The notes under the pieces: model-generated
The model's database searches: none
Seen by the model: only the letters and a program-made list of their open reading frames with translations
Told to the model about the DNA's origin: nothing
NCBI GenBank assembly: GCA_965223415.1
Contig: OZ245002.1
Span: 5,184,001 to 5,248,000, forward strand
Length of the DNA: 64,000 nt
Direction of reading: 5' to 3'
Source: Myxococcota bacterium
GTDB taxonomy: Bacteria > Myxococcota_A > UBA9160 > UBA6930
Program-made: the position numbers and the translations under genes
Part shown: positions 1 to 64,000 of the stretch, piece after piece
Position numbering within the stretch: position 1 is the stretch's first letter
Layout: each line of letters opens with the position of its first letter

Positions 1-864
1 CACCTCGGTGAGATCGCCGAAGATGCGGCCGCCCTCTGCATCCCAGCGAAAGCTCACCAGCCATTCGTTGCGCCGGCTGTCGAAGCCCACCCGCGCGTCC
101 GAGAGCCGCTCGCCGGTGATGTCGGCGTTCTCGGGCACGAGGTAGGCGTTCAGGACGCGGTCCGTCTCCCGGTCCTTCTCGAAGGTGATCGTGGTGCCGG
201 TCGGCAGCCCCGCCTCGTACTTGGCCCGCAGCAGCTCCTCGGTGGGCGCCGCGTCCTGCACGATCTTGAACTCGAGAAAGCCGGTGGTGCGGAAGATGTC
301 CGGCACCCGGTCCATGCCCGGAATCTGGATCAAGATGCGGTCGGTTCCCTGCTTGGTGATGACCGATTCCGGGATCCCGGTCTGGGGATCGTCGATGCGC
401 CGGCGGAGCACCTCCAGGGCCTGGGACATGGCGTTCTGCCGCACCAGGTCGGCGGTCTCGGCAGTGAGGGTGAGGACGAACTCGGTCTCGTCCGGCCGGG
501 CGATGTCCACCACCTCCCACTCGTCCAGGATCTTCTGCACCGCCTCCGCATCCGACGGTCCGGCGGGCTGCACCCGGAGCTGCTTGTCGGTCACGAGGAG
601 CCGGACGCCGCTGACCGAGTCGTCCTCCAGCTCGCTCTCCAGCCCGCTGCTCAGGGACTCGAGCTCCTGGTCGAGGGCGACCTCCAGGTCCGGCGAGATC
701 ACCATGTGGATGCCGCCGCGCAGGTCGAGGCCCATGCGGATGCCGTCGTCGGGAAGCCACCAGGCCGCCTTGCGCTGCTCCTCCTCGAAGAAGCCGCCGA
801 CCGCGATCCACCCGAACAGGAGGACCAGGCCCAGCACGGCCCCCAGGCGCCACCGCAGATTCAT
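1..864 (-). CDS. secD: Protein translocase subunit SecD (5' part; runs off window)
   Basis: Manual translation from ATG at 864: MNLRWRLGAVLGLVLLFGW...GLDLRGGIH...EVLRRRID...ILIQIPG...GFLEFK. GLDLxGG and RRID are SecD motifs. ATGA overlap with the yajC stop. Confidence 0.93.
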   Translation of the reverse strand, partial: MNLRWRLGAVLGLVLLFGWIAVGGFFEEEQRKAAWWLPDDGIRMGLDLRGGIHMVISPDLEVALDQELESLSSGLESELEDDSVSGVRLLVTDKQLRVQPAGPSDAEAVQKILDEWEVVDIARPDETEFVLTLTAETADLVRQNAMSQALEVLRRRIDDPQTGIPESVITKQGTDRILIQIPGMDRVPDIFRTTGFLEFKIVQDAAPTEELLRAKYEAGLPTGTTITFEKDRETDRVLNAYLVPENADITGERLSDARVGFDSRRNEWLVSFRWDAEGGRIFGDLTEV

Positions 865-1181
865 TCCGCCGATCCCTTCTTCTCGACCTTCCGCTCCACG
901 CGGGCGCGGTCGACCTTGACCTTGAGCTGGCCCTTCTGGGCCCCGACGTCCAGGGTGAGGACCTCGTCGGAGCTGCCCACCACCTCGCCGTGGAGACCGC
1001 CGGTCGTGACGACCCGGTCGCCCTTCTGGATCGACTCGAGCATCGCGTCGTGCTCCTTCTGGCGCTTCGTCTGCGGCCGGATCATCAGGAAGTAGAAGAT
1101 GAGGAAGAGCGCCCCGATGAACATGAAGTCGCCGGCGTCCCAGCCGGGGCCGGCCTGGAGGAGCAGGGGCGCGATACCCAC
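861..1181 (-). CDS. yajC: Preprotein translocase subunit YajC
   Basis: C-terminal part of ORF 861..2432: FYFLMIRPQTKRQKEH...KGDRVVTTGGLHG. GTG start inferred at 1181; lies upstream of secD. Confidence 0.92.
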   Translation of the reverse strand: MGIAPLLLQAGPGWDAGDFMFIGALFLIFYFLMIRPQTKRQKEHDAMLESIQKGDRVVTTGGLHGEVVGSSDEVLTLDVGAQKGQLKVKVDRARVERKVEKKGSAE

Positions 1182-1183
1182 GG

Positions 1184-2338
1184 CTAGGCGTCTCGCCGGA
1201 TGGCGTCGGCCTTCGCCGTGGACTCCCAGGGGAAGCCCTCGCGCCCGAAATGGCCGTGGTAGGAGGTCGGCCGGTAGATCGGGGTCCGCAGGCCGAGGGA
1301 ATCGATGATGCCCGCCGGGGTGAGGTCGAAGTGCTTGCGCACGAGCCGCTCGAGCTCCACCCGGTCGGCATCGCCGGTGCCGAAGGTGTCGACCCGCACC
1401 GAGACCGGCTCCGCCACGCCGATGGCATAGGCGAGCTGCACCTCGCAGCGCGTCGCGACGCCCGCCGCCACCAGGTTCTTCGCCACCCAGCGGGCTGCGT
1501 AAGCGGCGCTGCGGTCGACCTTGCTCGGGTCCTTGCCCGAGAACGCCCCGCCGCCGTGGCGGCCCATGCCGCCGTAGGTGTCGACGATGATCTTGCGGCC
1601 GGTCAGGCCCGCGTCGCCCATCGGGCCGCCGACCACGAAGCGCCCGGTGGGGTTGATGTGGAAGACGGTGTCGTCGTCGACGAGCTCCGCCGGGAGAGTC
1701 GGGCGGATCACCTGCTCGATGATGTCGCTGCGGATGCGGTCGTAGGTGGCCTCGGGGGCGTGCTGGGTGGAGAGCACGACCGCCGAGATGTGGACCGGCT
1801 GGTCCCCGTCGTACTCGATCGACACCTGGCTCTTGGCATCGGGGCGCAGGTAGTCGATCTCGCCGCTCTCGAGCTGGCCCCGGTGGGCCTCGATCAGCTT
1901 GTGGGCGTAGAGGATCGGCATGGGCATGAGCTCGGGGGTCTCGGTGCAGGCGAAGCCGAACATCATCCCCTGGTCGCCGGCGCCCTGCTCCTTGTGCAGG
2001 CCTTCGCCTTCCGAGACGCCCTGGGAGATGTCCGGGGACTGCTGACCCAGGGCGATCTGCACCGCGCAGGTCGAGGCGTCGAAGCCCATCTCGGAGCTCG
2101 TGTAGCCGATGTCGTGGACGACGCTGCGGATCAGCGGCCCGAGCTCTACCCGGGCCTTGGTCGTCACCTCGCCGGCGATCATCACCAGGCCCGTGGTGGT
2201 GAGGGTCTCGCAGGCGACCCGGGAGTGCGGATCCTGGGCCAGCATGGCGTCGAGCACCGCGTCGGAGACCTGATCGCAGAGCTTGTCCGGGTGGCCCATC
2301 GAGACGGACTCGGACGTGAAGACGGAGCGGGCAGCCAT
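1184..2338 (-). CDS. metK: S-adenosylmethionine synthetase
   Basis: [19 protein letters not shown] and GGGAFSGKD signatures. Confidence 0.98.
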
Positions 2339-2501
2339 CGGGTGTTCTCCTCGGAGGGCGCCCGGGAAGGGGGGCGGGCGGCGGCTTCGGGTGGCGGGCG
2401 CGGAGGGTAGGAGACGGGCCCTGGATGGGCAATGAAAACGGGGGGTTCCGGGGGTGGGGGGCTTTCTGCGGGGTGTCTCTTGCGGGGGACCGGGACGGGG
2501 C

Positions 2502-2682
2502 CGGGTGGCGGTGCTTGCGCTGGTCTCCTTGGCACCCGGGTGTGCGAGACAGGGCCCTTCCTTGCTCGAGAGTCGGCTCCGGGGATGCTTGGAGCTCCAG
2601 GGCCTTGGGCGCCCCTGGCGGGGCGTTCGGGCACCTGGGGCCGTTGGGCGGGATCCGTCGCTCGCTTCAGCACCGCCACCCG
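2502..2682. repeat. 14-bp perfect inverted repeat bounding a ~150-bp intergenic segment
   Basis: CGGGTGGCGGTGCT (2502-2515) and AGCACCGCCACCCG (2669-2682) in the ptsH-metK gap. Confidence 0.7.
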
Positions 2683-2789
2683 TCCCAGGCTCGCGTGCCG
2701 ATTCGAGGTGGGCGCGGTGGTAGGTGGCGTCCCACCACGGCCCGGGGTGGCGGGAGGGTGGAGCCGGTGCGTGGGGTGGGGAGCGGTGA

Positions 2790-3068
2790 TCAGGTGCCGG
2801 AGGTTTCGGGGCGTTCGATGAGGGCGCCCAGGGCGGTGAGGGCCTGTTCGGCGTCGGGGCCGGTGGCGCGGAGGCGGAGGGTGGTGCCGCGGGAGGCGGC
2901 GAGGCTCAGCAGGGAGAGGACCGAGCGTCCGCTCACCCACTCGCCGCCCCGGGAGACCTCGATCTCGGCCTCGAAGCGGCCGGCCAGGTTCGCGAACTCG
3001 CCGGCCGGGCGGGCGTGGAGGCCGAGCTCGCTGGCTACCACGAACTTCTTCTCGATCGGCTCGCTCAT
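2790..3068 (-). CDS. ptsH: HPr/NPr phosphocarrier protein
   Basis: GLHARPA (His15 motif) and [10 protein letters not shown] (Ser46 motif); 92 aa. Confidence 0.95.
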
Positions 3069-3490
3069 CCGCTGGTGTCCGAAGAGCCCCGCTCCGGGAG
3101 CAGCTCACTCGCGACCTTGATGTCGCGCTGGCCGTAGTCCCGGATCTTTCGTGCGAGTTGTTCCAGGGGCGGCGCGTCGCTCCAGGTGGCGAGCTTGATC
3201 AGCATGGGCAGGTTCACGCCGCTCACCACCTCGACCCGGTGCTCGTCCAGGAAGGAGAGGCTCATGTTCGAGGGCGTGCCCCCGAACATGTCCGTCAGGA
3301 TGAGGACGCCCTCCCCCTGATCGACGGTCTCCATGCGCTCGGAGATGGCGGCGCGCATCTCGTCCACCGTCTGCTTGGGATCGATGCTCACCGCCTGGAA
3401 CGGGGGCGCTTCCGGAACGATCAGGCGCAGGGCCTGGAGCATCTCCTCGCCGAGCCGATAGTGCGAGACGATCAGGACACCGGTGTTCAC
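3065..3490 (-). CDS. PTS EIIA component, mannose/fructose family
   Basis: GVLIVSH, LILTDMFGGTPSN and GVNLPML motifs. Confidence 0.93.
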   Translation of the reverse strand: MNTGVLIVSHYRLGEEMLQALRLIVPEAPPFQAVSIDPKQTVDEMRAAISERMETVDQGEGVLILTDMFGGTPSNMSLSFLDEHRVEVVSGVNLPMLIKLATWSDAPPLEQLARKIRDYGQRDIKVASELLPERGSSDTSG

Positions 3491-3541
3491 GTCAGCTTCT
3501 CCACTTCGGTCGGAATCGCCGCCTCACGTCAGCTTCTCCAC
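3487..3541. repeat. 18-bp exact direct repeat at the rapZ/EIIA junction
   Basis: TCACGTCAGCTTCTCCAC at 3487-3504 and 3524-3541. Confidence 0.85.
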
Positions 3542-4393
3542 GTCACGGTGGGTGACGTTCACTTCGCGCCCCAGCTCGTCGAGCCAGCCGCGGACGGCCT
3601 CGACGATCGCCACCGAACGGTGCCGGCCGCCGGTGCAGCCGATGCCAACGGTGAGATAGGCCTTGCCCTCGTCGTCGTAGCACGGGAGCAGGAACTCCAG
3701 GAGCTTGTGGAGGTGCCCCAGCAGGGCCTGGGTGCGCCCGTCCTTCATCACGTAGGCGGCCACCGCCGGGTCGCGGCCGGTCCCCGGGCGCAGGGCAGGC
3801 TCGAAGTGGGGATTCGGCAGGAAGCGCACGTCGAAGAGCAGCTCCGCCGCGGTCGGGACGCCGTAGCGGAAGCCGAAGGAGGTGAGGTTGACGATGGTCT
3901 GGCGGGTGTGGCCGGCCACCGAGCTCACCACCGTCTCGCGCAGCTCGTGCACGTTCAGGTCGCTGGTGTCGATGGTGACGTCCGCCAGGCTGGAGACGTC
4001 CGTTAGGAGCTCGCGCTCGGTCTGGATGCCCGCCTCCACGGAGCCGTCGGGTGCCAGCGGGTGGACGCGGCGGGTCTCCCGGTAGCGGTTCACCAGCACG
4101 TCGTTGGCGCACTCGAGGAAGACCACCGTGACGGCCGCGCCGGAGCGGCGGAGATCTTCCACCACCGCCGGAATGCCGCGCAGGAAGGCGCTCTCGCGGG
4201 CGTCGATGGCGAGGGCCACCTTCGTGATCGGCGGCGTGGAGCCGGCGCACAGGTCGAGGAACTGGGGCGTGAGCGGCGCCGGCAGGTTGTCGACGCAGTA
4301 GAACGACAGGTCCTCGAGGGCCGCCATCGCGGTGCTCTTGCCGCTGCCCGAGAGGCCGCTGACGAAGATCACCCTCTGGTCCGCCGCGTTCAT
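3524..4393 (-). CDS. rapZ: RNase adapter RapZ (YvcJ/YhbJ family P-loop protein)
   Basis: SGLSGSGKS Walker A, YCVDNLP, DVRFLPNPH, GCTGGRHRSV. Confidence 0.96.
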   Translation of the reverse strand: MNAADQRVIFVSGLSGSGKSTAMAALEDLSFYCVDNLPAPLTPQFLDLCAGSTPPITKVALAIDARESAFLRGIPAVVEDLRRSGAAVTVVFLECANDVLVNRYRETRRVHPLAPDGSVEAGIQTERELLTDVSSLADVTIDTSDLNVHELRETVVSSVAGHTRQTIVNLTSFGFRYGVPTAAELLFDVRFLPNPHFEPALRPGTGRDPAVAAYVMKDGRTQALLGHLHKLLEFLLPCYDDEGKAYLTVGIGCTGGRHRSVAIVEAVRGWLDELGREVNVTHRDVEKLT

Positions 4394-4941
4394 CCCCGGG
4401 TCCCCGATCGGAAACGCTCGTCCAAGCGCTCGGCCGCGCTGCCGTGGAGGCCGCGCTGGAGGTGATCGCGCACGGCCACCTCCACGAGGGTGGCCATGTT
4501 GCCCGACGGGCGCACCGGGAGGATGACCGCCGGGAGCTCGACCCCGGCCACCTCCTCCCGCGGCCGGTCGTGGCCGATCCGCTCGTACGCCTGGCCCTCC
4601 TGCCAGTGCTCCATCCGGCAGACCAGCTCGACGCGAGTCCGATCCTGCACCGCCCGCTCGCCGAACAGCTCGGGGACGTAGAGCAGCCCGATGCCCCGGA
4701 TCTCCATGTGGTGGCGGATCAGGTCCGGCGCCTGGCCGAGCAGCGTGCCGTCGCCCTGGGCGACGATCTCGACCACATCGTCGGCCACGAGGCGGTGGCC
4801 ACGGTGGACCAGCTCGAGGGCGGTCTCGCTCTTGCCCACGCCGCTCTTGCCCTGGATCAGCGCACCCACGCCCAGCACCTGGACCAGCGCTGCATGGATC
4901 CGCACCGGCGCCCCCCCGCCCCCGGTGCCCGGCCCGGTCAT
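4390..4941 (-). CDS. hprK: HPr kinase/phosphorylase, short form (C-terminal catalytic domain only)
   Basis: GKSGVGKSETALEL, LVADD, MEIRGIG. Likely ATG at 4941; no room for the N-terminal domain before ptsN. Confidence 0.85.
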   Translation of the reverse strand: MTGPGTGGGGAPVRIHAALVQVLGVGALIQGKSGVGKSETALELVHRGHRLVADDVVEIVAQGDGTLLGQAPDLIRHHMEIRGIGLLYVPELFGERAVQDRTRVELVCRMEHWQEGQAYERIGHDRPREEVAGVELPAVILPVRPSGNMATLVEVAVRDHLQRGLHGSAAERLDERFRSGTRG

Positions 4942-4978
4942 CCGGCGCCCGCTGCGGCCGGCCGGCGGCCTGCCACGG

Positions 4979-5440
4979 TCAGAACTTCCCGTCCTCTTCC
5001 TCGATCGCCTGGAGGACATCCTCCAGGGTCGAGGCCTCCTCCAGGGCCTTGCGGAACGAAGCGTCCCGGAAGAACCGCGAGATCCGGGCCAGGGCCTTCA
5101 GGTGCTGGCCGCCGGAGTGCTCCGGGACGACCAGCAGGAAGAACAGGTGGGTCTTCTGGCCATCGATGGAGTCGAAGTCCACGCCGGCCTTGCTGCGGGC
5201 GAAGGAGGCGACCAGCCGGGAGAGCCCGGCCAGCTTGCCGTGGGGGATGGCCACGCCGTCGCCGATTCCGGTGCTCTGGAGCTTCTCGCGCTCGACCAGG
5301 ACCTGGAGCAGCCGGTCCGGGTCGAGATCCCGCTCCGCAGCAGCCAGCCTCCCGGCCAGCTCCCGCAGGACCTCTTCCTTCTCCTGTGCTGCGATATCCA
5401 GGATCACGGCGTCCCTGGCGAGGATGTCCATGATCTTCAT
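4979..5440 (-). CDS. ptsN: PTS EIIA(Ntr)-type nitrogen regulatory protein
   Basis: EREKLQSTGIGDGVAIPHGK, HLKALARISR; follows rpoN. Confidence 0.93.
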   Translation of the reverse strand: MKIMDILARDAVILDIAAQEKEEVLRELAGRLAAAERDLDPDRLLQVLVEREKLQSTGIGDGVAIPHGKLAGLSRLVASFARSKAGVDFDSIDGQKTHLFFLLVVPEHSGGQHLKALARISRFFRDASFRKALEEASTLEDVLQAIEEEDGKF

Positions 5441-5471
5441 GAGGGTCCCCCGGGCGGCAGCGCCGCCGAAG

Positions 5472-6932
5472 CTAGCCGACCTGCCTTCGTCGCGTCGAGG
5501 AGAGGATATTCATGGATTCCCGGTACTTCGTCACGGTGCGCCGGGCGATGTCGATATTGGCGGTCTTGAGCATCTCGGCGATCCGCTGGTCCGAGAGCGG
5601 GCGCCGGCCGTCCTCGTTGGCGATGATCTTGCGGATCTTCTCCTTCACGCTCTCGCTGGCGATCGCCTCGCCTTGCACCCGGTTGATGCTCGAGTTGAAG
5701 AAGTACTTGAGCTCGAAGATGCCCTGGGGCGTGTGGCAGTACTTGTTCGTGGTGACGCGGCTGACCGTGGACTCGTGCATGCCGATGTCGTCGGCCACGT
5801 CCCGCAGGTTCAGCGGCTTGAGGTAGGCGATGCCCTGCTCGAAGAACTCCCGCTGGTGACGGATGATGCTCTCCATCACCTTGTAGATCGTGCGCTGACG
5901 CTGGTGGATCGACTTGATCAGCCACATGGCCGCCCGGACCTTCTCCTGGACGTAGTCCCGGGTGTCCTTCTCGACGGAGCGGTCCTTCGCGAGCACGTCG
6001 CGGTAGAGGCTGTTGATCTTGAGCTTGGGTAACCCGTCCTCGTTCAGCACGATGTGGAACTCGTCACCGACCTTGTAGACGTAGATGTCCGGCGTGATGT
6101 AGATCGGCTCGTCGCCGCCGTAGGCCCGGCCGGGGCGCGGCTCGAGCTGGGCCACGACGTTCGCGGCGGCGGCCACCTCCTCGAGGGTGACCGAGAGCTC
6201 CCGGGCGACGCGGCGGAAGTCGCGCTTCTGGAGCGCATCGAGGTACTCGTCGATCAGGGTGCGGACCAGCGGATCCTTGATGCCCAGGGGAGCGAGCTGG
6301 TTCTGCAGGCACTCGCGAAGGTCCCGGGCGGCGACGCCCGGCGGGTCCAGGCGCTGCACCCGGGCCAGGGCCCGCTCCACGTCCTTCTCGTCCACGCCGG
6401 ACTGACGGGCGATCTCCTCGACGGTGGCGCGCAGGAAGCCGTTATCGTCCAGGTTCCCCAGGATCCAGCCCGCAGCGACCTTCTCCTCCTCCGGGAGGTC
6501 CGAGAGCGAGATCTGCCACTCCAGGTGGTCCTGGAGGGTTTCGCGCTTCGTGAGCGTCGCTTCGAAGCCGGGGCGCTCGTCGTCGTTCCGAATCACCGCG
6601 GAGCCCATGCCCGTCTGGGGGTAGGCGTCCATGTAGTTCTGCCAGTCGATGTCCGCGATCTTGTCGACGTCGGACGCCTCGCGGGGCTCGGTCGTGTCGG
6701 ACGACGCGTCGGCGGCCGCGGTCTCCGGCGCCTCTTCCTCCCGGCCGACCTCCTTGGGGAGCTCCTCGTCCACCTCGAGCACCTCGAGAACCGGGTTCTC
6801 CTGGAGCTCCTGGTGGACGGTCTGTTCGAGCTCGAGCCGCGAGAGCTGGAGCAGCTTGATCGCCTGCTGCAGCTGGGGCGTCATCACCAGCTGCTGGGAC
6901 AGCTTCAGCTGCTGCTTGAGCTCGATCGCCAT
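5472..6932 (-). CDS. rpoN: RNA polymerase sigma-54 factor
   Basis: Q/L-rich region I (MTPQLQQAIKLLQL), HESTVSR, RpoN box ARRTVTKYR. Confidence 0.98.
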   Translation of the reverse strand: MAIELKQQLKLSQQLVMTPQLQQAIKLLQLSRLELEQTVHQELQENPVLEVLEVDEELPKEVGREEEAPETAAADASSDTTEPREASDVDKIADIDWQNYMDAYPQTGMGSAVIRNDDERPGFEATLTKRETLQDHLEWQISLSDLPEEEKVAAGWILGNLDDNGFLRATVEEIARQSGVDEKDVERALARVQRLDPPGVAARDLRECLQNQLAPLGIKDPLVRTLIDEYLDALQKRDFRRVARELSVTLEEVAAAANVVAQLEPRPGRAYGGDEPIYITPDIYVYKVGDEFHIVLNEDGLPKLKINSLYRDVLAKDRSVEKDTRDYVQEKVRAAMWLIKSIHQRQRTIYKVMESIIRHQREFFEQGIAYLKPLNLRDVADDIGMHESTVSRVTTNKYCHTPQGIFELKYFFNSSINRVQGEAIASESVKEKIRKIIANEDGRRPLSDQRIAEMLKTANIDIARRTVTKYRESMNILSSTRRRQVG

Positions 6933-6954
6933 GGGTTCGGGGCCGTTCTCACGC

Positions 6955-7686
6955 CTATCCGAGCTGGAAGTTCTCGCCCAGGTAGATCTCGCGGACCTTC
7001 GGGTCCCCCGCGATCTCCTCGGGCGTGCCGTGCCGGATGATCCGGCCGTCCTTGATGATGTAGGCCCGGTCGCAGATCTCGAGGGTCTCGCGGACCTTGT
7101 GCTCGGTGATCACGATGCCGATGCCTCGGAGCTTGAGCTGCTCGACGATCTTCTGGATGTCGATCACGGCGATCGGGTCGATGCCGGTGAACGGCTCGTC
7201 CAGCAGCAGGTATTTGGGATCCAGGACCAGGGCGCGGGCGATCTCGACCCGGCGGCGCTCGCCGCCGGAGAGCGAGTCCGCTCGCTGTCCGGCCTTATCG
7301 GCGATTCCGAGCTCGGACAGCAGCTGTTCCAGGCGCTCCCGGCGCCGCCGGCCGTCGGGCTCCACGGTCTCGAGGATGGCGTTGACGTTGTCGGCCACCG
7401 AGAGCTTGCGAAAGACCGAGGGTTCCTGGGGCAGATACACCACGCCGAGCCGCGCCCGCTGGAACATGGGCAGGTCGGTCACGTCCCGGTCCCCGAGGAT
7501 CACCCGCCCGGCCGTGGGCCGGATCCCGCCGACGATCATGTTGAAGGTCGTGGTCTTGCCGGCGCCGTTCGGGCCCAGGAGGCCCACGATCTCTCCCGGG
7601 TGCACCTCCAGGTCCAGTCCGTCGACGACGTTGCGTTCGCCGTAGCGCTTGGTGATGCCCTCGGTCGTGATCTGGGCCGGGTTCAT
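6955..7686 (-). CDS. lptB: LPS export ABC transporter ATP-binding protein
   Basis: GPNGAGKTT, YLPQEPSVFRKL, LSGGERRRVEIAR, LLDEPF; immediately upstream of rpoN. Confidence 0.97.
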   Translation of the reverse strand: MNPAQITTEGITKRYGERNVVDGLDLEVHPGEIVGLLGPNGAGKTTTFNMIVGGIRPTAGRVILGDRDVTDLPMFQRARLGVVYLPQEPSVFRKLSVADNVNAILETVEPDGRRRRERLEQLLSELGIADKAGQRADSLSGGERRRVEIARALVLDPKYLLLDEPFTGIDPIAVIDIQKIVEQLKLRGIGIVITEHKVRETLEICDRAYIIKDGRIIRHGTPEEIAGDPKVREIYLGENFQLG

Positions 7687-8684
7687 CGGCCGGCTCCCGC
7701 TCCCGCCGCGGCGCCCGCAGCCGGCGGCGTGCCGCAGCCCGGCTCGTCCGGCCGGATGCGCACGTCCGCCGCGCCTTCCACGTTCATCACCTCGGTATCC
7801 AGGTGGAAGATGATCGTCTCGCCGCGGACCTCGTCACAGCCTTGCTCGAGGCGGGCGAGGGTGCCGGTGCACTCGACCCGCTGATCCGCCCGGAAGAAAA
7901 TGGCCTGCTTGCAGTAGGCCACCCGGTCCTCCTGCTCGAGGCGGACCCGACCGGTGGCGATCATGCGATCCGGCGAGCTCCGGCCGGGCGGGTAGAACGC
8001 CACCATCTTGCGGGAGGTCACGATCAGGTCGTCCTGCACGGCGCGGACGTTGCCCCGGAACACGAACTTGCGGCTGTCGCCCTCGCTGAGCGACTCGAGC
8101 TGATCGGCCTTGATCGAGATCGGCGCGTTGTCGTCGTAGCGACCGCCACTCGAGGGCGCGGCCTTGGGGGCGGGCGCGCTCACGGAAGGCGTGCGGCTCG
8201 CCACCTGCGGGGCCTGGGCGCCGTCCCCGACCCGCTCGACGACCTGGTCGGCGAGCGCCTCGATGGCGCGGCCCAGGTCCTCCACCCGCGTCACCTCTTC
8301 GACGAGGGGCGCGCCCAGCAGGCCGCCGCGGGCATCGTAGAGGCGCGCGTCCACCGAGAGGGAACGGCCGAGGCGGGTCGTCTTGCCGACCACCACCGCG
8401 CCCACGCCGGCTCCTTCGGCCCAGCCGGCCAGGTCCTTCGCGGACGGATCGGGATTCGGCGCCGCTCCCATCTCCGACGGCCCGACCACCTTCTGGACGC
8501 CCCGGGTGCCGAGGCGTTGGGCCAGGCGCGTCGCGACGTCGGGCACCACCTGCCCGCGAGCGGCGACGCGCTCGAAGGGCGCCACACCGATCGCCACCTC
8601 GGCCGAGGCCGTGGCGCCCAGGCCGACCGACACCAGGAGAGCTGTGGCGAGCACCACCGAGCCGCGCAGTCCGTTTCGGTTCAT
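7683..8684 (-). CDS. lptA: LptA/OstA-family periplasmic protein with an extra N-terminal alpha/beta domain
   Basis: Signal peptide; C-terminal PISIKADQLE...FRGNVRAVQ...ATGRVRLEQ...GETIIF beta-jellyroll pattern; lies between lptC and lptB. Confidence 0.8.
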   Translation of the reverse strand: MNRNGLRGSVVLATALLVSVGLGATASAEVAIGVAPFERVAARGQVVPDVATRLAQRLGTRGVQKVVGPSEMGAAPNPDPSAKDLAGWAEGAGVGAVVVGKTTRLGRSLSVDARLYDARGGLLGAPLVEEVTRVEDLGRAIEALADQVVERVGDGAQAPQVASRTPSVSAPAPKAAPSSGGRYDDNAPISIKADQLESLSEGDSRKFVFRGNVRAVQDDLIVTSRKMVAFYPPGRSSPDRMIATGRVRLEQEDRVAYCKQAIFFRADQRVECTGTLARLEQGCDEVRGETIIFHLDTEVMNVEGAADVRIRPDEPGCGTPPAAGAAAGAGAGR

Positions 8685-8724
8685 CGTTTCCCGTCCTTGT
8701 TGCAGGGCCCCGGCCGAGTCGCGC

Positions 8725-9321
8725 CTATTGGGCGACCACCGAGGCTCCGCCGGAGAGCTTGAAGCGATTCTCGCGGATCCAGTACCGGAAGCCGCCGCCT
8801 CGGTAGGTCCCCGCGCGGTCCCGGATCGAGACCGGTGCGTCGGTCACGACCAGGCCCTTGGCGTGGTCGTAGCTCAGGTGGGTGGTGCGGAAGCGCCGGC
8901 CGTCGCCGGTGGTGCCCCGCACGTCGCCCTCGGCCACGAAGTTGCCGCTGTCGAGATCGACGGTGCCCGTGTCGCAGGTCATGTCGAGACCGCCCCGGCC
9001 CCGGGGACCGTCGACGAACGAGGCGAGCACCGCGTGCACGCCCTCCAGGTGGGCGACGTCCTGCTCCGGCCGGATGTCAGCCGTCTCGGCGTCGAGCACC
9101 ATCTCGTTGAAGTCGCTGTGGCTCGACACGTAGGTCATGCCGGAGAGGGCGAGGGAGCGCTCCTGCTCGTCGGCGTCCTCGTCGGCGGCGGCGGGCAGCG
9201 CGGCGGCGACGAGGGTGAGGGCGCACAACGCCCATAACACGGGCAGGAGAGGTCGGGCCCCGGCCGCAGCTCGTCTTGCGGGCCCCTCGTCGAGCCGCTT
9301 TCCCCGCCCCTCGGCACTCAA
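8725..9321 (-). CDS. lptC: LPS export protein LptC
   Basis: Hydrophobic N-terminal segment then LptC-like repeats (GDVRGTT, TTHLSYD, TDAPVSI, GGGFRY). TTG start supported by TATGAT 9 nt upstream. Confidence 0.75.
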   Translation of the reverse strand: MSAEGRGKRLDEGPARRAAAGARPLLPVLWALCALTLVAAALPAAADEDADEQERSLALSGMTYVSSHSDFNEMVLDAETADIRPEQDVAHLEGVHAVLASFVDGPRGRGGLDMTCDTGTVDLDSGNFVAEGDVRGTTGDGRRFRTTHLSYDHAKGLVVTDAPVSIRDRAGTYRGGGFRYWIRENRFKLSGGASVVAQ

Positions 9322-9411
9322 GATGCAAGGATCATACCCACGGGGAGCGCGCCGGCAACCGGGGCGGATGAGCGCTGTGTGAAGGCCCGCCGTGGTCGGC
9401 GAGCCCCGCGA

Positions 9412-9648
9412 TCAGTCCTCGTCGTGTCCGACGAGGGTCGCGACGGGCTCGTGAGAGCCCAGCCAGTGGGCGGGCTTCAAGATCAGCGTGTCGAGGATCA
9501 CACCGATGGGATGCAGGACGTAGGCGACGATCCGGAGCGGGTGGCCAGAGCGGGTGGAATCGTGGTCATGGGCGGCCGCCGGGCTTCCGGCCGCCAACAG
9601 GGCGGCGGCCAGGACGAGGGCTGCCAGGGCGCGGCGAGGGGTCGACAT
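9412..9648 (-). CDS. Small exported/membrane hypothetical protein
   Basis: MSTPRRALAALVLAAALLAAGSPAAA signal peptide then GHPLRIVAYVLHPIGVILDTLILKP; GGAG upstream. Confidence 0.6.
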   Translation of the reverse strand: MSTPRRALAALVLAAALLAAGSPAAAHDHDSTRSGHPLRIVAYVLHPIGVILDTLILKPAHWLGSHEPVATLVGHDED

Positions 9649-9781
9649 CGGTTCGTTCTCTCCCAAACGAGCAGCGCGGGACGCTCTCGGCATCCTACCA
9701 TCATTCCGCGCGTGCGCCGGACATCGGCCCTCGCGCCCCCCGCGTTGTCCCCCAGGGGTGATTTCCCCACAGAGAGAGACT

Positions 9782-10159
9782 ATGAAGATTACCCGCCTCA
9801 ATCACGCCGCCATCAACTGCCAGGGCCAGTGGGAGGCCACCCGCGTCTTCTACACCGAGCTGCTGGGCATCGGGACGACCCCTCGACCGGAGTTCATCGA
9901 GAAAACCATCGGCGGCTGCTGGCTCCAGCTCCCGAACGGCCAGGTCCACGTGATCGACGCCCCCTACGACGGCTCCCCCGGCGCTCCCATCGGCCCCCAC
10001 GTCTCCTACTACGTCGACGACCTCGCCGCCGCCGAAGCCGAGCTCAGTGAGAAGGGCGTCACCTTCACCGCCGCCATGGGCGAGGGCCCCGCCCGCATCC
10101 TCTGGTTCACCGACCCCGCCGGCAACACCGTCGAGCTCCAGCAAGACCCCGACGCCTAA
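9782..10159 (+). CDS. VOC/glyoxalase family protein
   Basis: LNHAAIN...FYTELLG...HVSYYVDDL...WFTDPAGNTVEL. Confidence 0.9.
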   Translation: MKITRLNHAAINCQGQWEATRVFYTELLGIGTTPRPEFIEKTIGGCWLQLPNGQVHVIDAPYDGSPGAPIGPHVSYYVDDLAAAEAELSEKGVTFTAAMGEGPARILWFTDPAGNTVELQQDPDA

Positions 10160-10165
10160 CAAAAC

Positions 10166-10242
10166 ACGCAAGAGCGGGGACGTTCCTTGCAACTTGCGTT
10201 CTTGGAAAACGCAAGTTGCAAGGAACGTCCCCGCTCTTGCGT
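10166..10242. repeat. 35-bp perfect inverted repeat (7-nt loop) between convergent genes; possible bidirectional terminator or REP-like element
   Basis: ACGCAAGAGCGGGGACGTTCCTTGCAACTTGCGTT (10166-10200), loop CTTGGAA, exact reverse complement at 10208-10242; flanked by AAAAC and TGTTT. Confidence 0.9.
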
Positions 10243-10253
10243 TGTTTGGGGGG

Positions 10254-11186
10254 TCAGGGGTCGAGGCGGAGCTCGGCGAAGACGGGGCGGTGGTCGGAGC
10301 CGGTGCCCTGGCCGACTTCGCGACGGGTCGTGACGAGGTCGGGGCTCGTGAGGATGTGATCCAGGGGGAGACCGAGCGGGCCGAGTGCGGCGGGCCAGGT
10401 GGCGAGGTGCCCGTGGCCGGCCCGGGTATCGCGGAGGTCGGCGTCGGCGAGCAGGCGCCGGAAGGCGCGAGACCACGGGGTCGCGTTCAGGTCGCCGAGC
10501 AGCGCGAACCGGCCTGGCCGCTCGCGGCGGATGCGGGCCAGCTCGGCGAGCTGGCGATCGCGCAGGCTCGTGACGAAGGCGCTGAACGGCGGATGGGGAT
10601 GGGCCACCAGCAGGTTCACCGGCTCGCCGTCCACCCGCACGGTCGCCAGCAGTGCCGGGTGGTGTGGATCGCCGCCGAGGAGGCGGACCTCCGGGCGCTC
10701 CAGAGGCAGCCGGCTGTAGAGCGCGATACCGAAGTGGTGCTCCCGGGGCTCGAGCAGGCGATGGGGATGGCCCGGCAGCGCCGCGTTCAGGTCCCGGACC
10801 CAGCGCTCGCTCACCTCGGCGAAGCCCAGCACCTCCGGATTCCGGCCCGCGACCAGGGCGTCGGGCAGGAAGCCGTTCCGGTTGGCCAGGGAGAGGTTGG
10901 CCATGGCGAGCCGCAGCCGCGGGCCCCCCGCGTCGCCCGCCGGCCCGCCGGCGGGGCGCAGGGCGGCCGCGTTCAGCCAGGCGACCGCCGCCAGGAGCGC
11001 CATCGGCAGCACGGCACCGCGCGCAGCGGCGAGACAGGCCAGGCCGAGCCCCGCCAGGGCGTAGTGCAACGGGAAGTGGCTCAGCAACTCGACGGGCCAG
11101 GAGCCATCGCCGAGGCGCGCCAGGGCCGTCGCCCCGGCGAGCCCCACGGCGCCCGCCCACAGGGCCGGCGACGTCACTGCTGCCAC
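10254..11186 (-). CDS. Membrane-anchored endonuclease/exonuclease/phosphatase (EEP) family protein
   Basis: N-terminal TM helices; LGDLNATPWS, LPLDHIL and GSDHRPV motifs. Confidence 0.9.
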   Translation of the reverse strand: MAAVTSPALWAGAVGLAGATALARLGDGSWPVELLSHFPLHYALAGLGLACLAAARGAVLPMALLAAVAWLNAAALRPAGGPAGDAGGPRLRLAMANLSLANRNGFLPDALVAGRNPEVLGFAEVSERWVRDLNAALPGHPHRLLEPREHHFGIALYSRLPLERPEVRLLGGDPHHPALLATVRVDGEPVNLLVAHPHPPFSAFVTSLRDRQLAELARIRRERPGRFALLGDLNATPWSRAFRRLLADADLRDTRAGHGHLATWPAALGPLGLPLDHILTSPDLVTTRREVGQGTGSDHRPVFAELRLDP

Positions 11187-11265
11187 CTCAGCCGCGAAGC
11201 CGGCGCCCTCACCGCTGCCGCCTCGGCCGCCGGGCCGGCGCCCTCACCGCTGCCGCCTCAGCGGG
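11164..11265. repeat. Three-copy imperfect tandem repeat, 35-nt period, spanning the actP stop and the EEP start
   Basis: GCCGGCG..TCAC.GCTGCC.CCTC units start at 11164, 11199 and 11234. Confidence 0.8.
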
Positions 11266-12952
11266 CGCGGCGCGGCAGCCGGATCTCCTCGACCAGCCGC
11301 CGCACGTCCTCGGGCGGCGGCTCGGTGAAGCGGCTCACCGTCAACGCCACGGCGAAGTTGAGCAGCATCCCCACGCTGCCGATGCCTTCCGGGCTGATGC
11401 CCCACCACCATGCGTCCGCCCCCGCGGTCGGGTCCACGTACTTGAACCAGATGATGTAGCTGGCCGTGAAGCCGATGCCCGTCAGCATGCCAGCGATGGC
11501 GCCCCACTTCGTCGTGCGCGTCGTGAAGATGCCAAGCACCAGCGCCGGGAAGAAGCTCGAGGCGGCCAGGCCGAAGGCGAAGGCCACCACCTGGGCGACG
11601 AAGCCCGGTGGGTAGATGCCGAACAGCCCGGCGATCAGCACCGCGACGCCGGCGGCGCCGCGGGCCATCCCGAGCTCCCGGCGCTCGCTCATCCCGGGAC
11701 GGAGCCAGCTCTTGCCGATGTCGTGGGAAATCGCCGAGGAGATCACGAGCAGCAGCCCCGCCGCGGTCGAGAGCGCTGCGGCGAGCCCCCCGGCGGCGAC
11801 CAAGGCGACGATCCAGGCCGGCAGGCGCGCGATCTCCGGATTCGCGAGCACCATGATGTCCCGATCGACCCGCAGCTCGTTCGTCTCCGCGTTGCCGCTG
11901 TAGCGGATGCGCCCGTCGCCGTCCTTGTCCTCGAAGCCGATCAGGCCCGTGGCCTCCCAGCTCCGGAACCAGACCGGGGCCTCCTCGTAGGCCACGCCGT
12001 TCAGGTCCTGGATCATGTTCACGCGGGCGAAGGCGGCCACCGCCGGCGCCGTCGTGTAGAGCAACGCGATGAAGACCAGGGCCCACAGCGCGCTCCAGCG
12101 TGCCGCCCGGGCGCTCGGCACGGTGTAGAAGCGGATCAGCACGTGGGGGAGGCCGGCCGTGCCGACCATCAGCGCCGCGGTGATGGCGAACACGTCCACC
12201 ATGCTCTTCTTGCCCGGCAGCCAGGCCCCCGTGTACTCCGGGAGCCCGAGCTCCCGGTGCAGGGCGTCGAGGGTCTCGAGCAGGAAGCGCCCGGCGTTCG
12301 CGCCCTCGGCGACGCTCCCGCCGAAGCCGATCTGCGGAATCGGATTGCCGGTGATCTTCCAGGAGATCGCGGCGGCCGGGATCAGGTAGGCGACGATCAG
12401 CACGCAGTACTGGGCCACCTGGGTGTAGGTGATCCCGCGCATTCCGCCGAGGGTCGCGTAGAAGAACACGATGGCCATGCCAAGCACCACGCCGGTCGTC
12501 ACGTCCACCTCGAGGAAGCGCGAGAACACGACGCCCACGCCGCGCATCTGCCCCGCGATGTAGGTGAACGAGACGAAGATCGTGCACAGGGCGCCGACCA
12601 GGCGGGCGAGCTGCGAGTGGTAGCGGTCACCGAGGAACTCGGAGGTGGTGAACTTCCCGTACTTCCGCAGGTAGGGCGCGAGCAGCAGGGCCAGGAGGAC
12701 GTAGCCCCCGGTCCAGCCCATCAGGTAGATGGTGCCGGTGTAGCCCATGAAGGAGATGAGCCCGGCCATCGAGATGAAGGACGCCGCGCTCATCCAGTCC
12801 GCGCCGGTGGCCATGCCGTTGGCCAGGGCCGGCACCCCGCGGCCCGCCACGTAGAAGCCGGCGGTCGAGCGGACCCGGCTCAGGACGGCGATGCCGATGT
12901 AGAGGCTGAACGTCAGGCCGACGAGCAGGTACGTCCAGGCCTGCACGTCCAT
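11258..12952 (-). CDS. actP: Cation/acetate symporter (sodium:solute symporter family)
   Basis: ANGMATGADWMSAASF, GTAGLPHVLIRFYTV, AGGLAAALSTAAGLLL; preceded by a DUF4212 gene. Confidence 0.88.
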   Translation of the reverse strand: MDVQAWTYLLVGLTFSLYIGIAVLSRVRSTAGFYVAGRGVPALANGMATGADWMSAASFISMAGLISFMGYTGTIYLMGWTGGYVLLALLLAPYLRKYGKFTTSEFLGDRYHSQLARLVGALCTIFVSFTYIAGQMRGVGVVFSRFLEVDVTTGVVLGMAIVFFYATLGGMRGITYTQVAQYCVLIVAYLIPAAAISWKITGNPIPQIGFGGSVAEGANAGRFLLETLDALHRELGLPEYTGAWLPGKKSMVDVFAITAALMVGTAGLPHVLIRFYTVPSARAARWSALWALVFIALLYTTAPAVAAFARVNMIQDLNGVAYEEAPVWFRSWEATGLIGFEDKDGDGRIRYSGNAETNELRVDRDIMVLANPEIARLPAWIVALVAAGGLAAALSTAAGLLLVISSAISHDIGKSWLRPGMSERRELGMARGAAGVAVLIAGLFGIYPPGFVAQVVAFAFGLAASSFFPALVLGIFTTRTTKWGAIAGMLTGIGFTASYIIWFKYVDPTAGADAWWWGISPEGIGSVGMLLNFAVALTVSRFTEPPPEDVRRLVEEIRLPRRAR

Positions 12953-12953
12953 G

Positions 12954-13237
<284 letters not shown>

Positions 13238-13238
<1 letters not shown>

Positions 13239-14440
13239 CAGTGGACGGTCTGCCCCAGGGTCCTGGCGCCGATCAGCGCCCGCACCGCGTCCGCGATGCC
13301 GTCCACCGAGAGGTGGAACATCGGGAACAGCCGGCTGATGATCCGTGTCGTGTGGGCCTGGTCCCAGACGTCCGGCGCGTCCGGGTTGAGCCACACGACG
13401 CGTTCGAAGTGGTCATTGATGGCGTGGAGCCAGTCGATGCCGCTGGTCTGGGCCGTCCGCCGCGGATCGATGTTGCCGAACTCCTCCATCAGCTCCGCCG
13501 GGTGCATCGCCGCGTCGCCGACGATCATCACCTTCCAGCGAGGATCGAGCTTGCGCAGGACGTCGCCGGTCGGGACCGCGTCCTTCCGCAGCAGCGCCGC
13601 CGTGGTGCCGAGCATCTCGTAGGGGCAGTTGTGGAAGTAGTAGGCCTTGAACTCCTTCAGGCCCCGCTCCTCGTGGAGCGCCGTGAGCAGCCGGCTCACC
13701 GGCTCGTAGTAGGGGTCCATCGTGCCACCGACGTCCATCAAGAGGAGCAGCCGCACGTTGTTTCGCTTCTCGGGCCGGAACACCAGCTCGATCTCGCCGG
13801 CGTTCTTGCACGTCTCGTCGATGGTCTCGGGGAGATCGAGCTCGGTGGCCGGCCCCACCCGGGTGAGCTGGCGCAGCCGGCGCAGCGCCATCTGGATCTG
13901 GCGGATGTCCAGGGACGCGTCGGTGCGGTAGTCCCGGAAGCGTCGCTCCTGGGCGACCTTCATGGCGGAGCGACCCCTGCTCTGGCCCCCCACCCGGATG
14001 CCGGTGGGATGTTCCCCGCCGTGGCCGAAGGGCGAGCGCCCTCCGGTACCGACCCACTTGTCGCCCCCGTCGTGGCGCTCGGTCTGCTCGGCCAGGCGCT
14101 CGAGGAACTGCTGCATCAGCTCGTCGCCGGTGAGCCATTCGAGCGCCTGCTTCTGCTCCTCGGTCAGCTCCTGGAAGTTCTTCGGATCCCGCAGCCAATC
14201 GAGCACTTCCTCCTCGATCGCGAGCTCGCCCTCCACGCCTTCGAAGACGTGGAGGAAGACCCGGTCGAAGGCGTCGAAGTAGGTCTCGCTCTTGACGAGC
14301 AGCGCACGGGAGAGGTTGTAGAAGCGGCGCAGGCTCGAGCCGTGGAGGCCCTTCTTCACGGCCTCCATGAGCATCATCCACTCCTGCATCCCCACCGGGA
14401 CGCCCTCTTCGCGGAGCTCGTAGAAGAAGTCGAGGAACAC
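13238..14440 (-). CDS. VWA-domain (CoxE-like) partner of a MoxR ATPase
   Basis: [12 protein letters not shown] (MIDAS-like), [22 protein letters not shown]. Confidence 0.85.
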
Positions 14441-14457
14441 GGCGCACCCGCTCGTGG

Positions 14458-15342
<885 letters not shown>

Positions 15343-15398
15343 GGCGCCGGATTCTAGCCGCGCCGGGGGCCCCGTCACGCGCCCTGGGGCATTCCGCC

Positions 15399-16061
15399 CT
15401 AGGCCTCCGGTGACCAGAGCGGCTCGGGGATCTCGAAGCCGACCGGCTGGTCCCAGTGATTGCGGCGGGCCACCTCGTGGACCGGCGTGCGCGGGGCCAC
15501 GCCCCAGCGGCCGGTCGGGTAGCCCATCGTCACGCAGCAGTTGAACTGCCAGCCCGCGTCCTTCGGCACGCCGAGGATCTCGAGCACCGGGTCGATCCGG
15601 AAGAGCATGACGCTGGTCAGGGCCGAGCCCACCCCCTCCGCCCGGGCCGCGAGCATGGCGCTCCACACGCCGGGGAAGATCGAGCCGCCGGTCGTATCGA
15701 ACTGGGAGAAGGCGAACAACAGCAGCGGGTAGTCCTCGAAGTGGTCCGCGAGCCACTGGGCCGAGCGCTGCATCGTCAGGAACTGGCGGCTGTCCACGCT
15801 GTCCGGGTCGGCGGCCGCGGCGTCGGCCTGGGGCTTGTAGACCGTCTCCCAGAGCTGGCCCAGACACTGGCGGTAGATCGGGCCGAGCCGGGCCTTCACC
15901 GCCGGATCGTCGACCAAGAGGAAGCGCCAGGCCTGGGCGTTGCCGCCGCTCGGCGCCCGGATGGCCGCGTCCAGGATGCGCTGCTGCACGCCTTCGGGGA
16001 TGGGATCGGTCTTCACCCTGCGCATGGCGCGGGTCGTGTAGAGGGCTTCGTACAGGTCCAA
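15399..16061 (-). CDS. Nitroreductase family protein
   Basis: TTRAMRR, AAIRAPSGGNAQAWRF, LAARAEGVGS, MGYP; TTG start with AAGGAG RBS. Confidence 0.88.
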   Translation of the reverse strand: MDLYEALYTTRAMRRVKTDPIPEGVQQRILDAAIRAPSGGNAQAWRFLLVDDPAVKARLGPIYRQCLGQLWETVYKPQADAAAADPDSVDSRQFLTMQRSAQWLADHFEDYPLLLFAFSQFDTTGGSIFPGVWSAMLAARAEGVGSALTSVMLFRIDPVLEILGVPKDAGWQFNCCVTMGYPTGRWGVAPRTPVHEVARRNHWDQPVGFEIPEPLWSPEA

Positions 16062-16140
16062 CGCCGGGCTCCTTGGTGGATTCGCGGACGAGCATGCCAC
16101 ATTCCTTGGCCCGATCGCCGAGAGCTGCGAAGCTGAACCC

Positions 16141-18216
16141 GTGACCCGCATCGCGCTCGCCCTGGCTCTCGTCACGCTGCTCGCGGCCACCGCGCGGGCG
16201 GAGCTTCGCGAGATCGAGCTCACCATCGCCCGGCAAAGCGTGGACTTCACGGGGCGGCCCGTGGAGGCGATGACGGTGAACGGCGGCATTCCCGGCCCGA
16301 CGCTCGTCTTCCGCGAGGGCGACCGGGCCCGAATCCACGTGCACAACCGCATGGACGTCGAGACGTCGGTCCACTGGCACGGGCTGCTACTCCCGAACCG
16401 GGAGGACGGCGTGCCCTACCTGACGACGCCGCCGATCCTGCCCGGGACGACGTACACCTACGAGTTCCCGCTGCGCCAGGCCGGCACCTACTGGTACCAC
16501 TCCAACACGAAGCTCCAGGAGCAGCGCGGGGTCTACGGCGGGATCGTCATCCATCCGCGAGTGACGCCGGCGGGCGTCCTCCCGCGGGAGCACGTGCTGG
16601 TGCTCTCGGATTGGACCGACGAGGACCCGAACGAGGTCTGGCGCAACCTGCGGGCCGGCCGCGAGGACTACGCCTACGCCAAGGGCAGTCTGCAGACGGT
16701 CTGGGGCGCGCTTCGCGCCGGCCCGCTGGGCTCGACCCTGCGCCGCGCCTGGGGTCGCATGCCGCCCATGGACGTCTCGGACGTGGCCTACGACCGCTTC
16801 CTCGCGAACGGCGCGCCGGAGAGCACGCTCCGGGCCGCGGCCGGTGAACGCCTCCGGGTGCGCGTCATCAACGCGGCCGCGTCGAGCTACTTCTACCTCG
16901 ACTGGTCCGGCGGCCCGATGCGCCTGGTCGCCGCCGACGGCCCCGAGGTGGAGCCCACGGACACCCACCGCCTGCTGATCGGCGTCGCCGAGACCTACGA
17001 CCTCCTGCTCCAAGCCCCCCACCACGGCCGCGCCGAGCTCCGCGCCACGGCCCAGGACGGCAGCGGCCACGCCTCCCTGTGGATCGGCCACGGCCCCGAT
17101 CACCCGGCCACGCCTCCGCCGCCGCCGGATCCCTATCGCATGGACCACCAACACCCGGACGCCCCCGAAGCCGCCGACTCTTCCCACGGCGGGAGCCACC
17201 GAATGCACCACGGCCACGAAGCCGAGCCCGAAGACGACGGGAACGCACCCGAAGCTCCCGCCCTCCGGCGGCCGGGAGCGCCCTACCGAGCCTTGCGGGC
17301 GCGCGAGGCGACGCTCGCGGCGGCCGAGGCACCGCGGCGCACGATCCGGATGCGGCTCACGGGGGACATGGAGCGGTACACGTGGCACTTCGACGGCAAG
17401 ACGCTGAACGAGGCGGATGTCATCCCGGTGCGGCGCGGCGAGGTGCTGCGCATCGAGTTCGAGAACGAGACGATGATGCACCACCCGCTCCATCTGCACG
17501 GGCACTTCTTCCGCGTGCTCGAGGGTCAGGGCGATCGCGCGCCCCTCAAGCACACGGTGGACGTGCCGCCCATGGGCCGGCGCACCATCGAGTTCCTCGC
17601 CGATGCGGACAAGGACTGGTTCTTCCACTGCCACGTCCTCTACCACATGAAGGCGGGCATGAGCCGCATCTTCCACTACGAGGGGTCCGAGCCGGCCCCG
17701 GACATCGCCGCCATGCGCGATCGGCTGTTCGGCGATCCCTGGGCGGTGTGGGCCGACGCCGTGCTCCAGAGCCACCGCAGCGAGGGCGAGATCGTCGCCT
17801 CGCGCACCCGCCAGAGCCTGCGCCTGGGTTGGGAGGTGGGCTGGCAACGGGTGGACGGGGCGGAGCACGAGACCTGGCTGCTGGCGGAGCACCACGTCGA
17901 CCGTTTCCTGAGCGTCTTCACCGGCGCGAGCCTCGAGCACGAGCGGAACGCCGCCGTGCTCGGCCTCACCTACCACCTGCCCCTGAACCTTCACTCCCGC
18001 GCCTGGGTCGACCACCACGGCGACCTCCGGGTCGGCCTCGAGAAGGAGCTCGACCTGACGCGCCGCCTCGGCTGGTTCGGCGACGTGGAGTTCGACACCG
18101 AGGGCGGCTTCGAGGGGGCCACCGGTCTCCGCTGGCGGATGGGACGGCGCTGGTCGCTCACGGCCTCCTGGCACTCGGAGAACGGCGCCGGCGCGGGCAT
18201 CGAGCTGCGCTACTGA
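16141..18216 (+). CDS. Multicopper oxidase (CopA-like) with His-rich linker and C-terminal beta-strand-rich domain
   Basis: Signal peptide; HWHG, WYHSN (normally HSH), HPLHLHGH, HCHVLYHMKAGM; C-terminus ends GIELRY. Confidence 0.9.
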   Translation: MTRIALALALVTLLAATARAELREIELTIARQSVDFTGRPVEAMTVNGGIPGPTLVFREGDRARIHVHNRMDVETSVHWHGLLLPNREDGVPYLTTPPILPGTTYTYEFPLRQAGTYWYHSNTKLQEQRGVYGGIVIHPRVTPAGVLPREHVLVLSDWTDEDPNEVWRNLRAGREDYAYAKGSLQTVWGALRAGPLGSTLRRAWGRMPPMDVSDVAYDRFLANGAPESTLRAAAGERLRVRVINAAASSYFYLDWSGGPMRLVAADGPEVEPTDTHRLLIGVAETYDLLLQAPHHGRAELRATAQDGSGHASLWIGHGPDHPATPPPPPDPYRMDHQHPDAPEAADSSHGGSHRMHHGHEAEPEDDGNAPEAPALRRPGAPYRALRAREATLAAAEAPRRTIRMRLTGDMERYTWHFDGKTLNEADVIPVRRGEVLRIEFENETMMHHPLHLHGHFFRVLEGQGDRAPLKHTVDVPPMGRRTIEFLADADKDWFFHCHVLYHMKAGMSRIFHYEGSEPAPDIAAMRDRLFGDPWAVWADAVLQSHRSEGEIVASRTRQSLRLGWEVGWQRVDGAEHETWLLAEHHVDRFLSVFTGASLEHERNAAVLGLTYHLPLNLHSRAWVDHHGDLRVGLEKELDLTRRLGWFGDVEFDTEGGFEGATGLRWRMGRRWSLTASWHSENGAGAGIELRY

Positions 18217-18243
18217 GCGGCGGGCTGTGCCACCCTACCGCCC

Positions 18244-19272
18244 ATGGCCGAGCTGTCGGATCGGGTCGCCGCCTACGCCGCCCGGCGGATGCCGGACGCG
18301 CGGGACGTCCGCGTGTCCGGCCTCGAGCGCATCTTCGGCGGCGCCTCCCGCCAGACCTTCCGCTTCGTCCTGCACGCCACCGTGGACGGCCGGGAGACGG
18401 AGCGCCGGCTGATCCTGCGCCGGGACCCGCCGGGCAGCCTGATCGAGACCGACCGCGCCATCGAGTTCGGCGCCTACCGCGCGTTCCACGGCAGCGACGT
18501 GCCCGTACCCGAGCCGATCTGGCTCGAAGAGGATCCGAGCCACCTCGACCATCCCTTCTTCGTGATGGAAGAGCTGGTCGGGCTCGAGGCTTCGCCCCAG
18601 ACGATCCTGCTGCCTCCCTACGCCGAGCACCTCGAGGCGATCGGCCGCCGCAAGTGGACGATCCTCGGCCGCATCGCCGCCGCCGATCCGGAAGGCCTCG
18701 ACCTGCCGAAGGCCATGCAGCCGGTCGCGCCGCAGCGCGCCTGGGCCCGGGAGCTCGACTACTGGGAGTCGGTCCTCGACGACGACGAGCTCTCTCCCCA
18801 ACCGATCATCCGCGCCGCGATCCGCTGGCTGCGCCGCCATCCCCCGCCGCCGGCCCAGAAGATCTCGGTCGTGCACGGCGACTACCGCACCGGCAACTTC
18901 CTCTACGACGCCGAGGGCGGAATCCGCGGCATCCTCGACTGGGAGATGGCCCACCTGGGCGATCCGCTCGAGGATCTGGCCTGGGGGCTCAACCGGATCT
19001 GGTGCTGGGCCCGCGACGACCGGCGCGGCGGCCTGCTGCCGAAGGAGGAGGCAGTGGCGATCTGGCAGGAGGCCAGCGGCCTCGTCGCGAACTCGGAGGC
19101 TCTTCACTGGTGGGAGCTCTTCTCCTGCGTGAAGGGCCAGGGCATCTGGATCTCCGCCGCCCGCGAGTTCCACGACGGCCAGAACCACGATCCGATCATG
19201 GCCATGTCGAGCTGGGCCATGACCAACAGCCAGGACCGGGCGGCCCTCGAGCTGCTGGGGAAGCTCCCGTGA
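18244..19272 (+). CDS. Phosphotransferase (APH/ACAD10-N-like) family protein
   Basis: GGASRQT, VHGDYRTGN, LDWEMAHLGDPLEDL. Confidence 0.9.
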   Translation: MAELSDRVAAYAARRMPDARDVRVSGLERIFGGASRQTFRFVLHATVDGRETERRLILRRDPPGSLIETDRAIEFGAYRAFHGSDVPVPEPIWLEEDPSHLDHPFFVMEELVGLEASPQTILLPPYAEHLEAIGRRKWTILGRIAAADPEGLDLPKAMQPVAPQRAWARELDYWESVLDDDELSPQPIIRAAIRWLRRHPPPPAQKISVVHGDYRTGNFLYDAEGGIRGILDWEMAHLGDPLEDLAWGLNRIWCWARDDRRGGLLPKEEAVAIWQEASGLVANSEALHWWELFSCVKGQGIWISAAREFHDGQNHDPIMAMSSWAMTNSQDRAALELLGKLP

Positions 19273-19715
19273 GGCCCGACGTCCCCCTCGTGCTCGAGCG
19301 AACCCTGGGCCAGCTCGCCATGGAGGTGCTGCCCGCTCTGCCCTCCGGCTACGCCCAAGGCGCCTTCGGCGCCCAGCTCGCCCTGCTCGCCGCCATCCGC
19401 GAAGAGGTGGACCGCGCCGCCGCGCGACGGGTGGAGGAGAACCGCGCCCTTCGCGAGCTCCTGGCCCGCGGCGCCGGGACCGTCACGGAGCCGTCCCTCG
19501 CGGCGCGCCTGCGCGAGGCCGGCGGCGGTGCCGACGACGACCTCACGGTGAGCGCCCTGCAGGAGGCCAACGACACCCTGCGCGGCCTGCTGACCCTGCT
19601 GCACGCGCGGCTCGAAGAGCAAGACGACCCGGCCGCCCGCGCCCTCGAGGCCGACCTGTGGGACGAGCTCCGCCGCTCCACCGAGCGCAGGGCGCTCTCG
19701 ATGGGCCCGTTCTGA
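19269..19715 (+). CDS. Hypothetical alpha-helical protein coupled to the phosphotransferase
   Basis: GTGA overlap with the upstream stop; MRPDVPLVLERTLGQLAMEVLP...; typical codon bias. Confidence 0.75.
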   Translation: MRPDVPLVLERTLGQLAMEVLPALPSGYAQGAFGAQLALLAAIREEVDRAAARRVEENRALRELLARGAGTVTEPSLAARLREAGGGADDDLTVSALQEANDTLRGLLTLLHARLEEQDDPAARALEADLWDELRRSTERRALSMGPF

Positions 19716-19999
19716 ACGCCGGGCGTCAGGTCGCCAGCTGGCTGAGCGGGCCGTCCCTACGCGGGCGCAGCGGCTCGCGGCCCGGGCGCGAGCTCAGGTG
19801 GCGCGGACCCGGCTCGGCTCCCTCCACCAGCCGACGGCCAGGGCGACGCGCGGATCGGGCCGCGCGGCCCGCTGCACCAGGACTGGAGGAACCCGCCGCG
19901 CCCGTGGGCCTGACGCACCACCGTGCGCACGATCGCGTGCCCAGCGCGCCCGTCTCTCCGAGGAAGCCCGGTACGCGTTTCACATTTCTGAGACCGGCT

Positions 20000-21025
20000 C
20001 TAGTCGTCGTACTTCACCTCGCAGCGAGCGCCCCGGGCGCGGCCCTGACAGGTCAGGATCCAGCCCTCGGCGACCTCCGCCTCGTTGAAGACGTCGTTCG
20101 TCGCCATCTCGACCTCGCCTTCGACCCGCGTCGCCGCGCAGGAGCCGCAGTAGCCCTCTTCGCAGGCGAAGGGTGCGTCGAGACCGGCGTCGAGGGCGGC
20201 CCGCAGGATCGACTGGCCCGGCGTGTAGGGCACCCGGTGGGTCCGGCCGTCCAGGTGCACGAGGATCTCGCTGGGCGCGTCGCCCGCCTCCGGCCCCGCC
20301 AGCGCCGCGGCCGGGGCCTCGCTGCCCTCGGGCGATTCGAAGCGCTCGATGAAGACCTGGTCCGGCGAGGCGCCGACCTTGGCGAGGGCCTCCTCCACGA
20401 CCTCCATGAAGGGGCCCGGCCCGCAGACGTAGCAATGGGCGGTCTCCAGGCCGCGGGCGTGGGCCGCCGCGCCGGCCGCATCGAGGAAGCCGCGCTCTTC
20501 GTCCAGATGGTGGACGACCTCCAGGCGCTCAGGATGGCCGCGGGCCAGGGCGTCGAGCTCGTCCTCGAAGATGATCGAGGGGCGGTCCCGGTTGGCGTAC
20601 ACGAGCCGGATCCGGCGGCGGGTGGTGGCGAGGGCGCTCTTCACCAGCGAGATCACGGGCGTGATCCCGCTCCCTCCTCCGAAGAGCAGGAGGGGTGCTT
20701 CGGCGTCGCGCAGCACGAAGCGGCCCGCCGGCGGCAGCACCTCGAGGGTGCTGCCCGGCCCCACGCGATCGTGGAACCAGTTCGACACGCGCCCTTCGTC
20801 GACCCGCTTGACCGTGACCTTGAAGGTCCGCTCGGTCACCGGGCAGCTGGCGAGGGAGTAGCAGCGCAGCAGGCTTCCACCTTCCCAGGGCACTCGGAAG
20901 GTCAGGAACTGACCCGCCTGGTAGGCGAAGCGGGGCGCCAGCTCGGCGGGTACGTCGAGCACGAAGGAGCGCGCGTCCGCCGTCTCCTCGATCACCCGGG
21001 CCACGGAGAGTGCGTGGTACTGCAC
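20000..21025 (-). CDS. Ferredoxin-NAD(P) reductase (KshB/PaaK-like: FAD, NAD and 2Fe-2S domains)
   Basis: RCYSLAS, GGSGITP, YVCGP, CEEGYCGSC...LTCQ; GTG start at 21025. Confidence 0.92.
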   Translation of the reverse strand: MQYHALSVARVIEETADARSFVLDVPAELAPRFAYQAGQFLTFRVPWEGGSLLRCYSLASCPVTERTFKVTVKRVDEGRVSNWFHDRVGPGSTLEVLPPAGRFVLRDAEAPLLLFGGGSGITPVISLVKSALATTRRRIRLVYANRDRPSIIFEDELDALARGHPERLEVVHHLDEERGFLDAAGAAAHARGLETAHCYVCGPGPFMEVVEEALAKVGASPDQVFIERFESPEGSEAPAAALAGPEAGDAPSEILVHLDGRTHRVPYTPGQSILRAALDAGLDAPFACEEGYCGSCAATRVEGEVEMATNDVFNEAEVAEGWILTCQGRARGARCEVKYDD

Positions 21026-21072
21026 GGCGGGGATGTAGAGGACCCCCGGGGCCGTTTCAACGTCTGGCGCCC

Positions 21073-21090
21073 CTGTGAAGCGTTTCACAG
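21073..21090. promoter_or_regulatory. Palindromic regulator-binding site (TGTGA-N6-TCACA)
   Basis: CTGTGAAGCGTTTCACAG in the divergent intergenic region, about 50 nt upstream of the reductase. Confidence 0.6.
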
Positions 21091-21422
21091 TGCACCCCCG
21101 GCTCGAGCGGCGATGCTCGGGAGGTCGGGGGCGGTCCCCGACAAGCCGACCGGAAGGCCCTCGGAGAGCCAGCGGCCCCTGGGCCCGAACGGCCTTCCGG
21201 TCGGCATCGATCGCCCGGTCCTCGTGCACCCGGGGCCGGGCGGTCGCCTAGCCCCGAAGCACTGCGGACCGGGTCGCACCCCTTCGCTCCACGCGCGCCG
21301 GCGCCGGGCGGCTCGCCTCTCGCACCCGGAGGCGAGCCCCGGCGTCCCCGGTCGGCGGGCCGCTCCCGACGGCCGCGCGCCGGCGCCGGCCGCCCCCTCC
21401 AGGGCCCGCTACCGTGCCGCCC

Positions 21423-21890
21423 GTGGATGCGCGGATCGCCTTCTGGTGCGGCGCCCTGGCCAACATGGGCTTGATCGTCGGGATCGCCGCCCTGGGCGTC
21501 CGGCAGGTCCGACGCGGCGACGTCCCCGGCCACCGGCGCTCGATGCTCACCGCTTGCGCCCTCGTCGTCTTCTTCCTGCTCTCGTACCTGGTGAAGCGGG
21601 CGCTGATCGGCGGCGAGGATCTCGATACCTGGGGCCGCGCTGCTCTCGTGAACCTCTGGGTCCACGAGACGACGGTGATGGGGATGCTGATCGCCGGCGG
21701 CGTCGCCTTCCATCGCGGCCGGCGTCTCGCGGGGACCCGGCGTGTGACCGGCAGCGCGGACGATCCGGCCGCCTCGCCGGAGGCCCTGCGCAGACATCGT
21801 CGGATGGGCTGGGTCAGCGTCGCGGCCTCGGCGCTGGGCCTGCTCACGGCCTGCGGCATCCTGGCGGGCATGTTCGCGCGCCACGCCTAG
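21423..21890 (+). CDS. DUF420 family membrane protein
   Basis: Four TM segments; HRRSMLTA, FLLSYL, HRRMG. Start is GTG 21423 (21414 also possible). Confidence 0.75.
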   Translation: MDARIAFWCGALANMGLIVGIAALGVRQVRRGDVPGHRRSMLTACALVVFFLLSYLVKRALIGGEDLDTWGRAALVNLWVHETTVMGMLIAGGVAFHRGRRLAGTRRVTGSADDPAASPEALRRHRRMGWVSVAASALGLLTACGILAGMFARHA

Positions 21891-21908
21891 CCACCGCGCG
21901 CTGCCCGG

Positions 21909-22526
21909 CTACCGGCCTCCTACCGGCTCGGTGATCGGCACGTGTCCGGGCTGCCTGCGCACCCGTTCGAGCCAGCGACGGACCGACGGATAGGCCGCCA
22001 GCGCGAAGCCGCCCTCCTCCGCCACGTGGGTGTAGGCATAGAGCGCGATATCGGCGATCGAGTAGCGCTCGGCCACGAAAAAGGGGCGCGTCCCCAGGTG
22101 AGCCTCCATCACGCCGAGGGCGGCCTCGCCGCCGGCCCGTTTGGCCGCGATCTCCGCCTCGCTGTGCTCGTCCAGGGTGCCCGCGTGGTGCCAGAACCGC
22201 AGCACGGCGATGAAGGGCTCGTGGCTGTATTGCTCGAAGCCCATCCACTGGAGCACCCGCGCGCGGTCGAGGCGGTCGTCGGGCAGCAGCGGCGTCCCCT
22301 CGGCCAGGTACCACTGGATGGCGTTCGACTCGGCCAGGGTCGTGCCGTCCGGCAGCTCGAGGAGCGGGATGCGGCCGTTGGGGTTCTTCGCCAGGAACTC
22401 GGGAGTGCGCGTCTCGCCCTGCAGGATGTCGAGTTCCACGCGCTCGAACGGCATGCCGAGCTGGCTCAGCAGGAGGCGCACCTTGTAGCCGTTGCCCGAC
22501 TCGAGATGGTCGTACAGCCGCAGCAC
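21909..22526 (-). CDS. Glutathione S-transferase
   Basis: SGNGYKVRL, NPNGRIP, LAESNAI, YSIADIALY; GTG start with AGGAGG RBS. Confidence 0.93.
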   Translation of the reverse strand: MLRLYDHLESGNGYKVRLLLSQLGMPFERVELDILQGETRTPEFLAKNPNGRIPLLELPDGTTLAESNAIQWYLAEGTPLLPDDRLDRARVLQWMGFEQYSHEPFIAVLRFWHHAGTLDEHSEAEIAAKRAGGEAALGVMEAHLGTRPFFVAERYSIADIALYAYTHVAEEGGFALAAYPSVRRWLERVRRQPGHVPITEPVGGR

Positions 22527-22675
22527 GGCGAGCCCTCCTGGGGCGCGGACGCTACCGCGCCGACGGCGCGGGGGCACCCGCGGTACCCTGCCGCCGGCCC
22601 TGACACCGTCGTCGAGGCCGGCCCGGGCGGCGGGACGCTCCCCGGCCCTCCCCCACGTCCCCGACGGAGGAGACC

Positions 22676-23431
22676 ATGGAGCCGCGCTTCACCGACAAGG
22701 CCGTGCTGGTGACGGGAGCCGCCTCGGGCATCGGTCGGGCGACGGCCCTGCGACTGGCGTCGGAGGGTGCCACGGTCTTCGCCTGCGACCTGGATGCCGA
22801 CGGGCTGGAGACCCTTCGCGGGGAGATCGCCGGCGCGGGCGGCCGGGCCGTGGTCCGCCCTCTCGACGTGCGCGACCGGGCCGCCTGCCGCAGCACCGTG
22901 GCCGATGCGGTCGCCTCCCTCGGCGGCCTCGACGTGCTGTGCAACGTCGCCGGCGTGCTGCGCGGCGGCCGGGTGACCGACGTGACCGACGAGGACTGGG
23001 ACCTGCTCCTGGCCGTCAACCTGACCGCCGTCTTCACGCTCTCCGCGGCCGCCGTCCCCGCCCTGCTCGAGCGCGGCGGCTGCATCGTCAACATGGCCTC
23101 GGCCGCGGGGCTGGGCGGCCAGGCGTACACGTCGGTGTATGCGGCGACCAAGGCCGGCGTGGTCTCGCTCACGAAGTCGATGGCCCTCGAGTACGGCAAG
23201 CAGGGCCTGCGCGTGAACGCGGTGTGCCCGGGCGGCGTGATGACGCCGATGGCCCGCAGCTTCCAGCCACCCGAGGACGCGGACCGGGAGCTCTTCGCGA
23301 GGCTGCTGCCGCTCGTGCCGCCTGCCCGGCCGGACGAGATCGCGGCGGCGGTGGCCTATCTCGCCTCGGCGGAGGCCCGCTACGTGAACGGCGCCAGCCT
23401 CTCGATCGACGGGGGCCAGACCGCCGGCTGA
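22676..23431 (+). CDS. Short-chain dehydrogenase/reductase
   Basis: TGAASGIG, NVAG, YAATK, NAVCPG, DGG. Confidence 0.95.
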   Translation: MEPRFTDKAVLVTGAASGIGRATALRLASEGATVFACDLDADGLETLRGEIAGAGGRAVVRPLDVRDRAACRSTVADAVASLGGLDVLCNVAGVLRGGRVTDVTDEDWDLLLAVNLTAVFTLSAAAVPALLERGGCIVNMASAAGLGGQAYTSVYAATKAGVVSLTKSMALEYGKQGLRVNAVCPGGVMTPMARSFQPPEDADRELFARLLPLVPPARPDEIAAAVAYLASAEARYVNGASLSIDGGQTAG

Positions 23432-23475
23432 ACGGGGGGTCAAGAGAGCGCCGTGGCCAGCCGATCCAGGCTTCG

Positions 23476-24213
23476 ATGCGTTGGATCGCCGCGTTCGGAG
23501 GCGGAGCGTTCGTCTTGGCGAGCCTGGCCGTCGGGCTGCGCCTGCTGCGGCTCGCCCTGCGCACGCGGGCTGTGCCCGAGACCACCCTGGGCCTCGGACT
23601 CACGCTGATGGGCGGTTTCGCGTACCCGCTGACGAGCGTCGCCCGCCAGGCCCAGGCGCTCTCGGACGAGACCCGCACGGCCCTGATGATCGCGGCCCAC
23701 GTGCTCATGGTCCTGGGCATCGGCTGCATGGGCGTGTTCACCTGGCGTGTGTTCCGGCCCGAGAGTGTCTCCGCACGTCGCGCCGTGACGGCCCTGGGCC
23801 TGGCCCTGGCCGGCTGTTTCGTGTGGCAGGGCGTGTCGCCGGGGTACAGCGCCGGGGCGCTGGCCAAGGAGGGCCTGGCCATCGTCGCGATCAACGCGCT
23901 CGCGGGCCTCGCCATGGGTTGGACCGCGACGGAGGCCCTGCGCTACGCGGCGCTCCTGCGGCGCCGCCTGCCCCTCGGCCTGGCGGACCCGGCCGTCGCG
24001 CGGCAGGTCCTGCTCTGGGGGGTGGCCTCGGGCGCGGCGACCCTGATCACGACCGCCACGCTCACCCTGCACGCCCTCGGCATGGACCCGGCGACCTCCA
24101 CGGCAGGCGCGCTGATCATCGGCCCCCTCGGCCTCGTGGCAGCGATCAGCGTCTCTCGGGCCTTCTGGGGCTCTCCAGCGCCGGAGCCCGCGATCGCCCC
24201 ATCCGGGGGTTGA
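23476..24213 (+). CDS. Hypothetical multi-pass (about 7 TM) membrane protein
   Basis: MRWIAAFGGGAFVLASLAVGLRLL...; alternating hydrophobic segments; LGLADP motif. Confidence 0.75.
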   Translation: MRWIAAFGGGAFVLASLAVGLRLLRLALRTRAVPETTLGLGLTLMGGFAYPLTSVARQAQALSDETRTALMIAAHVLMVLGIGCMGVFTWRVFRPESVSARRAVTALGLALAGCFVWQGVSPGYSAGALAKEGLAIVAINALAGLAMGWTATEALRYAALLRRRLPLGLADPAVARQVLLWGVASGAATLITTATLTLHALGMDPATSTAGALIIGPLGLVAAISVSRAFWGSPAPEPAIAPSGG

Positions 24214-24245
24214 CCGCGGGAGCCGGCCCCCGCTAACGAGGGCCC

Positions 24246-25637
24246 ATGTCCGGCGACGCCCTCCCCACCACCGAGGGCGCCGAGGAGGAAGCCCCACGCC
24301 GCGGCACGGGCACGACCCGTCGCATCTGGGAGCTGGCCTGGCCGGCGATCGCCACGAACCTGCTGCACTCGATCGTCGGCATGGTGGACATCAAGATCGT
24401 GGGCTCCCTGGGCGCGCCGGCGGTCGCCGCCGTGACCACGGGGCACCGCATCTTCTTCATCCTCCAGGGCGTGATGATGGCGGTGACCGCGGGCACCACC
24501 GCCTTGGTGGCGCGCGCGTGGGGCGCCGGCGACCACGCCGAGGCCGAGCGGGTGACCCGCGCTTCCCTGTGGATGTGTCTCGTCTTCGCAGCCGTGCTCA
24601 CGGCGCCGGGCGTGCTCTTCGCCGAGGAGCTCGCCGGCATCTTCAAGGGCCTCGATCCGGAAACCATGGCCCTCGCGGCGGACTTCATCCGCACGATCTC
24701 CTGGTTCAACGTCGCCTTCGCCGTGAACATCGTGCTCGGCACGGCGCTTCGCGCGGCGGGGGACACACGCACGCCGCTGCTGATCGCGGTGGTGACGAAC
24801 ATCGTGAACGTGTTCCTGCTCTACGGTCTCGTCTACGGCGAGCTCGGCATGCCGGAGCTCGGCGTGCGGGGCGCGGCCATGGCCAACGGCCTCGCCTTCG
24901 CCTTCGGCGCGGTGATCACCGTGGCGCTCTGGCTGGGCCGGGCCCTCGTCGTGCGCTGGGGTCCCACCGGTGGCGATCTGGCGCCGGCGCGCCTCCGGCA
25001 GATCCTGCACATCGGCTACCCCTCGGGCCTCGAGCAGTTCGTCTTCCAGGCGGGGCTGATGGCGTTCCTGATGATCGTCGCCCGCTACGGTGAGGCGCCC
25101 TACGCCGCCTACAGCATCGGCGTGAACATCCTCTCCTTCTCGTTCCTGGTGGGCTTCGGCTTCTCGATCGCCGCCTCGACCATGGTGGGCCAGAACCTGG
25201 GGGCCGAGGATCCGTTGGCCGCCGAGCGCAGCGGCTGGCGCGCCATGGCGCTCTCGATGGGCGTGATGGTCGTGTTCGGCGCCGCCATCATCGCCATCGC
25301 CGAGCCCTTCGCGCGCTTCCTCATCGACGACGACGAGGTCGTGCGCCTGGCGGTCGTGTTCATCTGGCTGCTGGGCTCGGTACAGGCGCTGATGGGGATC
25401 GAGTTCGCCCTGGGCGGCGCCCTGCGCGGGGCCGGCGATACCCGCTTCCCGCTCGGCATCGTGTTCGCGGGCTTCTTCCTGGGTCGCATCCCGCTCGCGC
25501 TGCTGCTGACCTGGTTGGGATGGAGTGTCGAGTGGGTGTTCGCGGCGCTGCTGGCCGACTACGTGATCAAGGCGGTCGGCCTGGTCCTGCGCTTCCGGGG
25601 CGGGCGCTGGAAGGAGGTGATCCCGGATCGGGCTTGA
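24246..25637 (+). CDS. MATE family efflux transporter
   Basis: LAWPAI, VDIKIVG, LRAAGDTRTPL, LGVRGAAMA, VGQNLGA, LRGAGDTR. Confidence 0.95.
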   Translation: MSGDALPTTEGAEEEAPRRGTGTTRRIWELAWPAIATNLLHSIVGMVDIKIVGSLGAPAVAAVTTGHRIFFILQGVMMAVTAGTTALVARAWGAGDHAEAERVTRASLWMCLVFAAVLTAPGVLFAEELAGIFKGLDPETMALAADFIRTISWFNVAFAVNIVLGTALRAAGDTRTPLLIAVVTNIVNVFLLYGLVYGELGMPELGVRGAAMANGLAFAFGAVITVALWLGRALVVRWGPTGGDLAPARLRQILHIGYPSGLEQFVFQAGLMAFLMIVARYGEAPYAAYSIGVNILSFSFLVGFGFSIAASTMVGQNLGAEDPLAAERSGWRAMALSMGVMVVFGAAIIAIAEPFARFLIDDDEVVRLAVVFIWLLGSVQALMGIEFALGGALRGAGDTRFPLGIVFAGFFLGRIPLALLLTWLGWSVEWVFAALLADYVIKAVGLVLRFRGGRWKEVIPDRA

Positions 25638-25671
25638 ATTAGATATATGATTAGATATTCATATATCTAAT
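25638..25671. promoter_or_regulatory. AT-rich 13-8-13 inverted repeat (probable operator)
   Basis: ATTAGATATATGA-TTAGATAT-TCATATATCTAAT directly upstream of the methyltransferase gene. Confidence 0.7.
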
Positions 25672-25696
25672 CCTGCTCAGCGCCCGAGGTTGGATC

Positions 25697-26311
25697 ATGC
25701 CGCGACTGGCCCTCTTCCTGTGTCTCCTCTGGTTCCTGTCCCTCTTCGTCTACCGCAGCCTGCTGCACTGGCGCCGCACGGGCTCGACCGGCGTCCACGG
25801 CTTCCGCGGCGCGATCGGATCCCTGCCCTGGCTCGCCGGAACCGCCGCGAGCCTGGGGCTCCTGCTCGGCCCCCTGGCACCGGCCGCCACGCTCCTCGGG
25901 TGGCCCGGTGGGGCGTTGCTGGCCAGCCACCCCGCGCTTCACCTCGCGGGCGCCGCCCTGGCCCTGACCGGCAACGCCGGCGCCCTGGTCGCCCAGCTGG
26001 GGATGGGCGACTCCTGGCGCGTCGGCGTGGACGACGGCGAGACGACCGAGCTCGTGACCGACGGCCTGTTCACCTGGGTGCGGAACCCGATCTTCTCCTT
26101 CGTCATCCTCACGGTGCTCGGCCTCGTGATGATGGTCCCGAACGCCCTCGCGCTGCTGGCCTGCGGCCTCACCGTCCTCGGCATCGAGCTCCAGGTGCGC
26201 GCGGTCGAGGAGCCGTACCTGCGCGCGACCCACGGCGCGGCCTACGCCCGCTACACGGAAGAGGTCGGGCGCTTCGTCCCGAAGCTCGGCCGCCACCGCG
26301 TGCCGACATGA
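25697..26311 (+). CDS. Isoprenylcysteine carboxyl methyltransferase (ICMT/Ste14) family membrane protein
   Basis: MGDSWRVG, LVTDGLFTWVRNPIF, EEPYL...GAAYARY...VGRFVP. Confidence 0.9.
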   Translation: MPRLALFLCLLWFLSLFVYRSLLHWRRTGSTGVHGFRGAIGSLPWLAGTAASLGLLLGPLAPAATLLGWPGGALLASHPALHLAGAALALTGNAGALVAQLGMGDSWRVGVDDGETTELVTDGLFTWVRNPIFSFVILTVLGLVMMVPNALALLACGLTVLGIELQVRAVEEPYLRATHGAAYARYTEEVGRFVPKLGRHRVPT

Positions 26312-26341
26312 GCCCGGACGACCGGCTGGCCCGCCGAGGTC

Positions 26342-26605
26342 GTGCACCGGATGGTGGCGATGGGCTTCCGTGGACCTGGTAAACGCCGTGGCCTCGCCCG
26401 TGTTCGCCGCAGGCTACCTCCGACGCGCGCGTTGGAGGATGCCGCTCGGAGCCGTGTGCCTCACGATCTCGCTCTAGGCGCCGGTCCTGTTCAACGACTG
26501 GACCGGCGCCAACCCCTTCGCCTGCGGCCCCGCGAACCTGGCCTTCGTGGCCGTCGTCGTGCTGGCCGGCCTCTTCGTCTCCTGGGGGAAGCGCGGCTTC
26601 CGTGA
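26342..26605 (+). pseudogene. Probable decayed membrane-protein gene fragment
   Basis: Frame from 26370 reads VDLVNAVASPVFAAGYLRRARWRMPLGAVCLTISL*APVLF...LAFVAVVVLAGLFVSWG, with in-frame TAG at 26475-26477 and an apparent +1 shift near 26369. Confidence 0.4.
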
Positions 26606-26617
26606 TGGAGGCGTGGC

Positions 26618-26920
26618 TCAGCCGAGCGGGCCCTTCGACGCCACCTCGTAGCGGTGGACGACCATCTCCTTCACGCCGAATCCACCCATCGCCTGCTGGA
26701 ACTTCGCCATGTGGGGCGTCTTGAAGTGGAGGTCGAGGGCCTCCTGGCTCTCCCACTCCTCGAAGATGCGGACCCGACCCTCCTGGGTGAGATCCGCGGC
26801 GAAGCAGTAGGCGCTGCAGCCGTCTTCCTTCAGCGTCTCGCGCACCATCTCCTGGGCAGCGGCGGTGGCATCGGGAAGCTTGGCGGAATCGAGAGTCACG
26901 TAGCCAGCGATGACGAGCAT
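26618..26920 (-). CDS. Antibiotic biosynthesis monooxygenase (putative quinol monooxygenase) family
   Basis: EDGCSAY, IFEEWESQEALDLHFKTPHM; AGGAGG RBS. Confidence 0.9.
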   Translation of the reverse strand: MLVIAGYVTLDSAKLPDATAAAQEMVRETLKEDGCSAYCFAADLTQEGRVRIFEEWESQEALDLHFKTPHMAKFQQAMGGFGVKEMVVHRYEVASKGPLG

Positions 26921-26943
26921 GAGGTCCTCCTGGGCGGGCGATC

Positions 26944-27807
26944 CTAGGGCTTGTCCCGCGGCGGCGGCCACCCGGGCACGAGGCCGAGCTCCTTGCACAG
27001 GCGTTGGGCGTGGACGGTCTGCCCCTGGTACCGGGCCCCGGCCGGGTCGTCGGCGAGCCAGGCGATCACTTCCGCCGGCACCCGCGGCGGTGCTCCGCCC
27101 CACTGGCGGGCGAAGGTCTCGGTCATGCCGCGCTCTTCCATCGTCTCGGTGAGCACGAAGCCGGGCTCGACGTTCACCACGCGCACGCCGGACTCCGCAT
27201 GCTCCACGGCGAAGATGCCGGCCATGCGCAGGAACGCGGCCTTGGACGAGGAGTAGCCGAAGCCCCAGCCGCCCTCCCCCACCGGCCGCTCCGGATCCGT
27301 CATCGCCGATTCGGAGACGAGGTTCAGGATGCAGCCGCGGCCTCGCTCGATCATCGCGGGCAGGACGGCCTGGATCAGGGCGAGCTGGTTCACCGCATTG
27401 CCGAGGAAGAGACGCTCCAGGTGCTCGGGCTGGAGGTCGAGCAGGCGGTCCATCGTGCCAGGCCCCTGGTAGATGGCGTTGTTCACCAGCAGCTCGATCG
27501 GGCCCCAGGCGGCGGTCGCCTCCTTCACCGCGGTGTGGATCGATGCCCGGTCGAGGAGGTCCATACGGATGGGCAAGGCCTCGCCGCCGGCGGCGCGGAT
27601 GTCCTCGGCGGTGGCCTGGAGGCTACCGGGCATGGCACGCACCTCGGAGGCGGAGGCGGTGTTCGAGTACTCGTACCGCTCGCCCGTCTCGAGGGTGCGC
27701 GCAGTGAGCACCACCGCATAGCCATGCTCGGCCAGGGTCGTAGCGGTGACCTTGCCGATCCCGCGGCTGGCCCCGGTCACGAAGGCGACGCGTCGTTGCG
27801 TGGGCAT
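26944..27807 (-). CDS. Short-chain dehydrogenase/reductase
   Basis: TGASRGIG, LVNNA, YSSSK, VEPG; ATG at 27807. Confidence 0.92.
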   Translation of the reverse strand: MPTQRRVAFVTGASRGIGKVTATTLAEHGYAVVLTARTLETGERYEYSNTASASEVRAMPGSLQATAEDIRAAGGEALPIRMDLLDRASIHTAVKEATAAWGPIELLVNNAIYQGPGTMDRLLDLQPEHLERLFLGNAVNQLALIQAVLPAMIERGRGCILNLVSESAMTDPERPVGEGGWGFGYSSSKAAFLRMAGIFAVEHAESGVRVVNVEPGFVLTETMEERGMTETFARQWGGAPPRVPAEVIAWLADDPAGARYQGQTVHAQRLCKELGLVPGWPPPRDKP

Positions 27808-27821
27808 CCGCTCGCCTCTCC

Positions 27822-28292
27822 TCAGATGCGCAGCCGGACCGCGTGGCCCGCCCGGCTGGCGCCGCGCACCAGATCCTGGAGACGGGCGAGGGAGCGCTGG
27901 TACTCGCGGTTGTCGATGCGCAGACGGAGCTCGCGTCCCCGCTCGCGGGCGAGGACGAACTCGTGGACGGCGCCGTAGGTCTTGCGGTCGGCCTCGTAGA
28001 GCATGGCGGAGGCGTCCTCCAGCAGGGCCTGGGGCACGAGGGTGTCGCGCCCGTCGCCGAGCGGGCCCATCTCGAGCGGCAGCTCGTTCAGGACGTCGAC
28101 CACGCCGTGGCCGAGCAGCGCGTGGGTGGTGTTGGGCGAGAGATGCACGCGGGTGTTCGTCTCCAGCTCGGCCGCTTCGTTGATCCACACCCAGCCCGCG
28201 TCACCGACCCGGAGCGCCGGATGCGCGCCGGCGTCGGGCGCCTCGAGCACCAGCACCTCCCGCTCCTTCGCCGCGCCTGCAGGGCCTCGCAT
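27822..28292 (-). CDS. Hypothetical protein
   Basis: Codon bias fits a real gene; TATGCT 7 nt upstream of ATG 28292; no motif recognised. Confidence 0.6.
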   Translation of the reverse strand: MRGPAGAAKEREVLVLEAPDAGAHPALRVGDAGWVWINEAAELETNTRVHLSPNTTHALLGHGVVDVLNELPLEMGPLGDGRDTLVPQALLEDASAMLYEADRKTYGAVHEFVLARERGRELRLRIDNREYQRSLARLQDLVRGASRAGHAVRLRI

Positions 28293-28346
28293 GGCCAGCA
28301 GCATAGCCTGAGGCTAGGGTTCCTCTTTCCCCCTGGAGGGAACGTC

Positions 28347-29321
28347 ATGCCGATCAGCCTGAAGGGACGGAGCCTGCTCACGCTCCGGGAGTTCGCGCCG
28401 GACGAGATCGCGCTGATGGTCGACACGGCCGCGGACCTGAAGGCCGCCAAGCGGAGCGGCGTGTTCCCGCGCCGCCTCGCCAACCGCAACATCGCCATGA
28501 TCTTCGAGAAGCCGTCTTGCCGCACCCGAGCGTCCTTCGCCGTGGCCGCCGCGGACGAGGGCGCGAACCTCGAGGTGCTGCCGCCGGAGGAGATCCGCTT
28601 CGGGCGCAAGGAATCGATCAAGGACGTTTCCCGGGTGCTGGGGCGCCTCTTCGACGGCATCGTCTGGCGGGGCTTCGAGCACGACATCGTGAAGGAGCTG
28701 GCGGAGCACGCCGGCGTGCCGGTCTGGAACGCGCTCTCCGACGCCTATCATCCGACCCAGGTGCTGGCCGACCTGCTCACCGTACGCGAAGTCTTCGGCC
28801 GGCTGCGCGGCGTGCGCATCTGCTACGTGGGCGACGGGCGCAACAACCAGGCCACTTCGCTCATGATCGGCGCCGCCAAGATGGGCGTCGACCTGCGCAT
28901 CCTGGCCCCACCCCAGCTGGCGCCCTCCGAGGCCCTGGTGAAAGAGCTGATGAGCGAGGCCTCCGTGGGCGCGAACATCGTCGTCACCTCCGACCCGGAC
29001 CGCGCCCTGGTCGGCTGCGAGGCCGTCTACGGCGACGTCTGGGTCTCGATGGGCGAAGAAGACCTGATCGAAGAGCGCATCGCCCTGCTCCACGACTACC
29101 GCGTCACACCGGAGCTGATGGCGCTGACCGGCCGCCCCGACACCATCTACATGCACTGCCTCCCCGCGCTCCACGACCTCTCCACCGAGTTCGCCCGCGT
29201 CCACCCGGACGTCTGCGAGGTCGCCGACGAAGTCTTCGAGCACCCCCAGAGCCGCGTCTTCGAGCAAGCCGAGAACCGCATGCACACCGCCAAAGCCGTC
29301 ATGGTCCTCACCGTCGGCTAA
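28347..29321 (+). CDS. argF: Ornithine carbamoyltransferase
   Basis: FEKPSCRTR (STRT variant), HPTQ, GDGRNN, DVWVSMG, HCLP, QAENRMH; GGAGG RBS. Confidence 0.9.
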   Translation: MPISLKGRSLLTLREFAPDEIALMVDTAADLKAAKRSGVFPRRLANRNIAMIFEKPSCRTRASFAVAAADEGANLEVLPPEEIRFGRKESIKDVSRVLGRLFDGIVWRGFEHDIVKELAEHAGVPVWNALSDAYHPTQVLADLLTVREVFGRLRGVRICYVGDGRNNQATSLMIGAAKMGVDLRILAPPQLAPSEALVKELMSEASVGANIVVTSDPDRALVGCEAVYGDVWVSMGEEDLIEERIALLHDYRVTPELMALTGRPDTIYMHCLPALHDLSTEFARVHPDVCEVADEVFEHPQSRVFEQAENRMHTAKAVMVLTVG

Positions 29322-29349
29322 CCGTTAAGTCAGGGGCCGGTTCCGTTTG

Positions 29350-30423
29350 TTAAGTTGTCAGCGCGCGGGCGCAGGCGGCGGGGAAGGTGGGGCCGTGGTA
29401 GATCATGCCGGTGTAGACCTCGACCAGGTCGGCGCCGGCGCGCCGCAGGGCGGCGGCGTCCTCGGGGCGGTCGACGCCGCCCACGCCGACGAGGAGCTGG
29501 TCGTCCCGGCGCAGCTCGGCGAGCAAGCGCACGGCGGACTCGGCCAGGGGCAGGAGCGGCGCCCCGGACAGGCCGCCCGGGAGCTCCGGATCCGGACTCA
29601 GGGCCCGGGCGCGGGCCAGGCCGATCGACGTGTTCACGGCGACGAAGCCGTCGCAGGGGCCGGGGGCGCACAGGGGCTCGGCGCAGGGAGCGAGGCTCTC
29701 GGCGGTCCAGGGCTTCCCGTCCGCGTCCTCGGGCGGGAGCTTGACCAGGAGCTGCGTGCGGTGGAGCCGTTCCGCCGCCGCGTCCAGGACCGAGAGCTCC
29801 GCCGCGAGCGGCGCCACCAGCTCGTCCCGGAAGCCCGACCCGTAGAGCAGCTCGCGCAGGCCGCGGGTGTTGGGAGAGCTCAGGTTCACGACGAACAGGT
29901 CGCAGTGGGCGTGGAGCCCGCGGGCCAGCCGCGCCAGCTCGTCCCGAGCGCGCTCGAGGAAGTGCGGATCGCCGCCCGCGCCCTTCACCGTCCGCGGATG
30001 CGGCGCCACGTTGCACGCCACCACCATCCCGCTGCGATCCCGCGCCCGGAAGCGCGCCAGCCGCTCGGCAACCGCCGGAAGCCCCTCGCTGGTGAAGCCC
30101 AGCCGGTTCCACACCGCGCGTTCCCCTTCGATCCGGCCCATGCGTGGCCGGGGGTTGCCGGGCCAGGGCTCCGTCAGCACGGTGCCGACTTCGACGAAGC
30201 CCACGCCCATCCGCGCGATCCCCGACAGCACCGCGGCGTTCTTGTCGAAGCCCGCCGCGATGCCGACCCGGTTGCGAAAGCGGACCCCCCGCCAGGTGAA
30301 GGCGTCCTCCACCGGCGCGCCCCCCCACGGCACCGGCAGCGCGAGGGTCCAGTGCCCGAGCTGGTGCGCGAGTTCGGTGGGCAGTGCACGCACGCAGGGG
30401 AAGAGCCGCTCGTAGAGGGACAT
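29350..30423 (-). CDS. pyrD: Dihydroorotate dehydrogenase (quinone, class 2)
   Basis: GIAAGFDKN, GNPRPR, NRLGF, VNLSSPNT, GGLSG, GVGG. Confidence 0.92.
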   Translation of the reverse strand: MSLYERLFPCVRALPTELAHQLGHWTLALPVPWGGAPVEDAFTWRGVRFRNRVGIAAGFDKNAAVLSGIARMGVGFVEVGTVLTEPWPGNPRPRMGRIEGERAVWNRLGFTSEGLPAVAERLARFRARDRSGMVVACNVAPHPRTVKGAGGDPHFLERARDELARLARGLHAHCDLFVVNLSSPNTRGLRELLYGSGFRDELVAPLAAELSVLDAAAERLHRTQLLVKLPPEDADGKPWTAESLAPCAEPLCAPGPCDGFVAVNTSIGLARARALSPDPELPGGLSGAPLLPLAESAVRLLAELRRDDQLLVGVGGVDRPEDAAALRRAGADLVEVYTGMIYHGPTFPAACARALTT

Positions 30424-30443
30424 GCGGGCGCGGAGGATAGCGG

Positions 30444-33400
30444 TCAGGCGGTCCGGGACAGGTCGCCCGGCGGGCCGGCGGCCGCCCGGGCCGCCTCGTA
30501 GAGGCGCCGCAGATCCGCTTCGAGCTGCTGGAGGGTCATGGCCTTGGCCGCGTCGCCACGGAACGAGAGCCGCCCCGCCATCGCCTCGTCCATCGCAGCG
30601 CGGCGGCCGGTGAACATGCCGTCCAGCACCTCGGCGCGCAGGCGCAGGGTCACCTCCGGATCGCCGTCCGGTGCCCCCCGTGCAGCGCTGGCGTCCTCCC
30701 GTAGGCGCAGGTGGAAGTCGAGGCCCAGGTCCTCGAGCACGAAGTAGAGGGTCACGTCCTGGCCGGCCGCGACCTCCCCGACCGCCGGGTCGCCCGCGAA
30801 GCCCGCGAGAAAGGCCTCGAGCACCGGGACGAGGCTGCGGGACAGCTCCTCGCGCAGGGCCGGGTCCACCGTCGTCGTCGCCGGGGCCGGTGCGGGCGCC
30901 GGAGGCCCCTTCCCCTTCTCCTCCTTCTTCTGGAGGTCCGTTACGGCCGGCGGCGGGCGATCCGCCAGAAAAGCCCGTGTCGCCGCATCGGGCTCGGCAC
31001 GGGGCGTCGCCCAGTCGAAGGCCATCGCCGTCTCCGGGTTCAGCGCGTGACGAGGCGCCTCGCCCTGCGCGAGACGTGCCAGATCCTCGCTCACGATGCG
31101 ACCCTGGTGGGCGCCGATCTGGTGGGTGTTGCCGCCGACGTGAGGCGTCGCGATCACGTTCGGGAGCGCCAGCAGGGGATGGTCCGCTCCCGGCGGCTCG
31201 ACGCTGAACACGTCCAGGGCCGCGCCGGCGAGACGCTCCTCCCGGAGGGCCCGGACCAGTGCGTCCTCGTCCACCAGGGCAGCTCGCGCCGTGTTGACGA
31301 GCGCCGCCGACGGCTTCATGCGAGCCAGCGCGTCCTCGCCGATCAGCCCCATCGAAGCCTCGGTCACTGCGGCGTGAAGGCTCACGAAGTCGCTCTCGGC
31401 GAGCAGCGTCTCCAGGGAGACCGGCTCGCCTCCGGCCCGAGCGATGACCGCCGGGTCCTGCCAGGGATCAAACACCCGCAGCCGCACGCCAAAGGGCCGC
31501 AAGCGCGCCGCGACCTTGCGACCGACGGCGCCGAGACCCACCAGGCCGACCGTGCGGCGCCACAGCTCGTCGCCGCGCAGCGTTCCGTAGGCCCGGCCCA
31601 TGGCGCCCATGTCTCCTGCGGCGACGGACGGATCGCGGAGGAAAGCCGTCGCCTCGGGCAGCTTGCGCGCCAGGGAGAGCAGGAAGGCCACGGTCAGATC
31701 CGCGACCGCATCCGCGTTGCGCCCGGGCGCGTTCAGCACCGGGATGCCCACCGCGCTGCACGCCTCCACGTCGACGTTCACCGCGTCGCCCCGGCAGCTC
31801 GCAACGACCCGCAGCCGCGGAAGCTCGGGGAGCGAGGCCCCATCGACCAGATCGATCTCGGTCACGAAGACGTCCACATCCGCCAACGCCTCGACGAGGG
31901 AGGCGCCGGTCAGCAGGCGGCGAGCCTCCCGGTAGCTCGCGTACTCCACCTGGCCCAGCTCACGGAGCGAAGCCAGCGCCTCGTCGTCCAGGTCGGCGGT
32001 GACGAGGATGCGGAGATCGCCCGGGGCGCGCGTCGCGCTGGGGCCCGCGGCGCCTCCGCGCAGCAGCCCCTGGATCGCCACGCCCTGGGTGATGGCCGCC
32101 GCGGGCCGGCGCGCCGCCTGAAGCTCCTGCCAGCGAGGATGGAGCTCGCCCAGCACCTCCGCGGCGACCGGGTCGGGCTCCACCGTCGTCGTACGCACCC
32201 GGGCCGCCGCCGCCTCCCCGAGATCCCGCCATCGCCCCGCGGCCACACCTGCGCACAGCGCCGCACCGAGACCCGTCGCGTCCGAGACCGCGCCCACCTC
32301 GACCGGCCGGCCCAGCACCGCGGCCACCGTCTCCGGCCAGAGCGCGCTCTCCACCATCCGCCCACCGAGAACGATGCGCCCCGCATCGACGGGCCGGAGC
32401 TGCTCGAGGTTCGCCCGCAGGGCGAAGGCGAGCCCCTCGACGACCGAGCGCGCCAGGTGGGCGCCGGCCCGCCGCGGGTCGGCCTCCAAGAGATGGGAGA
32501 GCGAGAGCTCGCCGATCGGGAACGCCATCGCGCGCCCGTCCATCACCTGGGCACCGAAGGTCGAGAGCATCCCGCCCGCACCCGGCTCCGAGACCGCGGC
32601 CTCGGCGAGGAGTCGCGCCGCACCGCTCGCGTCCTCGTGAGCGCGATCCAGCAGCCGGCCGAGCCAGTCGAGGGCATCGCCGGCGGGCCCCGCGTTGCTC
32701 TCCAGGACCAGCGCGCCCGGCGCCGCGTGGGCCTCGAGCCAGAGCCCCGGATGCGCGGCGGGCGCCGGATCCACCACCGCCTGCACCGGCATCGTCGTGC
32801 CGCAGATCGCCGCCGCGTCCGGCGCGCCGAGCACACCGAGCCCAACCAGGCCGAGCTGGGTGTCGCCGCCACCGACGGCCACTGGCGTCCCCGCCGTCAG
32901 CCCGAGCGCCTCGGCCGCATCGGCTCGCAGCCCACCGAGCCGCGTGCCGCACGGGCACACCGGCGGGAGCGCCTCCGGATCGAGGCCCAGCCGCAGCACC
33001 CAGTCCCGCGCCCACGCCCCCTCGCGCGGATCGAAGAGCAGCATGCCGCTGGCGTGGGTCGGATCCGTCGCCACCTCGCCGGTCATGCGCCAGGCGAGCC
33101 AGTCGTTCAGGCTGAAGATCCAGCGAACCCGCTCCCGCGCCTCGGGCGCGAGGGCGAGCCAGCGCGGCGTCGCCCCGATCGGTGCGGGCCAGTGGCCGGT
33201 CTCCCGCTCCAGCGCTTCGCCGTGCTCCGCCGCCAGCGCCAGGCCGGCACCGACGCCCCGCGCGTCGTTGTTCGGCGCAGCGAGCACCACCTCCCCCGCC
33301 GCGTCGAGCGCGACGCTGCCGAAGCGAAAGGACGCCGCCCCCACGCCGACGACGCACTCGGGCCCCGCCTGCGCACGGGCCAGCCCCTCCCGGATCACCT

Positions 33401-33578
33401 CGCCCACCCGCGCCCAGGTGCTCTCCAGGTCGAGATCGACGCCGCCGCCCTCGGCCGGACGCCCGCTCGAGGTGCGCACGCTGCGCACCACCTCGCCGGA
33501 CCCGACATCCACGAGCAGGCAGCGGACGCCGCTGCCGCCGAGATCGAGACCGAGCAACAGCTCCGGCGTGCCGTTCAA
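30444..33578 (-). CDS. Three-domain fusion: FGGY (LsrK-like) carbohydrate kinase + D-2-hydroxyacid dehydrogenase + SCP2 sterol-carrier domain
   Basis: Kinase: GLDLGGSG, NDARG, GGGDTQLG. Dehydrogenase: NAPGRN, GLGAVG, NTAR, DVFSVEP, TPHVGG. SCP2-like: PEVTLRL...AMAGRLSFRGD. Confidence 0.85.
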   Translation of the reverse strand: MNGTPELLLGLDLGGSGVRCLLVDVGSGEVVRSVRTSSGRPAEGGGVDLDLESTWARVGEVIREGLARAQAGPECVVGVGAASFRFGSVALDAAGEVVLAAPNNDARGVGAGLALAAEHGEALERETGHWPAPIGATPRWLALAPEARERVRWIFSLNDWLAWRMTGEVATDPTHASGMLLFDPREGAWARDWVLRLGLDPEALPPVCPCGTRLGGLRADAAEALGLTAGTPVAVGGGDTQLGLVGLGVLGAPDAAAICGTTMPVQAVVDPAPAAHPGLWLEAHAAPGALVLESNAGPAGDALDWLGRLLDRAHEDASGAARLLAEAAVSEPGAGGMLSTFGAQVMDGRAMAFPIGELSLSHLLEADPRRAGAHLARSVVEGLAFALRANLEQLRPVDAGRIVLGGRMVESALWPETVAAVLGRPVEVGAVSDATGLGAALCAGVAAGRWRDLGEAAAARVRTTTVEPDPVAAEVLGELHPRWQELQAARRPAAAITQGVAIQGLLRGGAAGPSATRAPGDLRILVTADLDDEALASLRELGQVEYASYREARRLLTGASLVEALADVDVFVTEIDLVDGASLPELPRLRVVASCRGDAVNVDVEACSAVGIPVLNAPGRNADAVADLTVAFLLSLARKLPEATAFLRDPSVAAGDMGAMGRAYGTLRGDELWRRTVGLVGLGAVGRKVAARLRPFGVRLRVFDPWQDPAVIARAGGEPVSLETLLAESDFVSLHAAVTEASMGLIGEDALARMKPSAALVNTARAALVDEDALVRALREERLAGAALDVFSVEPPGADHPLLALPNVIATPHVGGNTHQIGAHQGRIVSEDLARLAQGEAPRHALNPETAMAFDWATPRAEPDAATRAFLADRPPPAVTDLQKKEEKGKGPPAPAPAPATTTVDPALREELSRSLVPVLEAFLAGFAGDPAVGEVAAGQDVTLYFVLEDLGLDFHLRLREDASAARGAPDGDPEVTLRLRAEVLDGMFTGRRAAMDEAMAGRLSFRGDAAKAMTLQQLEADLRRLYEAARAAAGPPGDLSRTA

Positions 33579-33608
33579 CGGGTTCTCCTCGCCGCCTCCC
33601 CTCGCCCG

Positions 33609-34838
33609 TCAGGCGTCGAGCACGACGGGAAGCGCCATCGGAGAGCGGAACATGCGGCCGGTGATGTGGACGTCCTCCGCCTCCGGATCCAGCCGCAGCC
33701 CGGGCAGCTCGAAGAGGGCCTCGAGGAGCACCCGCGTCTCCATCCGCGCCAGGTGCATGCCCATGCAGGTGTGGGGACCGAAGGCGAAGGCCGCATGATG
33801 CCGGTGCGGCCGGTGGATGTCGAACCGGTCCGGGTCGGGCCAGCGGGCCTCGTCGCGGTTGGCAGCGCCGAGACACACGTGGACCGGCGTGCCCGCCGGG
33901 ATCGGCACGCCGCACACAAGGGCATCTCGCGTGGCCGTGCGCTGGATGCCCGTGAGCGGGCACTCCCAGCGCAGGCCCTCCTCGGTGGCCGCAGGGATCA
34001 GGGACGGATCGCGCTTCACCGCCTCCCACTGGGCGGGATCCGAGAGCAGGCCGAAGAGCAGGTTGCTCGACGAGCGGTAGGTGGTCTCCGCACCCGCCGG
34101 TGCGAGCAGCCGCAGGAAGGCGTAGATCTGCTCGTCGTCGAGTCGCGTGCCGTCGAGCTCGGCGGTGGCCAGCACGCTCATCAGGTCGTCTTTCGGCGCG
34201 CGCCGGCGATCCGTCAGCACGTCCGCGAACAGCTCGCGCAGCCCCTGGGAGGCGGCGACGCCGAGCGGCGGATCGAAGGCGATGCTGATCAGCTCCACCG
34301 CCAGGCGGTGGAAGGTGGCATGGGTCTCCTCGGGGAGCCCGATCATCCCGCACACCACCCGCACCGGAAACGGGAAGGTCAGCTCGCGCACCAGATCGCC
34401 GCGCCCCCGCTCCCGCAGCGGAGCGAGACAGCGCTCGACCAGCGGCCGCACCAGCTCGTCCTCCCAGCGCTTAAGCTGCCGGCGGTTGAACGCCGTCTGG
34501 AGGAGCGCGCGGTAGCGATGGTGCTCCGGCTCGTCCATCTCGAGGATCGAGTGGCCCATCACGAGCCCCATCGTGTTCGCGTAGCCCGCCGACGAGAAGG
34601 TGGCGCCGTCCCTCAAGACCTCGCTCACCGCCTCGAAGGTGAGCGGCACCGCGAGGCGCTCTGGCGCGCCGGGCCCGGCCGGAAGATTCAGGAATTCCGA
34701 CGGCGAGACCACCCACACCGGCGTCTCGCGCCGCTTCACCGCCCACTCGGGATACGGGTCGCGCACGGTGCCGGCGCCCTGGATGCGGTTGAAGCGATCG
34801 AAGGCATCGCTGGCGGCGGCGTGGTCGGCTGCATCCAT
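33609..34838 (-). CDS. Cytochrome P450
   Basis: I-helix AGAETT, EEGLR (ExxR), heme motif FAFGPHTCMG. Confidence 0.96.
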   Translation of the reverse strand: MDAADHAAASDAFDRFNRIQGAGTVRDPYPEWAVKRRETPVWVVSPSEFLNLPAGPGAPERLAVPLTFEAVSEVLRDGATFSSAGYANTMGLVMGHSILEMDEPEHHRYRALLQTAFNRRQLKRWEDELVRPLVERCLAPLRERGRGDLVRELTFPFPVRVVCGMIGLPEETHATFHRLAVELISIAFDPPLGVAASQGLRELFADVLTDRRRAPKDDLMSVLATAELDGTRLDDEQIYAFLRLLAPAGAETTYRSSSNLLFGLLSDPAQWEAVKRDPSLIPAATEEGLRWECPLTGIQRTATRDALVCGVPIPAGTPVHVCLGAANRDEARWPDPDRFDIHRPHRHHAAFAFGPHTCMGMHLARMETRVLLEALFELPGLRLDPEAEDVHITGRMFRSPMALPVVLDA

Positions 34839-34856
34839 GAGGGGAGGACCTCGTCG

Positions 34857-35492
34857 TTAGTCGTCGCTGTCTCCCAGCAGACGGCGGGTGATCCGGAGCA
34901 GCTCCCGGCGGTGGGCCTCGAGCTGCTCGGGGGCGAAGGGGTCGGCGGCCAGATCGGGGACGAGGGCGGGCATTGCGCCGAGGAAGAAGAGCGTCCCGCC
35001 GGCGATGGCACTGGCCACGTGGGCCGGATCGAGGGGACGCTTGGGACTCCGCGCCCGAGGGCGCCCGGTGAGCAGTCGCTCCGCGAGGGCACGGAAGGGC
35101 TCGGTGAGCGCCACCAGCCGCGGCGCCGCGCCGGGCTCGGCGTCGACCGCGTCCCGCAGCAGCAGCCGGGCGAGCGTCGGCCGCTCCGCCAGGTAGGTGA
35201 CCCAGGCCCCCGCGGCGGCCTCGACCCGAGGCTCGAGCCCGTCGGCGCCGGCGACCGCCGCCTCGAGCCGAACCAGAAGGCCGGCCAGCGCGTCCTCCAG
35301 GACGGCGTCGTAGAGGGCGGCCTTGTCCTTGAAGTGGTAGACGATCGAGGGCCGCCGGATCCCGACCACCTCCGCGACGTCCGCGAGCCGGGTGCCCCGG
35401 AAGCCGCGCTCGGCGAACAGTCGCTCGGCGGCGAGCAGGATGGAGGCACGGGTGCGCTCGGCCTTGGGGGTCGGCTCCAGGCAGGCGGCCAT
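34857..35492 (-). CDS. TetR/AcrR family transcriptional regulator
   Basis: ILLAAERLFAERGFRGTRLADVAEVVGIRRPSIVYHFKDK HTH. Confidence 0.95.
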   Translation of the reverse strand: MAACLEPTPKAERTRASILLAAERLFAERGFRGTRLADVAEVVGIRRPSIVYHFKDKAALYDAVLEDALAGLLVRLEAAVAGADGLEPRVEAAAGAWVTYLAERPTLARLLLRDAVDAEPGAAPRLVALTEPFRALAERLLTGRPRARSPKRPLDPAHVASAIAGGTLFFLGAMPALVPDLAADPFAPEQLEAHRRELLRITRRLLGDSDD

Positions 35493-35498
35493 GTCTAA

Positions 35499-35522
35499 TT
35501 TCTACCTTTCTGAAGGTAGAAA
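35499..35522. promoter_or_regulatory. 10-4-10 palindrome, probable TetR operator
   Basis: TTTCTACCTT-TCTG-AAGGTAGAAA, 6 nt upstream of the tetR ATG. Confidence 0.75.
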
Positions 35523-35925
35523 ATCAACCATCCGATCGAGCCTCCTCGGAGCGTCGAGATTCCTGGGCCTCGGGAGCACTCTCCCGCCCGCAGGGGGCCG
35601 GGGCCCGCCGCCCCGAGCCCGGGAGGCGAACGGCGGTGACCCACCGGCCCTGCGAACGCCGCGTTGCGAACGACCGATGGGGTGGCACGCACCGCGCCAC
35701 CCAGCCTGAATCGGTGCGCTCCGGCTCGCGATCGACTCGCGTTGTCCGTCCTCCCGCCGATTCGTCACCTCCGCGGAGGAGTCCGCCGCGGAATCGCCCC
35801 GGTTGTCAAGGCCCTCCCCGCGAGGGCCGATAGACCGGCGGGATGGTGCCGCGAATGGAACACGGCCCGCTGCGATGGATTGCCGTCGTCCAGCGCAGGC
35901 GCGAGATGCGAACGGGCGAGAACCG

Positions 35926-38286
35926 ATGAGTCTGGGGGCCAGTGCGCTTCTGCTCGCCGTGCTCGTCTCGGCCTTCCATGCGACCGTCGTGCTGCTGGTT
36001 CGGCTCGTTCACGCGGACCGGTCGCGGCCCGCGTTCCTGGCGCGGCCCGCCGGTCGCTCGCCGATCGTGTTGTTGGTCGCGATCGCCGCGTGGATCGCGC
36101 TCTACGCTGCGGAGCTCGTGGTCCCGGGCGAGCAGCTCTCCGTGCGGCTCCACCAGGGGGTCCACGTGGCCATCGCGATGCTGCCGGTGGCGACTCTCAG
36201 CCTCGCGCTGCGCCTCTCGATCGGCACGGTGCGCCGCTCGTGGATCGCTGCGATCTGCGTGATCCCGGCGACCTCCGTGGTACTCAACCTGCTTCAGAGC
36301 CCGACCTTCTGGGTCGCCGAGGGCACTGCGCTCGTGGGCCTGCTGACGCCCGTCCTGACCGCGCACGGCCCCTGGTTCTGGGTCCATGTTTCCTACGCCT
36401 ACCTGGCCCTGGCCAGCTGTCTCGCGGTGATCGGCATGCGGTTGCGGCACCATGCCACGCGCTCCGATCGGCAGGGCCTCATCCTGCTGCTCGCCGTCGT
36501 GACACCGTGGGTAGCCAACGCGGTCTCGCTCTTCACGGGCCTGAGTCCGCACCTCGATCTCACGCCCCTGGGGTGTGCGGTGTCGGCAGCTTGCCTGATG
36601 CGGATCGCGGACAAGAGCCCGTCCCTCTCGCCGAGGCCGGCGGCGAACGCTCTCTCTCTCGACACCCTCGACGAGGGACTGCTCCTCGTCGACGGAGCCG
36701 GGAAGCTCCTCGACGCCAACGCCGCCGCTCTCCGGATGCTCGCGGAGTCGCGCTCCGCGTCCCTGGATGCGCAGCCCGCGCAGCTGGAGCCGGTGTGGTT
36801 TCCCTTGCTGGAGCGGTTGGTGCGAGGCGGTGCCGAAAAGCGACCACTCGAGCTGCCACTGCCCGAGAGCAACATGACCCTCCAGGTCGTCGGAGGCGCT
36901 GTGGAAGACGCCCTGGCCCCGGACCGCCTGCATTCCCTCCTGCTTCGCGACGTCTCGAGGCTCCGGCAGGCCCAGGCGAACCTCCGCAGCCTCCAGGGAA
37001 CCGACGCCGTGAGCGGGACTTCGAGCCGCGCGGCCTTCATGGAAGAGCTCCGCGCCGAGGTCGCTCGGTCCCGCGAACCCGGCGCGGAGCTCGGCCTCAT
37101 CGTCGTGGGCCTGGACGACCTGCGGACCATCAACGAGATCGCCGGGCCTGGCGCCGGTGACTCCCTGCTGGGGCGCACGGGGGCTGAGCTACAACGCCTC
37201 TCCCAGGAAGCCAGCGGCCCCGAGGCCAAGCCGAAGCTGGTCGCGCGGCTCGGTAGCGCGACCTTCGGCGTCGTGGTCGGCCCGGGCATCTCCGAGGTGG
37301 AGCTCCTCGACCTGGCAGGGGAACTCGTCGAAGCGGTCGCCACGGAGCTTCCGGGGCGCGACCGCAGCCTCCGTTCCACGGCACGCGCCGGCATCGCGCG
37401 CTTCCCTCTGGACGCCTCGGATGCCGCTTCGCTCGTGCGAGCCGCGGAGTTCGCGCGCCGTTCCGCACGGGAGGACGGACTCCCGGTGGCCCCCTACCAG
37501 CGGCGGCTCGACATGCGTGCCCAACGCGCCGCCACCCTGACCCGGGATCTCGTGGGCGCCGCTCACCGGGCCGAGATGCGCCTCGTCTACCAGCCTCGTC
37601 TCAATCTCGCGACGGGGCGGCCTTCTCGTGCTGAGGCGCTGCTGCGCTGGCACCACCCGGCGCTGGGCGAGGTCTCACCCGCCGAGTTCATACCCATCGC
37701 CGAGGCGTCGGGAAGCATCGCCGAGGTGGGAGCGTGGGCGCTCACCCGCGCACTGGAACAGCTTGCCACCTGGCGCGCCGAGAAGGTCCCCGTCGATGGG
37801 CTCGCAATCAATCTCGCAGCGCCCCAGCTCTCGGATCCCGGTCTGTTCGGCCTGCTGACGGACTCGCTTCGTGCACTCTCCCTCGATCCCAGCACGATCG
37901 AGCTGGAGATCACGGAGACCTCGCTGCTGCGGCTCGGCGTGGACTCCGCCACCGCCCTTCGCGATCTCCGTGCCATCGGTACGCAGGTCTTCCTGGACGA
38001 CTTCGGCACCGGCTACGCATCGCTGGGCTACCTCAACGAGATCACGCCGGATGGTGTGAAGATCGACCGCTCGTTCGTCACCGATGTCGACCGCATCACC
38101 AACCGGAGGCGGATCTGCTCTGCATTGCTCGCGCTGAGCCGCGAGCTCGGCCTTCGCAGCGTCGCCGAAGGCGTAGAGCGCAGCGAAGAGCTCGATGTCG
38201 TGAGGGGCCTGGGGTGCCACGAGGTCCAGGGCTTCCTCTACTGCGCGCCGATCTCGCCGAACGAGTTGGCCCAGTTCGTGAAGTGA
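35926..38286 (+). CDS. Membrane (7TM-like) PAS / degenerate GGDEF / EAL c-di-GMP phosphodiesterase
   Basis: N-terminal TMs ending DLTP; ARLGSATF in place of GGDEF; intact AEALLRW, ELEITE, DDFGTGY, KIDRSF, AEGVE, QGF. Confidence 0.9.
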   Translation: MSLGASALLLAVLVSAFHATVVLLVRLVHADRSRPAFLARPAGRSPIVLLVAIAAWIALYAAELVVPGEQLSVRLHQGVHVAIAMLPVATLSLALRLSIGTVRRSWIAAICVIPATSVVLNLLQSPTFWVAEGTALVGLLTPVLTAHGPWFWVHVSYAYLALASCLAVIGMRLRHHATRSDRQGLILLLAVVTPWVANAVSLFTGLSPHLDLTPLGCAVSAACLMRIADKSPSLSPRPAANALSLDTLDEGLLLVDGAGKLLDANAAALRMLAESRSASLDAQPAQLEPVWFPLLERLVRGGAEKRPLELPLPESNMTLQVVGGAVEDALAPDRLHSLLLRDVSRLRQAQANLRSLQGTDAVSGTSSRAAFMEELRAEVARSREPGAELGLIVVGLDDLRTINEIAGPGAGDSLLGRTGAELQRLSQEASGPEAKPKLVARLGSATFGVVVGPGISEVELLDLAGELVEAVATELPGRDRSLRSTARAGIARFPLDASDAASLVRAAEFARRSAREDGLPVAPYQRRLDMRAQRAATLTRDLVGAAHRAEMRLVYQPRLNLATGRPSRAEALLRWHHPALGEVSPAEFIPIAEASGSIAEVGAWALTRALEQLATWRAEKVPVDGLAINLAAPQLSDPGLFGLLTDSLRALSLDPSTIELEITETSLLRLGVDSATALRDLRAIGTQVFLDDFGTGYASLGYLNEITPDGVKIDRSFVTDVDRITNRRRICSALLALSRELGLRSVAEGVERSEELDVVRGLGCHEVQGFLYCAPISPNELAQFVK

Positions 38287-38463
38287 CCGAACGCGGAGCA
38301 CGCGCTCAGGGGAGGCACCGCCCTCCGCCCTGCACGTCCATCCCCGGCCGCCCCACGACGCCTGGGCTTCGGCCCGCACACGTGGGCACGCCGCATCGCC
38401 CGACGGCCCTGGTGGGCCACTCCGCGCCAGGCGATCGGGATGCCGGCGCCGTGGAACCCTCCG

Positions 38464-39660
38464 CTACAGGACCTCCAGCCCGGGAAAGGCCGCATTCTCC
38501 GGCGCCATGCAGTGGTGCACGAACACCGCCAGCCCCCCGTCCCCGGTCCAGAGCGTGTACCGGCCCTGCCCGTACCGCTCGCGAGCCCTCCGCCGCTGGC
38601 GGACGCCGTGCATGGCGAAGGACCGCGCCCGGTCGAGCCAGCGGGCTTCGCCAAAGCGGCGGGCCAGGGCGAGCAGCGCGTAGCCGTTCCCCGCGGTGCC
38701 GTGGCACAGGCCGGGGCCCTTGCGCAGCGGCCCGGCCTTCCACACCAGCTCACCCGCCCCGCGCAGCAGGTCGTCGAGAGCGTCCTCGCGCGGAGCGTCC
38801 GCCAGGGCGGCCACGATCCCGGGAACGCCGTGGCACCACTGGACGAGGCGTCGCGTGCCGTCCGGGTCGGCGCTCACCGGCCAATTCACGTCTTCGCCGT
38901 CACGGATCGCTCCGCCTAGCAAGGTTCGCGTGGCACGAGACGCAAGGGTCTGCGGGTCCGGCCCGGCCAGGAGTGCACCGGCCCTCAGCAGTGCACCGAC
39001 GTTGCCGGCGACGCCGTGGCAGGCACCGTAGTAGGAGCGCACGAAGCCGAAGACGTGGCTCGTCCAGTGCCAGGCGCCATCCGGGCGCTCCTCCCAGCTC
39101 GCGAGGAGATCGGCGGCGAGACGCGCGGCGTGCTGCCGCCACAGGGGGCTCCCGGTCTGGCGCCACAGGGTGAGGGCAGCGTGCAGGGCGCCGGTCTGGC
39201 CGCAGGTGATCTCGCGGGCGGGGTGGCCCACGAGCTGGTCCATGGCAACGGCGAGCCGGTCGGCCAGCGCGGCATCGCCGGGGAGCCCGAGAACGGCGGG
39301 GGCCAGGATGCCCACTTCCCCGACCTGGAGTCCGTGACCGAACTCGCCATCCGGCTCCTTCCGGTAGCCCTCGGCGATGGCGACGAGGGATGGGGAGAGG
39401 TCCGGCGCGTCGTAGCCCGCCGCGGCGAGAATGCGAAGGCTGCACACGGCGCCGGCCGCGCCGCCGTAGGCGTTCCAGCGCCGCTCCATGCCAGGCTGCT
39501 CGCCACCGTCCAGCAGGTGGGTCGGCCAGGTGCCGTCGCCGCGGCGGGCGTCGCGGAAGTCGGCCACGATCTCGTCGATCGCGGCCCGTGCCTGGCCGGC
39601 CGCCCACGGCTCGCCGGCAAGGGGCTGGTGCCGCCCGGGATCGTAGACGGGGCCGCTCAA
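38464..39660 (-). CDS. LanC-like (lanthionine synthetase C family) protein
   Basis: YGGAAG, YYGACHG, QWCHGVPG, GLCHGTAGNG, LWTGDGG; TTGA overlap with the thiolase stop. Confidence 0.88.
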   Translation of the reverse strand: MSGPVYDPGRHQPLAGEPWAAGQARAAIDEIVADFRDARRGDGTWPTHLLDGGEQPGMERRWNAYGGAAGAVCSLRILAAAGYDAPDLSPSLVAIAEGYRKEPDGEFGHGLQVGEVGILAPAVLGLPGDAALADRLAVAMDQLVGHPAREITCGQTGALHAALTLWRQTGSPLWRQHAARLAADLLASWEERPDGAWHWTSHVFGFVRSYYGACHGVAGNVGALLRAGALLAGPDPQTLASRATRTLLGGAIRDGEDVNWPVSADPDGTRRLVQWCHGVPGIVAALADAPREDALDDLLRGAGELVWKAGPLRKGPGLCHGTAGNGYALLALARRFGEARWLDRARSFAMHGVRQRRRARERYGQGRYTLWTGDGGLAVFVHHCMAPENAAFPGLEVL

Positions 39661-40847
39661 GAGGCGGTGAGAAGCAGGCAGCCCGCGAGGGGTCCGCCGC
39701 CTGCCGCGGCCACCGCCACCTCCGGGTCGCCCGGCACCTGGCGCTCCCCTCCGTGGCCTCGCAGCTGCACGCAGGCTTCGTGGAAGAAGCCGTAGCCGTG
39801 GAGCCGGCCGGCCGAGAGCTGGCCGCCGTGGGTGTTCAGGGGCAGCTCGCCATCGCGGGCGATGCGCGTGCCGCCCTCGATGAAGGGCCCGCCCTCCCCT
39901 CGCTTGCAGAATCCCAACGCCTCGAGCCAAGCCAGGGTGATGAAGCTGAAGCCGTCGTAGAGCTCCACCACGTCCACGTCGGCCGGCGTCAGCTCCGTGT
40001 CTTCCCACAGCGCCGCGCCCGCATCCCGCAGGGCCATCGTGGTGAGGTCGTCGAACTGGTCCCAGGACGGCCGGCCTTTCAGCGCGGTGCCCACGGCCTC
40101 GACGAAGATCGGCGGGTGCCGCAGGTCTCCAGCGCGCTCGGCGCACGACACCACGAAGGCGGTAGCGCCGTCCGCCGGCACGTCGCAGTCGAACAGGCAG
40201 AGCGGCGTCGAGATCATGCGTGCGGCCAGGTAGTCGTCCAGGCTCATCGGGTCGCGGTAGATCGCGTTCGGGTTCAGGGCCGCGTTTCTGCGGGCGTTGA
40301 GCGCGATCCAGGCGAGCTGCTCGCGGGTCGTGCCGAACTCGTGGAAATGGCGCTGGGCGAACATCGCGATCCAGTTCGCCGCCGAGTAGGCGCGGAATGG
40401 GATCGTGTACTCCATCATGCCGGTCATGCGGCCGCCGCCGCCGGCTCCCCCGCCTACGCCGATCCCCGCGCGCTTTCCCTGGCCCTGGAAGGTGGCCTCC
40501 CACACCGCGCGGAAGCACAGCACGTGGTTCGCGACGCCGGCGGCCACCGCCAGACAAGCCTCGACCACCGAGCCCAGCTGGCCCGGGTGCTCCGGTCCGC
40601 CGTTGAACCAACGCAGCGGCAGGCGCAGGGCGTCGTGCACCTCGCTGATGCCGGCGCCGGAGAAGCCGCCGGGACCCATGGCGCCCGGGTAGGTCGAGAG
40701 CCCGTCGATATCGTCCCGGGTGAGACCGGCGTCCTCGATCGCCGCCACGCAGGCATCGAGGGTAAGGTCCAGGGGGTCGCGTATCAGCCGCCGGCCGATC
40801 TGGGACTGGCCGAGCCCCGTGACGGCCGCCTTGCGCCGCAGGCTCAC
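39657..40847 (-). CDS. Thiolase-superfamily (SCP-x/Ltp2-like) protein
   Basis: PLCLFDCD, ELYDGFS, LPLNTHGGQLS; GTGA overlap with the DUF35 gene. Confidence 0.9.
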   Translation of the reverse strand: MSLRRKAAVTGLGQSQIGRRLIRDPLDLTLDACVAAIEDAGLTRDDIDGLSTYPGAMGPGGFSGAGISEVHDALRLPLRWFNGGPEHPGQLGSVVEACLAVAAGVANHVLCFRAVWEATFQGQGKRAGIGVGGGAGGGGRMTGMMEYTIPFRAYSAANWIAMFAQRHFHEFGTTREQLAWIALNARRNAALNPNAIYRDPMSLDDYLAARMISTPLCLFDCDVPADGATAFVVSCAERAGDLRHPPIFVEAVGTALKGRPSWDQFDDLTTMALRDAGAALWEDTELTPADVDVVELYDGFSFITLAWLEALGFCKRGEGGPFIEGGTRIARDGELPLNTHGGQLSAGRLHGYGFFHEACVQLRGHGGERQVPGDPEVAVAAAGGGPLAGCLLLTAS

Positions 40848-41278
40848 GCCGCGGCCTTCGCGCGCAGGGCCGCGTCCGTCGGCTCGAAGAGCGGAATCCA
40901 CACGTCCTCGTGCGGCTCGAACACCACCTGCACCAGCAGGCCGATGGCGACGTCCTCGGGCGCGACGTTCACCAGGTTCGTCATCAGCCGCACGCCTTCC
41001 TGCTCCTCGATCTCGACGATGGCGATCGGATACGGATGGTCGGAGCTCGGCACCCAGGGCTGATGGTTGAAGGTGAAGGTGAGCACGGTCGCCCGCCCCG
41101 AGGCTGCCGCCACCTCCAGGTCCTTGCCGAGGCAGGCGGGGCAGCGCGGCGACGTGGGATGGATCCAGGTGCCGCAGGGCTTGCAGCGCAGGAACTGGAG
41201 CCGGCCGTGCTCGCCGCCGCGCCAGAAGTGGGCGTTGGCGTCGGTCACCTTGGGCAGAACGCGAAAGGGCTTGTCCAC
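40844..41278 (-). CDS. DUF35 Zn-ribbon/OB-fold protein (ChsH2-like)
   Basis: FW...RCKPCG...PRCPAC...PY...VEIEEQEGVRLMTN. Confidence 0.92.
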   Translation of the reverse strand: MDKPFRVLPKVTDANAHFWRGGEHGRLQFLRCKPCGTWIHPTSPRCPACLGKDLEVAAASGRATVLTFTFNHQPWVPSSDHPYPIAIVEIEEQEGVRLMTNLVNVAPEDVAIGLLVQVVFEPHEDVWIPLFEPTDAALRAKAAA

Positions 41279-41281
41279 CCG

Positions 41282-41977
41282 CTAGCGCCCCAAGCTCTTG
41301 ACGATCACCTCGGAGAGCGGCGTCGAGTGCATCGACTCCATGTCGCCGTAGAGGGGCAGCTCCTCCACGGTGCGCTTCAGGGCGTCCGGCGAGCCGTAGA
41401 GCCGTGCGGGATCCGTGTAGTCCTCGAGGCTGCGGAAGCGCTCGGCGACGATGGCGCGAATCGGCGGCGAGCCGGGCGTCAGCACCCGAGCCACGGCGTT
41501 GCGCACGTACTCCCAGCGCAGCGGGTGCAGCTCGAAGGAGGCGGGCGTGTGGATCTCGTGCCAGCCGTGGTAGAAGGCCTCGTCGGTCAGGCGCTCGGGC
41601 TTCGGGAACCAGGTGAAGTGGGTGACGCCCGGGCTCTGCGCGCCGTCCGGCCAGTCGCGATCCTCGCAGGGCTGGGGCACGGACTCGGTCACGAGGTAGC
41701 CGTCAACCCGGGGCGCCTGCTCGCGAAGCGCCGTCTCGATGGGCCCGCGGTCGTCGAGGCTTCGCATCCACAGGCCGACGGCGGCGGAGACGGTCGCGCC
41801 CTCCCCCATCAGGAGCGTCGGCTTCGGAATCGCTTGCTGGGTGTCGGCAAGGCTCACGTTCAGGGCCAGGGCCCCGGCGTCGAGCATGCGCGGCGCCAGC
41901 TCCTCGAGGAGATGGGCGCGGTAGGCGCCGATCGCCAGCCCGTCGCGCTTCCAGGTGAGGTAGATCAGCTTCTCCAT
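41282..41977 (-). CDS. EthD-like dimeric alpha/beta barrel protein
   Basis: MEKLIY...; KPERLTDEAFYHGWHEIH; YVRNAV; AIVAERF. Confidence 0.7.
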   Translation of the reverse strand: MEKLIYLTWKRDGLAIGAYRAHLLEELAPRMLDAGALALNVSLADTQQAIPKPTLLMGEGATVSAAVGLWMRSLDDRGPIETALREQAPRVDGYLVTESVPQPCEDRDWPDGAQSPGVTHFTWFPKPERLTDEAFYHGWHEIHTPASFELHPLRWEYVRNAVARVLTPGSPPIRAIVAERFRSLEDYTDPARLYGSPDALKRTVEELPLYGDMESMHSTPLSEVIVKSLGR

Positions 41978-41987
41978 CGGGCCCTCG

Positions 41988-42932
41988 CTAGTAGCCGCGC
42001 ACCGGGTCGACCGGGTTGCGGACCGGCTCTCCGCGCTCGACCCGTGCCACGTTCTCGGCGAAGAGCGCCACCACGTCCGGGAGGTAGGCGGGATACCCGC
42101 CGGCTACGTGGGGCGTGACGATCAGGTTCGGCGCCTCCCAGAAGGGGTCGTTCGGCGGCAGCGGCTCGCTGGCGAACACGTCGAAGGCGGCCCCGGCCAG
42201 GCGACCCTCCTCGAGGGCCCGGTGCACCGCCCGCTCGTCGGCGATGCCCCCGCGCGCCAGGTTCACCAGCCGGGCGCCGGGCTTCATCTTCGCGAGCCGG
42301 GCCTCGCCGAGGAAGCCGCGGGTCTCGTCGGTCAACGGGAGGAGGAGCACCACCACGTCGGCCTCCGAGAGCACCGCGTCGCTGCCTTCGGGGCCGAACA
42401 CCTCCTCCAGGGCGGGATGGGGCTTCGGCGTGCGCTGGGTCGCCATCACCCGCATGCCCAGGGCGGCTGCCTTCTCCGCGAGGGCCAGACCGATCGCACC
42501 ACAGCCGAGGATGCCCAGGGTGCGGCCGGCCACTGGCTCCGCCAGGAAGCGGGTCCAGGTGCGCTCGCGCTGGGCCTGCACGGCGAGGGGCACCTGCTTC
42601 AGGAGCGCCAGCACCAGCGCGAGCCCGAACTCGCTCATGGTCGGGGCCGCAGCACCGCGGTTGTTGGCGATTGCCACGCCCGGCGGGAGGCCCTCGGCGG
42701 GCACCACGTCGTCCACCCCGGCGCCCATGCACTGGATCAGCCGCAGGCGCTTCGCCCGGTGCCAGTGGTTGCGGGGCGCGCCCAGGGTGAGCAGGAACTC
42801 CGCTTCGGAGAGGCCGGCCACCAGCGCGTCCTCCTGCTTCCAGCACACCACCTGGCGGCCGGGAAACGCCTCCGCCAGGAGGGGCTCCAGCGCGGCGGCG
42901 AAGGCGGCGAAGCCGTGGACCATGGAGCTCAT
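41988..42932 (-). CDS. D-2-hydroxyacid dehydrogenase (NAD(P)-dependent)
   Basis: GAGVD, GCGAIG, NLARG, DVFASEP, TPHVAG; TAGAAT 8 nt upstream of ATG 42932. Confidence 0.93.
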   Translation of the reverse strand: MSSMVHGFAAFAAALEPLLAEAFPGRQVVCWKQEDALVAGLSEAEFLLTLGAPRNHWHRAKRLRLIQCMGAGVDDVVPAEGLPPGVAIANNRGAAAPTMSEFGLALVLALLKQVPLAVQAQRERTWTRFLAEPVAGRTLGILGCGAIGLALAEKAAALGMRVMATQRTPKPHPALEEVFGPEGSDAVLSEADVVVLLLPLTDETRGFLGEARLAKMKPGARLVNLARGGIADERAVHRALEEGRLAGAAFDVFASEPLPPNDPFWEAPNLIVTPHVAGGYPAYLPDVVALFAENVARVERGEPVRNPVDPVRGY

Positions 42933-43012
42933 CGCGGGCCATTCTATGGAAGGCCGGCCCCGTCCGCCCCGGGACGCTTGTGGAACCGGGGTCGGCACGA
43001 CACCTTCCCCCG

Positions 43013-44143
43013 GTGCGCTGGCTGACGAGACTCCTTCCGCTCCTTCTCTGGCCGGCCGTCGCGGCAGCGGACGTGGCGGTGCCCCTGCCTCCGCAGCCCC
43101 CCGGCGTCGCCTGGCCCGCCGCGGCCTGGCCCGAAGGCGAGCTTCCGGCCGAGGTGGACGACGACGCCGTATCCGCCGCCCTGGACACGCTCTTCACGAG
43201 CGTGGGCCGCGGCGGTGTCCCGGACACCCGCGCTGTCCTCGTCGTCCGCGGCGGGGAGATCGTCGCGGAACGCTATGCGGAGGACTTCGGTCCGGAGACC
43301 CGCTTCCACTCCTGGTCGATGGGCAAGAGCGTCGTCCAGTGCCTCGTCGGCATCCTCGTCCGAGAGGGCCGGCTGGAGGTGGACGCGCCGGCACCGGTGC
43401 CGGCCTGGGACGGGCCCGACGATCCCCGCGCTCGGCTCACCCTTCGCCACCTGCTGCACATGACCACGGGCCTCGACAACGCCGACGGCGGCGCCGACCC
43501 CGCCGCGTTCGTCGGGCGGCTCCTGTTCGGCCCTCTCGCCCGGGACATGGCCGGCGCCGCGGCCGACGTCCCCCTCCTCCACGATCCCGGCACCCACTGG
43601 GCCTACTCGACCGGAACCAGCGCGATCCTCGGCGGGATCGTCTCTCGCCTCACGGGCCCGGACCGCGGGAGCACGCGACGCTGGATGGAGCGCGAGCTCC
43701 TCGAGCCGCTGGGCATCCGCTCCCTGGTGGCGGAGTTCGACGAGCACCAGCAGCTCGTCGGGGGAAGCCACGTGTGGGCCACGGCCCGCGACTGGGCCCG
43801 GCTCGGCCTCCTCTACCTCCGCGACGGCGTCTGGGACGGCCGCCCCATCCTGCCCGGCGGCTGGGTCGACTTCACGCGCGCCCGGGCCCCGGCCGAGAAC
43901 AACGGCACCTACGGCGCTCACTTCTGGCTGAACCGGAAGCCGCGGGAGGACCAGTTCCAGCCCCTGCCCGGCGCCCCCGAGAGCGCCTTTCAGATGAGCG
44001 GCAACGGCGGGCAGTACGTCGCCCTGGTTCCGGACCGCGACCTCGTCGTCGTGCGGCTGGGCGAGATGAGCGGCACCGACTGGTCGACCCTCGGCCGCCA
44101 GATGGGGGCGCTCGTCGCGGCCTTCCCGGCGGTCATGCCGTGA
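43013..44143 (+). CDS. Exported serine hydrolase (class C beta-lactamase/NylB-like)
   Basis: Signal peptide, SWSMGKS (SxxK), LLHMTTG, WAYST, GNGGQ. Confidence 0.9.
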   Translation: MRWLTRLLPLLLWPAVAAADVAVPLPPQPPGVAWPAAAWPEGELPAEVDDDAVSAALDTLFTSVGRGGVPDTRAVLVVRGGEIVAERYAEDFGPETRFHSWSMGKSVVQCLVGILVREGRLEVDAPAPVPAWDGPDDPRARLTLRHLLHMTTGLDNADGGADPAAFVGRLLFGPLARDMAGAAADVPLLHDPGTHWAYSTGTSAILGGIVSRLTGPDRGSTRRWMERELLEPLGIRSLVAEFDEHQQLVGGSHVWATARDWARLGLLYLRDGVWDGRPILPGGWVDFTRARAPAENNGTYGAHFWLNRKPREDQFQPLPGAPESAFQMSGNGGQYVALVPDRDLVVVRLGEMSGTDWSTLGRQMGALVAAFPAVMP

Positions 44144-44436
44144 AGCGCTTCGTCCTCGTGCTGCTGCTGGTCGCCGGGGCGGCCGGCGCCTGGTACCTGA
44201 CGAACCTGCGCGCCATGACCGACGTGGGCGCGGGCTTCGTCGCGAAGCAGATGTGCTCCTGCATGTTCATCGGCCAGCGCAGCTTCGCCTCGTGCCGGCC
44301 GGACATGCTGGAGTCGATGGACCCGATCGAGGCGGAGGTGCTGCCCGGCGGTGACGGCGTGCGCGCCTGGGTGCCGCTGTTGGCGGAACGCATCGCCCGC
44401 CATGAGGCCCCCTTCGGCTGCACCCTGGAGCCGTAG
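44140..44436 (+). CDS. Small membrane-anchored Cys-containing protein
   Basis: GTGA overlap; [12 protein letters not shown]...[16 protein letters not shown]...FGCTLEP. Confidence 0.8.
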
Positions 44437-44489
44437 CCCTCCCACCCGGCGCGCTCAGGCGCCACCCCCGGCCCTCCGATGCATCCCGC

Positions 44490-45839
44490 ATGGGAGAGAA
44501 CCCCTTCCCCGAGGCCCCGCCCACGGTCCTCCTCGTCAGCCGGGACCCGGAGGCGGCCAAGTGGCTCGATGCGGCTGTTGGCGGCGAGCTGCAGGTGCGC
44601 CAGGCCGAGCCCTCCGAGGTCGCCCGCGGCGCCACCTGGGTCGACGCGGCGGTCGCCGTCGCCCACTGGCGCGAGGAAGACGGCCCTGCAGCCCTCGACG
44701 CCCTGGGCGCCCTGCGCGAGCTGCCGATCGCAGAGCGCGTCGTGCTGGTGGCCGACGTGGAGCCCGCTGAGCTCGATCGCGGCCTCCAGGTCCTCCAGCC
44801 CCAGTGCTGGCTGCCGGATCCGCCTCCGGCGCCGGCCCTGGCCCGTGCCCTGCGGCAAGCCCTGCCCACCCGGCCCGGCGCCGGCGCCCGCCGTGGCCAG
44901 CGCCCGACGGCGGCCCTGCTCGGGGTCAGCGCCGCGCTTCGCGACGTGACCAAGGAGATCCGCCGCGTGGCGCCGACCCAGGCGTCCGTCCTGATCCTCG
45001 GCGAGACCGGCACCGGCAAGGAGCTCGCCGCGCGGGCCGTCCACGACCAGAGCACCCGGGCCGGCGGTCCGTTCGTCGCGATCAACTGCGGCGCGATGCC
45101 GGAGACGCTGCTCGAGAGCGAGTTGTTCGGGTCCTTGCGGGGCGCCTTCACCGGCGCCGAGCGCGACCGCGACGGGCTGTTCCGGGAGGCGGACGGAGGC
45201 ACCCTGTTCCTCGACGAGATCGGCGACACCACCCCCGCCCTACAGACGAAGCTGCTCCGGGTGCTCGAGGAGCGCGAGATCCGCCCGATCGGCGGCTCCG
45301 AGACCCGGCCGGTGAACGTGCGCATCGTCTCCGCCACCCACCGGGACCTGCCCGCGGCGATCGAGGCCGGCGAGTTCCGCCAGGACCTCTACTACCGGCT
45401 CAACACCGTCACCCTCGAGCTGCCTCCCCTCCGACGCCGCCGGGTCGACATCCCCTTCCTGGCCCAGCACTTCGCGGAGGCCTTCGGCGAGGAGAACGCC
45501 CGCCAGATCACCCTGAGCGACGAGTTCCTGGATGCCCTCTCCGCCTACGAGTTCCCGGGCAACGTGCGCGAGCTTCGCAATGCGGTGGAGCGCGCCATCG
45601 CGCTCACGCGGCCCGGCGAGGACGTGCCGGTCTCCGCGCTGCGCGCCGGCCCGACCGGCGGCGCCTCCACCTCGATCCCGACCGGTGGGGGCAGCCTTCG
45701 CGAGCAGGTGGAGCGTCTCGAAGTACAGCTCCTCCGGGAGGCCCTCGCCGAGCACGGCGGCAACAAGACCCGCGCAGCGGAGGCCCTCGGGCTGTCGAGG
45801 GTGGGGCTCGGCAAGAAGGTCAAGCGCTACGGCCTGTAG
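44490..45839 (+). CDS. Sigma-54-dependent enhancer-binding protein (Fis-type HTH) with a degenerate receiver-like N-terminus
   Basis: [54 protein letters not shown]. Confidence 0.95.
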
Positions 45840-45871
45840 CCCGGGCCTCACGCGCGCCGCTCCGCAGCCAC

Positions 45872-45888
45872 CGCCAACCAGGTTGGCG
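45872..45888. promoter_or_regulatory. 8-1-8 palindrome, candidate upstream activator sequence
   Basis: CGCCAACC-A-GGTTGGCG, about 200 nt upstream of the predicted sigma54 start; partial second copy CGCCAAC at 45896. Confidence 0.55.
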
Positions 45889-46056
45889 AAGCCGCCGCCA
45901 ACACCGTGAGCGGTGGCGTCCTGGACGCGGCGCTGGGCGACTTCGGGCGGAGCTGCGCAGCGGAGATGCCAGGCGCGACGAATTGCGGCCACCCGGCGCT
46001 CCGCGCCCGCCGAGCCGCCGGGCCGGAGACCGCGGGGTTGCAGGCGCAGCTGCACG

Positions 46057-46072
46057 TGGCACGTGCCTTGCT
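46057..46072 (+). promoter_or_regulatory. Sigma-54 (-24/-12) promoter
   Basis: TGGCAC-GTGCC-TTGCT, an exact match to TGGCAC-N5-TTGC(A/T). Confidence 0.85.
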
Positions 46073-46082
46073 CTAGTCAGAG

Positions 46083-46160
46083 GTCACGAACCAACGAGTT
46101 CCCCCCCAGAGCCCCCCCGACGGACCCGGTCGCCCCCCAGCGGCCGGGTCCACCCCTTCT
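46083..46160 (+). ncRNA. Candidate sigma54-dependent C-rich small RNA (Pxr-like architecture)
   Basis: Follows the -24/-12 promoter; C7, C7 and C6 tracts; 12-bp stem 46122-46133/46140-46151 with CCCCCA loop. Confidence 0.5.
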
Positions 46161-46188
46161 GGGGGCGTGCGCGTATACTCGCGCGCCC

Positions 46189-47280
46189 ATGGCAGATCTC
46201 GAGCCGAACGTCGACGCGGCACAGCTGGCGCCCCGCGGCCAGCCCCTCCACACGCGTACGTTGGTCGTGGACGTGATGCGGCACGATCCGGAGACCCTGC
46301 GCGCCGAGGGCCAGATCCTCGACGTCCGCAAGTGCGGCTTCGTGCCCGGCGCCGGTGATCTCCAGACCGCGGGCTTCATCCACCTGATGAAGATCGGCCT
46401 CGGGCTCGACCGGGAGGATCTGCGCATTCGCCGCCTCGAGGTGGACCAGCCGACCGTCGCCTACGAGCCGGACGCGGAGACCACCGGCGGTGAGTGCTGT
46501 CGGGACCCGGCGCCGCGCCTCCAGGCGCTGGTGGGCGAGCGACTGGACGACCGCTTCGCCGCCCGGCTGCGGGAGGTGTTCGGCGGCCCGCTCGGCTGCT
46601 CCCACCTCCTCACCCTGGCCCAGCTGATGGGCTCGAGCCTGCCCCCGGGCCTGGAGCAGGACCAGGCGATCGCCCCGAAAGGCCTTTCGGAACGAAGGGA
46701 TGGAGAACGTCTCTTCAAGCGCACCCTGATCCTCGACGGCCTGGCCGCAGGGCCGGGCCACATGGAGGTGACGGCCCAGCTGAGCGCCTTCCACATGCGG
46801 CCGCGGGAGCGTGTGGACATGCCCCTCGAGCGCCTGGCCCGGCTCCACGAGGTGCACGTGGACGCCCGGATCGGCCTCGAGGAGATGCAGCTCGTCGCTC
46901 TCGACGCGGCGGAGCGCGTGCGGAGCTGGGCGAGCTTCGGGGACGAGTCCTGGACGTCCCGCGCCGACGCGGTGGCTCCGTTCGTCGGGGGCCCTGCCCT
47001 GCGCGGGCTCTCCCGGGCCGTGCTGGAGCGCCTCGGTGGTCGCCCCGAGCACGAGCTGCTGACCGACGTGCTGCTCAACCTGGGACCGTGCCTGATCCAG
47101 TGCCTGGCGGCGACGTCGATGGAATGGATGGCCCGCGCCGCGCGCGGGCCGAAGGATCCCGCGCCGGAGTCCGCGCGCAGCGGACCGGACATGCAGTCGA
47201 TGGGCGGCTTTCCGGACTCCTGCTACGTGTGGCGCCGCGACGGCGCGATGGGCCGACGACGGTTCGGGGGCGACGGATGA
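46189..47280 (+). CDS. DUF2889-like protein (apparently two repeated domains)
   Basis: LHTRT...HLMKI...C...GPLGCSHL; second half FKRT...HEVHV...DSCYVW; TATACT 9 nt upstream of the ATG. Confidence 0.7.
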   Translation: MADLEPNVDAAQLAPRGQPLHTRTLVVDVMRHDPETLRAEGQILDVRKCGFVPGAGDLQTAGFIHLMKIGLGLDREDLRIRRLEVDQPTVAYEPDAETTGGECCRDPAPRLQALVGERLDDRFAARLREVFGGPLGCSHLLTLAQLMGSSLPPGLEQDQAIAPKGLSERRDGERLFKRTLILDGLAAGPGHMEVTAQLSAFHMRPRERVDMPLERLARLHEVHVDARIGLEEMQLVALDAAERVRSWASFGDESWTSRADAVAPFVGGPALRGLSRAVLERLGGRPEHELLTDVLLNLGPCLIQCLAATSMEWMARAARGPKDPAPESARSGPDMQSMGGFPDSCYVWRRDGAMGRRRFGGDG

Positions 47281-47302
47281 TGCATCGGACGACGAGGGAT
47301 CC

Positions 47303-48202
47303 ATGACACGACGACAGCTCCTCGGACTGGCACTCGCGGCCGCCACCGTGCTCGGGTGTGCGGCCCTGCCGGCGGCGACGTCTTCCGCCGATGCTCGCGC
47401 CGCGGACGCGGTGCCGGCGCCCCTGCGCATCCTCCTCACGAACGACGACGGCGTAGACGCTCCGGGTCTCGCCGCCGTGCGCGCCGCCCTGGTGGCGGCG
47501 GGGCACGAAGTGGTCGTGGTCGCGCCCGCTGGCAATCGCAGCGGCAGCAGCGTGAGCATCACCACCGAGGGCACCCTGGCCGCCGAAGAGCGGGAGCCCG
47601 GCGTGTGGAGCGTCTCCGGCACGCCGGCGGACTGCGTGCGGGTGGCCCTCGGTGCCGTGCTGGACTCGCCCCCGGACCTGGTGGTGTCCGGCGCCAACTT
47701 CGGCCAGAACGTGGGCGGCGGAACCACCTCCTCCGGCACGGTGGGCGCCGCGATCACGGCGCTGCGCCTGGGGGTGCCGGCGCTGGCGGTGAGCCAGGCG
47801 GTCGACTTCCGCGATCCCCGCGCCACGCTTCAGTTCTTTCCCGACGCGGCCGCGTTCACGGCGCGCCTGGTCGGCGCCCTGGCCGCCCGTCGCGGGGAAG
47901 GCCCGGTGCTTCCGCTGGGCCTGATCCTGAACGCGAACCATCCCACCCGCCACGCCGATGCGGTGGCCGGCGTGCGGCTCACCCGCCAGGGCGCGACGGC
48001 GGGTTTCGACCTGGCCTACGAGCGCAACGACGCCGGCTTCGAGATCGGCTTCCGTCCCGACGTGCGGGAGGAGACCGTGCCGAACGCCGACATCTCCGCC
48101 CTCAACGAGGGATTCGTCACGATCACGCCCCTCGACGGGGACTGGACCGCTACGCCGAGCACGGGGGCGGATCTCGCGGCCCTCGTCGACGCGCTGAACT
48201 AG
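47303..48202 (+). CDS. surE: SurE-family 5'/3'-nucleotidase with export signal
   Basis: ILLTNDDG, SGTPADCV, VVSGANFGQN, SGTVGAA, ITPL; N-terminal TRRQLL plus hydrophobic stretch. Confidence 0.9.
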   Translation: MTRRQLLGLALAAATVLGCAALPAATSSADARAADAVPAPLRILLTNDDGVDAPGLAAVRAALVAAGHEVVVVAPAGNRSGSSVSITTEGTLAAEEREPGVWSVSGTPADCVRVALGAVLDSPPDLVVSGANFGQNVGGGTTSSGTVGAAITALRLGVPALAVSQAVDFRDPRATLQFFPDAAAFTARLVGALAARRGEGPVLPLGLILNANHPTRHADAVAGVRLTRQGATAGFDLAYERNDAGFEIGFRPDVREETVPNADISALNEGFVTITPLDGDWTATPSTGADLAALVDALN

Positions 48203-48229
48203 ACTGCCCTCCCGAACGAGGGAGGCACG

Positions 48230-49870
48230 ATGGCGGAGATTCACGGCGGGCAGGTCGCGGCGCGGCAGCTCGAGCTGGCGGGCATCGACACGATCTTCGG
48301 AGTGGTCGCCGGGCCCATGATCGAGGTGTTCGCCGGCGCGCAGGAGGCGGGCATCCGCTCCATCGGCTGCCGGCACGAGATGAACGCCGGCTTCGCCGCC
48401 TCCGCCTGGGGGTACCAGAAGCGCAAGCCGGGCGTGCTGGTGGTGGGCTCGGGGCCCGGCATGACCAATGCGGTGACGCCCATGCACGTCGCCACCGAGA
48501 GCGCGATGCCGCTCGTCGTCCTGGGCGGCTCGGCGTTCGCGAACACCCGCGGCGTCGGCGCCTTCCAGGAGGCCGACCAGACGGCCTTCGCCGCGCCTGG
48601 CTGCAAGTGGGTCGGCCAGGTCGACTCGACCGAGCGCATCGGCGAGTGGGTGCACCTGGCCCTCGGCAAGGCGCTCGAGGGGCGGCCCGGCGCCGTGTAC
48701 CTCGACTTCCCGGGCCAGCTCGTGAGCCAGCGCATCCCGGAGGAGAGCGCCGTGCTGCGGCGGCGGGCGCCGGAGCTCTTCCGGCCCCACCCGGACCCGA
48801 ACGCCATCGACCGGCTCGCCGATCTCGTGGCGGAGGCGGAGCGCCCGCTGCTCCTCGTCGGCAAGGGCGCCGGCTGGGCGGAGGCCGGCGGGGCTCTCGC
48901 ACGGCTCGCGGACCGCGGGCTGCCCTACGTGTGCTCGCCAATGGGACGCGGCGTCATCCCGGACGACCACCCGAACTTCGCGAACGCCGCCCGCTCCGCG
49001 GCCCTGGGCGGCGCGGACCTCGTCGTCCTGTTCGGCGGCCGCTTCAACTGGATCTTCGGCATGGGCCGCCGCTTCGCCCCGGACGCCACCCTCGTGCAGG
49101 TGGACGTCGAGGCGGAGGAGATGTTCTCCGGCGCGGACCTCTCCCTGGGCCTTGTCGCCGACGCCGCCGCCACGGCCGAGGCCCTGGACCGCGCCCTCGA
49201 CAGCCGGACACTCCGCTCCGAGGGCACGGGCTGGCTGACCGGCCTGCGGGAGCAGGCGGAGCGCAACGAAGGCGGAGCGCGCCAGGCGCTCGGCGACGAC
49301 GCCATCCCGATCAACCCCTACCGGCTCGTGGCCGAGGTTCGCGAGGCCCTGCCCCGCGACGCCATCGTCACCGCCGAGGGCGAGACGATCATGGGCATCT
49401 GCCGCGCCATGCTGCCGAGCTACGGCGAGCGCTCGCGGTTCAATGCCGGCACGACAGGCTGCATGGGCACCGGCGCGCCCTACGCGCTGGGCGCCAAGCT
49501 CGCCTGCCCGGAGCGCCCGTCGGTGGCGGTGCTGGGCGACTACGCCTTCGGCGCCGCGGCCATGGTCGTGGAGACCGCCGCCCGCGTCGGCGCGGCGCCG
49601 GTCTACGTCGTGGCCAACAACGAGGGCATCGCCGGCCACATGATCCAGGACCACATGCTGCCGCCGGACTCGCCGCGCATCGCGAGCCTGCTGCCGGCCC
49701 ACTACGAGAAGATCGGCGAGCTGGTCGACGCCCACACCGAGCGGGTGGACCGGCCCGACGAGATCCGCCCGGCCCTAGACCGCGCCCTCGCCGCCGACCG
49801 CGTGGCGGTGGTGCACGTGCGCTGCAACCCGAAGGCAACGCGCCTGTCCGGCGCCAACTACCTGCAGTAG
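48230..49870 (+). CDS. ThDP-dependent enzyme, 2-hydroxyacyl-CoA lyase/oxalyl-CoA decarboxylase family
   Basis: CRHE, GSGPGMTN, AFQE, PMGRG, GTTGCMGTG, GDYAFG...NN. Confidence 0.85.
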   Translation: MAEIHGGQVAARQLELAGIDTIFGVVAGPMIEVFAGAQEAGIRSIGCRHEMNAGFAASAWGYQKRKPGVLVVGSGPGMTNAVTPMHVATESAMPLVVLGGSAFANTRGVGAFQEADQTAFAAPGCKWVGQVDSTERIGEWVHLALGKALEGRPGAVYLDFPGQLVSQRIPEESAVLRRRAPELFRPHPDPNAIDRLADLVAEAERPLLLVGKGAGWAEAGGALARLADRGLPYVCSPMGRGVIPDDHPNFANAARSAALGGADLVVLFGGRFNWIFGMGRRFAPDATLVQVDVEAEEMFSGADLSLGLVADAAATAEALDRALDSRTLRSEGTGWLTGLREQAERNEGGARQALGDDAIPINPYRLVAEVREALPRDAIVTAEGETIMGICRAMLPSYGERSRFNAGTTGCMGTGAPYALGAKLACPERPSVAVLGDYAFGAAAMVVETAARVGAAPVYVVANNEGIAGHMIQDHMLPPDSPRIASLLPAHYEKIGELVDAHTERVDRPDEIRPALDRALAADRVAVVHVRCNPKATRLSGANYLQ

Positions 49871-49882
49871 GAGAAGCCCTCC

Positions 49883-51100
49883 ATGCCCATGCCCCTCGAA
49901 GGAATCCGCGTCCTCGACTGGACGATCTGGCAACAGGGTCCGATCTGCTCGGCCATGCTGGGGGATCTCGGCGCCGAGGTGATCAAGCTCGAGCAACGCG
50001 GCAGCGGCGACCCTGGGCGCTACCTGGCCGCGGCCGGAGGGGCGTCGGGCAGCGGCGAGCGGCCCAACTGGTACTTCGAGGCCAACAATCGCAACAAGAA
50101 GAGCCTCACGCTCGACCTGAAGCGGCCGGAGGGCGTGGCGGTGGTGCACGACCTGGTGCGTCGCTCGGACGTGTTCGTGCAGAACTTCCGCTTCGGCGTC
50201 GCCGACCGGCTGGGCATCGGCTACGAGGCGCTCCGGGAGATCAACCCGAAGCTCATCTACGCCAGCGCCACCGGCTACGGACCGGAGGGGCCCGAGCGCA
50301 CCGAGCCCTCCTTCGACCACCTGGGCCTCGCCCGCTCCGGCATCATGAACGCGGTGGGCGAGCCCGACATGCCGCCGCTGGGCATCTCCGGCGGCATCGC
50401 CGACCAGATGGGCGGCGTCATGCTGGCCTACGGCATCCTCGCCGCCCTCATGGCCCGCGAGCGCCACGGTGTCGGTCAGGCGGTCGACGCCTCCCACCTG
50501 GGCAGCATGATGTGGCTCCAGGGCCTGTCCCTCGGAATGCTCTGCATGGCCGGAATCCCCATGCCGCGCAGCTTCCGGGCCCGCTCCTTCAATCCGCTCT
50601 GGAACCACTACCGCTGCAGCGACGACCAGTGGCTGGCCCTCGCCATGCTCCAGCCCGACCGCTACTGGGCGGACTTCGCCCGGGCGGTCGACCGGCCCGA
50701 GCTGGTCACCGACGAGCGCTTCGCCGACATGGCGGCCCGCTCCCGGCACGCCGCCGAGGCGGTGGCCATCCTGGACGAGGCCTTCGCCACCGCACCGCGG
50801 GACGAGTGGATTCGCAGGCTGCGGGAGGCGCCCGGCGACTTCATCTTCACGATCGTGAACTCCGTCGACGACCTGCCGAACGACCCGCAGGTGCAGGCGA
50901 ACGACTACCTGGTCGAGGTCGACCATCCCCAGCACGGGCCGACGCCGATGGTGGGGGTCCCGGTCCGCCTGCGCGAGACGCCGGGCCGCATCCGCGAGGT
51001 GGCCCCGGAGCTCGGCCAGCACACGGAAGAGGTGCTGATGGACGTGCTCGGCTACGAGTGGGGCCGCATCAGCGAGCTGCGCGAGAAGGAGATCCTGTAG
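49883..51100 (+). CDS. Family III CoA-transferase (CaiB/BaiF/Frc)
   Basis: PLEGIRVLD, LGDLGAEVIKLE, NRNKKS, QNFR, IADQMGG, PELGQHT. Confidence 0.95.
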   Translation: MPMPLEGIRVLDWTIWQQGPICSAMLGDLGAEVIKLEQRGSGDPGRYLAAAGGASGSGERPNWYFEANNRNKKSLTLDLKRPEGVAVVHDLVRRSDVFVQNFRFGVADRLGIGYEALREINPKLIYASATGYGPEGPERTEPSFDHLGLARSGIMNAVGEPDMPPLGISGGIADQMGGVMLAYGILAALMARERHGVGQAVDASHLGSMMWLQGLSLGMLCMAGIPMPRSFRARSFNPLWNHYRCSDDQWLALAMLQPDRYWADFARAVDRPELVTDERFADMAARSRHAAEAVAILDEAFATAPRDEWIRRLREAPGDFIFTIVNSVDDLPNDPQVQANDYLVEVDHPQHGPTPMVGVPVRLRETPGRIREVAPELGQHTEEVLMDVLGYEWGRISELREKEIL

Positions 51101-51113
51101 GCGCGGGTCGGGA

Positions 51114-52310
51114 ATGCGCCGCGTCACGGTTCCCGAAGCCCGCGCCCTCCTGCTGGCGGGGCAGGGCCTCGCCAAGGCACCGGTCCGCGCCACGCCAACC
51201 GCGGTGCAGCGTGGCATCGAGCGGCTCGGCTTCGTGCAGGTCGACTCGATCCAGGTGGTGGAGCGCGCCCATCACCTGATCCTCGCGGCGCGCTTCCGGG
51301 GCTACCGCCCCAGCCAGCTCACCCGCCTCCTGGAGACGAAGCGGAGCCTCTTCGAGCACTGGACCCACGATGCCGCCGTGCTGCCGGCAGCGCTGCTGCC
51401 GCTCTGGACCTTCCAGTTCCGGCGCTTCGAGGAGACCCGGCGAGCGCGCTACGCGAAGGGCAGCGGCTCGCCCCGCCGCTTCGACGAGCTCCTGGCGCGG
51501 GTGCGCGGACGCATCGAGCGGGAGGGCCCCCTCCTCTCCTCCGACTTCGAAGCGCCGGCGGGGAAGCGGAAGAGCAGCTGGTGGAGCTGGAAGCCCGCCA
51601 AGCGGGCCCTCGAGTACCTGTGGCGGACCGGCGAGCTGGCCATCGCGGGGCGCGACGGCTTCCAGAAGCGCTACGACCTGCTCCGCCGCGTGCACCCGGA
51701 GTGCCGCGACGCCCCGCCGGTCGAGCTCGCGGAATGGCTGGACTGGGCCTTGCCCGCCGCCCTCGAGCGGCTCGGCGTCGCCACGCCCCGGGAGCTGGCC
51801 GCGTTCTGGGGCGGCGTCACCGCCGCGGAGGCCCGCGGCTGGTGCGAGGCGGCCCTGCGCGACGGCCGTTGGGTCCAGGTCGAGCAGGACGCCGGCGACG
51901 GCAGCGGCGCCCTCCCAGGCCTGCGCGTCGCCCTACCGAACCTGGGCCGCCGCCTGGCCTCCCTTCGCGCGGCCCCCGACGAGCTCCGTTTGCTGTGCCC
52001 CTTCGACCCGCTGCTGCGCGATCGCGAGCGCACGGCGCGGCTGTTCGACTTCGACTATCGCTTCGAGGGCTTCGTCCCGGCGGCCCAGCGCCGGGACGGC
52101 TACTACGTGATGGCGGTGCTCGACGGCGACCGGCTCGTCGCGCGCTTCGACCCGCGCCTCGATCGGGCGGCCGGCGTGCTCGAGATCCGCCGCCTGCGCT
52201 GGGAGCGCGGCGCCCGCTCGCCGAGGCGCCGCGAAGCCCTGGCAGGAGCACTCGATGCGCTGGCGGCCCAGGTGGGCGCCGAACGGGTGGCCCAGCGTCG
52301 AGCGGGGTGA
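51114..52310 (+). CDS. YcaQ/AlkZ-family winged-helix DNA glycosylase (crosslink repair)
   Basis: VQVDSI (QxD), FEHWTH, FQKRYDL, LLCPFDPL, YRFE...R..GYY. Confidence 0.88.
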   Translation: MRRVTVPEARALLLAGQGLAKAPVRATPTAVQRGIERLGFVQVDSIQVVERAHHLILAARFRGYRPSQLTRLLETKRSLFEHWTHDAAVLPAALLPLWTFQFRRFEETRRARYAKGSGSPRRFDELLARVRGRIEREGPLLSSDFEAPAGKRKSSWWSWKPAKRALEYLWRTGELAIAGRDGFQKRYDLLRRVHPECRDAPPVELAEWLDWALPAALERLGVATPRELAAFWGGVTAAEARGWCEAALRDGRWVQVEQDAGDGSGALPGLRVALPNLGRRLASLRAAPDELRLLCPFDPLLRDRERTARLFDFDYRFEGFVPAAQRRDGYYVMAVLDGDRLVARFDPRLDRAAGVLEIRRLRWERGARSPRRREALAGALDALAAQVGAERVAQRRAG

Positions 52311-52402
52311 ATTGCCCCACTCGGTTCGGCGGCTCGTCGGAACCCGCCTAGCCCTCGCGGTACATTCCACACCTCCCCCTTTCCCGATGCGGAGCCCCAC
52401 CG

Positions 52403-54562
52403 GTGTCCGAGCCGATCGTGCCCCCGACCGACGAGCCCTCCGAGGACTGGACCTCGAGCCCGGACCTGCTGCTCAATCGGGAGCTCACCTGGCTCGCCTT
52501 CAACTCCCGGGTGCTGCACGAGGCCGAGGACGAACGCACGCCGCTCCTCGAGCGGGTGAAGTTCCTGGCGATCGTCGGCTCGAACCTGGACGAGTTCTTC
52601 ATGAAGCGGATCGGCGGCCTGAAGCAGCAGCAGGCTGCCGGGGTTCGCGAGCTCTCGGTGGACGGGCGCACCCCGGCCCAGCAGATCGAGGAATGCCACG
52701 AGGTCGTGCTCGAGCTGGAGGCGCGGCAGCGTGGGCTCCTCGCGAACCTCATCCGGGAGCTCGGGCAGCACGAGATCTCGCTGACGCCCTTCGACGCGCT
52801 CCCGGAGGCGCTCCAAGGCGAGCTCCGCGCCCAATACACCGAGAACATCTTTCCCCTGGTGACACCCCAGGTAACGGACCCGGCCCATCCCTTTCCCTTC
52901 GTCTCGAACCTTTCGCTGAACCTGCTCGTCGAGCTGCGCGAGAGCCGCGAGGCCGCGCCCTCCCTGGCCCGCGTGAAGGTGCCGGTGGGCGCCGGCATCC
53001 CCCGCTTCCTGCGCTGCGGCGAGGGCACCTTCGTCTCCCTCGAGAGCGTGATTGCCGCCAACCTCGACCTGCTCTTCCCCGGTGCCGTGATCGAGAGCTC
53101 CGCCCTCTTCCGCGTCACCCGCAACGCCAACACCGAGCGGGACGAGGAAGGCGCCGACGACCTGATGGCGCTGATCGAGACGGAGATGCGCGACCGGCGC
53201 TTCGCCCCGATCGTCCGCCTCGAGGTCTCGCCGGAGCTGTCGAGCTATCACCGCGGGCTGCTGGCCGCGGAGCTCGGGCTCGACCAGGAAGCGGACGTCT
53301 TCGAGATGGAAGGCCTGCTCGCCACCCGCGATCTGCTCGAGCTCTCCCGCCTGCCGATCCCGGAGCTCCACGACCCGCCCTTCGCGCCGGTGGACCACCC
53401 CGCCTTCGTGCGGGCCACCCGTTCGATCTTCCACATCATCCGCGAAGCCGGGTCGCTCCTCCTGCACCACCCCTACCAGTCCTACGCCACCTCGGTGGAG
53501 CGCTTCCTGCGCGAGGCCAGTGAGGACCCGAAGGTCCGCGCCATCAAGATGACGCTCTACCGCACGGACACCGAATCGAAGGTCATCGAGCACCTGATCG
53601 ATGCGGCGGACAACGGCAAGCAGGTAGCCGTGGTCGTCGAGCTGAAGGCGCGCTTCGAAGAGGAGCGCAACATCCGTTGGGCCGGGCGGCTGGAAGAGGC
53701 GGGCGTCCACGTCACCTACGGCGTGGTCGGTCTCAAGACCCACTGCAAGACCGTGCTGGTCGTACGCCAGGACTTCGACGGGCTCCGCCGCTACGCCCAC
53801 GTCGGGACGGGCAACTACAATGCGGAGACCGCACGCCTCTACTCCGACCTGGGCCTCCTCACCTGCGACCCGGCGATCGGCCGCGACCTGACCGAGCTCT
53901 TCAACTACCTCACGACCGGCATCCGCCCCCGGCGCTCCTACGGCAAGCTCCTGCCCTCGCCGAAGCACTGCAAGGCCGCCCTGCTCCAGAAGATCCAGCG
54001 GGAGATCGACCTCCACCGCAACGAAGACCCGGGCCACATCCAGATCAAGACCAACGCCATCGAGGACGCCGACATCACCCGCGCCCTCTACCGCGCCTCT
54101 CGCGCCGGCGTTCGCATCGACCTGATCGTGCGCGACACCTGCCGCTTCCGCCCCGGAATCCCCGGCCTCTCCGAATCCGCCCGCGTCGTCAGCATCGTCG
54201 GCCGCTTCCTCGAGCACACCCGCGTCTACTACTTCCGGGCCGGCGGCGAGGAGGAGTACTTCCTCGGCTCGGCGGACTGCATGAGCCGCAACCTCGAGAA
54301 CCGCGTCGAAGTCCTCGCCCCCGTCGAAGCCTCCCTCCTCCGCCGCGACCTCCGCTTCTTCCTCGACACCCAGCTCGCCGACCCCCGCAGCGCCTGGGAC
54401 ATGCAGCCCGACGGCAGCTACGTCCAGCGCAAGCCCGCCGGCGACGGCCTCGTGGGCTCCTCCCAGGAGACCTTCATCGAGTGGGCGGTGAAGCGGTACC
54501 GGCAGGCGACCCGGCTGAAGCGGCGCGGGCTTCGGGGTGGAGTCGACCGGCGGAGCGCCTAG
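52403..54562 (+). CDS. ppk1: Polyphosphate kinase 1
   Basis: NRELTWLAFN, NLDEFFMKR, HHPY, ELKARFEEERNI, KTHCK, GTGNYN, GRFLEH, SADCMSRN. Confidence 0.98.
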   Translation: MSEPIVPPTDEPSEDWTSSPDLLLNRELTWLAFNSRVLHEAEDERTPLLERVKFLAIVGSNLDEFFMKRIGGLKQQQAAGVRELSVDGRTPAQQIEECHEVVLELEARQRGLLANLIRELGQHEISLTPFDALPEALQGELRAQYTENIFPLVTPQVTDPAHPFPFVSNLSLNLLVELRESREAAPSLARVKVPVGAGIPRFLRCGEGTFVSLESVIAANLDLLFPGAVIESSALFRVTRNANTERDEEGADDLMALIETEMRDRRFAPIVRLEVSPELSSYHRGLLAAELGLDQEADVFEMEGLLATRDLLELSRLPIPELHDPPFAPVDHPAFVRATRSIFHIIREAGSLLLHHPYQSYATSVERFLREASEDPKVRAIKMTLYRTDTESKVIEHLIDAADNGKQVAVVVELKARFEEERNIRWAGRLEEAGVHVTYGVVGLKTHCKTVLVVRQDFDGLRRYAHVGTGNYNAETARLYSDLGLLTCDPAIGRDLTELFNYLTTGIRPRRSYGKLLPSPKHCKAALLQKIQREIDLHRNEDPGHIQIKTNAIEDADITRALYRASRAGVRIDLIVRDTCRFRPGIPGLSESARVVSIVGRFLEHTRVYYFRAGGEEEYFLGSADCMSRNLENRVEVLAPVEASLLRRDLRFFLDTQLADPRSAWDMQPDGSYVQRKPAGDGLVGSSQETFIEWAVKRYRQATRLKRRGLRGGVDRRSA

Positions 54563-54682
54563 GGACGGAGCAGGGCCTGCTCGATCGGGAGCGCCGTGAC
54601 GGTGCGGGCTTGGTTCGGCTTGGACTGGGGCGGCCTTGGAGGTGCGGGGCGGTTCAGACCTGCCGCGATCGACCCCACCCCC

Positions 54683-55645
54683 CTACCGAGGCGCCAGCAA
54701 CCTGGCCGCCTCCCGCACATCCATCGCCTGCTCGACGAGTCCAATGATCGGCGTCTCGAGGCCGGCCTCGCGGAGAGCGTCGATGCGCTCGCGGCAGTAC
54801 TCGGCGGAGCCGTGGATGTAGTGGCGGTCGACCGCTTCGTCGCTGAGGGCGGCGCGGGCGGCCTTGCGGTCGCCGGCGTCCCAGGCATCCCACATGGCCT
54901 GGTAGTGGTCGGCGTGGCCGAGCCATTCCTGATGGGCGCGATAGGTCGGGACGTTGAAGTAGGCGGCGATCGAGTGGCGGGCGACGGCCCGCACGTGGTC
55001 GGCGCCGTCGCGTGTGGGGCAGACGTAGATGCGGCCTGCGATCTCCTTCGAAGCCCCGTGCTGGCGAACGTGGGGGATCACCTTGGGGAGGTCTTCGGCG
55101 GTGACGTAGTTGAGGATCACGCCGTCGGCCTCGCGCCCGGCGAGCTCCAGCATCCCCGGGCGCAGGGCGGCGACCAGGATCTTCGGCGGCACGCCGACCT
55201 TGCGTTGGAGCTGGAAGCCGTGGACGGCGAAGGTCTCGTAGCGTTCGTCGATCCGCTCTCCGGCGAGTGCGGCGCGCAGGAAGCGGGCCATGTCCCGCGT
55301 GGCCGCATACGGCTTCTCGAAGGGGCGCGCGTTCTGGAAGCGGACGACGTACTCGGAGGAGGAGCCGATGCCGAGGGCGAAGCGCCCGGGTGCGGCGAGG
55401 GCCAGGGTCGCCGCACTCATCGCGAAGGCCGCCGGGCCGCGGGTCTGCACCGGCAGCACCGCGGAGCCGAGGCGCAGTGCGGGCGCCCACTCGGAAGCCA
55501 GGGCCAGGGGAAGCAGACCGTCGAGATCCTGGGCCTCGCTGGTCCAGACGTCCGTGTAGCCCAGGGCCTCCAGCTCGCGAATGGCGTCGCGATGGACGTC
55601 GAGGGGAAGGCTCTCGAAGGGAATGGTCATTCCGATACGCGTCAT
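54683..55645 (-). CDS. LLM-class (luciferase-like, possibly F420-dependent) oxidoreductase
   Basis: LGYTDVWTSE, GRFALGIGSSS, AALRPGMLELAGREADG. Confidence 0.88.
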   Translation of the reverse strand: MTRIGMTIPFESLPLDVHRDAIRELEALGYTDVWTSEAQDLDGLLPLALASEWAPALRLGSAVLPVQTRGPAAFAMSAATLALAAPGRFALGIGSSSEYVVRFQNARPFEKPYAATRDMARFLRAALAGERIDERYETFAVHGFQLQRKVGVPPKILVAALRPGMLELAGREADGVILNYVTAEDLPKVIPHVRQHGASKEIAGRIYVCPTRDGADHVRAVARHSIAAYFNVPTYRAHQEWLGHADHYQAMWDAWDAGDRKAARAALSDEAVDRHYIHGSAEYCRERIDALREAGLETPIIGLVEQAMDVREAARLLAPR

Positions 55646-55716
55646 GGCGCTCCTCGCAAGACCCGGGAGGATACATGCGGCCCTCGCCCAGAGGGGGTCC
55701 GCTACCCTCGGCCGCC

Positions 55717-56775
55717 ATGGCGAAGAAGCAAGAGCAGGAGGACGCCCGGACCGAGGTCACCGAGGTCGGCCGGAACATCCTCCGCATGGAGCTCCCGATC
55801 AACATGCCCGGCCTCGGGCACGTGAACATGTATGCCCTCACCGACGACGACGGCGCCGCCGTCGTCGATCCCGGCTTGCCGGGGCCCGCGACCTGGAAGG
55901 CGATCAAGGACCGCCTGGGGCAGGCCGGGCTGCGGGTCAAGGACGTCCACACGGTCATCGTCACCCACTCACATCCGGACCACTTCGGTGGCGCTGCCCG
56001 CTTCGCGAAGGAGGCCGGCGCCGAGGTCATTGCCCACGCGGACTTCCGCTTCGGCGTGCTCGAGTCGAGCGACGCGGCCGAGGTGTCGGTCGACGACCTC
56101 TCCGCCCGGGAGAACGACGAGGACCACCGCCGGGTGATCCGGGGCTGGAATCACAAGACGCCCTGGGGCGGCGAGCACCCGAAGCCCGGCTTCCGCACGC
56201 GACTCAAGTGGCGGGCGGCCCGTTGGTTCGGCAGCTCGTTCATCCCGGCCGTCTCCAAGCCGGTCGCCGAAGGCGACGCGCTGCGCCTGGCCGGTCGCGA
56301 GTGGTTCGTGACCCACACGCCGGGGCACACCGAGGACCACATCTGCCTGCACTCGCCGGAGGAGGGTCTCTTCCTCGCCGGCGATCACGTGCTGCCGACG
56401 ATCACGCCTCACATCTCGGGCCTCGCCCTGTCGAAGGACCCGTTGGACGCCTTCTTCGACTCCCTGGACCGGGTCGGCGCCCTCCAGAACGTAGAAACCG
56501 CCCTGCCCGCCCATGGCCACCCTTTCGGCGACCTCGCGGGACGCACCGAGGCGATCAAGCAGCACCACTACGACCGGCTCGACACGGTGAAGCGCATCGG
56601 GCGGGAGCTCGGTCCCGCCACCGTCCAGGCCTTCTCCAAGAAGCTCTTCAAGCCCCGCAGCTGGGGCGGCATGGCCGAGAGCGAGACCTTCGCGCACCTC
56701 GAGCACCTGCGGATCGCCGGCGAGGCCGGTGTGCACCGCGACCCCGAAGGGATGCTCATCTACGAGACGAGCTAG
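55717..56775 (+). CDS. MBL-fold metallo-hydrolase
   Basis: THSHPDHFG, HTPGHT, AGDHVLP, LPAHG. Confidence 0.93.
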   Translation: MAKKQEQEDARTEVTEVGRNILRMELPINMPGLGHVNMYALTDDDGAAVVDPGLPGPATWKAIKDRLGQAGLRVKDVHTVIVTHSHPDHFGGAARFAKEAGAEVIAHADFRFGVLESSDAAEVSVDDLSARENDEDHRRVIRGWNHKTPWGGEHPKPGFRTRLKWRAARWFGSSFIPAVSKPVAEGDALRLAGREWFVTHTPGHTEDHICLHSPEEGLFLAGDHVLPTITPHISGLALSKDPLDAFFDSLDRVGALQNVETALPAHGHPFGDLAGRTEAIKQHHYDRLDTVKRIGRELGPATVQAFSKKLFKPRSWGGMAESETFAHLEHLRIAGEAGVHRDPEGMLIYETS

Positions 56776-56830
56776 AAGAGCACCTACAGCATCCGCCAGC
56801 GCCCGCTAGAAGAGCGTCTGCAGCATCCGC
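56771..56830. repeat. 26-bp imperfect direct repeat (34-nt period) at a convergent gene junction
   Basis: GCTAGAAGAGCACCTACAGCATCCGC (56771-56796) vs GCTAGAAGAGCGTCTGCAGCATCCGC (56805-56830); 3 mismatches. Confidence 0.75.
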
Positions 56831-57537
56831 GATACCGACTCGAAGAAGTTGCCGGTGAGGGGCTCGCTGCGCAACCAGCCCGGGGGCAGGGTCGGTACGC
56901 CCTGGAAGGGGCGCGCGAGCCAGGAGAGCTCGGCCCCGGCCAGCAGGGCGACGCCCATCCACGCCAGCCATACGGCGCGGGCGCGCAGCGGATCGCCGAT
57001 CACCCGGGCGAGCCCGGTGCGGAGCCGTAGCATTCCGGCGGTGGCGCAGACGGCGATCGCCGCCGTGTGGGCCAGGAGCAGCGCGTGGTGCACGCGCAGC
57101 GAGGGTCGGGTCGCCGGCTGCCAGGCCTCGAGGCCCACGATGCCCGGCTCCGGCGGCGGCGCCTGCAGGACGAACAGGGCCGCGACCGGAGCGAGGGCCC
57201 CGAGCAGGGCCGCGCCGCAGGCCAGGCCCACCAGCAGGAGGGTCAGGCTCTGGCGGGCCGTGAGGCCCGAGCCCAGGACCGCCGCCAGGGCCGCGCCGGC
57301 CCCGGCACTGGCCGCGGCCACGCCGAAGAAGACGAGGGGCAGCTTCACAGCGGCGATCAGCGCCTGCTCCGGCGCCCGCCACAGGCCGAAGGCCGCGCCG
57401 TAGCTGCCGGCGCCGGCAACGATCACCGCGCTCGCACCGGCTGCGACGCCCGAGAGCCGCCGGCCCGAGGCGAGGCGCGCGACCAGTGGCCCGTCGAAGC
57501 GGGTGAGCTCTCCCGGACCGGGCCAGGTCGTCATCAT
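56806..57537 (-). CDS. Hypothetical multi-pass membrane protein
   Basis: YGAAFGLW...AAVKLPLV...ELSWLARPFQG...GNFFESV; ATGA overlap with the upstream gene. Confidence 0.75.
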   Translation of the reverse strand: MMTTWPGPGELTRFDGPLVARLASGRRLSGVAAGASAVIVAGAGSYGAAFGLWRAPEQALIAAVKLPLVFFGVAAASAGAGAALAAVLGSGLTARQSLTLLLVGLACGAALLGALAPVAALFVLQAPPPEPGIVGLEAWQPATRPSLRVHHALLLAHTAAIAVCATAGMLRLRTGLARVIGDPLRARAVWLAWMGVALLAGAELSWLARPFQGVPTLPPGWLRSEPLTGNFFESVSRMLQTLF

Positions 57538-58238
57538 TCGAGGGCCTCGGTCCAGTGGGCGAGGAAGAACTGGCGCTCCTGCAGCCCCCAGCCGTCGAAC
57601 GGACCGACGAGGGGACGCAGGGTGGTGGTGAGCTGGGCCAGCACCAGCAGGAAGACGGCCGCCCAGAGCCGCACCACCGGGAGCGGCCGACGGCTGAGGC
57701 GCTCGAGGCCGCCCCGCACGAGACGCACGCCGAAGGCCGCACTGACCGCGACGAACACGAGATGCAGCCCGCCGAGGAAGGCGGGCGACGCGGTCGCCTG
57801 GCTGAACACGAAGCCGACCGGTGCGAAGCCGACCAGCAGGATCGCCAGCACCGCCACGCCCATCAGCAGGACGCCCGCCGTCTCTCGGAAGCTCTGGGTC
57901 CCGCCGCCGAGGCAGGTAAGGATGTAGAGACTCGGGAGACAGATCCCGGCGGCGAAGAGCAGGCCCAGCGCGGCGCGCAGTGGAACGGCCAGGAGTTGCA
58001 GGCCGCCGGCGTGGAGCGCCATCACGAAGCCCGTGGCCGCGGTGGCCGCAAGGGCGATCCCCACCAGCGGCAGCGCCACCGGCCCGCCCTGCACGATCTC
58101 GTGCAGGATCCGGGTGGGGCTCTTCAGGAGCGCGTCGACGATCCGGCCCAGGCCGTGCTCTTCCAGGGCGGCGAGCTCGCCCTCCAGGCCGGGCACGGCA
58201 GGCGAGCGAGGAGGCGGCGGGGGGGTGGCGTCGGTCAT
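57534..58238 (-). CDS. Hypothetical multi-pass membrane protein, apparent paralogue of the neighbour
   Basis: DALLKSP...ICLPSLYI...APVGFVFS...QLTTTLRPLVG...FFLAHW; GGAGG RBS. Confidence 0.8.
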   Translation of the reverse strand: MTDATPPPPPRSPAVPGLEGELAALEEHGLGRIVDALLKSPTRILHEIVQGGPVALPLVGIALAATAATGFVMALHAGGLQLLAVPLRAALGLLFAAGICLPSLYILTCLGGGTQSFRETAGVLLMGVAVLAILLVGFAPVGFVFSQATASPAFLGGLHLVFVAVSAAFGVRLVRGGLERLSRRPLPVVRLWAAVFLLVLAQLTTTLRPLVGPFDGWGLQERQFFLAHWTEALE

Positions 58239-58391
58239 CGGGTCCTCCGGTGTGGAGGCCCGACGTTAGGCACCGGTGGTGGCGGGCCTGCGGTCGCCCG
58301 ATGGCCGACCCGGGGCAGAGCCCGGGCGGACCTGTGCAAGCGCTCCCACCGCCCCCTGGGCTCCGCCGGCGCCGGCCAGCGGGCGAAGCGC

Positions 58392-58688
58392 TCAGATCCG
58401 CGGTTGCCGGCGCGCCTCTTCGCGGGCGATCGAGAACACGAAGCGCGCGACCGCATCCGCGTCGGCGAAGGGAGCGGACGGCATGTCCTCGACCAAGCGC
58501 CGCATCACCGTTCGCGTGAGCCGCCGGGCGTCCGCCAGCCCCGGCGCCGCGACGAGGGCGAAGCCGTGGACGGGGGTGTACCAGCGCTCGAAGAACGCCT
58601 GGAACGCGTCCGGCTTGGCGGCGAGGAGGCCCTCGATCTCGTCGAGAGCCGGTTCGCTCGGAGCAGGGTGGAACTGGGGGTTGCCCAT
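58392..58688 (-). CDS. Small protein resembling ECF sigma-factor region 2 only
   Basis: DAFQAFFERWYTPVHGFA...ADARRLT..VM...FVFSIAR follows the ECF sigma2 pattern; stops at 98 aa. Confidence 0.55.
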   Translation of the reverse strand: MGNPQFHPAPSEPALDEIEGLLAAKPDAFQAFFERWYTPVHGFALVAAPGLADARRLTRTVMRRLVEDMPSAPFADADAVARFVFSIAREEARRQPRI

Positions 58689-58882
58689 GCTCGGTCTCGG
58701 TGGCGGCTGTGGGGGGAAGACCGGATGGCCGCCGGAAAAACGCTACCACGCCAGCGACCCCTGGGGCGACACTTACAAACGCTGTCTCGAAAAACCTGAG
58801 GAGCCCCGGGGCTCGAGGCTCCCCGCAGGGAGGCCCGTGGGCGGGGCGGATCACCGATCCGACATCGGTATCCTCCCTTTCG

Positions 58883-60466
58883 ATGGCCGAGGCCCCCCGC
58901 GCCCCCGAAGAAATCGAGCTGAAGCTCCAGATCGAGGCCGACGACCCGGCACGCGTCCTGGCGCACCCGCTCATCCGGCGCCTCGCCCGGGGCCGGAGCC
59001 AGCGCCGCCGTCTGCGGAGCGTCTACTTCGACACTCCCGAGCTCGCCCTCTACCAGCGCGGACTGGCGGTGCGACTGCGGGACGCCGAGCGCGGGCGAAT
59101 CCAGACGGTGAAGTCGCGGGGGGAGGCCCGTGCCGGGCTCTACCGCCGGGCCGAGGACCAGACCGAGGTGGCGGGCACCTCTCCGGAGCTTTGGGCCATC
59201 ACCGATCCGGAGCTCCGGGCGGCGGTCTACGCCGAGACCGAGGAGCGCGGCCGAACCCTCCATCCGAGCGTCGAGACCGAGGTGCGGCGGGTGACGCGCC
59301 AGCTGATCGCGGGCGAAACGGAGATCGAGCTGGCCCTCGACGTAGGCGAGCTGCGCACCCACCGGGGCGCGGAGCCGATCCGCGAGCTCGAGCTGGAGCT
59401 CGTGCACGGTGATCCGATCGAGCTCTACGACCTCGGCCTGGAGCTCGCAGCGGATCTCCCCCTGCGGCTCTCCACCCAGAGCAAGGCCGAGCGCGGCTTC
59501 GCCAGCCTGCTCGGCCTGACACCGGCTCCGAGCCGCGCCCGCCGGGTCGAGCTGGACGCCGACGCCACCCTCGACGACGCGCTGGCCGCCATCTTCGCCG
59601 AGTGCCTGCGCCAGATCACGGCCAACCTCGAGCCCGCCGCAGAGGGCGCCGACCCGGAGGGCGTCCACCAGCTACGGGTCGCCACCCGTCGCCTTCGCTC
59701 CGCCCTGAGCCTGCTGCGCGCCCAGCTGCCGGCGGAGCTCGGTCGGGAGCTGCGGGACGAGCTGCGGGGGCTGGCGAGCGCGCTCGGTCCCGCCCGCGAC
59801 CTCGACGTCTTCCTGGCCGAGACCCTCGAGCCGATCCTGGCCCTCCAGCCCGCCGAGGCGCACCTGAAGCGGCTGCGCGACGCCGCCCTGGAGGCGCGAG
59901 CCGACGCCTACGATCGCGTCCGCGAGGCGGTGACCTCACCGAGGACGACGCGGCTCCTGCTGCGCCTGGGCCGCACCCTCTCCTCCCGGGCGTGGCGCGA
60001 CCAGCCCCTCTCGCCGGAATCGGCCAGGCTCTTCTCGCCGGCCCGCGCGCACGCCGCCGAGCTGCTCGGCCGACACCACCGCAAGGCCCTGCGTGGCGGT
60101 CGCGATCTCACGCACCGGCCGGTCGAGGATCTCCACCGCCTGCGCATCACGCTGAAGAAGTTGCGCTACCTGGGCGAGTTCTTCGCCGGCCTCTACCCGC
60201 GCAAGCCTGCACGGCGGGTGCTGCGCCGGGCCGCCCGGCTGCAGGACGCCCTCGGGCACCTGAACGACAGCGCCAACGCCGAGGCCCTGCTCTCCCTCGT
60301 GCTGTCGCGGCTGGGCAGCGAGCTGGGCCCCGACCACCACCGGGCCGCCGGCTTCGTGATGGGCTGGATCCAGCGCGGCGGCAGCCAGGAGATCGGGCGC
60401 ATCGAGGCGCGCTGGCGGCGCTTCGCGGCCGCGGCGCCGTTCTGGGTCGATGGCGACGGCCGTTGA
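58883..60466 (+). CDS. CYTH + CHAD domain protein (inorganic triphosphatase YgiF-like)
   Basis: CYTH: EIELKL, SVYFDT, QTVK, ELELEL. CHAD: VHQLRVATRRLRS, ARDLDV, LHRLRITLKKLRY, LQDALGHLND. Confidence 0.93.
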   Translation: MAEAPRAPEEIELKLQIEADDPARVLAHPLIRRLARGRSQRRRLRSVYFDTPELALYQRGLAVRLRDAERGRIQTVKSRGEARAGLYRRAEDQTEVAGTSPELWAITDPELRAAVYAETEERGRTLHPSVETEVRRVTRQLIAGETEIELALDVGELRTHRGAEPIRELELELVHGDPIELYDLGLELAADLPLRLSTQSKAERGFASLLGLTPAPSRARRVELDADATLDDALAAIFAECLRQITANLEPAAEGADPEGVHQLRVATRRLRSALSLLRAQLPAELGRELRDELRGLASALGPARDLDVFLAETLEPILALQPAEAHLKRLRDAALEARADAYDRVREAVTSPRTTRLLLRLGRTLSSRAWRDQPLSPESARLFSPARAHAAELLGRHHRKALRGGRDLTHRPVEDLHRLRITLKKLRYLGEFFAGLYPRKPARRVLRRAARLQDALGHLNDSANAEALLSLVLSRLGSELGPDHHRAAGFVMGWIQRGGSQEIGRIEARWRRFAAAAPFWVDGDGR

Positions 60467-60497
60467 GCCGGCGATCGGTGCGACGAGTCGGGCTCCG

Positions 60498-61289
60498 ATG
60501 AAGACCACGCGACGCGGTCACCGCCTGGCGCCCTCCCTGGCGGACGTCGACCTGGACGTCTCCCTCGGGCGGGAGGCCTACGAGCGACGGCTCGCCCGCG
60601 GGCAGCTCCGGCTCCTCTACCTCCAGCGCCATCTCCTGGAGACCGGGAACCGCGCCGTCTTCGTCTTCGAGGGCTGGGACGCCGCCGGCAAGGGCGGCGC
60701 GATCCGGCGCCTGACCGAGAAGCTGGATCCGCGCAGCGTCCGCGTGCATCCCATCGGCGCACCGGACCTGCTCGACCACGGGCGCCACTACCTCCACCGC
60801 TTCTGGGCGCGCTTGCCCCGGGCGGGACGGCTCGTGATCTTCGACCGCAGCTGGTACGGACGAGTCCTCGTGGAGCGGGTCGAGCGACTGTGCACGCCTG
60901 CCGAGTGGCAACGAGCGTACGCAGAGATCGAGGACTTCGAGCAGCTGCTGATCCACGACGGAGTCCCGATCCTGAAGTTCTTCCTGCACATCTCCAAGCG
61001 CGAGCAGCTGAAGCGCTTCCGCGAGCGCGAGAAGGACCCGTTCAAGCGCTGGAAGATCACGCCGGACGACTGGCGCAACCGCGAGAAGTGGGCGGCCTAT
61101 CGCAAGGCAACGGACGAGATGCTGGCGCGCACCCACACTCGCCTCTCCCCCTGGCACGTGGTGGCCGGGGAGAGCAAGAAGCACGCCCGCATCCAGGTGA
61201 TCGAGACCACCATCGAGCGGCTCGGACACGCCTTCGGCGTGGACACGGAGCGGCTGCCGCCGGCCTGGCGCGCGAAGGACCGGGCGTGA
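60498..61289 (+). CDS. ppk2: Polyphosphate kinase 2 family protein (single domain)
   Basis: FEGWDAAGKGG, FDRSWYGRVLVERVE, KFFLHIS, WKITPDDWRNREKW. Confidence 0.92.
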   Translation: MKTTRRGHRLAPSLADVDLDVSLGREAYERRLARGQLRLLYLQRHLLETGNRAVFVFEGWDAAGKGGAIRRLTEKLDPRSVRVHPIGAPDLLDHGRHYLHRFWARLPRAGRLVIFDRSWYGRVLVERVERLCTPAEWQRAYAEIEDFEQLLIHDGVPILKFFLHISKREQLKRFREREKDPFKRWKITPDDWRNREKWAAYRKATDEMLARTHTRLSPWHVVAGESKKHARIQVIETTIERLGHAFGVDTERLPPAWRAKDRA

Positions 61290-61816
61290 GCGCGAAGCGA
61301 GTGCTCCTGTGGCGCCACGCGAAGGCCTCGGCCGGCGATCCCCGGCAGGAAGACGCGGAGCGTGTGCTCGCGCCGCGGGGCGAGCGCAACGCGGCCACGG
61401 TGGCGGGGCGGCTGCTGACCGAGCCGCCGGGACTCGTCCTGTGCTCGCCGGCCGTGCGCGCCCGCCAGACCCTCGCCGCCGCCGAAGCGGGCTGGGCGAA
61501 GCGGCCGGAGCTGCGCGTCGAGCCGGGGCTCTACCTGGCGGACCCCCTCGCCCTGCTGGAGCGCCTGGCGCGGATCGAGGAGGACACGGACGACGTGCTG
61601 ATGGTGGGCCACAACCCGGGCCTCGAACTGCTCGTGCGGCTGCTCGTCAGCAACGGTGAGCCAGCGGCGCTCGCGGGCTTTGCCGAGGGATTCAAGACCG
61701 GCGCGCTCGCAGACCTGCGGCTCGAGGTCGCGCTCTGGCGCGAGGTCGGCGCCGGTTGCGGCTACCTGCGCGCCTTCGACCGCCCGCGGGATCTCGAGGC
61801 GGCCGAGGCCCCTTGA
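61286..61816 (+). CDS. sixA: SixA-like phosphohistidine phosphatase
   Basis: LWRHAKA, CSPAVRARQT, MVGHNPG; GTGA overlap with ppk2. Confidence 0.85.
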   Translation: MSAKRVLLWRHAKASAGDPRQEDAERVLAPRGERNAATVAGRLLTEPPGLVLCSPAVRARQTLAAAEAGWAKRPELRVEPGLYLADPLALLERLARIEEDTDDVLMVGHNPGLELLVRLLVSNGEPAALAGFAEGFKTGALADLRLEVALWREVGAGCGYLRAFDRPRDLEAAEAP

Positions 61817-63168
61817 ACCGCAGCGTTCACCTGTACCGGAACGCGCGGGCGGTGCGCCGGGTGGCCTGGAACGGTCCGGAGGCCCTGCGCCCGTTGGCCT
61901 CGGAAGGCCTTCGCCAAGCGCGCCGCATCGGGCGCGAGGGCCCGCCGGAGATCGCCGCCATCTGGACCAGTCCGGCCCTGCGCTGCCGGCAGACCGTCGA
62001 GCCCCTGGCCCGGCGCCTCGGCCTGCCCGTCCGGGTGTGCGACGTCCTCGCCAAGGGCGGGGACCCCGGCAAGGCCTCGGCGCGAGTACGCAGTGCCACC
62101 CAGGAGCGACCGCTCCTGTGCTGCACCCACACGGACCTGGAGGCGGCCCTCGCGGCCCAGCTCGAGGACGACGGCGTGGCGATCGTGCGCTGGCCGCGGA
62201 CACCGGAGCCCGGCCCCGACGAGGTCCACCGGATCGGCGTGCTCGACCTGGGCAGCACGTCGTTCCATCTGCTGGTGGCAGATGCGACGCCCAGCGGTCA
62301 CATCCGCCCGGTCGACCGGGAGCGGGTGCAGCTCCGGCTGGGCGCGGTGATCGCGACCCGGGACGCCATCCCCGGTGAGGTCTTCGATCGCGCCGTCCGC
62401 ACCGCCGAGACCCTGCGCGCCGAGGCGGATGCCCTCGGGACCGAGACCCTGATCCCCGTCGGCACGGCCGCGTTGCGGGAGGCGACCAACGGCGAGGCCC
62501 TCGCCCGCGCCCTCGGCGACGCGATCGGCGCGCCGATCCGCCTGCTCTCCGGCGCGGAGGAGGCGCGCACCATCTTCCGCGCCTTCCAGCGCCGCGTGCT
62601 GCTGCCGCACGATCCAGTGCTCGGCGTGGACCTCGGCGGCGGGAGCCTGGAGCTCGTCGTCGGCGACGAGGATGCGGTGCGCTTCGAGGCCACGCTCCGC
62701 CTCGGGGCGGCGCGGCTCCACAGCCAGCTCGTGGCCACGGACCCGATGCGCAAGCGCGAGCTGCGGGCCGTGGCCGAGCGGGTCCATGAGCACCTGGATC
62801 CCCTGCGCGAATCGCTCCTCGAGCGGCCCCCCCGGGCCGCCGTGGCCACCGGCGGAAGCGCCCGCGCACTGGGCCAGCTGGCCCTCGGCCTGCGCGGCCG
62901 GCCTCCGGCATCCCATGTGAACGAGCTCGAGCTCTCGCTCGCAGAGCTGCGAGAAATCAGCGAAATCCTGATTCACTCCACTTATGAGGAGCGGCTCGCC
63001 CTGCCCGGCATCCGGCGCCGGCGCGCGGACCTCTTGCCCACCGCGGCCCTGATCCTGCTGGTGCTGGCGGAGGCCCTCGCCCTGGACGCCTACACCCTCT
63101 GCGACTGGGGCCTGCGCGAGGGCGTGATCCTGGCCCACCTCGAGGCCGCGACCGCCGGAGCGGCCTAG
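61813..63168 (+). CDS. ppx: Ppx/GppA exopolyphosphatase with an N-terminal degenerate histidine-phosphatase domain
   Basis: N-terminus LYRNARA...RPL...TSPALRCRQT. Ppx part: LDLGSTSFHL, TAALREA, LSGAEEA, DLGGGSLE, GLREG. TTGA overlap. Confidence 0.88.
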   Translation: MNRSVHLYRNARAVRRVAWNGPEALRPLASEGLRQARRIGREGPPEIAAIWTSPALRCRQTVEPLARRLGLPVRVCDVLAKGGDPGKASARVRSATQERPLLCCTHTDLEAALAAQLEDDGVAIVRWPRTPEPGPDEVHRIGVLDLGSTSFHLLVADATPSGHIRPVDRERVQLRLGAVIATRDAIPGEVFDRAVRTAETLRAEADALGTETLIPVGTAALREATNGEALARALGDAIGAPIRLLSGAEEARTIFRAFQRRVLLPHDPVLGVDLGGGSLELVVGDEDAVRFEATLRLGAARLHSQLVATDPMRKRELRAVAERVHEHLDPLRESLLERPPRAAVATGGSARALGQLALGLRGRPPASHVNELELSLAELREISEILIHSTYEERLALPGIRRRRADLLPTAALILLVLAEALALDAYTLCDWGLREGVILAHLEAATAGAA

Positions 63169-63965
63169 CGAGGCAGCCGGACCGGATCCTCCCCGCCCTG
63201 GATGCGCCGCTCGAGCTCCTCCAGGTCCAGGTCCTCGGCGCGGACGGTGAGGCCCACCCGGATCCAATCGAACACGAGGCGGGTCTCCGCCAAGGTGATC
63301 TCGTCCCGGAAGGCGAGCCGGGTCGGGAAGGGATGACCGGCGAAGGCCTCGACCCCGTCGAAGCGCAGCTCGCGGATGCGGGCCTGGGTGTGGTCGTACA
63401 CGTCGACGACGGCGGGCAGGCGTGTGCTGGGATCGACGTGGGTGACAACGCGCCCGTAGTAGTGGTACGGCGGGCTCGAGAGCGCCACCAGCTCACGGCC
63501 GTCTCGCTCGGTACGGCGAGCGCTGCCGGCCTTGCGGGTGCGCAGGTCCGTGAAGCCCAGGTCTTCGAGCCGGAAATGGGTGCCGGCGAACACCTCGGTG
63601 CCCTTCAGTCCGCGCATGCGCACGAAGCGCTGGAAGCGCACGTCCCAGCTCCAGCTCGCGAGTTCGCCCCCGTCCGGGGATTCGATCTTGAGCACGCCGG
63701 GCGCCGGCGTTCCCTCCTCCCGCATTTCCACGACGGCGACGAGGCGTCCGGGGCGGCTCTGGCGCAGCAGCTCGATCTCGAAGCGGCGCTCGGAGCCGGT
63801 CTCGTCCTTGGTCCAGGCGGCGATGTGTGCGCCCATGGTCTCCCCCGGGCGCAGCGCCGTGACCATCTTCTCGATCCACGGCGCGGGCTCGAGCGGCGTC
63901 TCGGCGCGGCCTCCCTGGGGTGCGAGCGCCAGGAGCGCTGCGCCGATCCAACCGATGCGTCCCAC
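63165..63965 (-). CDS. Outer-membrane lipoprotein-sorting (LolA-like) protein
   Basis: Signal peptide; FAGTHFRLEDL; YGRVVTHVD...DVYD...RELRF. Confidence 0.7.
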   Translation of the reverse strand: MGRIGWIGAALLALAPQGGRAETPLEPAPWIEKMVTALRPGETMGAHIAAWTKDETGSERRFEIELLRQSRPGRLVAVVEMREEGTPAPGVLKIESPDGGELASWSWDVRFQRFVRMRGLKGTEVFAGTHFRLEDLGFTDLRTRKAGSARRTERDGRELVALSSPPYHYYGRVVTHVDPSTRLPAVVDVYDHTQARIRELRFDGVEAFAGHPFPTRLAFRDEITLAETRLVFDWIRVGLTVRAEDLDLEELERRIQGGEDPVRLPR

Positions 63966-64000
63966 GTCGTCCTCCGGGCCGGAAGGGTAAGCCTGCTCTA

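Follow-up and report, generated by a model that had tools for sequence, protein, structure and literature searches.

Several sigma-54-dependent small RNAs (sRNAs) adjoin the genes of activators, including CrcZ beside cbrB in Pseudomonas, Qrr beside luxO in Vibrio and GlmY beside glrR in E. coli, with CrcZ and GlmY acting as protein decoys. A similar arrangement has been described for Pxr of Myxococcus xanthus and its relatives. Pxr lies downstream of nla19, past an intergenic region of 262 nt, and has a sigma-54 promoter and three stem-loops (PMC5568312). In Desulfovibrio vulgaris, Dv_sRNA2 is encoded downstream of the sigma-54 regulator gene DVU0679 and is a target of that regulator (PMC3333781). 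The 6C sRNA of Actinobacteria binds its targets through C-rich loops (PMC6486639).

The locus analyzed here lies in a 64-kb stretch of DNA (the window) from a one-contig genome of 5.83 Mb and 97% completeness. The host lineage is uncultured and high-GC, and its records are labelled Deltaproteobacteria. A gene for a sigma-54 activator (EBP) of 449 aa (44490-45839, + strand) is separated by a gap of 349 nt from the gene of a DUF2889-domain protein of 363 aa (46189-47280, + strand, with its ATG at 46189; Pfam DUF2889, 3.8e-20). For this gap, the initial annotation had proposed a Pxr-like module, in which a C-rich sRNA is driven by a sigma-54 promoter right behind its activator gene. The activator has the Pfam domains Sigma54_activat (2.5e-70), AAA_lid_14 and HTH_8 (a C-terminal Fis-type HTH), and the GAFTGA motif of the AAA+ sigma-54 interaction domain is visible in its translation. 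Its N-terminal part of ~140 aa has no significant Pfam match, and no NCBIfam equivalog was matched at cut-off. The rpoN gene is encoded in the same genome, inside the window itself.

Behind the activator gene there is a perfect 8-1-8 dyad, CGCCAACC-A-GGTTGGCG (45872-45888), followed by the sigma-54 promoter TGGCACGTGCCTTGCT (46057-46072, + strand), which matches the -24/-12 consensus TGGCAC-N5-TTGCW exactly and sits 218 nt past the activator stop codon. Taking the C of the -12 GC as position -12, transcription is predicted to start at ~46083. From there runs a predicted non-coding RNA of ~77 nt (46083-46159, + strand; 77-80 nt across the genus), both ends of which are predictions. It carries three C tracts on the + strand (C7 at 46101-46107, C7 at 46112-46118 and C6 at 46133-46138) and a hairpin with a 12-bp stem including one G-U pair (46122-46133 with 46140-46151) and the loop CCCCCA (46134-46139). 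Past the hairpin, the 3' tail of the RNA reads ACCCCUUC. The palindrome, the exact promoter with its start point, the C tracts and the stem had all been pointed out in the initial annotation, and each of them was found at its position.

Taken singly, the palindrome and the promoter are unremarkable and gain credibility from their conservation. The window contains six perfect 8-1-8 palindromes, and its perfect inverted repeats of 8 bp with spacers of 0-3 number 22. Allowing at most one mismatch, it has one promoter match against a chance expectation of 0.86, and at least one match appeared in 59 of 100 shuffled windows. The 17-mer of the dyad occurs once in the genome, and exact sigma-54 promoter matches number 22 genome-wide compared to 4 for a reversed-pattern control.

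The order of activator 3' end, dyad, exact promoter and C-rich element is common to all six species of the genus; the layout in the other five was followed as far as their contigs reach, and in the four species of the genus whose contigs continue it extends to DUF2889. Directly 3' of the activator stop codon, all six species carry a dyad of the type CGMCAAC-N1-3-GTTGKCG, with at least two copies in both G003 and G004 and with 12 of 17 columns identical across the four full sequences. Both half-sites of the present genome carry a matching change (GCCAAC/GTTGGC), so the symmetry of the dyad is retained. The adjacent activator probably uses this dyad, which lies ~200 bp before the predicted start, as its UAS. 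The region between dyad and promoter contains one island of identity in the four-species alignment, G-GACGAA-NN-GCGGC (45975-45989), which may be a second protein site, and is otherwise poorly conserved (40/169 columns, 24%). The promoter is found at the same place in G001-G005, with 13 of 16 columns identical in four species.

Conservation of the RNA begins at the predicted transcription start and ends at a short T run. Over the same four species, 57 of 83 columns are identical in the RNA body and 59 of 78 in the activator 3' coding sequence. The conserved block of ~77-80 nt comprises two C7-8 tracts and the 12-bp hairpin with its C-rich loop, followed by ACCCCUUU; its pattern in the genus is TCACGAACCAACGAGTT-C7-(A)AGAG-C7/8, the hairpin and then ACCCCTTT. 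The element differs between species by indels of one base, so a coding frame is ruled out. The initial annotation had made its proposal depend on conservation of promoter and hairpin in relatives, and the two are kept as a unit in all six species of the genus.

The 12-bp hairpin is the sole helix in the four-species consensus fold, leaving an unpaired 5' part of ~40 nt, which bears two of the C tracts. All 60 informative cells of the hairpin are paired in the covariation analysis that had been suggested with the initial proposal, including two double changes (A-U to G-C and C-G to U-A), and two further pairs have changed to G-U. Since only five sequences are informative and 43 of 500 shuffles reach the observed covariation score, the support from covariation is modest rather than strong. 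Folding of the single sequence gave -41.9 kcal/mol (z -4.24, with none of 200 shuffles as good). This fold uses a pairing between CCCCCAGA (46103-46110) and TCTGGGGG (46158-46165), which had also been noticed at the outset; the two segments are indeed complementary in the present genome, but the pairing is not kept in relatives, and its 3' partner is absent in G003, G004 and G005.

Homologues of the element were searched for at several taxonomic levels. BLAST with the promoter plus the element in a set of 33 genomes of the family found it in all five other species of the genus, with contig breaks inside the C tracts in two of the assemblies. The contig of G001 ends inside the element, and the DUF2889 query had no match in that 93%-complete assembly. 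The 27 family genomes outside the genus gave only five short matches, in five genomes (25-44 nt, E 3e-4 to 9e-3), none with a promoter nearby. A covariance model built from four species was run against 151 genomes of the order, and detected one copy in the present genome and the element in the five other genus species. The 145 other genomes of the order gave nine weak matches (25.8-35.4 bits). Seven of these were inspected, leaving out the short hairpin-only matches L156 and L157; none was preceded by a sigma-54 motif in the 300 nt before it, and several are hairpins located where genes end. Scanning of genome contigs with the conserved C-tract pattern returned only three known genus members and no new copies, and metagenome contigs yielded only two unrelated chance matches. 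Judged from these genome comparisons, the module of activator, dyad, promoter and RNA is real and conserved, self-contained and found only in the genus.

The relationship to Pxr was analyzed using the Rfam model RF01812 (gathering score 80 bits). The five true Pxr loci, located by a primer sequence printed in PMC5568312, were all detected at 105.7-129 bits, whereas the model had no match at E≤10 in positions 44000-48000 (4 kb) or 46040-46200 (161 nt) of the window. In comparisons with C-terminal fragments of nla19, the activator showed 34-37% identity at the four of five loci that matched. Searched in a Pxr-bearing genome, it gave 77 matches at the level of paralogues, the best of them all at ~49-50% identity. 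Membership in the Pxr family was therefore rejected, with no RF01812 match and one hairpin instead of three in the consensus fold. The initial Pxr-like designation holds for the arrangement, a sigma-54 promoter and an RNA behind an activator gene, and fails for the RNA family, the number of hairpins and orthology with nla19.

In both systems, the sRNA gene lies behind a sigma-54 activator and has its own sigma-54 promoter, the intergenic distance being 262 nt for Pxr (PMC5568312) and ~243 nt here. Both RNAs also have an exposed run of C, which in Pxr is seen in the Rfam consensus. However, Pxr is an RNA of 108-109 nt with three stem-loops, of which SL3 is a U-tailed terminator, whereas the present element has ~77 nt, one hairpin and no strong U-tailed terminator. 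Pxr is located between the nla19 orthologue and an NADH dehydrogenase gene, whereas the gene downstream of this element encodes the DUF2889 protein and no nla19 orthology of its activator is demonstrable. Pxr occurs in M. xanthus and relatives, and the present element is confined to one uncultured genus.

The best resemblance in Rfam was to 6C RNA (RF01066), whose gathering score is 47 bits; the score here was an insignificant 20.5 bits (E 0.71), with only the second hairpin of RF01066 aligned. The two RNAs share a GC-rich hairpin with a loop of about six C. In contrast to 6C, which has two hairpins, the present element has one, together with two C tracts in unpaired 5' sequence, and its promoter is of the sigma-54 type with an adjacent activator. 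Searches of the 4-kb and 161-nt regions related the element to no Rfam family in sequence or structure. Its organization resembles that of Dv_sRNA2/DVU0679, CrcZ/cbrB, Qrr/luxO and GlmY/glrR, where activator gene, binding site, sigma-54 promoter and small RNA form a local module. The precedents of Pxr/nla19 and Dv_sRNA2/DVU0679 (PMC5568312, PMC3333781) support reading the element as an sRNA encoded behind its activator. The locus combines a -24/-12 consensus promoter, an rpoN gene in the genome, an adjacent activator with GAFTGA, a dyad behind that activator in six of six species to which it would bind, and a non-coding element conserved in sequence and structure. With these features, the module matches a known class, that of sigma-54 sRNAs whose genes adjoin the gene of the activator. 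Unlike CrcZ and GlmY, nothing here points to a known protein partner.

The DUF2889 gene appears to have a promoter of its own. Between the RNA element and the -10 box of this gene lies a spacer (46160-46172, + strand), which is unconserved and varies in length. The T run and the ATG are separated by 26 nt in the present genome and by 55-87 nt in other species of the genus, and only 2 of 74 columns 3' of the RNA are identical in four species. The -10-type box TATACT (46174-46179, + strand) is located 9 nt before the ATG and is of the leaderless type, with no Shine-Dalgarno sequence. The arrangement GTATACTC-N5-7-CCCATG is kept in the genus (16/19 columns identical), as the initial annotation would have it for the box. 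A generic sigma-70 scan reported no -35/-10 pair at this site. Orthologues of the DUF2889 protein were found in 21 of 41 related genomes, counting the present one, and 15 of these 21 loci have TANNNT 7-10 nt before an in-frame start, compared to 22 of the 2408 start-like triplets that these loci contain. DUF2889 loci of other genera have the TANNNT box without the activator, sigma-54 motif or RNA. Such a box is characteristic of an mRNA that is leaderless or nearly so, and it is older than the cassette. The earlier statement that the next gene does not need the sigma-54 promoter agrees with the presence of the same kind of box in genera that have neither activator nor promoter. Because the gene keeps this older promoter, DUF2889 does not seem to be the cargo of the RNA.

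The activator gene adjoins DUF2889 only in loci of the same genus (L009, the present genome, and L010, L012 and L013), and these four are also the only ones of the 21 with a sigma-54 motif within 450 nt upstream of DUF2889; a fifth genus locus, L011, ends 106 nt upstream of the gene. The genes behind DUF2889 vary by species, with surE following it only in the present genome and not syntenic within the genus. The closest activator relative outside the genus (L043, 57% identity) has no sigma-54 motif within 3 kb, and at another locus, L044, a sigma-54 promoter stands behind a related activator and in front of a gene whose Shine-Dalgarno sequence is normal. In L015, L016 and L019, from two other genera, the gene directly upstream of DUF2889 ends with ...GCTLY* or ...GCVLY*, and the corresponding gene of the present genome (ending FGCTLEP* at 44436) sits upstream of the activator. 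The two upstream regions are joined by tblastn over ~400 translated codons (E 7e-27 to 2e-51); since the long frame is mostly probably not the true frame, this link was taken as synteny and not as a protein match. The upstream neighbour of the activator is thus the direct upstream neighbour of DUF2889 elsewhere, where the DUF2889 box occurs without activator or RNA, so that the activator-RNA unit looks inserted. In the simplest history, the ancestor of the genus would have received activator and RNA together, as a single unit placed between these two genes.

The promoters of the same genome were used as an internal control. Of the 22 exact sigma-54 promoters, 15 have a GGAG or GAGG within the next 200 nt downstream, together with a start codon that opens an ORF of 100 aa or more, compared to 434 of 2000 random positions. 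Inspection by eye revealed a G-rich ribosome site missed by the script behind two more promoters, and an ATG at the predicted start site of three. Three sigma-54 promoters are orphans, namely that of the RNA element (46057-46072) and those at 3874520 and 1522721. The first has no GGAG/GAGG-start-ORF combination within 200 nt, and the DUF2889 ATG behind it lacks a Shine-Dalgarno sequence. Behind the promoter at 1522721 stands a nested hairpin, in which ACCCCUCCCCUC is unpaired and which has a T-rich tail. Both this promoter and its 3' structure are conserved in all six genomes of the genus, and the element has no Rfam match. A second C-rich hairpin candidate linked to sigma-54 in the same six genomes suggests that the design recurs in the genus; by these predictions, two or more of its non-coding elements are sigma-54-linked, C-rich and hairpin-ended.

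How transcription of the RNA would end is less clear-cut. A canonical intrinsic terminator was taken to need a GC-rich stem and, immediately behind it, a U tract with 5 or more T in 8. The hairpin did not pass this test: the stem is present, but ACCCC stands between it and only 2-4 T, with ACCCCTTC as the tail in the present genome and ACCCCTTT(T) in relatives. A terminator scan reported nothing at the hairpin in the present genome or in G003, in agreement with the caveat of a weak U-tail attached to the initial proposal. Rho was not found in the one-contig genome using PF07497 and TIGR00767, the latter giving only two ATPase-level matches far below its cut-off; thus, the RNA has no obvious back-up for termination. 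A function of this C-rich, G-poor RNA as a Rho loading (rut) site was rejected, since neither PF07497 nor TIGR00767 found Rho. Read-through from the element into DUF2889 is plausible. GC hairpins that lack a U tract also stand behind the flagellin gene of the same genome, whereas the pilin gene has a canonical terminator. The flagellin-gene hairpins may offset the weakness of the terminator in part.

Sequence searches gave little information on targets. An extended complement to the C7-AGAG-C7 core was found nowhere else in the genome, and G runs before start codons (310, compared to 206 for a C-run control) are too common to inform on targets. The duplex energies of the RNA with the DUF2889 5' end and with the activator start region were no better than those of shuffled RNA (z 0.09 to 2.66, all on the worse side).

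The possibility of read-through bears on whether the element could be a 5' leader, in which case the sigma-54 promoter would be a second, activator-controlled promoter of DUF2889 (here also of surE) and the conserved 80 nt would act in cis, for example as a stabiliser or a partial attenuator hairpin. This is the main rival reading and is possible, if on the whole unlikely. It is ordinary for an activator gene to precede a sigma-54 promoter that drives the next gene, as at L044, and the weak terminator and the failure to find Rho point in the same direction. Furthermore, in four of four species with continuing contigs, DUF2889 stands downstream of the element and shares its strand, and for this reason synteny cannot separate the element from the gene. 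However, no Shine-Dalgarno sequence precedes the DUF2889 ATG, compared with 15 of the 22 sigma-54 promoters of the genome that have one, and the spacer from element to start (26-87 nt, 2/74 columns identical) is both unconserved and variable in length, which argues against control through the start region. The gene also keeps its ancestral leaderless-type box, and the genes behind it differ, with surE there only in the present genome. Transcription driven by the activator might instead repress the leaderless promoter 15-90 nt downstream, with the hairpin setting the passage of polymerase and the RNA as a by-product. Such interference or insulation would suit a cassette inserted directly before a leaderless promoter, where the T run of the present genome ends only 14 nt before TATACT and where a read-through transcript would support little translation from an internal AUG that has no Shine-Dalgarno sequence. 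We regard it as quite improbable, as it requires no conserved RNA sequence, yet the unpaired 40 nt at the 5' end are as conserved as the promoter, and the distance to TATACT varies several-fold among species.

Highly diverged homology to Pxr is very improbable, given that there is no Pxr-model match even at E≤10, one hairpin stands against three, the downstream gene is another one, and dozens of paralogues are at least as close to the activator as the nla19 fragments. A highly diverged homologue would explain the common layout, with an activator gene, ~245-260 nt of intergenic sequence (here 45840-46082), a sigma-54 promoter and a small RNA, as well as GUUCCCCCCCA and CCACCCCUUC, which the RNA shares with the first stem-loop of the Rfam Pxr consensus. 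Finally, neither the palindrome nor the promoter match, taken by itself, exceeds what chance would give in one window, and the region could in principle be GC-rich intergenic filler without function. This is scarcely credible when the features are kept in order in six species while the flanking spacers diverge, and when the stem has compensatory changes.

We therefore lean towards reading the element as a genus-specific, sigma-54-dependent and probably trans-acting small RNA. According to the mechanism we propose, the activator would bind the dyad just behind its own gene and open the sigma-54 promoter ~200 bp downstream of it. RNA polymerase would then produce an RNA of ~77-80 nt with the predicted ends, presumably terminating at the hairpin. 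The C tracts exposed in the unpaired 5' half and in the hairpin loop could pair with G-rich ribosome-binding regions of target mRNAs, in the manner of C-rich sRNAs such as 6C, and the RNA would thus most likely act in trans. We also considered a dual role, which is rather doubtful. Here, the cassette, acquired by the genus as one unit and placed before a leaderless gene, would have an RNA whose exposed poly-C tracts act in trans on G-rich ribosome sites and a U-poor hairpin that, with Rho not found, sets the level of sigma-54 read-through over the leaderless promoter.

Literature searches with general terms found nothing on this RNA, which is no proof of its absence from print. The design principle has already been set by Pxr, CrcZ, Qrr, GlmY and Dv_sRNA2, and the finding is for this reason useful rather than surprising. 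If the short transcript is real, it would represent an sRNA family absent from Rfam, with its activator and probable operator already identified. The insertion, if true, would provide a dated example (about the age of the genus) of an activator-sRNA pair arising and landing beside an existing gene. Should the RNA have the dual role, then together with the second conserved sigma-54 anti-Shine-Dalgarno RNA, activator-sRNA cassettes would be a general and quickly evolving regulatory layer of this lineage.

A second predicted sRNA linked to sigma-54, located outside the window at positions 1522721-1522830 (+) of C1, the single contig of the source genome G000 (positions 1501-1610 of locus L008), has a better case for being an sRNA than does the C-rich element predicted in the window (46083..46159, +). 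Here, a second exact TGGCACGTGCCTTGCT promoter at 1522721 is followed by approximately 95 nt that contain a nested hairpin, an unpaired ACCCCUCCCCUC stretch resembling an anti-Shine-Dalgarno sequence, and a T-rich tail. All six genomes of the genus retain the promoter and the 3′ structure, and downstream of this promoter there is no ORF preceded by a ribosome site. The candidate matches no Rfam family.

A third orphan exact sigma-54 promoter, also outside the window, is present at 3874520 (−) of the same contig, where just a 5-codon ORF lies downstream and the opposite strand carries tRNA-like sequence. At three exact sigma-54 promoters of this contig (739125, +; 798536, − and 1132696, −), an ATG is found at the predicted start site or within 6 nt of it, a sequence arrangement that may yield leaderless sigma-54 transcripts. 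The window itself codes for the DNA-binding domain of RpoN (sigma-54), at 5481-5957 (−), approximately 40 kb upstream of the C-rich element.

The N-terminal ~140 residues of the enhancer-binding protein encoded upstream of this element (window 44490-44915, +) showed no match to the Pfam models for receiver, GAF or PAS domains, and none of the genes adjoining the activator gene was recognised as encoding a histidine kinase. On the other side of the element, the DUF2889 gene is followed by surE (window 47303-48202, +) in G000 only, surE being absent from this position at the other loci holding DUF2889; therefore, DUF2889 and surE do not form a conserved operon.

Rho was not found in this one-contig genome (97% completeness) with PF07497 or TIGR00767, and the sole two matches in the search (2158547-2159269 and 2008781-2009554) were ATPase-level and far under the cut-off. 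The contig also contains at least eight copies, on both strands, of an identical stretch of ~56 nt beginning with GGCGAGGCGGTCGAGGGCGC (for example, at 1067977, 5388335, 5428321 and 4411373), which is probably a multi-copy insertion sequence or repeat gene.

Metagenome-assembled contigs of two other species of the genus (loci L034 of G005 and L035 of G001) stop within the C tracts of the window element, and one of them runs on into spurious poly-C sequence. These assemblies seem to be broken by homopolymer C runs, and such breaks may conceal similar elements in other places.
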